Shown: positions 1 through 32,000, counted from the stretch's first letter. The stretch: DNA of 32,000 nucleotides from Caedimonas varicaedens (GCA_001192655.1 BBVC01000020.1:30001-62000); one strand, 5' to 3'. Numbers and translations: made by a program. Notes: generated by a model not told the origin, from the sequence alone.

Positions 1-1359
<1,359 letters not shown>

Positions 1360-1381
1360 CACACGAATAGAGGAGATAAAG

Positions 1382-1606
1382 ATGTTTTCAAGAAATTTTT
1401 TTATGATCATGACGGCTATTTTTCTGACGGGATGTGCCAGTGATTCTTGTCGTGATAAGGAGTGTTCTTGCCCGAGCACTGGAAAAAGGGTGGATATGTT
1501 TAAGTGTGATTTCAAACAACATGTCGATAAAGATTCTGTAGGTTATTACATGGAAAGTGATCAGTATAAAATGAATAACCAAATGAGAAATTTTTCTTCA
1601 AAATAG
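1382..1606 (+). CDS. small putative lipoprotein (74 aa), unknown function
   Basis: ATG at 1382 lies 5 nt after AGGAGA (1371-1376). Signal peptide with lipobox LTGC. The longer track start at 1292 overlaps gyrB and is unlikely. Confidence 0.5.
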   Translation: MFSRNFFMIMTAIFLTGCASDSCRDKECSCPSTGKRVDMFKCDFKQHVDKDSVGYYMESDQYKMNNQMRNFSSK

Positions 1607-1618
1607 TTTCTGCTTGTC

Positions 1619-1651
1619 CTGAAGAGGAGTCTTATAATGATTCCTCTTCAG
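1619..1651 (+). terminator. strong stem-loop after the small lipoprotein gene (possible terminator or attenuator, no U-tract)
   Basis: CTGAAGAGGA (1619-1628) pairs with TCCTCTTCAG (1642-1651). The stem is extendable to ~13 bp with loop TTATAAT. There is no T-run downstream, so function is uncertain. Confidence 0.3.
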
Positions 1652-1743
1652 TGATGAAATTCTGTTTGTTCTTCAAGCTGGTTGACTTTTTAATATCCTC
1701 ATGCAAAGTGGAAATAATTCTGAATTTTGTATGGGAATTTCTT

Positions 1744-2211
1744 ATGAATAAAAAATTATACCCTCGTCTTTTCTTTTCCCTTATGGCTCTTCTCGTCGTT
1801 TCAGGATGCACAGCGCGCATTGATCATCGCGGCAAGCTTCCAGATCCAGAGCAAATAGCAAAAATTAAACCAGGCGTTCAGGATAAAGAGGAAGTTCTAA
1901 GGTTGATTGGCTCTCCTTCTACGATCGCTGTTTTTGATGAAAATACCTGGGTTTATAATTATAAGGTTACAGAAAGCGTTTCTTTTTTTACGCCTCAGGA
2001 AACTGCACAAAAGCTTTATCTCATTCGATTCGATGCTCAGGGAAAAGTGCGGGAAGTGCGAGAGGAAGATGGTCATGGTCATGACATTGTTCCTGTACGC
2101 CGTGTAACGCCCAATCCAGGAGATGATCGGACATTCCTGCAATCTATTTTTGGTAATTTTGGAAAAAAGTCTAAAAAAATTATAGATGAGGAAAAGCAGA
2201 AAGACGATTAA
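1744..2211 (+). CDS. bamE: outer membrane protein assembly factor BamE (SmpA/OmlA family lipoprotein)
   Basis: ATG at 1744. Signal peptide with lipobox VVSGC. SmpA/OmlA-like core IKPGVQDKEEVLRLIGSPSTIAVFDENTWVYNY. The track start at 1651 adds an implausible N-terminal extension. Confidence 0.75.
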   Translation: MNKKLYPRLFFSLMALLVVSGCTARIDHRGKLPDPEQIAKIKPGVQDKEEVLRLIGSPSTIAVFDENTWVYNYKVTESVSFFTPQETAQKLYLIRFDAQGKVREVREEDGHGHDIVPVRRVTPNPGDDRTFLQSIFGNFGKKSKKIIDEEKQKDD

Positions 2212-2328
2212 AGACTGTTATTTTGATGACTTCTCTTGATTACTATACAAAATATGCAGATGAATTTTATACGAATAAAACTTTATCTTTTTCAAGTGTC
2301 CACAAGTTCAAAAACACGCACCAACAGC

Positions 2329-2358
2329 TTGTCATCTCCGTCTATGCGGAGATGACAA
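2329..2358. terminator. perfect 12-bp hairpin between convergent genes bamE and the 672-aa ORF
   Basis: TTGTCATCTCCG (2329-2340), 6-nt loop, CGGAGATGACAA (2347-2358). An A7 run follows on the + strand. No canonical U-tract in either direction. Confidence 0.35.
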
Positions 2359-2408
2359 TGTGAAAAAAATTAAAGTAAATGAGCTATAAAATTTACAGCT
2401 TGGGTTAC

Positions 2409-4427
2409 TCAAGTTCCAGGACGTGGGTATCCTGGACCATCAAGGCCAAAAATTTGCCTACTATTGTATAGAGCTGGATTATCCGCTGCGGCAACTCTCA
2501 ATGCGTACACTGCTTGCAAAGCAGTAGTATCGGGTTTCATCATCATAATACTGAGAATCAAGCGAGCTTGGTCTAGACTATAGTGACCTCTGGGACCTGT
2601 TTGTAATGCTGCCAGCTCATTTGCTTTGAAGGCATTTTTAACTGCCGCTCTAGTGCCTATAGGAGGGGATGGTAGGCCTCCTGCTACTTTTCCTACTGGG
2701 AGCGGTTGTATAACAAGTACTTGTAAAGCTTCTGGCATAAGGGGGAGCACTGGCCCACCTGCCATACTTATTTGTGCCTCGGCAACAGTCAGTATATCCA
2801 GATGGTCAAGCATGTACTTTAAGACATCCCTGGCGCCAACTTGGTTAGGGATGGCAGGATTTGCATTTCTTCTTATAACGTCAAGAGGAGTAAGAGGTTC
2901 AGCGCCTGGAGCTGCCTTATAGGTTTCCTCTCGCTTGAGAACTTCTTGTCTTGCTAAAGACATGGACTTCGGTATATTACCGGGTTCCATCATATAGCCC
3001 AAGATTTTTTGAGCGTCCGGGCGCGTAAAGAGAAAGAATCTTGTTAACCTATTAATTTGGGCGTCCAATTGAGCCTGATCGAATCGTGGTGGCTGTTCAG
3101 GGGGGCTGTTTGTGCCATCCCGGATAATTGGGATTTTTCCGTTTTTAAAAGCTACGATAGCGGCTTCCAGAGACGTTGATCCAGGTTTCAGTAGGCGTTC
3201 ACCTATAATGGAATTGACCTCTCCTGGATTGGCATATCCAAGGGTTACAAGCCTTTGTTTTTCCTCCTCGACGACCTGGCCAGCAAATACCAGACGATCT
3301 TCTACAGGGACAATTCCTGATGCACTCTTTGTTAACCAGCTGCCATTTAAAACATTTATCTGTGACCTTGCTTGGTAAGTAGAGGGAGGAGGAAAGTCTC
3401 TGACGGGAACATTATCTTTAATAGATTCGAACACGTCTTTAAAAATCTGTTGTGGCACAGTACCTTTAGCCCCTTCACTTTGGGCGGCTTTCACTATATC
3501 GCCCACAAAGGGTTCCAGCTTTTTTAACAAGACTTTGCGTTGAATGATAGTTAAATTAGGAATATTAGACCTTATCGTATTAATTTCACTCTTTGCTAGA
3601 GAACTTAAAGCTTGTGGTGTGAATAAAAGTAAGATTTTTGCAGAAGCTATCTGTGTAATAGGGCGGATGCTGATCTCGTTTCTAATCGCCGCAACTTCAG
3701 CATCAGAAGCAGCTTGTCCTGCCTGAAGATATTCATCGAGGAGAGTCTGATGTCCTTTATCTTCTGATCTTTGTGCGGCCTTCTTTATCTCATCTGGCAG
3801 TACGCTATTGAGTATAGCTATAGCACTATCAGAACGATTCGCATCGTTTGAGTTTGCTGCCTGCAATAAAAAAGTATAAAGTTTATCGGCTGCTTTCACA
3901 TCCCTCTTCTCTGTAATTTCGTCCATAATCTTATAAATTTTTGAACGCGTGTTGTCATCATTTTTTAGAGGAATCTTGCCAGCCTGACCGACAGTTTCTA
4001 TAAAGTTCTCTATTTTCTGTTCTAAAACAGGATCGCTCGGACCACCACCACCACTTTCGCCTCTACGTAACTGTGCAATGTTCGCCTGTAATTGGTCGAT
4101 GGTCGTTTTTAATTGTTGAATTTTTACTTTCTTTTTGACGAGACTCTCTGCATTTGCTTGTAAAGGTGGAGCAACAGGAGGGTTCAGCACGGCGAGTTGG
4201 GAAGGAGAGACGTATTTCGAACAAGCCTGGAATTTTGCTTGATATTTGGCAAGCCCATTACACCAAATAGCACAATTTTCAGCAAGCCTTGCGTTTTTTT
4301 TACAACCAGCTTCTGTACATTGAGACGCACATCGATCAGGATTATTAGGGAGAGCTGCAAGACCCTCAAAAGAAAAAATGCTGATCAACACAGAACTACT
4401 TAAAATGAGATATTTTTTATAATTCAT
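2409..4427 (-). CDS. secreted protein of unknown function (672 aa; Cys-rich N-terminus, coiled-coil, Gly run)
   Basis: Long uninterrupted ORF. N-terminal signal peptide MNYKKYLILSSSVLISIFSFEGLAA, 8 Cys within ~45 residues after it, coiled segment IQQLKTTIDQLQANIAQL. No family motif recognised. Confidence 0.8.
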   Translation of the reverse strand: MNYKKYLILSSSVLISIFSFEGLAALPNNPDRCASQCTEAGCKKNARLAENCAIWCNGLAKYQAKFQACSKYVSPSQLAVLNPPVAPPLQANAESLVKKKVKIQQLKTTIDQLQANIAQLRRGESGGGGPSDPVLEQKIENFIETVGQAGKIPLKNDDNTRSKIYKIMDEITEKRDVKAADKLYTFLLQAANSNDANRSDSAIAILNSVLPDEIKKAAQRSEDKGHQTLLDEYLQAGQAASDAEVAAIRNEISIRPITQIASAKILLLFTPQALSSLAKSEINTIRSNIPNLTIIQRKVLLKKLEPFVGDIVKAAQSEGAKGTVPQQIFKDVFESIKDNVPVRDFPPPSTYQARSQINVLNGSWLTKSASGIVPVEDRLVFAGQVVEEEKQRLVTLGYANPGEVNSIIGERLLKPGSTSLEAAIVAFKNGKIPIIRDGTNSPPEQPPRFDQAQLDAQINRLTRFFLFTRPDAQKILGYMMEPGNIPKSMSLARQEVLKREETYKAAPGAEPLTPLDVIRRNANPAIPNQVGARDVLKYMLDHLDILTVAEAQISMAGGPVLPLMPEALQVLVIQPLPVGKVAGGLPSPPIGTRAAVKNAFKANELAALQTGPRGHYSLDQARLILSIMMMKPDTTALQAVYALRVAAADNPALYNSRQIFGLDGPGYPRPGT

Positions 4428-4443
4428 GAAAGTTTCCTTTTAC

Positions 4444-5157
4444 TTATATAGGACTTTTTATTGTGGGTAAATTAAAGGTAAAGCGCACATTTAATAGAAG
4501 AGTATCTAATGTTTCTGGCTGAAATTTTAATGTCGTTGTCCCTGTTTGTATGGTTTGGCCATTATAGAATGCTTTGCGATATTCCGCTCCTACGACCATA
4601 TAAGGGGAGACAGTAAAATCAAATCCGAGGCGGCCTGCAAAAGCCGTTTGAGTATAATTCCTGGCCACACTATTTTCCGGTTGGTCTTGAATAAGGTATT
4701 GGATTTTGAATTTGCGGTTTTCAACTCCTGCTCCGGCATAAACAACAAAGTCATCTTTCAGGTAATAACCAAGCTTCAAGACAGCGCCAAAGGCTCCGTT
4801 GGATTTTATAGTTGAAGGTCTTGAACTTGACCCGTCGCTCAGACTATTGGGATTGCCCGTTCTCTTTAAGCCCATAAAAAGGTAGTCAGCTTCTATGCCC
4901 CCCATAATATTTTTCCAGCGCAGCCGATATCCAAGAGAAGCATCACTGGCGAACGAATTTTTCCCTAAATCAAATTCCCTATTTAAGGTCGTATTACTGC
5001 CAGGATCAAACTCTGCGGCTCTGAAATTAAACCGACCATAAGTCCAGCCTGCTCCAACACCGACATTTATGTTGTGGGATATCTCTGCAGATTTCACAGT
5101 GTGCGCTAAAGTGACAAAACTTACAGCCAATGCCCCAAATTTAGAAATTTTTTTCAT
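4444..5157 (-). CDS. outer-membrane beta-barrel protein (OmpA-like/Omp25-like barrel family)
   Basis: Start taken at MKKISKFGALAVSFVTLAHTVKSA (ATG 5157, AGGGA just upstream). Alternating hydrophobic/aromatic beta-strand pattern with Gly/Tyr-rich strands; C-terminal strand LLLNVRFTF lies 10 residues before the stop. The track start at 5205 lies inside the IS630 element. Confidence 0.75.
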   Translation of the reverse strand: MKKISKFGALAVSFVTLAHTVKSAEISHNINVGVGAGWTYGRFNFRAAEFDPGSNTTLNREFDLGKNSFASDASLGYRLRWKNIMGGIEADYLFMGLKRTGNPNSLSDGSSSRPSTIKSNGAFGAVLKLGYYLKDDFVVYAGAGVENRKFKIQYLIQDQPENSVARNYTQTAFAGRLGFDFTVSPYMVVGAEYRKAFYNGQTIQTGTTTLKFQPETLDTLLLNVRFTFNLPTIKSPI

Positions 5158-5175
5158 TCCCTGATCTCTCTGTTT

Positions 5176-5205
5176 ATTATAGCTAACAACATATAAAACG
5201 GTCAT
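5176..5205 (-). promoter_or_regulatory. candidate hybrid promoter created at the IS630/target junction, facing the OMP gene
   Basis: On the minus strand a perfect TATAAT (plus 5176-5181) is built from the IS end (TA), the duplicated TA and the flank (AT). ATGACC (plus 5200-5205) sits 18 nt upstream inside the IS. The OMP ATG is 19 nt downstream of the -10. Confidence 0.3.
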
Positions 5206-6083
5206 ATTTTATTATCCTGAAATAATTGCTCGATAGAACACCTTTTTTTGCGTCTAATTGCTTTTGCTTGTGCCCATTTATGCTCGATGGGATTAAAGTC
5301 TGGAGAATAAGGAGGCAGATACAGCACGATATGCCCTGCCTCAGCAATTGCTTTTTGCATCGCTTTTCCCTTATGAAAGGTGGCATTATCCAAAATAAGG
5401 ACGCTTTTAGGAGGCAGTTTCGGAAGTAAATCGTCAATGATCCATTGTGTAAACACCTCGGTATTAATCGAGAAGCAGAACAAGCTCACGGTCAATAGCA
5501 GACCTTGGAATAAGGCGCCGATGACATTCGTTCGTCCCTTTGCTCCCCAATCATGAATCCCCTCACATCTCTTTCCTTTTGGAGAATAACCATGAGTGCG
5601 TGGCATATGGTGTGCAAATCCAGATTCATCAAGAGAAATGATAGGATGCCCTGCTTCTTCATAAGCTTTCAGCTCTTGACAAAAAGTAGCACGCTTTTCT
5701 GGATCGGCCTTGGGATGTTTGAGCGTTTTTTTTATAGGTCACATTCAAGCGTTTTAAAGCGTGCCATATCCCCATAGAGCTCACACCAAGACGTTCTGCT
5801 CTCTCGTACTGATAAGCATCAGGATAAAGCTGTATATCTTCTTTAAGGGCATCCATATTAAGCTTAGTGGCTGGTTTATGACGATGTGTCTGAGGCTCAG
5901 GCTTCTTGACCCATCTGACAAGACTGGTCACTCCAACACCAAAGAGATCCGCCGTTTCAGCAAAACTCAAATTTTTCTTCTTTTTTACAGATAAAACACG
6001 AAGTCTAAAATCTAATGAATAGGTCATGGAATAATCCTCTTAAAAATTATCCATAATATAACCATTTTAAAGGTTTTTAGCTA
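5180..6083 (-). mobile_element. IS630/Tc1-mariner family insertion sequence, copy 1 (904 bp, complete)
   Basis: Imperfect terminal inverted repeats TAGCTAACAACATATAAAACGG / TAGCTAAAAACCTTTAAAATGG(rc), flanked by a TA duplication (5178-5179, 6084-6085). Compared with copy 2 (20808-21711), the boundary and flank alignment, the matching track ORF translations and the equal length (904 bp) suggest the two copies are near-identical; full identity not verified base by base. Confidence 0.9.
5202..6027 (-). CDS. IS630-family DDE transposase, two frames joined at an A8 run (recoding or frameshift)
   Basis: N-terminal HTH part (5659-6027) and DD35E catalytic part (5202-5606 plus in-frame upstream extension TLKHPKADPEKRATFCQELKAYEEAGHPIISLDESGF). 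Catalytic motifs LDESG, LDNATFH, NPIEHKW. The frames join at A8 (T8 on plus, 5726-5733), with the downstream frame at +1. Confidence 0.85.
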
Positions 6084-6204
6084 TATTTAATATAATCACT
6101 TAATGAGTACCACATGTTAAAAAAAATGTTAAACATTTTTTAATGTAATAGCAAACATAAGAAAAAAATTAAAATTAATCGATCAAAAATGAGACAGCCT
6201 TGAT

Positions 6205-6240
6205 AAAAAAGACCTCACAAAGATAAACGTGAGGTCTTTT
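6205..6240 (-). terminator. rho-independent terminator downstream of the phasin gene (symmetric, bidirectional in form)
   Basis: AAAAGACCTCAC (6207-6218), 10-nt loop, GTGAGGTCTTTT (6229-6240). T-tracts follow the hairpin on both strands. Confidence 0.7.
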
Positions 6241-6273
6241 CCAATTTTTTAAACATTCACCTTAAAGGATACA

Positions 6274-6711
6274 TCAGCCTTTTTTCGAAGAAGCCTTCAT
6301 TGTTTCTTTCGCGTGCTTCATATTTTCATTCCAGGATTTTCCCACATGAGCCGTCATATCTTTGTGCGATTTGGTTAATTTTTCTGCCACTCCACGACTA
6401 TGGGACATGAATTTTTCTACTCCATCTTTCATGGCATCACGGTGCAACTGCGTCTTTTCTTCCAGAGTCTTGGCACTTGTAAAGCTTTTCATAAATTGAC
6501 CAGCTTCCTGAATAGCGCTACGTGCAAAATCTGTCTGCATTTGACTCACTGTAGAAATCATTTCCATTGCTTTTTTTTGTGCCTCAGATATAGCATCCAC
6601 GTTCTTGCAGCAAGCAGAGATAGCTGTATCATAATCAAACTGAGGAAGTTTCATTTGTTCAAAAAGTTTGAAAGGATTTGCTCCCATTGAATTAAAATTT
6701 CCCGCAACCAT
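6274..6711 (-). CDS. phasin-family (PHA granule-associated) protein
   Basis: 145-aa all-helical, Lys/Glu/Ala-rich protein. N-terminal pattern FEQMKLPQFDYDTAISACCKNVDAISEAQKKAMEM resembles alphaproteobacterial phasins. Assignment is from pattern memory only. Confidence 0.55.
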   Translation of the reverse strand: MVAGNFNSMGANPFKLFEQMKLPQFDYDTAISACCKNVDAISEAQKKAMEMISTVSQMQTDFARSAIQEAGQFMKSFTSAKTLEEKTQLHRDAMKDGVEKFMSHSRGVAEKLTKSHKDMTAHVGKSWNENMKHAKETMKASSKKG

Positions 6712-6779
6712 TTTTCCTACCCCCTAAATTTTGTTTTTATCACTCAACAATCAACAAAGCTGGCTGATTTGATACAAGT

Positions 6780-7352
6780 CTACATCCCCCTCAAAAAAGG
6801 ATCAACCTGTTTTAAAAGTCTGTCAACTGTCAACATCGTTTTTGACAGATCCCCCGCCGTATCTTCCAGCCAGGTTTTTATGATAACCGTATACACTATA
6901 GCAAAACCTTTTAATTTAATCATCCCCAAAATTCCCGCGGTAGAAATATGAGAAACTTCAAGCATCCATCGAAGAGATTCTAAAGCTGAGGGATAAGCTT
7001 CAAGGGCATTGCAGGGTGTATGCCATAATCCGTAAGACAAAGAGCGTATAGCGTCTTTATGAGGCTCCAGACTTTCAAGGCGACACATCACAAGATCGAA
7101 AAGCGCGTCCCCTGGAGAAGCCCCTTCATCGCCCTCTCCATAGGATTCCAGCGTTTTTTCATCCATATATCGCAGAATTCCCTTCAATAAATCGGCTTTA
7201 GTCATAAAACGTTGATAAAGGATCAGGGGAGATAATCTCATCGCCTGCGCAACGCTTATAAGGCTGAGGTTTTCCCAAGGAACAGTCTTTAATAATTCAA
7301 GTGTGGACAAAATAATTTGCTGATCTTCAACGAAAGAATCAGATTCAGTCAT
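6780..7352 (-). CDS. TetR-fold / COQ9-like family protein
   Basis: HTH-like LSLISVAQAMRLSPLILYQRFMTKADLL. C-terminal GFAIVYTVIIKTWLEDTAGDLSKTMLTVDRLL resembles bacterial COQ9/rpsU-divergently-transcribed family. Its start overlaps the proC stop (ATGA at 7349-7352), suggesting an operon. Confidence 0.45.
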   Translation of the reverse strand: MTESDSFVEDQQIILSTLELLKTVPWENLSLISVAQAMRLSPLILYQRFMTKADLLKGILRYMDEKTLESYGEGDEGASPGDALFDLVMCRLESLEPHKDAIRSLSYGLWHTPCNALEAYPSALESLRWMLEVSHISTAGILGMIKLKGFAIVYTVIIKTWLEDTAGDLSKTMLTVDRLLKQVDPFLRGM

Positions 7353-8176
7353 TTGTCGTTGCTCATTTCCTGAGCACGCTGCACAGCTGCGGCTATGCCT
7401 TTTGTCAGTAATTCTGTCAACCCTTCAGCCCCCGCGATAATATTAAGGGCAGCCTCTGTCATACCATGAAGACTCGTGACTTCGCGACGCAAGACAGCGG
7501 CTGGTTTCCCTGAATGAGTGAGATAGGTCATACTTCCCATTACCATGGTTTGCACAAGATTCTGTATATTTTCTAGATCCAGTTTAAGCCCGCAAGAAAG
7601 CGCTGCTTCCGACAGACTTTCAATAAACTGGAAGACATAGGCAGGTCCACAACCTGTCACAGCACCTCCAACGTCAATCATGGCTTCATCGTCAAACCAT
7701 TGCACAAGACCAACAGCGCTCATAAGCTGCTTTATATAAAGGCGATGCTGTGCAGAAAGCAAAGGATCAGCTACCGCAAGAGTCACGCCCAAACCAACCG
7801 CAGCAGGTGTATTGGGCATACATCGTGCTATTTTAACATGATCGCCGAGGTGAGTTTTAAAGAATTTTTTTGTCTTGCTTGCAGCGACAGAAATGAAAAG
7901 TGTCTCATTCGAAACGAATCGCTGATAATCATCCAATATCTGTCCCAGTACTTGAGGCTTGACAGCCAGAATAATGCATTCTGGTTTTTCATCTAATTGG
8001 GAAGGGTGAGGAATCCATCTTACATTATTCGTCTCTAAATAAGGAGAAACGGATTCTTGGCGAGGCGTTATAATATAAATATTTTCAATGAATTTCTTTC
8101 GAAGCCAACCGCGCAGTAAAGCCCCCCCCATATTGCCGCAACCTACTAAAGCAACAGACTTTAATGTAAAACTCAT
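7349..8176 (-). CDS. proC: pyrroline-5-carboxylate reductase
   Basis: N-terminal Rossmann motif VALVGCGNMGGALLRGW. Conserved RCMPNTPAAVG and GCGPAYVF motifs. Length 275 aa. Confidence 0.9.
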   Translation of the reverse strand: MSFTLKSVALVGCGNMGGALLRGWLRKKFIENIYIITPRQESVSPYLETNNVRWIPHPSQLDEKPECIILAVKPQVLGQILDDYQRFVSNETLFISVAASKTKKFFKTHLGDHVKIARCMPNTPAAVGLGVTLAVADPLLSAQHRLYIKQLMSAVGLVQWFDDEAMIDVGGAVTGCGPAYVFQFIESLSEAALSCGLKLDLENIQNLVQTMVMGSMTYLTHSGKPAAVLRREVTSLHGMTEAALNIIAGAEGLTELLTKGIAAAVQRAQEMSNDK

Positions 8177-8679
8177 GCTTCTCCCAAAGTTTCAAGCATC
8201 GCCACAGATGCGGCTTCCTTAGCGGATTTTCCTCCCAAAATAACGAACTGAAAAGCTGGATAGAATCGCTCTGATTCCACAAGAGCAATATTGATCAGTT
8301 CTTCCAGGTAATCTGTTGTCAGTGTGTTGAGACTCAATAAAAGAAGACTGTAACGATACGTGGGCATGGCCTCATCAGGGGAAATTTCAAAATGCCCCAG
8401 AGGTAAGCGCTCATTCACAAGCGCTAGAAGCTCATGCACATTAGATAAATTCTTGGGCTGAACGCGCATATCGAAAATACAGTAAAATTGAAGAACTCTT
8501 ACCTCTTCTTGCCAAACAAATTGGAACCGGTAATCTCCCCAGCGACCAGGAATTTCAAAAATGATTTCATCATGACTCAGGCGATGATAGGACCAATCTT
8601 CTGAAACAATTGTTTCTTCAATCAAATCAACGGGATTTGAGTTGATATATGCTTCTTTGTATGTTACTGATTTTGTCAC
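8173..8679 (-). CDS. YbjN-domain protein (putative sensory-transduction regulator / chaperone-like)
   Basis: 168 aa. Pattern GRWGDYRFQFVWQEEVRVLQFYC...NERLPLGHFE typical of the YbjN family. 4-nt overlap with the proC start. Confidence 0.65.
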   Translation of the reverse strand: MTKSVTYKEAYINSNPVDLIEETIVSEDWSYHRLSHDEIIFEIPGRWGDYRFQFVWQEEVRVLQFYCIFDMRVQPKNLSNVHELLALVNERLPLGHFEISPDEAMPTYRYSLLLLSLNTLTTDYLEELINIALVESERFYPAFQFVILGGKSAKEAASVAMLETLGEA

Positions 8680-8792
8680 AAGGGTTTTCCTTCAGTAAGT
8701 TTACATTCAGCACTAACACACTTCCACTTTAAAACCCAGAAAAAATCGTTGTAACTCATGTAAGATACACATTGGAAACTATAGAACACCCC

Positions 8793-8821
8793 TTGACGCT
8801 GCAAGAGAGAGGCTGTATCAA
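8793..8821 (+). promoter_or_regulatory. sigma70-like promoter for tRNA-Ser
   Basis: TTGACG (8793-8798), 17-nt spacer, TATCAA (8816-8821). The mature tRNA 5' end is 11 nt downstream. Confidence 0.45.
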
Positions 8822-8831
8822 ACCATATGTT

Positions 8832-8921
8832 GGATGGGTGGCCGAGCGGTTGAAGGCACCGGTCTTGAAAACCGGCAAGGGTGCAAGCTCTTCGTGGGTT
8901 CGAATCCCACCCCATCCGCCA
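8832..8921 (+). tRNA. tRNA-Ser (anticodon UGA), class II with long variable arm, CCA encoded
   Basis: Acceptor GGATGGG/CCCATCC. Anticodon stem CCGGT/ACCGG with loop CTTGAAA (anticodon TGA). Long variable arm. T-arm GTGGG TTCGAAT CCCAC. Discriminator G plus CCA. Confidence 0.9.
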
Positions 8922-9065
8922 TCGTACCCAAGTAGAATGAAATCAATTTCCTTTTTAATGTTCCTAAAAAGGAATTATTCTAAAGATCCCCAAGGGAAAC
9001 ATCCTCTAATATTATGTGCAGAAATAAATTTCCATTTTTCAAAGGATTCAAACTTAGTTGTAAAT

Positions 9066-9243
9066 CTCGCTACGCGTCACTTTTTAAAAATGCTTTAGAA
9101 ATTAAGGGAAACAAAGAAATATCAAGCGATACAATTTCTTAATTATAGAAAATGATTTCCTTTATATTCATAAGACTTTTCCTCAAAAAAGGTAGGCCAA
9201 AAACCCCAAAGTTTGAGATTTTTAAAAAGTGACGGGTAGCGAG
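9066..9243. mobile_element. MITE-like non-autonomous element (178 bp) with 26-bp terminal inverted repeats and a 9-bp target duplication
   Basis: CTCGCTACGCGTCACTTTTTAAAAAT (9066-9091) versus rc of 9218-9243 CTCGCTACCCGTCACTTTTTAAAAAT (25/26). Direct repeat GTTGTAAAT sits immediately outside both ends (9057-9065 and 9244-9252). No ORF inside. Confidence 0.6.
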
Positions 9244-9494
9244 GTTGTAAATAGTGAAATATTGACACTATTGGGATCAGAATGATGATCAATTCTATAG
9301 ATCTCACCTGTCGGAAGAAATCCTAGCTTAGGTCTTTCTTGATAAGAAGGTTGAGCAGAAAAAACTGAAATGATAGAAATCAACCAAATATAAGAAAAAT
9401 TTAATTTGAACTTTTATTCTCTTTCGTTAAATAAAAATTATCACATAAGTATCAATTTATATAATTATTATCAAATAATATTTTTTTATTTTTT

Positions 9495-9611
9495 ATGATG
9501 TCTCAGTTTGATTTGTTTGACTTCTTAGATCGTCTTGCGGCGTTATCTGACTTTGGTGATCCATTGGAGCGTTTGAGCAAAGTTGTGGAATTTGAGATGT
9601 TTCGCCGTTAG
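9495..9611 (+). pseudogene. stub of an IS5-family transposase N-terminus (38 codons)
   Basis: MMSQFDLFDFLDRLAALSDFGDPLERLSKVVEFEMFRR* matches my recollection of the conserved N-terminal pattern (FD..DRL..LS..GDPLE.L...V.WE.FR) of one IS5-family group. No transposase body follows. Confidence 0.4.
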
Positions 9612-9659
9612 GCTTTAATTTCTCCCCTGAGAGTCTTTTTCAATAGCGTTTAGGGAGAT

Positions 9660-10385
9660 TCATTTTCTAACACCTATATAAATTCCCCGGTCGCGCATTA
9701 ACCCATCGGGAGAAAATTCAGCGTTAAACCCTGCGCGCCTCATGATTTCGAGAGTTTGATCAATACCAAACATTCCTATCTCATGATGATCTTGAAAATA
9801 CTTCACTTCCTGATCTTTTTCAGCCACAAGATAGTGCATGTCCATCACTGATATATTACCCTCTGCATTGGCAACGTTCAGTCGTGCAATCTTGATATTT
9901 TCATCTTCATAGGTCGTCATGCAAGGCAGTCCGATTTTATACTGTTCTCTGGTAAACCACGGCTCTACCACAGCGACGCCCCCTTTTTTTAAGTGAAACG
10001 CAAACGTTTCCCAGGTTTTTTGAAGATTCTTCCAGGTTTTGACGTACCCAATGGAACTGAAAAGACAGGTGATAATGTCAAACTGCTTCTCTAAACGCAT
10101 ATGGATCATATTCTCTTCCCTGAATTCAAGATGGGGAAGTTTTTTTTTGGCGATCTCCAGCATTTCACCGCTCATATCCACGCCCGTACATTGGTAAGAG
10201 TCTTGAAGGAATAAAAGATGCCTGGCTGTGCCACAAGCCACATCCAGCAGCTCATGGCCTTCTGATTTTTTAAATTTTTCAATAATTGTCCGTACTTTTT
10301 CAGCTTCTTTTTGATAATCCTTGAACGTATAAATCAGATCGTAGTAACGTGCTAATTCTTTATAAGATAACGGGGCACTTGACAT
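9660..10385 (-). CDS. class I SAM-dependent methyltransferase (TylM1/Methyltransf_25-like small-molecule MTase)
   Basis: Motif I LLDVACGTARH, post-I VDMSGEML, FDIITCLFSSIGY, GGVAVVEPW. 241 aa. Confidence 0.8.
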   Translation of the reverse strand: MSSAPLSYKELARYYDLIYTFKDYQKEAEKVRTIIEKFKKSEGHELLDVACGTARHLLFLQDSYQCTGVDMSGEMLEIAKKKLPHLEFREENMIHMRLEKQFDIITCLFSSIGYVKTWKNLQKTWETFAFHLKKGGVAVVEPWFTREQYKIGLPCMTTYEDENIKIARLNVANAEGNISVMDMHYLVAEKDQEVKYFQDHHEIGMFGIDQTLEIMRRAGFNAEFSPDGLMRDRGIYIGVRK

Positions 10386-10450
10386 GAGTCTTTCCTTTTC
10401 GCTTCAATCTGTATCAAACCTGACGTATCCAAAATCATTTTGCAGGGTAA

Positions 10451-12571
<2,121 letters not shown>

Positions 12572-12601
12572 AAAATCAGGGATTTTATAGAGAGAAGCTC
12601 T

Positions 12602-13609
12602 ATGAAAATTTATGGAATAGCAAGCAGTGTTCTGAATTTTCTTTTGGTTTTAAGGGTAACGGGAAAGATGCAAAATTCTTGCGATTCCAAGGGTATAATT
12701 TTCCCTCATCGTCCTAAAGTCATTGGACATCGGGGATGCGCAGGGCTTGCTCCTGAAAACACGCTCTCAGCATTTGTTAAAGCTATTGATCTGGGTGTTG
12801 ATGCCATTGAATTTGATGTTCATTGTACAAGGGATGGCGAGGTTGTTGTTTATCATGATATGAAATTGAACCCTGAGACGACAAAGGACGCACGTGGGGA
12901 ATGGATTGGCGATACCCCCCTTTATCTTCGTGATCTGGCATTCCAAGAGCTGCAACAATATACGATTGGTGAAGCCAAGCCAGGCTCTCTGTATGCAGCT
13001 TCCCATCTTTTTATGAAACAAACAAGAAATGAACGTATTCCCACCTTGCGTCAGGTATTCGATCTTGCCAGAAGAAAGGGAGACACAAATCTTGAATTTT
13101 TTGTAGAACTTAAGACATCACCTATCCCTGGAGATTATGCCTCGGATCCTGAGACACTAGTTTTTGCGACTCTGGAACAAATTCAGGCTGCTGGAGTAAT
13201 AGAGCGTACACATATTTTGTCTTTTGATGCTCGCTCTCTTGATCTTGTTCATTCTCTTTCGCCGAGACTCAGGACGAATTACCTTATAGAGTCCGGGCTT
13301 CCTTATGATTCGCCCTGGATAGCGTGGCTTCGTTTTGCCTCTTTCAAGGATACACCTCAACGAATAGTCCGTCTTAAAGGCGGTTTCTGTTGGTCTCCCC
13401 AGTTTAAAGACTATAATTTTCAATACATTACGGCACAACACATAAAAGAAGCCCATAAGGAAGGGCTGATGGTCGTTGTTTGGACGCCGAATGAACCAGA
13501 AGATCTCCAAAAAATGATTGATCTGGGTGTTGACGGGATTACAACAGATCGACCGGATATTTTATTGGATCTCCTAAAAAGAACCACATATCAAGGCTGT
13601 GAGAGCTAA
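12602..13609 (+). CDS. glycerophosphodiester phosphodiesterase family protein
   Basis: GDPD motifs VIGHRGCAGLAPENTLSAF and IEFDVHCTRDGEVVVYHD. Hydrophobic N-terminus may be a signal peptide. The start is uncertain (alternative ATG at 12668). Confidence 0.85.
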   Translation: MKIYGIASSVLNFLLVLRVTGKMQNSCDSKGIIFPHRPKVIGHRGCAGLAPENTLSAFVKAIDLGVDAIEFDVHCTRDGEVVVYHDMKLNPETTKDARGEWIGDTPLYLRDLAFQELQQYTIGEAKPGSLYAASHLFMKQTRNERIPTLRQVFDLARRKGDTNLEFFVELKTSPIPGDYASDPETLVFATLEQIQAAGVIERTHILSFDARSLDLVHSLSPRLRTNYLIESGLPYDSPWIAWLRFASFKDTPQRIVRLKGGFCWSPQFKDYNFQYITAQHIKEAHKEGLMVVVWTPNEPEDLQKMIDLGVDGITTDRPDILLDLLKRTTYQGCES

Positions 13610-14425
13610 AAATCCTGTCAGGATATTTGATTTGAATTTAGTCATACAATCTTCAGGATCATAAATATCAAGCGTTAAAACTTGCCAAGCGAGATGAAAG
13701 GACAAGACAACAAGACCTATATAATAGAGCCAGGATAAGTTTTGTAAAAGCCCTGCCAGCACAAAGAAAATAAGCATAAGAGCATAGGTCAATCCCAGAA
13801 AAGACCAGGTATGCTGCTTGAGGGCGATAGCAGAAGATTTAACACCAATACGCATGTCATCCTCGATATCCTGATGAGCATAAATGGTGTCATAGCCCAG
13901 TGTCCAGCAAATGCCGCCCAAATAAAGAAAAATAGGAGCAAGACTGAAAGTGGAGGTGAGGGAAGTCCACCCGACGAGTGCTCCCCAATTAAAAGCGAGC
14001 CCCAGAAAAGCTTGAGGCCAGTATGTAAACCGCTTCATCCAGGGATAGATTCCAACAAGAAGCAATGAGCTGACGCTTAATTGTATCGTGAGTGACGGAA
14101 AGCTCATTAAGACAAAAAAACCTGCGATCAGTTGCAGAATCAGAAAAACAACAGCCTGATTAACTGTGACTGTTCCCCTGGCTAAGGGTCTGGAAGAGGT
14201 TCTGTGGACTTGGGCGTCATACGTGCGATCAACAATATCGTTATAAGTACATCCGGCGCCCCTCAGGAAGACAGCGCCCAATGAGAACAGGAAAATCTCT
14301 GTAAAGGGAATCGTTGAAGGTTTGGTCAGAAAAAGCCCCCACCAGCATGGCAAAAGCAGCAACCAAATACCTGTTGGTTTATCAAGTCGTGCCAGTTTGA
14401 TATAAGGATTCAGGTTAAACGTCAT
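13574..14425 (-). CDS. ubiA: 4-hydroxybenzoate polyprenyltransferase
   Basis: UbiA prenyltransferase motif NDIVDRTYDAQVHRTSSRPLARG and second Asp-rich motif YAHQDIEDD. Multiple TM helices. 283 aa. Confidence 0.9.
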   Translation of the reverse strand: MTFNLNPYIKLARLDKPTGIWLLLLPCWWGLFLTKPSTIPFTEIFLFSLGAVFLRGAGCTYNDIVDRTYDAQVHRTSSRPLARGTVTVNQAVVFLILQLIAGFFVLMSFPSLTIQLSVSSLLLVGIYPWMKRFTYWPQAFLGLAFNWGALVGWTSLTSTFSLAPIFLYLGGICWTLGYDTIYAHQDIEDDMRIGVKSSAIALKQHTWSFLGLTYALMLIFFVLAGLLQNLSWLYYIGLVVLSFHLAWQVLTLDIYDPEDCMTKFKSNILTGFLALTALICGSF

Positions 14426-14587
14426 AGAAGAAACTTTAATTTTTTATAAGATAAGTATCTCCTGAATCATATGTATCAAGTCAAGAAAATATTTCCCTCT
14501 ATTACTCAATTTTCTGGAATTTTTGACAAATTTTGTATTTCTTAAGACTGAACTTTTGTGTTTCTACCGATAACTCCATAAATTTTT

Positions 14588-14632
14588 AAAAACAAAAAAA
14601 GCGTCTCAGTCCTTTTAATAACTGAAACGCTT
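14588..14632 (-). terminator. rho-independent terminator of the 14650-15375 gene
   Basis: AAGCGTCTCAGT (14599-14610) pairs with ACTGAAACGCTT (14621-14632), 11/12 bp. On the minus strand the hairpin is followed by TTTTTTTGTTTTT. Confidence 0.7.
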
Positions 14633-14649
14633 CTTTCATAATTTAAAAA

Positions 14650-15375
14650 TTATTGAACTCTCTGAGATTTTGATACACACATCACCTTATTGGTTTTAGG
14701 ATCAACCAGAGCAGTAACAAACATATCTTTTGGTGTTAAGGATTTAACCAACATTCCAGAGTTTGGGTCTTTAGAACCAATCAAACCAACCTTTTCATCA
14801 AGGGGGGTACGCCTCAAGGCGTCTGGAGCTTTTTCATCACCGACCGATAGAACCCATACGCGATTAAATTGCTCAATAATGCCTTTTTCTTTCTTGAAGC
14901 CGGCTTTCTGAATTCTTGCTTCACCTTTTGGGTCGTCAAGTGTCATGATAGAGCATCGTTCAGGGAAATTTTTTGGTCCGCCAACAATAAGCCCTTCCAC
15001 TGTCTTCAGGCTTCCCGTAACCATTATAAGAGTGTTCTGAATTTTTCTTGATAAAGACTTTGTTTCAAGTTCTAGTCCTTTGAGTTTTGATTGTGCTTCA
15101 TCAAATTGAAGTTTTTTTTCCTCTAATTCCTTGAGCTTCGCTTTCGCTTCATCAATTTTGGGAGCGGTTTGTATGAGAAGTTGTCCTGCACTCTCATCAT
15201 GCCCTTTATCAAGACCTAATTGATTCATTGATTTCTCTGCCTGATCAAGCTCAGCATGTTTTTGAGCAATAAAAGAAGAGAGATCATCAGCAGCTGATAC
15301 AGTACCCATATTTACACCAGTAAACACGACTGCAATCGCAGCCAAAGAAACAAACATTTTTTTAGTAAGTAACAT
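14650..15375 (-). CDS. secreted coiled-coil protein of unknown function
   Basis: Signal peptide MLLTKKMFVSLAAIAVVFTGVNMGTVSA/ADD. The ATG at 15375 is preceded by AGGATGGA; upstream in-frame ATGs at 15384 and 15417 are possible. Central coiled coil (KAKLKELEEKKLQFDEAQSKLKGLE). Confidence 0.7.
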   Translation of the reverse strand: MLLTKKMFVSLAAIAVVFTGVNMGTVSAADDLSSFIAQKHAELDQAEKSMNQLGLDKGHDESAGQLLIQTAPKIDEAKAKLKELEEKKLQFDEAQSKLKGLELETKSLSRKIQNTLIMVTGSLKTVEGLIVGGPKNFPERCSIMTLDDPKGEARIQKAGFKKEKGIIEQFNRVWVLSVGDEKAPDALRRTPLDEKVGLIGSKDPNSGMLVKSLTPKDMFVTALVDPKTNKVMCVSKSQRVQ

Positions 15376-15706
15376 TTTTTCCATCCTATAAAAGATTCTC
15401 TCATTGTTGTTTACCATGAAAGTAGATAATTTTTAGTTAATGATACTGAAACTTATTTTCAGGATTACTTGGAAAGAAGAACTAGAGGTATAAATTTTTA
15501 AAACTGAATTCATTCACTAAATTCAATTAATAACACATTGTCCAAAGTAGCTTTGGTAAGGATTTTTTAAGTCTCTAATGTAAAAATAACCTGGTTTAGG
15601 ATGTGATGGATTATTCAAAAATTTTTTTGATTTTAGAGCAGATAAAATGCACGATTTATAATCTTATAACAGGTTCTTAAAAACAGTACAAAAAGGAGGC
15701 GAGTTG

Positions 15707-16882
15707 ATGAAAATATTAAAACAAGTGTTGGTTTTTTCCTTATTTTGTGCAGGTGCTTCGTCGTGGGCAAGTGATAAAGGAGAGGAATTGTCTGATGAAG
15801 TAGAGAGGGTTTTGAGTCATTATGGGCTTTCCTATCCTCAGACACTTGTTCAAGTAACCAGAGACCACTGCCTGACAGAGGAAGACGAAAAAATTAATGC
15901 TCCTCGTTATCAAGAAGGATTTCAGGCCGCTCAAAATATTATTGCTCAAACGAATGCGCACTTTAGGGAACTTTATGAGCGTCATCGGGACAGCAATCAA
16001 AATATTTCCCTAGAGTCCAGCGTCTTTTTATTATCATCTTCTGCTCGTATTTCTTTTCCTCAAGAACCTGCGAGAGAGGAAGAAAATGAGAAAAATGAAA
16101 CTCCTACTTCAGTTGAAAAAGGAGGAAAATTTTTCCAACAGAAAGAAGAGCTGGAGATCATAGAACGCTATGCAAACTATGTTTTGGCAGAGTATAAAAA
16201 CGTCAAATCATTAGAGGTTACAGGTGCGACCGAAGTTGATCCACGTATCATCAATTTAAAGCGTAATATCAAGGACGAGACTTACGTGTGGGTCATGACA
16301 TTATCTTGTATCCAGTCTACTCTTAAAACACTTCAAAAATTATATGAGAACGCTTTGGAAAATGCCTATGCCTATAATCATTTAAGCAAAAGTAAAGCAC
16401 AAATGGATTCTAAAGGGGCTCAACTTATGAGTGAAAAGTTAAGAGTTAAAGAGCAAGCAATGAAAGAGAACCTGGATATTATTGATGATCTCGTTGCGCT
16501 CTTTCCTGAGATATTCAAAGAGCCTATGGGTGTACACAAAGGATGGTATGATAGTCTTTGGCGGGGTATTTCTGCCTATACAAAAACAGACCGCTCAGAA
16601 CAGCTTAAGGAAAAATTCTATCCCTTGCTGGATTCGGATTCCATTATATCTGCCACAGAAAAGTGTATTAAGGGCATCTGGACAAGAACGCGACTTATAG
16701 AAAAAAAAGTTCCTGCTTCACAATATTGGAAGTACTTTAAACCTATAACAACAATCGCTTTTTCTAAAACACAGAAATTCGAACCCTTGATTCCACCCCT
16801 TGAAGACTATCAGAAAGAACAGCTGCCTTTAACTTTTAATATAAAATCAGATTCTCAGGATAAAAAGGGCGAGAAAAATTAA
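15707..16882 (+). CDS. secreted protein of unknown function (391 aa)
   Basis: ATG at 15707 lies 7 nt after AAGGAGG (15693-15699); the track start at 15704 is a TTG. Signal peptide MKILKQVLVFSLFCAGASSWA. No recognised domain. Confidence 0.75.
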   Translation: MKILKQVLVFSLFCAGASSWASDKGEELSDEVERVLSHYGLSYPQTLVQVTRDHCLTEEDEKINAPRYQEGFQAAQNIIAQTNAHFRELYERHRDSNQNISLESSVFLLSSSARISFPQEPAREEENEKNETPTSVEKGGKFFQQKEELEIIERYANYVLAEYKNVKSLEVTGATEVDPRIINLKRNIKDETYVWVMTLSCIQSTLKTLQKLYENALENAYAYNHLSKSKAQMDSKGAQLMSEKLRVKEQAMKENLDIIDDLVALFPEIFKEPMGVHKGWYDSLWRGISAYTKTDRSEQLKEKFYPLLDSDSIISATEKCIKGIWTRTRLIEKKVPASQYWKYFKPITTIAFSKTQKFEPLIPPLEDYQKEQLPLTFNIKSDSQDKKGEKN

Positions 16883-16904
16883 TTAGGGGGACTTACTTAT
16901 TGTT

Positions 16905-16949
16905 AGATTCTTTGCTCTTTTGAAATGAGGGGCAAAGAATCTTCTTTTG
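16905..16949. terminator. bidirectional terminator hairpin between convergent genes
   Basis: AGATTCTTTGC (16905-16915) pairs perfectly with GCAAAGAATCT (16932-16942) and is followed by TCTTTT. Confidence 0.55.
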
Positions 16950-16967
16950 AGTGTCTATTATTTTGAT

Positions 16968-18201
16968 TTATGCCGCGAGAGCCTGTGAACGATAACCCAA
17001 AGCTTCGGCAATATGCCAGGATCTTAACTCTTCACTGGCTTCCAGATCAGCCAGAGTACGTGCAACGCGAATAACACGATGGTATCCCCGTGCGGATAGC
17101 TTTAATTTATCCGAAGCCTGGGAAAGCAATTGCCGACTATCCTGATCCAGAGGTGCTATTTCCTCAAGATATTGACCACTGACTTCAGAATTAAGTTTGA
17201 TGGAAGAATTTTTATATCGTTCGGTTTGACGTTGACGAGCTTGAGCGACACGTTTGGCGACGTCAAAACTTCCTTCCTGAGGGGTGGGGAGAGAAAGATC
17301 ATGAGCAGAGACGGCGGGAACAAAAACCTGAAAATCAATACGATCCAGCAAGGGACCTGAAAGTTTCGCCTGATAATCCAAAGCGCATTTCGGGACGCGT
17401 GAACAGGCTCGTCCGGGGTCATCCATATATCCACATCGACAAGGATTCATGGCAGCCACAAGTTGAAAGCGAGCAGGATAAGTGACATGGGCGTTGGCGC
17501 GCGCCACAGTGACTTGGCCTGTTTCAAGGGGTTGTCTCAATGCTTCCAGGGCGCTGCGTTGAAATTCGGGGAATTCATCCAGAAAGAGCACCCCCCGATG
17601 AGCAAGTGTAATTTCACCGGGTAATGCCCGATGTCCGCCCCCAATAAGGGCAGGAAGTGAAGCAGAATGATGAGGGTCTCGAAAAGGGCGCTCCCGCAAA
17701 AGTCTTCCATTGGAAAGATGGCCGGCGATACTATGAATCATGGTGACTTCAAGCGCTTCTTCTGCTGTCAGAGGAGGAAGAATGCCCGGAAGACGGGCGG
17801 CCAACATGGATTTTCCAGCGCCTGGCGGCCCCATCATCAGAAGATTATGTCCCCCTGATGCCGCAACCTCTAAGGCACGTTTGGTGCTTTCCTGACCTTT
17901 AATATCTTTCAGATCTGCGTGATTTGAATTGCTCTCTGCAAGAAGCGGTGTTGGTGGAGATAAAAGCTGGTTCCCCTTAAAATGATTAATGAGCGCCAGC
18001 AGAGAAGGAGAAGCCAGAATTTCTATCTCTTGCGCCCACGCCGCTTCAGCACCACAGCTTTGCGGACAAATCAGTCCCAGATCACGGGCAGACGCTTGAA
18101 GAGCCGCTGATAAAATCCCTGACACATTGGAAAGTGTTCCATCTAGCGCCAGCTCACCCAGCGCAATAAAGCCTGACAACTCTTCCCGTGGCAGAACATC
18201 A
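16968..18201 (-). pseudogene. comM: comM/yifB Mg-chelatase-like AAA+ ATPase, 5'-truncated by IS21 insertion
   Basis: Walker A GPPGAGKSMLA, Walker B VLFLDEFPEF, ARFQLVAAMNPCRCG, C-terminal SARGYHRVIRVARTLADL. The reading frame stays open upstream of the track TTG start (..HDVLPREELSGFIALGELALDG) until the IS21 end at 18202. By my recollection of family length, about 90-100 N-terminal residues (Lon-like domain) are missing. Confidence 0.85.
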
Positions 18202-18262
18202 TGTTAGCGCCGGAGGTAAAATGATACAGATCATCGGTTGAATTTTGATACACCCACGCATT

Positions 18263-18281
18263 AACTCCTTTTCAAAGGAGT
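18263..18281 (+). promoter_or_regulatory. hairpin sequestering the istA Shine-Dalgarno (present in every IS21 copy)
   Basis: AACTCCTTT TC AAAGGAGTT palindrome. The 3' arm contains AAGGAG, which ends 11 nt upstream of the istA ATG (18291). Confidence 0.4.
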
Positions 18282-18290
18282 TTAGGAATA

Positions 18291-20807
<2,517 letters not shown>

Positions 20808-21711
20808 TAGCTAACAACATATAAAACGGTCATATTTTATTATCCTGAAATAATTGCTCGATAGAACACCTTTTTTTGCGTCTAATTGCTTTTGCTTGTG
20901 CCCATTTATGCTCGATGGGATTAAAGTCTGGAGAATAAGGAGGCAGATACAGCACGATATGCCCTGCCTCAGCAATTGCTTTTTGCATCGCTTTTCCCTT
21001 ATGAAAGGTGGCATTATCCAAAATAAGGACGCTTTTAGGAGGCAGTTTCGGAAGTAAATCGTCAATGATCCATTGTGTAAACACCTCGGTATTAATCGAG
21101 AAGCAGAACAAGCTCACGGTCAATAGCAGACCTTGGAATAAGGCGCCGATGACATTCGTTCGTCCCTTTGCTCCCCAATCATGAATCCCCTCACATCTCT
21201 TTCCTTTTGGAGAATAACCATGAGTGCGTGGCATATGGTGTGCAAATCCAGATTCATCAAGAGAAATGATAGGATGCCCTGCTTCTTCATAAGCTTTCAG
21301 CTCTTGACAAAAAGTAGCACGCTTTTCTGGATCGGCCTTGGGATGTTTGAGCGTTTTTTTTATAGGTCACATTCAAGCGTTTTAAAGCGTGCCATATCCC
21401 CATAGAGCTCACACCAAGACGTTCTGCTCTCTCGTACTGATAAGCATCAGGATAAAGCTGTATATCTTCTTTAAGGGCATCCATATTAAGCTTAGTGGCT
21501 GGTTTATGACGATGTGTCTGAGGCTCAGGCTTCTTGACCCATCTGACAAGACTGGTCACTCCAACACCAAAGAGATCCGCCGTTTCAGCAAAACTCAAAT
21601 TTTTCTTCTTTTTTACAGATAAAACACGAAGTCTAAAATCTAATGAATAGGTCATGGAATAATCCTCTTAAAAATTATCCATAATATAACCATTTTAAAG
21701 GTTTTTAGCTA
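20808..21711 (-). mobile_element. IS630-family insertion sequence, copy 2 (complete), inserted in IS21 copy B
   Basis: Same ends as copy 1. TA duplication at 20806-20807 and 21712-21713. Target GGGATGT-TA-GATTTTG of istA. Confidence 0.9.
20830..21655 (-). CDS. IS630-family DDE transposase (two frames joined at the A8 run)
   Basis: The track ORF translations (20830-21234, 21287-21655) are identical to those of copy 1. T8 on plus at 21354-21361. Confidence 0.85.
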
Positions 21712-21755
21712 TAGATTTTGAACGTCAACAAAGTTTAGGGGGCAGCGAGGTCGCT

Positions 21756-22592
21756 GTGGCTCTGGGTCTTTCCCCTTGGAAAAGTCCCTATGAGCTTTAT
21801 ATCGAAAAAACCACCAACGATCCTCTGTCTCTTCAGACTGCAACAACAACCCTTCAAGAATGGGGACATCGCTTGGAAAATATTGTTGCCCTTAAATATC
21901 AGAATGAAACAGGGTATGCGGTCGTACCAGGATTTAAGTGTCACTACCTTAAATACCCCTTTCTCACCGCCAGCCCTGACCGCCTTGTTTATACCAAAGA
22001 TGGACATGGCAAGGCTCTTAGAGGTTTGGAGATCAAGACAGTGGATGCCTTCTGCCGAGAAAAATGGGGAACTTCGGGAACAACTTGGGACGGGGTAGAT
22101 ATCAACCAATGTCCCATCCCCTACCATTACTATATCCAAGTGGTCGCTTATATAGCGGTTCTGGGCATGGACACCTGGGACTTGGCTGTTCTGATCGGGG
22201 GTAACGATTATCGGGTTTATACCTTTATGCGTAATCTTGACGTTGAAGACAAGATTCTCGAAGAAGCCCGCGCTTTTTGGGAAGGCTTCGTGGTTCAAAA
22301 GGTTGCTCCTCCCATCGACTTTATGTCCGAAGGGGTTCAGCGCTTGATTTCTAAACTCAACACCCCTTTGCAAGATGTGGAAACCTTTCTTGACCAGCAT
22401 TGGACAGACAAGGTGAAGCATCTCATGGATACCTCTGAAATGGCAACCCTTGCCACCAAGAAAGTCAAGGAAATGAAAGCCGAGCTTCGTCATTTTATGG
22501 GGGACGCCTCTATCGCCAAGTTGCAAGGGGGTGGGGCTGTCTGCGTCAAGATCGCACGGGATGGCTCTGCTCGAATGAGTTTTAAAGTGTAA
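21756..22592 (+). CDS. YqaJ-like phage recombination exonuclease (PD-(D/E)XK), N-terminus probably clipped
   Basis: GGSEVAVALGLSPWKSPYELY, ASPDRL and LEIKT motifs. The track start is a GTG. The frame is open back to 21699, into the IS630 end. By my recollection of family N-terminal length, about 10-20 N-terminal codons appear to be missing. Confidence 0.75.
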   Translation: MALGLSPWKSPYELYIEKTTNDPLSLQTATTTLQEWGHRLENIVALKYQNETGYAVVPGFKCHYLKYPFLTASPDRLVYTKDGHGKALRGLEIKTVDAFCREKWGTSGTTWDGVDINQCPIPYHYYIQVVAYIAVLGMDTWDLAVLIGGNDYRVYTFMRNLDVEDKILEEARAFWEGFVVQKVAPPIDFMSEGVQRLISKLNTPLQDVETFLDQHWTDKVKHLMDTSEMATLATKKVKEMKAELRHFMGDASIAKLQGGGAVCVKIARDGSARMSFKV

Positions 22593-22624
22593 CGGAAATA
22601 TAAAATAGGAAAGGAATAGAAAAA

Positions 22625-23185
22625 ATGACGCAAAATATCGAACAAGCTCTTGAGTCCATCAGCTTGGAAAAGCAAGCGCTGGAACAAAAGCAATCGGCTC
22701 TTCAACAAGAACATTCTGCTCTGGCAGGACAACTCAAGACGTTATCGCTGAGTTATCGTCAACTCTCGAAGGTCTGCGGAAAAGAGCAGAACGGAGAAGT
22801 GGGAATTTATACAGGCATGACTCTTACCGATGCCGTCCAAGATGTTCTCTCAACATGGGACAAGCCGATGACCACTGCCCAGATTGCCCATGCGTTGACT
22901 GAAGGGGGATATCTGTCAACATCAAGTCGGTTTAACAGCATGGTGCATTCTATTATTAAACGCCGAGACGAAACCTTTAAGCGTACGCCTGACGGAAAAT
23001 GCTGGATGCTGTGCTCTCAAGTTTTGGAAATAGAAGAAGAAATAGAAGAGACCGACATAGCGGAAATTGATGATACAGAAATTGAGCAACAAGCAACGGA
23101 ACCTGACAAGGCAGAAGACGATGAGACCGTTGAAAAGTTAGCTCAAGTGTTTGTCAAAAACAAGACGCTCACACTCTCTCTCTAA
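22625..23185 (+). CDS. coiled-coil + winged-helix (HARE-HTH-like) protein with a strongly acidic C-terminal tail
   Basis: N-terminal heptad region (LEKQALEQKQSALQQEHSAL). wHTH-like LTDAVQDVLSTWDKPMTTAQIAHALTEGGY...FKRTPDGKCWML. Tail EIEEEIEETDIAEIDDTEIEQQATEPDKAEDDE. Confidence 0.6.
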   Translation: MTQNIEQALESISLEKQALEQKQSALQQEHSALAGQLKTLSLSYRQLSKVCGKEQNGEVGIYTGMTLTDAVQDVLSTWDKPMTTAQIAHALTEGGYLSTSSRFNSMVHSIIKRRDETFKRTPDGKCWMLCSQVLEIEEEIEETDIAEIDDTEIEQQATEPDKAEDDETVEKLAQVFVKNKTLTLSL

Positions 23186-23203
23186 AGAAAAGGATGGTGA
23201 ATA

Positions 23204-24154
23204 ATGTTACAGAATAAAATACAAGCGATTGCGTCAATGCCTGAAGACAAAACTGTCTTCGGCAATATAGACGAGGTCTTTAAATTGGCTCAGTTTATAG
23301 CTAAAAGCGAATTCTTCCCTGCTTGGAAGAACAAGCCCCATGATGCGGCGGTGGCGATCCTGTTTGGTCAAAGTATTGGTCTTTCTTGGGGGCATAGCCT
23401 TCTCAATATTTCCATGATTAACGGAAGACCTACAGTGTGGGGGGATGCCATGCTGGCGTTGTGTAAAAAGTCCCCTTCGTTTGAAGATATGGACGAAGAG
23501 TATAACGAAGAAACCAAGACGGCGATCTGCCTTGTCAAAAGAAAAGGATACAAAGAACAAGTCCGTACTTTTTCTTACGAGGACGCTCAACGGGCAGGAC
23601 TGGTTAAAAAAGATAACTGGGTTAAGTATCCCAAGCGGATGCTTCAGATGCGCGCCAGAGCTTTTGCTTTACGGGATGTGTTCCCTGATATTCTGCAAGG
23701 GTTAAGTAGCGCTGAAGAAGTGATGGACTATCCTGATTCAGCGAAGCTTAAAGAGGCATCTACTTCTAATGTGGTCTCGTTCCCCATACAGGATAATTCT
23801 GTAACGGAATTACCGCAGGAATCGCCTCGTGAAGCACCAAAGGCAATCCCTTATCAACGTCCTGAATGGATTGAGGGGGGTCTGCCTGTAACGCCTCGGT
23901 TAGAAAAGAAAGAAACGACTACTGAAGTCAGCGAAGTCAAGCCTGCTTCCCTCTCTCTCCAGCAATTTGAAGAGAATCTGGCAAAGGTCAGCAAGGGAAT
24001 TTCTGTTACACCTGTTGTCAAACCCAAGACATCTGTTGATATGATGCGCGAACGCATGGAAGAGCAGAAGCGTCATCAGCAAGTAAAAGGCATGGAAGTT
24101 CTGGCACGATTGAAGCAAATGACAGCTTCTTTTCAATCTCAGGGGCAGGTGTAA
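23204..24154 (+). CDS. recT: RecT-family single-strand annealing protein
   Basis: FGQSIGLS..INGRPTVWGDAMLAL...WVKYPKRMLQMRARAFALRDVFPDILQG resembles the RecT core. Low-complexity C-terminal extension. Located next to the YqaJ exonuclease. Confidence 0.7.
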   Translation: MLQNKIQAIASMPEDKTVFGNIDEVFKLAQFIAKSEFFPAWKNKPHDAAVAILFGQSIGLSWGHSLLNISMINGRPTVWGDAMLALCKKSPSFEDMDEEYNEETKTAICLVKRKGYKEQVRTFSYEDAQRAGLVKKDNWVKYPKRMLQMRARAFALRDVFPDILQGLSSAEEVMDYPDSAKLKEASTSNVVSFPIQDNSVTELPQESPREAPKAIPYQRPEWIEGGLPVTPRLEKKETTTEVSEVKPASLSLQQFEENLAKVSKGISVTPVVKPKTSVDMMRERMEEQKRHQQVKGMEVLARLKQMTASFQSQGQV

Positions 24155-24155
24155 G

Positions 24156-24332
24156 ATGGACGTTTTAATGGTGCCCCGTGCCGAGGTTCGGCAAGTCCTC
24201 GTTGATCTGGAAACCTTCCTTGATCTGGGACTTTGGGGCTATCTCTATCAAGCCATGGCAGAGCTTGAGGAAATATTGGGTGAGGATGCCATCTCGTCAA
24301 AAAAGAACGAAAATCATGACTTTTCGACTTGA
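24156..24332 (+). CDS. small acidic hypothetical protein (58 aa), below the ORF-track length cut-off
   Basis: The ATG at 24156 lies 1 nt after the recT stop. MDVLMVPRAEVRQVLVDLETFLDLGLWGYLYQAMAELEEILGEDAISSKKNENHDFST reads more protein-like than the overlapping track ORF 24178-24360. Confidence 0.35.
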   Translation: MDVLMVPRAEVRQVLVDLETFLDLGLWGYLYQAMAELEEILGEDAISSKKNENHDFST

Positions 24333-24435
24333 CGAGGTCTTGCGAGGCATATTAACGTGATAAAAATCAAGGGGGAAGCTCCTACAAAGAAAACTTCCCT
24401 CTCAATCTCGTATCATTCTAATGGAGTAAACATCA

Positions 24436-27009
24436 ATGAATGAATCAATAATGTTTATAAAAGAAAAACTAAGCCAAAAATTTTCATTTGGCAAGCGCTT
24501 TGATAAAAAATCTGTCAAGCGCCTGATCACACACCTTGTTCTGCTGGCGTTCATCAACCAGAATCTGGCGTTTGCAACCAACGGCATCATCGAACTGGAT
24601 TTTGAAGGGTCTGAGAACCCTCAACGACTTCATACTATTATTCCCTCTTCCAAGATTCAGGATGTGAGCTATATAGAAATTGATGCCGAACAGAAACAAG
24701 CCACCCTTTATAAAAAAGGTGACGGTGAAGAAGTTCACCCGCTTGCGCCTTTTTCTCTTCCATCTGTTGCCGTTTATCAAGGAGATGTTGCTCATAACCT
24801 CTGGGGCTTGGAACAAGAGACGATCAAACTCTTTTTGCAAGCCAGTTCGGCTTGGCTTATCCCTTTAGATGAAGACGGCTATAAGCTGGAATTTAAGGGA
24901 CGACTGTTGGGGGGGATGAAGCAATCAGGAGGCAATCAAAAAAACATGATTTACCCATGTAGTAAAGCTCCAAAAACAGATACTTCCTGCTGGGTGAAAG
25001 GAGGAAATTTCTATGCTCCAGATTCTAGCTGGATTGGAAAAAATCCTGGAAACATCAGTATTATTTCTAATCCAAATTATAGCCAAACAGGTGGTGGCGG
25101 TGGCTCTAAAGGGACAAGGTCTGGAGGCTCTGGATGGCAGGGTATCTTAGGCAGGGGTTGGGCAGAAATAAAAGCGAATGGTGACAAAGCCAGAGATAGA
25201 ATGCGCCAACAGCAAGAAAATCTTAAAAAGCTGAGTACTGTTGGTCAATCTGTTGAAATTTATAAACGACCAGAGATTATTATCCCCGAAAGTCCTTTCC
25301 CGCGAGTACAAACCTATCAACCTTCTACCAAAGAACCCTTTCTAACGGGACCATCCTTGGAGGCTCAATACTCAAGACTCAGGGTGCTGTACAATATGGC
25401 CGATCGTTGGGAATGGTCGGAAATTTACGAGTATGCAAAAGTAATCGGTGTTTCCAGAGAGGAAATTAAAAAATACAATTTAACCCAAAGACATGCAAAG
25501 GGTGCAGGATTTTCTTCAGAGTATTTTAAAGAAGTAACAGAAGAGGAAGAAAGAAATGCGCTGAAAAAGGAGGAGCAGGAGGAAGAGAGAAAAGAAACAA
25601 TCAGACAATATGAACAAGAGTCATCTGAGGATGCTGCATCTTTGTTTCATCATGTTCCTTCTCAGTATGAAGTAACTCCTAAATATTTTGCACAATGCGC
25701 TTCTGATGCGGGCATGACACCTTCTCAAGCGCTTAACATTATCCTCAACCCAGACGCTGATAATTTTTATGATCGCGCTAGGCTTGCCTCTAGACAGAAA
25801 TGGCTGGGAGGTCCACAGAATACAACGGTGTTTGAACTTGAGGGGATTACCAATGCACAAGCTCATGAATATATTAAGCAAGGTTATCATGAAGGCGACA
25901 TGCCTAAGATTTCTAACAATCTCATTTCTCAAAGAGGAGCTTCTTTGTTTGAGGGCGTAACCCATGATTACTTTGTTGCACAAGCTGAAAAAGCAAAAAT
26001 GACGCCTTCTCAGGCGCTTAGAATGATCTTCAATCCTACACCTGACAACTTCTACGATCGGGTTAGGCTTGCATCACAACAGAACTGGCTAGGAGGGAAG
26101 AATGATACGACAGCGTTTGAGTTTGAAGACCTAACCAATGCACAAGCCTATCAATATATCGTTGATGGCTACAAACCTCATGATTTTCCTACATTGTCTA
26201 ACAGGCTTATCTCTCAACGAGGGGCTGCTTTATTTGATGTAGAACCTCAATATTTTAGCAGACAAGCTGAAAAAGCGGGCATGACCTCTATAGAAGCGTT
26301 AAATATCCTCATGAATCCTGCGCTTGAGAATTTCTATGATCGCGTGATGCTCGTCTCAAGAGATAATTGGTTAGGAGGACCACAGGATGGCACAGCGTTT
26401 GAGCTTGAGGAGTTGACGAATGAAGAGGCTTACCAATATCTCTCTGAAGGCTATAAACCTCATGATTTTCCTACATTATCTCATAGGCTCGTTTCTCAAC
26501 GCTTGGGCATTGAGGCAGATCAAACCTTTGACGATCAAGTGCTGGAAGATTGGGGAGTCAATGATTGGCGGGAGAATCCCCGTAATGAACTCGAAGTGCC
26601 TCAATTTATGCGAGTCGGATTGACGGACTATTTAGCTAAAAAAGCTTTTGAAAAAATAGTACGGACCTTTACCCCTAAAACTCAAGAGCTTTTGAAGGGA
26701 TTACATAGATATAAGAGAGAGCTTTTTGCGAGAGAAAAGATGCCAAAGAGCAAAACAACCCTTAAAGCTGCCGAACAGGAGCTTAAAGGTAAACAAATTC
26801 CTTTAGCTGAACAAAGAGGTAGAATTTATGACCATGTTGAAAAAGTTAAATCTTCTCAAAATGGTCTTGTACGGCTTATAAACGATATTAAAGCTCGTCT
26901 TGGCTATCCTGAGCTTCCTCAAATTGAAAGACAGGCATTAGAAAACCAACTATCTAAAACCAGTAAATTACTTGATCATACGGAAAAATTTGTACCAAGG
27001 AGTAAATGA
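24436..27009 (+). CDS. secreted 857-aa multi-domain repeat protein with a distinct C-terminal module (candidate toxin/effector)
   Basis: GGAG lies 9 nt upstream of the ATG. Basic N-region plus hydrophobic core ..LVLLAFINQNLAFA. Gly-rich linker, Glu/Lys-rich segment, 3-4 tandem ~95-aa units, and a ~165-aa helical basic C-terminus. No recognised catalytic motif. Confidence 0.85.
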   Translation: MNESIMFIKEKLSQKFSFGKRFDKKSVKRLITHLVLLAFINQNLAFATNGIIELDFEGSENPQRLHTIIPSSKIQDVSYIEIDAEQKQATLYKKGDGEEVHPLAPFSLPSVAVYQGDVAHNLWGLEQETIKLFLQASSAWLIPLDEDGYKLEFKGRLLGGMKQSGGNQKNMIYPCSKAPKTDTSCWVKGGNFYAPDSSWIGKNPGNISIISNPNYSQTGGGGGSKGTRSGGSGWQGILGRGWAEIKANGDKARDRMRQQQENLKKLSTVGQSVEIYKRPEIIIPESPFPRVQTYQPSTKEPFLTGPSLEAQYSRLRVLYNMADRWEWSEIYEYAKVIGVSREEIKKYNLTQRHAKGAGFSSEYFKEVTEEEERNALKKEEQEEERKETIRQYEQESSEDAASLFHHVPSQYEVTPKYFAQCASDAGMTPSQALNIILNPDADNFYDRARLASRQKWLGGPQNTTVFELEGITNAQAHEYIKQGYHEGDMPKISNNLISQRGASLFEGVTHDYFVAQAEKAKMTPSQALRMIFNPTPDNFYDRVRLASQQNWLGGKNDTTAFEFEDLTNAQAYQYIVDGYKPHDFPTLSNRLISQRGAALFDVEPQYFSRQAEKAGMTSIEALNILMNPALENFYDRVMLVSRDNWLGGPQDGTAFELEELTNEEAYQYLSEGYKPHDFPTLSHRLVSQRLGIEADQTFDDQVLEDWGVNDWRENPRNELEVPQFMRVGLTDYLAKKAFEKIVRTFTPKTQELLKGLHRYKRELFAREKMPKSKTTLKAAEQELKGKQIPLAEQRGRIYDHVEKVKSSQNGLVRLINDIKARLGYPELPQIERQALENQLSKTSKLLDHTEKFVPRSK
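25672..26507 (+). repeat. three tandem ~94-95-codon domain repeats inside the 857-aa ORF
   Basis: Units start at 25672, 25957 and 26239. Shared skeleton YF..QAEKAGMTPSQAL.I..NP..DNFYDR.RLAS..NWLGG...T.FE.E.LTNAQAY.YI..GYKPHDFPTLS.RL.SQR. Confidence 0.85.
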
Positions 27010-27413
27010 TGAAACTAAAGAGTGTTAAAAAAATCAGAGATGAATGGTGTGATTCTGACGATGAGAATATCTCTAAAGAGTCTTTGGAAATGCTCAAACA
27101 TCATCTGGAAGGAACTGACGTAGATAATTTGTGTGAAGCTATAAGCCTAGTAACAGATGCGCGCATTATGCAATTTGTACCTTTGATGGCAAAGCACTTA
27201 ACAAATGAATGGTCTATCGTCAGAGAGTTTACAATTGGTAAATTACTAGGATTACTCAAACTTCCTGAATATGCTGAGATTGGTTTAAAAATGGCACAAG
27301 AAGATGAGAGTAGTGGAGTGAGGTGTTTGGCGGCGACTCATTTAGGAGATGTTTTAGACAAAACACCAGAAAATTTGCGGCATATAATTGCTTCTTATAT
27401 GTACGATGTATGA
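27006..27413 (+). CDS. small HEAT/ARM-like helical-repeat protein, translationally coupled to the 857-aa ORF (candidate immunity/chaperone)
   Basis: The ATG at 27006 overlaps the upstream TGA (ATGA), with a second ATG at 27009. AAGGAG at 26997-27002. HEAT-like signature EDESSGVRCLAATHLGDVL and paired helices. Confidence 0.75.
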   Translation: MMKLKSVKKIRDEWCDSDDENISKESLEMLKHHLEGTDVDNLCEAISLVTDARIMQFVPLMAKHLTNEWSIVREFTIGKLLGLLKLPEYAEIGLKMAQEDESSGVRCLAATHLGDVLDKTPENLRHIIASYMYDV

Positions 27414-27473
27414 CTACAGATATTATGCAGACGAAGTTAAACAAGTATATTTATCAATCGGTCATGTCAGTCA

Positions 27474-27869
27474 ATGGGTATTTCTATCATTGATAGACCA
27501 ACAACTGTAGGTAATCCGGAATATAAGAAGCATATAATCCTGCTTTGCTTAGTCAATTCAAAGAGAAATATGCCTTATAATCGTAACAAGAAAAGAGCTC
27601 ACTCTATGCCCCAGCCCATCCCCCTCAAACAAAACACGATCTGGCTTCGCACATTGTGCGGTCTGATTGACGAGGGAAGTTTTATTACTTCTGTAGACTT
27701 ACAATCTCGCGGAGATACGCTGACGGTATCGCTGGTGGCACGTCAACGGGAGGGCAACAAGGCTGAAACGACTGACACGATGAAACGCCTGAAAAAGTCC
27801 TTGAATCGGTGGCAGGGAAAGGTAGAGAGGAAAGAAGAGGGAGCATTTGTAAGGTTGACAAATTATTGA
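27474..27869 (+). CDS. hypothetical protein (start uncertain; likely 27606, giving 87 aa)
   Basis: The ORF is open from 27474, but by eye the sequence looks more GC-rich from about 27600 on (no count made), where MPQPIPLKQNTIWLRTLCGLIDEG... begins. No recognised family. Confidence 0.45.
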   Translation: MGISIIDRPTTVGNPEYKKHIILLCLVNSKRNMPYNRNKKRAHSMPQPIPLKQNTIWLRTLCGLIDEGSFITSVDLQSRGDTLTVSLVARQREGNKAETTDTMKRLKKSLNRWQGKVERKEEGAFVRLTNY

Positions 27870-28100
27870 TTGGTCATTACAAAATAAAGAATATATTTAA
27901 AGAGAAAGATATGCCCATTCAATAGACTTGTTGCGTAAGTCTAAAAAGACTATCTGAGATTGGCCCAAACCAATGGTTAAAAAATCAGAAAAATGACTTA
28001 CGTAGCAGATCTAATTTGAAAAACCATATTTTATAATCTCTTCAAATACTTCGTCAAATACAAACAGGCTATCATCTTCAAGGACATTGCGTTACATAAC

Positions 28101-29102
28101 ATGAAATCTCTCAATGTAGTTTCATTATTCTCAGGAGCGGGAGGTCTTGATTTAGGCTTTAAAAAAGCGAGCTTTCATACAATATACGCTAATGAATACG
28201 ATAAAACTATATGGGCAACGTTTGAGCATAATTTTCCTAATGTAAAACTTGATAAAAGAGATATAAGGAAAATTGAAAGTATTGAAATACCTGATTGTGT
28301 TGGCATTATTGGCGGTCCTCCTTGTCAAAGCTGGAGTGAAGCAGGTTCTTTACGTGGAATTAATGATCCAAGGGGTCAACTATTTTTTGATTATATAAGA
28401 ATTATTAAAGATAAAAAACCTTTATTTTTTCTGGCTGAAAATGTATCAGGAATTTTGCATGATAGAAATAAGAAAGCATTTCAAAGCATTATAAAAAACT
28501 TTGAAGAAATTGGTTATAATGTGCAGTATAGATTACTAAATGCCAAATATTACAATGTGCCACAAGATAGAAAAAGAGTTTTTATAGTTGGCTTTTTGAA
28601 TGATATTAATTTTGAATTTCCTACATTGGATAATAAATTTAAAACTCTTAAAGATACTATATTTGATTTGAAAGATAATGCAAAAAGTTATAATGCAAAA
28701 GAGTTGGATAAGTTTAATCACGAATACTATACTGGAGGATTTTCAACTATTTTTATGTCAAGAAATCGCGTAAGAAGTTGGCATGAACAATCTTTCACAA
28801 TTCAAGCAGGAGGTAGACACGCTCCATTGCATCCACAAGCTCCCACAATGGAGTTCATAGAACAAAATAAGAGAGCATTTAACAGAGAAAAAGAGCATTT
28901 ATATAGGAGATTTTCAGTGCGTGAATGCGCTAGAATCCAAACTTTTCCTGATGATTTTCAGTTTATTTATAATAATATTTTAGATGGATATAAAATGATT
29001 GGCAATGCCGTCCCTGTAAATTTAGCTTATGCAATAGCAACTCAAATTTTAAAGTATCTGTCATTAACAATACTACCATTTTACATGCGATTAACAATAT
29101 AA
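28101..29102 (+). CDS. DNA (cytosine-5)-methyltransferase, M.HaeIII/M.NgoPII-like (probable GGCC specificity)
   Basis: Motif [13 protein letters not shown], motif [14 protein letters not shown] (LAENVSG), QDRKRVF, TRD-region [30 protein letters not shown], motif [20 protein letters not shown], motif [10 protein letters not shown]. Strong resemblance to M.HaeIII as I remember it. Confidence 0.9.
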
Positions 29103-29908
29103 TTAATAACAATTTATATAATCTTGATAAATATAAGAAAATTAGTTATAATATTCGCATTAATACTACTGGAGAGGCTTTAGAAAGCCTAATCAAGGAT
29201 GCTTTATGCGGTCAATTTCATTTAAATGAAAGAGAAAGAATATTATTACAAAGCAAATATTTTTCTTATACTGGTAATCAAAATAATCCTCCAGATTTAA
29301 TTATCAGAAATAGCGATGCTTTTGAAATTAAAAAAATTGAAAGCAATGAAGGTTCAATTGCTTTAAATAGCTCTTTCCCAAAAGATAAGTTGTACAGCAA
29401 TAGCAGTATGATCACACATGCTTGCAAATATTGAGGATAGCTGGAAAGCAAAAGATATATGCTATATTATAGGATGCGTTGATAAAAAACAGTCAATAAA
29501 AAGTTTATGGTTTATTTATGGAGATTGCTATTGTGCAAATTCGGGGATATACACGAAGATAAAAGAAAAATAACAAATAGCATTCAAGAATTTGGTATTG
29601 AATTAAGCGAGACAAATGAAATTGCAAAAATAAAGAAAATTGATCCTCTTGGAATAACCGATCTAAGAGTGCGAGGAATGTGGCATATAAAACATCCAAG
29701 CAAGGTGTTTCAATATATAACCACAAAACAATCAAAACCTCACATTAAAGCATTAATGCTGACAAGCAAATTTGAATCATTTGAGATGGGAATAAGAAAG
29801 CAAATAGCAACTAAATGTAATTTGCAAAATGTAAAAATACAAAATCCTAATAATCCTGCAAATTTACTTGATGCAACTTTAATTGAATATGAATTTAAAG
29901 CTAGCTAA
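29078..29908 (+). pseudogene. NgoPII/HaeIII-type restriction endonuclease pseudogene (two frameshifts, no canonical start)
   Basis: Three consecutive frame segments read as one protein: [47 protein letters not shown] (to 29434); IEDSWKAKDICYIIGCVDKK..IYTKIKEK* (29430-29573); ITNSIQEFG..IDPLGITDLRVRGMWHIK..IQNPNNPANL (to 29908). Shifts lie near 29430 and in the A5 run at 29566-29570. Confidence 0.75.
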
Positions 29909-30012
29909 TTCTATCCCTAAAAGTCAACATTTCTGCCAAACGACAAGGGGGCGTTTATTTTTGGAGAGATGCGGTATAATGACGGGTAATCAAACATAGG
30001 GGAGTCCCTCTG

Positions 30013-30171
30013 ATGAATCTTCATGACCCTGAAACCCAAACCACCTTGAGCATTATGGGCTTGTTGCTGACCTCGATGCTTGTTCTGTTGACTCTTGCGG
30101 GCTGTGCGAATATTCCTGATGGAGATGCATCATCTCTGCCATTGCCCTGTTGCAGGAAGCAGAAACTTTAA
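30013..30171 (+). CDS. short lipoprotein-like ORF (52 aa), possibly a gene fragment
   Basis: GGGGAG lies upstream of the ATG at 30013. MNLHDPETQTTLSIMGLLLTSMLVLLTLAGC has a lipobox. The ORF ends after only 21 mature residues. Confidence 0.3.
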   Translation: MNLHDPETQTTLSIMGLLLTSMLVLLTLAGCANIPDGDASSLPLPCCRKQKL

Positions 30172-30451
30172 CTCACACAGGCAATCTATTATTTGTCGAG
30201 TTCCTGTTTTGCAACATGAAATAAGTCATTTTATCAATATGTTATGCATGAGAAGGTCACTAGGAATGTCCAGAAGCTTGCGCCATACGCCCATCCTTCA
30301 AAATTGTTGTTGTCGCAGTGAGAAAGACTCAAAGCGCCAGTGGCACAAAAGATTTAGAATCAAGGAAAGAATTAATTTATCTCAATCCTTTTCATTTAAA
30401 GATTTTATCCCTGTCCATTTTAGAGACGTCAGTAACCCTTATGAAATGGAG

Positions 30452-31158
30452 TGTTAGCGCCGGAGGTAAAATGATACAGATCATCGGTTGAATTTTGATA
30501 CACCCACGCATTAACTCCTTTTCAAAGGAGTTTAGGAATAATGATTCAGTGGGAACAAACGATGGAAATAAAAATATTACGCCGACAAGGCAAGAGTCTA
30601 AGAAGGATCGCTCATGAGGTTGGTATGGCCGTGAATACAGTTCGTAAATATCTCCAACATGAAGGCAGACCTTTTTATAAGAAGAGAAAAACGGTTGAGA
30701 CTAAACTTGATCCATATAAACCTTATTTGCAAGAAAGGGTCAAACAGGCTCGCCCTTTTTGTCTTCCTGCAACGGTTTTGCTACGGGAGATACGCGATCA
30801 AGGATATAGGGGTGGCGTGACACAATTAAGGTTATATCTGAATTCTTTAACCCCTGTGGTCTGTGAGGAAGTCGTTAGATTTGAAACAGAACCAGGCGCA
30901 CAAATGCAGATGGATTGGATTGAATTTCGAAAAGGGAAAAACCCTCTATCCGCTTTTGTCGCAACCCTTGGTTATAGTCGGGTCAGCTATGTCTGCTTTG
31001 TGGAGAATGAGAAATTATCGACATTACTTCAATGCCATGAAGATGCATTTGATTATTTTGGCGGTATCCCCTCTCAAGCCCTTTATGACAATATGAAGAC
31101 TGTTATTCTGGCAAGAGATGCCTATGGTTTAGGGAAGCATCGCTATGCTGGGATGTTA
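30452..31158 (+). mobile_element. IS21-family copy C, 5' 707 bp, interrupted by IS630 at the same site as copy B
   Basis: Same left end TGTTAGCGCC. Aligns with copy A at the segments compared; the one difference seen is CGCTTTAATTCTGGG -> CGCTATGCTGGG (net -3 nt) just before the insertion point. Confidence 0.85.
30541..31158 (+). pseudogene. istA: istA pseudogene (interrupted by IS630 copy 3)
   Basis: The first 203 aa match IstA of copy A except the ..HRYAGML end, and the sequence then runs into the IS630 terminus. Confidence 0.9.
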
Positions 31159-31807
31159 TAGCTAACAACATATAAAACGGTCATATTTTATTATCCTGAA
31201 ATAATTGCTCGATAGAACACCTTTTTTTGCGTCTAATTGCTTTTGCTTGTGCCCATTTATGCTCGATGGGATTAAAGTCTGGAGAATAAGGAGGCAGATA
31301 CAGCACGATATGCCCTGCCTCAGCAATTGCTTTTTGCATCGCTTTTCCCTTATGAAAGGTGGCATTATCCAAAATAAGGACGCTTTTAGGAGGCAGTTTC
31401 GGAAGTAAATCGTCAATGATCCATTGTGTAAACACCTCGGTATTAATCGAGAAGCAGAACAAGCTCACGGTCAATAGCAGACCTTGGAATAAGGCGCCGA
31501 TGACATTCGTTCGTCCCTTTGCTCCCCAATCATGAATCCCCTCACATCTCTTTCCTTTTGGAGAATAACCATGAGTGCGTGGCATATGGTGTGCAAATCC
31601 AGATTCATCAAGAGAAATGATAGGATGCCCTGCTTCTTCATAAGCTTTCAGCTCTTGACAAAAAGTAGCACGCTTTTCTGGATCGGCCTTGGGATGTTTG
31701 AGCGTTTTTTTTATAGGTCACATTCAAGCGTTTTAAAGCGTGCCATATCCCCATAGAGCTCACACCAAGACGTTCTGCTCTCTCGTACTGATAATCATCA
31801 GTGATAA
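31159..31807 (-). mobile_element. IS630-family copy 3, truncated (649 bp) by insertion of IS21 copy D
   Basis: Same terminus TAGCTAACAAC after TA (31157-31158). Aligns with copy 1 up to about 31794; the last ~13 nt differ slightly (G->T at 31795, extra T at 31802). The IS21 left end starts at 31808. Confidence 0.85.
31181..31807 (-). pseudogene. IS630 transposase, N-terminal ~70 codons lost to the IS21 insertion
   Basis: The catalytic half (31181-31585) is intact. The HTH half is cut; track ORF 31638-31859 is a chimera reading into IS21. Confidence 0.85.
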
Positions 31808-32000
31808 TGTTAGCGCCGGAGGTAAAATGATACAGATCATCGGTTGAATTTTGATACACCCACGCATTAACTCCTTTTCAAAGGAGTTTAGGAATAATGA
31901 TTCAGTGGGAACAAACGATGGAAATAAAAATATTACGCCGACAAGGCAAGAGTCTAAGAAGGATCGCTCATGAGGTTGGTATGGCCGTGAATACAGTTCG
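31808..32000 (+). mobile_element. IS21-family copy D (left end; continues beyond the window)
   Basis: TGTTAGCGCCGGAGGTAAAATG... matches the other left ends in the stretches compared. Confidence 0.85.
31897..32000 (+). CDS. istA: istA, 5' part (truncated by the window end)
   Basis: The ATG lies 89 nt from the IS end, as in copy A. MIQWEQTMEIKILRRQGKSLRRIAHEVGMAVNTV... Confidence 0.8.
   Translation, partial: MIQWEQTMEIKILRRQGKSLRRIAHEVGMAVNTV

What the first reader, a model, noticed from the sequence alone, without database searches (positions are those of the whole stretch)
24436..27413. Secreted 857-aa repeat protein coupled to a 135-aa HEAT-like protein: candidate undescribed toxin-immunity (or effector-chaperone) pair
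Seen in sequence: the 857-aa ORF has a Sec-type N-terminus (basic region plus LVLLAFINQNLAFA) and a Gly-rich linker (GGGGGSKGTRSGGSG). It continues with a Glu/Lys-rich segment and three to four ~95-aa tandem domains. The last ~165 aa (from about nt 26508) form a helical Lys/Arg-rich module unrelated to the repeats. Its TGA overlaps the ATG of the next ORF (ATGA at 27006-27009, AAGGAG at 26997-27002). That ORF encodes a 135-aa helical-repeat protein with a HEAT-like signature (EDESSGVRCLAATHLG). Established knowledge: polymorphic toxin-immunity loci typically combine a secretion or repeat scaffold, a variable C-terminal module and a tightly coupled small downstream gene, and helical-repeat proteins are one recurrent immunity fold. 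Inference: I recognise no known catalytic or adhesin family in the repeats or the C-terminal module. The pair sits in a mobile island between a phage recombination module and an R-M remnant, so it may represent a new toxin or effector family with its cognate partner.
Basis: partly seen in the sequence, partly recalled or inferred. Interest (0 to 1): 0.75.

Follow-up and report, generated by a model that had tools for sequence, protein, structure and literature searches.

The report
Ntox28 polymorphic toxin with HEAT immunity
This is a secreted bacterial "polymorphic toxin" whose tip belongs to a known RNA-cutting toxin family (Ntox28), followed by its damaged HEAT-repeat antidote gene, so the pair is real but the toxin family is not new; what is new is the carrier protein and its presence in the Paramecium "killer" symbiont Caedimonas.

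Summary
Both ORFs exist as described (857 aa, 24436-27009; 135 aa, 27006-27413; ATGA overlap; AAGGAG). The window is from Caedimonas varicaedens, and UniRef already names the two proteins "Bacterial toxin 28 domain-containing" and "HEAT repeat protein".

- **Toxin tip.** Residues 742-857 are a Pfam Ntox28 domain (37.4 bits, cutoff 25). A family profile reaches the solved CdiA-CT tRNase of E. coli 536 and aligns its catalytic His with H800.
- **Polymorphic family.** Homologues share a signal peptide (AFA|T), a ~115-aa N-terminal domain and a junction motif (PFDDQVLEDWG). They carry at least seven different C-termini, each with a different downstream gene.
- **Immunity partner.** The HEAT-like gene follows an Ntox28 tip in all seven partner-gene loci read (five distinct contexts), on the Caedimonas-type scaffold, a CdiA-like protein and a stand-alone orphan.
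- **Corrections.** There are three repeats, not four. The toxin family is known. The 135-aa ORF is the front of a ~190-codon gene broken by five frame changes, and "ORF131" is its tail. The genome is 454-only, so error versus decay is unresolved.
- **Still new.** The carrier scaffold, the Ntox28-HEAT pairing and a "T...HxxK" active-site subclade are undescribed.

A link to the unidentified killer-trait toxin is speculative.

The parts
24156..24332 (+). Small conserved ORF (58 aa) between RecT and the toxin gene. Function unknown.
   Evidence: 79 % aa identity to an ORF in the same position in L001. No Pfam hit.
24436..27009 (+). Polymorphic toxin gene, 857 aa (NCBI Cva_00546).
   Evidence: ORF. 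Exact match in NCBI/UniRef and 14 homologues with variable C-termini.
24436..24576 (+). Sec-type signal peptide (aa 1-47) with an unusually long basic n-region. Predicted cleavage AFA|T.
   Evidence: Hydropathy and the -3/-1 rule. The AFA/AWA|T site is conserved in all ten family members examined. Inference only: no dedicated predictor was run.
24577..24918 (+). Conserved N-terminal scaffold domain (aa 48-161, 'IIELDF...YKLEFKG.LLGGM'), beta-rich, with no known family.
   Evidence: Alignment A4 has 33 invariant columns. No Pfam, NCBIfam or PHROG hit. Rare: only 14 more fragments in 5.8 billion proteins. AF2 confidence below 50.
25087..25134 (+). Gly-rich linker (aa 218-233, TGGGGGSKGTRSGGSG).
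   Evidence: Read from the sequence. Present in most homologues.
25135..25653 (+). Helical segment shared with a subset of homologues, including the E/K-rich stretch (aa 234-406).
   Evidence: Shared with P0003-P0006. 88 % nt identity to L002/L003 over 24850-25325.
25654..26511 (+). Three tandem ~95-aa repeats (helical with a short beta-hairpin). Function unknown.
   Evidence: Units at aa 407-503, 502-598 and 596-692 with 48-58 % identity. The repeat finder family D4. AF2 pLDDT 70-83. No fold match in PDB or BFVD.
26527..26556 (+). Junction (demarcation) motif FDDQVLEDWG, after which homologues diverge.
   Evidence: The motif is found in 12 of 15 family members, with unrelated sequence after it.
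26659..27006 (+). Ntox28 toxin domain (aa 742-857). Predicted catalytic H800 in YDHVEK, and an FVPR tail.
   Evidence: PF15605 at 37.4 bits against a cutoff of 25. 237 relatives, 138 of the 149 best at the extreme C-terminus. Profile A5 hits PDB 5J5V_B 'tRNA nuclease CdiA' at E = 7.6e-6.
26997..27002 (+). Shine-Dalgarno-like AAGGAG ahead of the immunity start codons (ATG at 27006 and 27009).
   Evidence: Read from the sequence.
27006..27413 (+). Immunity ORF as assembled (135 aa, or 134 aa from 27009). It covers the first 8 of 11 helices of a HEAT-like solenoid.
   Evidence: All 18 invariant family columns lie in the retained part.
27006..27580 (+). Full extent of the immunity gene (about 190 codons), readable only across five +/-1 frame changes. 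'ORF131' (27474-27869) starts inside it and is not an independent gene.
   Evidence: Frameshift-aware alignment to P0023, P0017 and P0030. tblastn of homologues extends to about 27536.
21756..24154 (+). Phage-type recombination module: YqaJ exonuclease, a 186-aa ORF and RecT. RecT and ORF58 are also linked to the toxin in L001.
   Evidence: Pfam and PHROG hits. RecT is 76 % identical in L001.
20093..21655 (.). Left copy of the repeated unit [IS21 5' fragment + IS630] that brackets the island.
   Evidence: 100 % identical direct repeats with a spacing of about 10,353 nt. Pfam rve/HTH_38, DDE_3 and HTH_Tnp_IS630.
30448..31800 (.). Right copy of the repeated unit [IS21 5' fragment + IS630].

Best explanation
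The locus is a polymorphic toxin-immunity module on an IS-bracketed, phage/plasmid-derived island in the chromosome of Caedimonas varicaedens.

The 857-aa protein would be made with a Sec signal peptide and exported to the periplasm (inferred). Its conserved N-terminal domain and variable middle region (here three ~95-aa repeats) would act as the carrier. The junction motif FDDQVLEDWG marks the point where recombination swaps toxin tips. The last 116 aa are an Ntox28 domain, an all-helical RNase that by homology to CdiA-CT of E. coli 536 would cut tRNA in the target cell using H800 (inferred).

The translationally coupled downstream gene encodes an acidic, cytoplasmic HEAT-repeat protein. It would bind and block the basic toxin tip and so protect the producer and its kin (inferred from strict co-occurrence).

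In this assembly the immunity gene is interrupted after codon 135. The pair is therefore either partly decayed or affected by 454 sequencing errors. The route across the outer membrane and the natural target (rival bacteria or the ciliate) are not established.
For: Shown.
- Ntox28 scores above Pfam's cutoff.
- All sampled relatives of the tip are Ntox28 at 33-104 bits, on Rhs, CdiA-like and unassigned carriers.
- The tip sits at the extreme C-terminus in 138 of the 149 best relatives.
- A profile of the tip reaches the solved tRNase CdiA-CT EC536, with YDH aligned on WDH and the inactive crystal variants reading WDA. The EC536 active site is D155/W176/H178/E181 (PMC9086364).
- Scaffold homologues carry Ntox28, colicin-E3 'Cytotoxic', Ntox37 and at least four unassigned tips after the same junction motif.
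- The downstream gene changes with the tip: HEAT-like, DUF6980, DUF7945 and two unassigned families.
- The HEAT-like gene lies directly downstream of an Ntox28 tip, with overlapping stop and start, in L001, L005, L007, L009 and L011/L012.
- HEAT-like fold: AF2 pLDDT 93, with Foldseek and profile hits to HEAT/alphaRep.
- The signal peptide is conserved, the toxin tip is basic and the immunity protein is acidic with no signal peptide.
Against: - No activity data exist for this protein or its subclade.
- Two of the four EC536 active-site residues differ here (T775 for D155, K803 for E181). This is a co-varying subclade state shared by 47 of 131 relatives, not random decay.
- The AF2 model of the toxin is poor (pLDDT 50; tip below 50), so the fold of the tip could not be compared directly.
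- The immunity gene is broken by five frame changes.
- No secretion system or outer-membrane partner lies in the window. No toxin-immunity interface could be modelled.
Confidence: 0.85

Rival explanations
1. Relic locus. The module arrived on a phage/plasmid element and is now decaying in a reduced, IS-ridden endosymbiont genome. The toxin is not expressed or not functional, and the immunity gene is a pseudogene.
For: - Five frame changes in the immunity gene.
- The neighbouring NgoPII-like REase is broken in the same way.
- The island is bracketed by IS21/IS630 copies, and a truncated comM-like gene abuts it.
Against: - The 2.6-kb toxin ORF is intact, and its tip aligns end to end with relatives.
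- The out-of-frame immunity segments still match homologues closely, so any decay is very recent.
- The genome is 454-only (PMC4645214), and by visual inspection of the flanking bases printed four of the five frame changes lie at short homopolymers, so they may be sequencing errors.
- The retained 134 aa hold all 18 invariant residues of the family.
Confidence: 0.3
2. Anti-host weapon. This toxin family is, or contributes to, the killer-trait toxin ('paramecin') that kappa symbionts deliver to sensitive Paramecium with R-bodies. The cognate immunity protein would be the strain-specific antidote.
For: [quoted passage not shown]
- This family has swappable tips with specific antidotes, which would fit genotype-specific symptoms.
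- Homologues sit on protelomerase/RepA linear phage-plasmid contigs.
- The window copy is linked to phage RecT/YqaJ genes.
Against: - No reb (R-body) genes are in the window or in any homologous contig.
- Characterised Ntox28 toxins are antibacterial.
- The immunity protein has no export signal, so it is unclear how it could protect the ciliate.
- The immunity gene is broken in a strain taken from a killer stock.
- A tRNase is an unlikely cause of rapid behavioural symptoms (own reasoning).
Confidence: 0.07
3. Addiction module. The pair stabilises the mobile element (phage-plasmid or island) by killing cells that lose it, rather than acting on other cells.
For: - Family members are nearly always on plasmid or phage-plasmid backbones with RepA_C, Rep3 or ResT/TelK.
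- Polymorphic toxin systems have been proposed as addiction devices in a related Holosporales symbiont (PMC8163844).
Against: - A conserved Sec signal peptide and an ~700-aa carrier are not needed for an intracellular toxin-antitoxin system.
- The same tip occurs on the contact-dependent and Rhs delivery scaffolds used between cells.
Confidence: 0.1
4. One reading: a new effector with a dedicated HEAT-like chaperone, rather than a toxin with an immunity protein.
For: Tight translational coupling and a helical-repeat partner are also seen in effector-chaperone pairs.
Against: - The partner follows the Ntox28 tip even when the tip is a stand-alone 118-aa orphan or sits on a CdiA-like protein.
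- The partner is replaced by unrelated genes when the same scaffold carries another tip. A chaperone would track the scaffold or the secretion route.
Confidence: 0.03

Closest known systems
CdiA-CT / CdiI of uropathogenic E. coli 536 (Ntox28 tRNase of a contact-dependent inhibition system; PDB 5J43, 5J5V)
   Same: - Same Pfam family for the toxin tip (PF15605).
- A profile of the window's subfamily finds the EC536 chain at E = 7.6e-6, with the catalytic His and the preceding aromatic-Asp aligned.
- The tip is C-terminal, and an immunity gene follows directly.
   Different: - No TPS/FHA/VENN CdiA scaffold and no CdiB.
- No C-terminal GYGI tail for CysK binding. The tail here is FVPRSK, and none of 149 relatives ends in GYGI.
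- D155 and E181 are replaced by T775 and K803.
- The immunity protein is a HEAT-like solenoid with no detectable similarity to any CdiI chain in the PDB.
Sec-dependent polymorphic toxins ('T2SS' class of Zhang et al. 2012; for example MafB of Neisseria, from my own knowledge)
   Same: A signal peptide, a conserved N-terminal domain, a short conserved junction motif, swappable C-terminal toxins and a cognate immunity gene downstream.
   Different: - The N-terminal domain, the repeats and the junction motif (FDDQVLEDWG) match no described family. There is no Pfam, NCBIfam or PHROG hit, and no DUF1020.
- No orphan cassettes follow the pair in the window.
Imm-HEAT immunity proteins (Zhang et al. 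2012, PMC3482391)
   Same: An all-alpha HEAT-repeat protein encoded directly after a polymorphic toxin.
   Different: In that survey, Imm-HEAT was paired with Ntox34 and Tox-REase-7, and no immunity family was listed for Ntox28. Here a distinct ~190-aa HEAT-like family is paired with Ntox28.
Polymorphic toxin systems of 'Ca. Bodocaedibacter vickermanii' (Holosporales symbiont of Bodo saltans, PMC8163844)
   Same: Polymorphic toxins with nuclease tips and immunity genes in a related obligate protist symbiont, proposed there to act on or addict the host.
   Different: That symbiont has different toxin tips (AHH, HNH, metallopeptidase) and arrays of orphan modules, and a T6SS was suggested as the export route. 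No sequence relationship was tested here.

Membership tests
Polymorphic toxin system (sensu Zhang/Aravind 2012) | Homologues share the N-terminal region but carry unrelated C-terminal toxin domains. | tested here: met
   Fifteen family members share the signal peptide, the N-terminal domain and the junction motif. Their tips are Ntox28, colicin-E3 Cytotoxic, Ntox37 and at least four unassigned types.
Polymorphic toxin system (sensu Zhang/Aravind 2012) | An immunity gene lies immediately downstream and co-varies with the toxin tip. | tested here: met
   A HEAT-like gene follows Ntox28 in the seven loci read for its homologues (L001, L005, L007, L009-L012; five distinct contexts). DUF6980, DUF7945 and two unassigned families follow other tips.
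Polymorphic toxin system (sensu Zhang/Aravind 2012) | The same toxin tip is found on different delivery scaffolds. | tested here: met
   The tip occurs on a DUF637 CdiA-like protein (L009, P0040), on RHS/YD-shell proteins (P0069, P0113, P0114, P0058, P0128) and as a stand-alone orphan (L005).
Polymorphic toxin system (sensu Zhang/Aravind 2012) | Orphan toxin/immunity cassettes lie downstream of the main gene (frequent but not obligatory). | tested here: not met
   tblastn of all family tips and immunity proteins against the window finds only the main pair.
Ntox28 (PF15605) | The sequence matches the family profile above the curated threshold. | tested here: met
   37.4 bits against a cutoff of 25, E = 3.1e-9, covering profile positions 19-112 of 113. 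Relatives score 33-104 bits.
Ntox28 (PF15605) | The conserved [DN]H motif with the catalytic histidine (H178 of CdiA-CT EC536). | tested here: met
   D799-H800 is present. His is conserved in 130 of 131 relatives and aligns with H178 of EC536.
Ntox28 (PF15605) | The other EC536 active-site residues, Asp155 and Glu181 ('HxxE'). | tested here: not met
   The window has T775 and K803. Across relatives the states are D/E in 63, [T/S/A]/K in 47 and D/K in 0, so this is a separate co-varying subclade.
Ntox28 (PF15605) | An all-alpha fold like PDB 5J43/5J5V. | tested here: inconclusive
   The AF2 model predicts helices in aa 729-847, but pLDDT is below 50 and Foldseek finds nothing.
Ntox28 (PF15605) | tRNA anticodon-loop nuclease activity. 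| not testable with these tools
   This needs biochemistry.
CysK-activated subgroup of Ntox28 (EC536 type) | A C-terminal GYGI tail that inserts into the CysK active site. | tested here: not met
   The protein ends ...EKFVPRSK, and none of 149 relatives ends in GYGI. A CysK-independent Ntox28 is known (Tox28-Rlac, PMC9086364).
CdiA/CdiB contact-dependent inhibition (T5SS) | A TPS domain, FHA repeats, a DUF637/VENN pretoxin region and a cdiB neighbour. | tested here: not met
   The 857-aa protein has no such Pfam hits, and no cdiB is in the window.
HEAT-repeat immunity (Imm-HEAT / Pfam HEAT_2) | A HEAT-like alpha-solenoid fold. | tested here: met
   The model of the full-length homologue has pLDDT 93 and 11 helices. 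Its best PDB matches are CpcE/F, alphaRep, YibA, PP2A-A and importins at TM about 0.55. The sequence profile matches alphaRep at E = 2e-6.
HEAT-repeat immunity (Imm-HEAT / Pfam HEAT_2) | A Pfam HEAT/HEAT_2 score above the curated threshold. | tested here: inconclusive
   The window protein scores 13.6-14.7 bits, below the cutoffs of 23.5 and 27.7. Homologue P0019 passes at 35.7 bits, and the other homologues score 20-22 bits.
CdiI of E. coli 536 (cognate immunity of the characterised Ntox28) | Sequence or fold similarity to the CdiI chain of 5J43/5J5V. | tested here: not met
   No CdiI chain appears among the Foldseek or profile hits.

The most novel reading that the evidence does not exclude
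The Caedimonas-type scaffold family would be the long-sought protein toxin and antidote of the Paramecium killer trait. The family has a Sec signal, a private N-terminal domain and a FDDQVLEDWG junction. It has swappable RNase and other tips, each with a specific immunity gene, carried on linear phage-plasmids. The swappable tips would explain strain-specific symptoms, and the cognate immunity genes would explain strain-specific resistance. The Ntox28 T...HxxK subclade would then be an RNase used against a eukaryote.
Probability: 0.06. Interest if true: 0.9.

Novelty: new member of a known kind. Interest (0 to 1): 0.42.

Why it matters
**For annotation.** Two "hypothetical" genes become an Ntox28 polymorphic toxin and its HEAT-repeat immunity gene. 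ORF131 is removed as spurious.

**For the toxin field.**
- A rare, undescribed Sec-dependent carrier scaffold with its own junction motif and at least seven toxin tips.
- A first candidate immunity family for Ntox28 outside CdiI-EC536.
- A large uncharacterised "T...HxxK" active-site subclade of Ntox28.
- DUF6980 and DUF7945 become candidate immunity families.

**For symbiosis biology.** This is a concrete, testable toxin/antidote candidate on phage-plasmid-like DNA, in an organism whose killer toxin has been unidentified since the 1930s-50s. The evidence for that link is circumstantial.

Tried and rejected
- **PDB sequence searches.** The full toxin and a six-sequence tip profile found nothing relevant. 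Only a 30-sequence profile reached 5J5V.
- **Full-length structure.** The AF2 model was poor (pLDDT 50). Foldseek against PDB and BFVD gave only noise. AFDB50 was unavailable. The folds of the N-terminal domain, the repeats and the tip therefore remain unassigned.
- **Family libraries.** NCBIfam and PHROGs gave no useful hit for either protein. A weak phrog_2846 hit in repeat 3 (E = 1e-4) was not informative.
- **Tandem repeats.** Tandem Repeats Finder does not see the repeats at DNA level.
- **Expression signals.** The promoter and terminator scan was no better than shuffled sequence.
- **Genome scans for the N-terminal domain.** The single-sequence scan found nothing. The alignment scan found one MAG contig, labelled Rhabdochlamydiaceae and possibly mis-binned.
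- **Complex modelling.** A toxin-immunity complex prediction is not possible with the tools offered.
- **Interpretations rejected.** CdiA membership, the CysK-activated subgroup, the effector-chaperone reading, and ORF131 as an independent gene or orphan immunity.


Full report
**1. Observation**

Both ORFs are present as described: 857 aa at 24436-27009 (+) and 135 aa at 27006-27413 (+). The stop and start overlap as ATGA at 27006-27009, with AAGGAG at 26997-27002. A second ATG at 27009 is the likelier start, because all homologues begin MKLK and NCBI annotates 134 aa.

The N-terminus looks like a Sec signal peptide.
- It has a basic n-region (9 K+R), a 12-residue hydrophobic core (mean Kyte-Doolittle 2.1) and A-F-A at -3 to -1.
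- The AFA/AWA|T site is conserved in all ten family members examined, several of which have a canonical 22-aa signal.

The Gly-rich linker and the E/K-rich stretch are as stated. The repeats number exactly three, with a period of 94-95 aa, 48-58 % aa identity and 62-66 % nt identity. They are too diverged for Tandem Repeats Finder.

**2. Identity**

The exact 857-aa sequence is "hypothetical protein Cva_00546 [Caedimonas varicaedens]", which UniRef names "Bacterial toxin 28 domain-containing protein". The partner is Cva_00547, "HEAT repeat protein". C. varicaedens is the kappa "killer" endosymbiont of Paramecium biaurelia. Its only genome is a 454/Newbler draft (PMC4645214).

**3. The toxin tip is a known family**

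- Residues 762-854 match Pfam Ntox28 (PF15605) at 37.4 bits against a gathering cutoff of 25.
- A full scan of 1.84 billion cluster representatives with aa 742-857 gave 237 relatives. Of the 149 best, 138 have the module at the extreme C-terminus of proteins 60-2868 aa long.
- All nine relatives sampled score as Ntox28 (33-104 bits). They include Rhs/YD-shell proteins and a DUF637 CdiA-like protein.
- A six-sequence profile found nothing in the PDB. A 30-sequence profile found "tRNA nuclease CdiA" of E. coli 536 (5J5V_B, E = 7.6e-6). It aligns window Y798-D799-H800 with W-D-H, and the inactive crystal variants read WDA at that spot.
- The literature identifies CdiA-CT(EC536) as an Ntox28 tRNase that needs CysK (PMC5562914; PMC9990079). 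Its active site is Asp155, Trp176, His178 and Glu181. A Ruminococcus homologue is CysK-independent (PMC9086364).

The window protein differs in three respects.
- It lacks the C-terminal GYGI tail. It ends FVPRSK, the usual family tail is [FY][VL]PR, and none of 149 relatives ends in GYGI.
- It has T775 in place of Asp155.
- It has K803 in place of Glu181.

Across 131 aligned relatives the last two positions co-vary perfectly: D/E in 63, [T/S/A]/K in 47 and D/K in none (Fisher p = 9e-20, although this is confounded by phylogeny). The window therefore belongs to a distinct subclade for which I know of no functional study. It is not a decayed copy.

**4. It is a polymorphic toxin on an undescribed scaffold**

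Fourteen homologues, all from metagenomes, share four features.
- The signal peptide.
- A ~115-aa N-terminal domain (IIELDF...YKLEFKG.LLGGM; 33 invariant columns).
- Variable, mosaic middle regions.
- The junction motif PFDDQVLEDWG.KDW.

After the junction they diverge completely. The tips are Ntox28 (window, P0002), colicin-E3 "Cytotoxic" (P0010, with P0003 weak), Ntox37 (P0013) and at least four tips with no Pfam match.

No Pfam, NCBIfam or PHROG family covers the N-terminal domain, the repeats or the junction. The N-terminal domain is rare.
- An alignment search of 5.8 billion proteins added only 14 short fragments.
- A scan of 185,579 species genomes found one MAG contig.

The full-length AF2 model was poor (pLDDT 50; repeats 70-83) and gave no meaningful fold matches.

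**5. The partner is the cognate immunity protein**

Homologues of the 135-aa protein (15 full-length, 179-197 aa) form a small family. In every locus examined the gene lies directly after an Ntox28 tip with overlapping stop and start.

| Locus | Protein carrying the Ntox28 tip |
|---|---|
| L001 | same scaffold, 871 aa |
| L007 | same scaffold with a different middle, 945 aa |
| L011/L012 | same scaffold, 753 aa |
| L009/L010 | CdiA-like, 2159 aa, with DUF637 and an ALENN junction |
| L005 | stand-alone 118-aa orphan beside a SUKH_6 immunity gene |

When the same scaffold carries another tip, the downstream gene is different.

| Tip type | Downstream gene |
|---|---|
| E3-type and P0009/P0012-type | DUF6980 |
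| P0006-type | DUF7945 |
| P0005-type and P0007-type | two unassigned families |

This is the pattern expected of immunity and not of a scaffold-specific chaperone.

- AF2 of a full-length homologue gives pLDDT 93 and an 11-helix solenoid.
- The best PDB folds are HEAT-like: CpcE/F, alphaRep, YibA, PP2A-A and importins at TM about 0.55.
- The sequence profile matches alphaRep HEAT repeats at E = 2e-6. No CdiI chain is hit.
- The toxin tip is basic (26 K+R against 14 D+E). The immunity protein is acidic (24 D+E against 16 K+R) and has no signal peptide.
- Zhang et al. 2012 list Imm-HEAT with other toxins and list no immunity family for Ntox28. The pairing itself therefore appears to be new.

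**6. The immunity gene is broken in this assembly**

The window ORF stops after codon 135, at the end of helix 8 of 11. DNA and protein comparisons show that the gene continues.
- Frame-aware alignment reads [quoted passage not shown], ending at 27578-27580.
- This needs five +/-1 frame changes, at 27412, 27423, 27448, 27473 and 27538.
- "ORF131" (27474-27869) begins with part of this reading and is therefore spurious.

The out-of-frame pieces are still highly similar to homologues. By eye, four of the five changes sit at short homopolymers, and the genome is 454-only. Five errors within 130 nt would nonetheless be unusual for a consensus sequence. The neighbouring NgoPII-like REase gene shows the same kind of clustered frame changes. 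I cannot decide between recent decay and sequencing error.

All 18 invariant family residues lie in the retained 134 aa. A truncated protein might therefore still bind the toxin.

**7. Context**

- Positions 1-18 kb hold housekeeping genes: gyrB, bamE, ligA, ubiA and a comM-like gene.
- The segment YqaJ - ORF186 - RecT - ORF58 - toxin - immunity - Dcm - REase (21.7-30 kb) is bracketed by 100 %-identical direct copies of an [IS21 fragment + IS630] unit.
- L001 shares RecT (76 %) and ORF58 (79 %) upstream of its toxin.
- Other family members sit on contigs with ResT/TelK protelomerase, RepA_C or Rep3, two HU genes, a PQ-loop gene and a CSD gene. That is a linear phage-plasmid-like backbone.
- A TolC-family OEP gene directly follows the pair in two independent loci, which hints at an outer-membrane export partner. 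None is present in the window.
- No reb genes occur in the window or in the homologous contigs.

**8. Mechanism**

Shown:
- Membership of Ntox28.
- Polymorphic architecture.
- Strict tip-immunity co-occurrence.
- A HEAT-like fold.

Inferred:
- Sec export.
- RNase (probably tRNase) action through H800.
- CysK independence.
- Neutralisation by direct binding.
- Recombinational tip exchange at the junction motif.

Unknown:
- Passage across the outer membrane.
- Entry into the target.
- The identity of the target.

**9. Novelty and interest**

The pair is a new member of a known kind. What is new is the scaffold, the Ntox28-HEAT pairing and the T...HxxK subclade.

The most interesting open reading is a link to the killer trait. 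The killer toxin and antidote are still unidentified and are thought to be encoded on phages or plasmids (PMC11909080). Related Holosporales symbionts have been proposed to use polymorphic toxins on their hosts (PMC8163844). The evidence here is circumstantial, and several points argue against it:
- There is no reb linkage.
- The family is antibacterial where it has been tested.
- The immunity protein is not exported.
- The immunity gene is broken.

I give that reading about 6 %.

Noticed in passing
window 27474-27869: The 131-aa ORF downstream of the finding is not a gene of its own. Its first ~21 codons (MGISIIDRPTTVGNPEYKKHI) are the in-frame continuation of the frameshifted immunity gene, and the rest is wrong-frame read-through.
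   Followed up: yes
window 29100-29908: The NgoPII-like restriction endonuclease is not a deletion remnant. Its N-terminal and C-terminal parts read in one frame and a middle part (~29418-29573) reads in another. This is the same clustered frame-change pattern as in the immunity gene. The adjacent Dcm methylase (28101-29102) is intact.
   Followed up: partly
window 20093-21655 and 30448-~31800 (also 18198-18911 and 31804-32000): A composite unit of an IS21 5' fragment plus IS630 is duplicated at 100 % identity, about 10.35 kb apart. It brackets the recombination-toxin-RM segment like a composite transposon. A full IS21 (istA/istB) lies at 18198-20119.
   Followed up: partly
window 16968-18179 (-): The ComM/Mg-chelatase-like gene retains only the end of its N-terminal ChlI domain and abuts the IS21 copy. 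This suggests that the island or an IS inserted into comM, which is a known integration hotspot (own knowledge).
   Followed up: no
L002 10938-12538, L003 5687-7341, L014 2794-4428: A TolC-family outer-membrane protein gene (OEP) directly follows the toxin-immunity pair in two independent scaffold-family loci. It may be the export partner. In L002/L003 it is split into two ORFs.
   Followed up: no
L004 3292-3600, L013 5616-5906, L016 5531-5824: A ~100-aa DUF6980 protein with a CxxC...CxWC motif sits directly after both colicin-E3-type and P0009/P0012-type tips. This makes DUF6980 a candidate immunity family. DUF7945 (L015 2605-3024) plays the same role for another tip.
   Followed up: partly
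L002, L007, L011/L012, L016: Scaffold-family toxins are carried on contigs with a ResT/TelK protelomerase, RepA_C, two HU genes, a PQ-loop protein and a cold-shock protein. This is a recurring linear phage-plasmid-like backbone in freshwater metagenomes.
   Followed up: no
L013 2681-5616: The only species-genome hit for the scaffold is a 10.5-kb contig of a MAG labelled Rhabdochlamydiaceae. There the toxin gene is split into 754-aa and 246-aa ORFs, and a group II intron-type reverse transcriptase lies upstream. The binning may be wrong.
   Followed up: no
window 24156-24332: A 58-aa ORF between RecT and the toxin gene is conserved (79 % aa) at the same position in L001, so it is probably a real small gene of unknown role.
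   Followed up: partly
L005 81-994: The orphan Ntox28/HEAT pair in a chromosomal MAG contig sits beside a SUKH_6 immunity-family gene and near Flp/Tad pilus genes, which suggests a poly-immunity or orphan-cassette locus.
   Followed up: no
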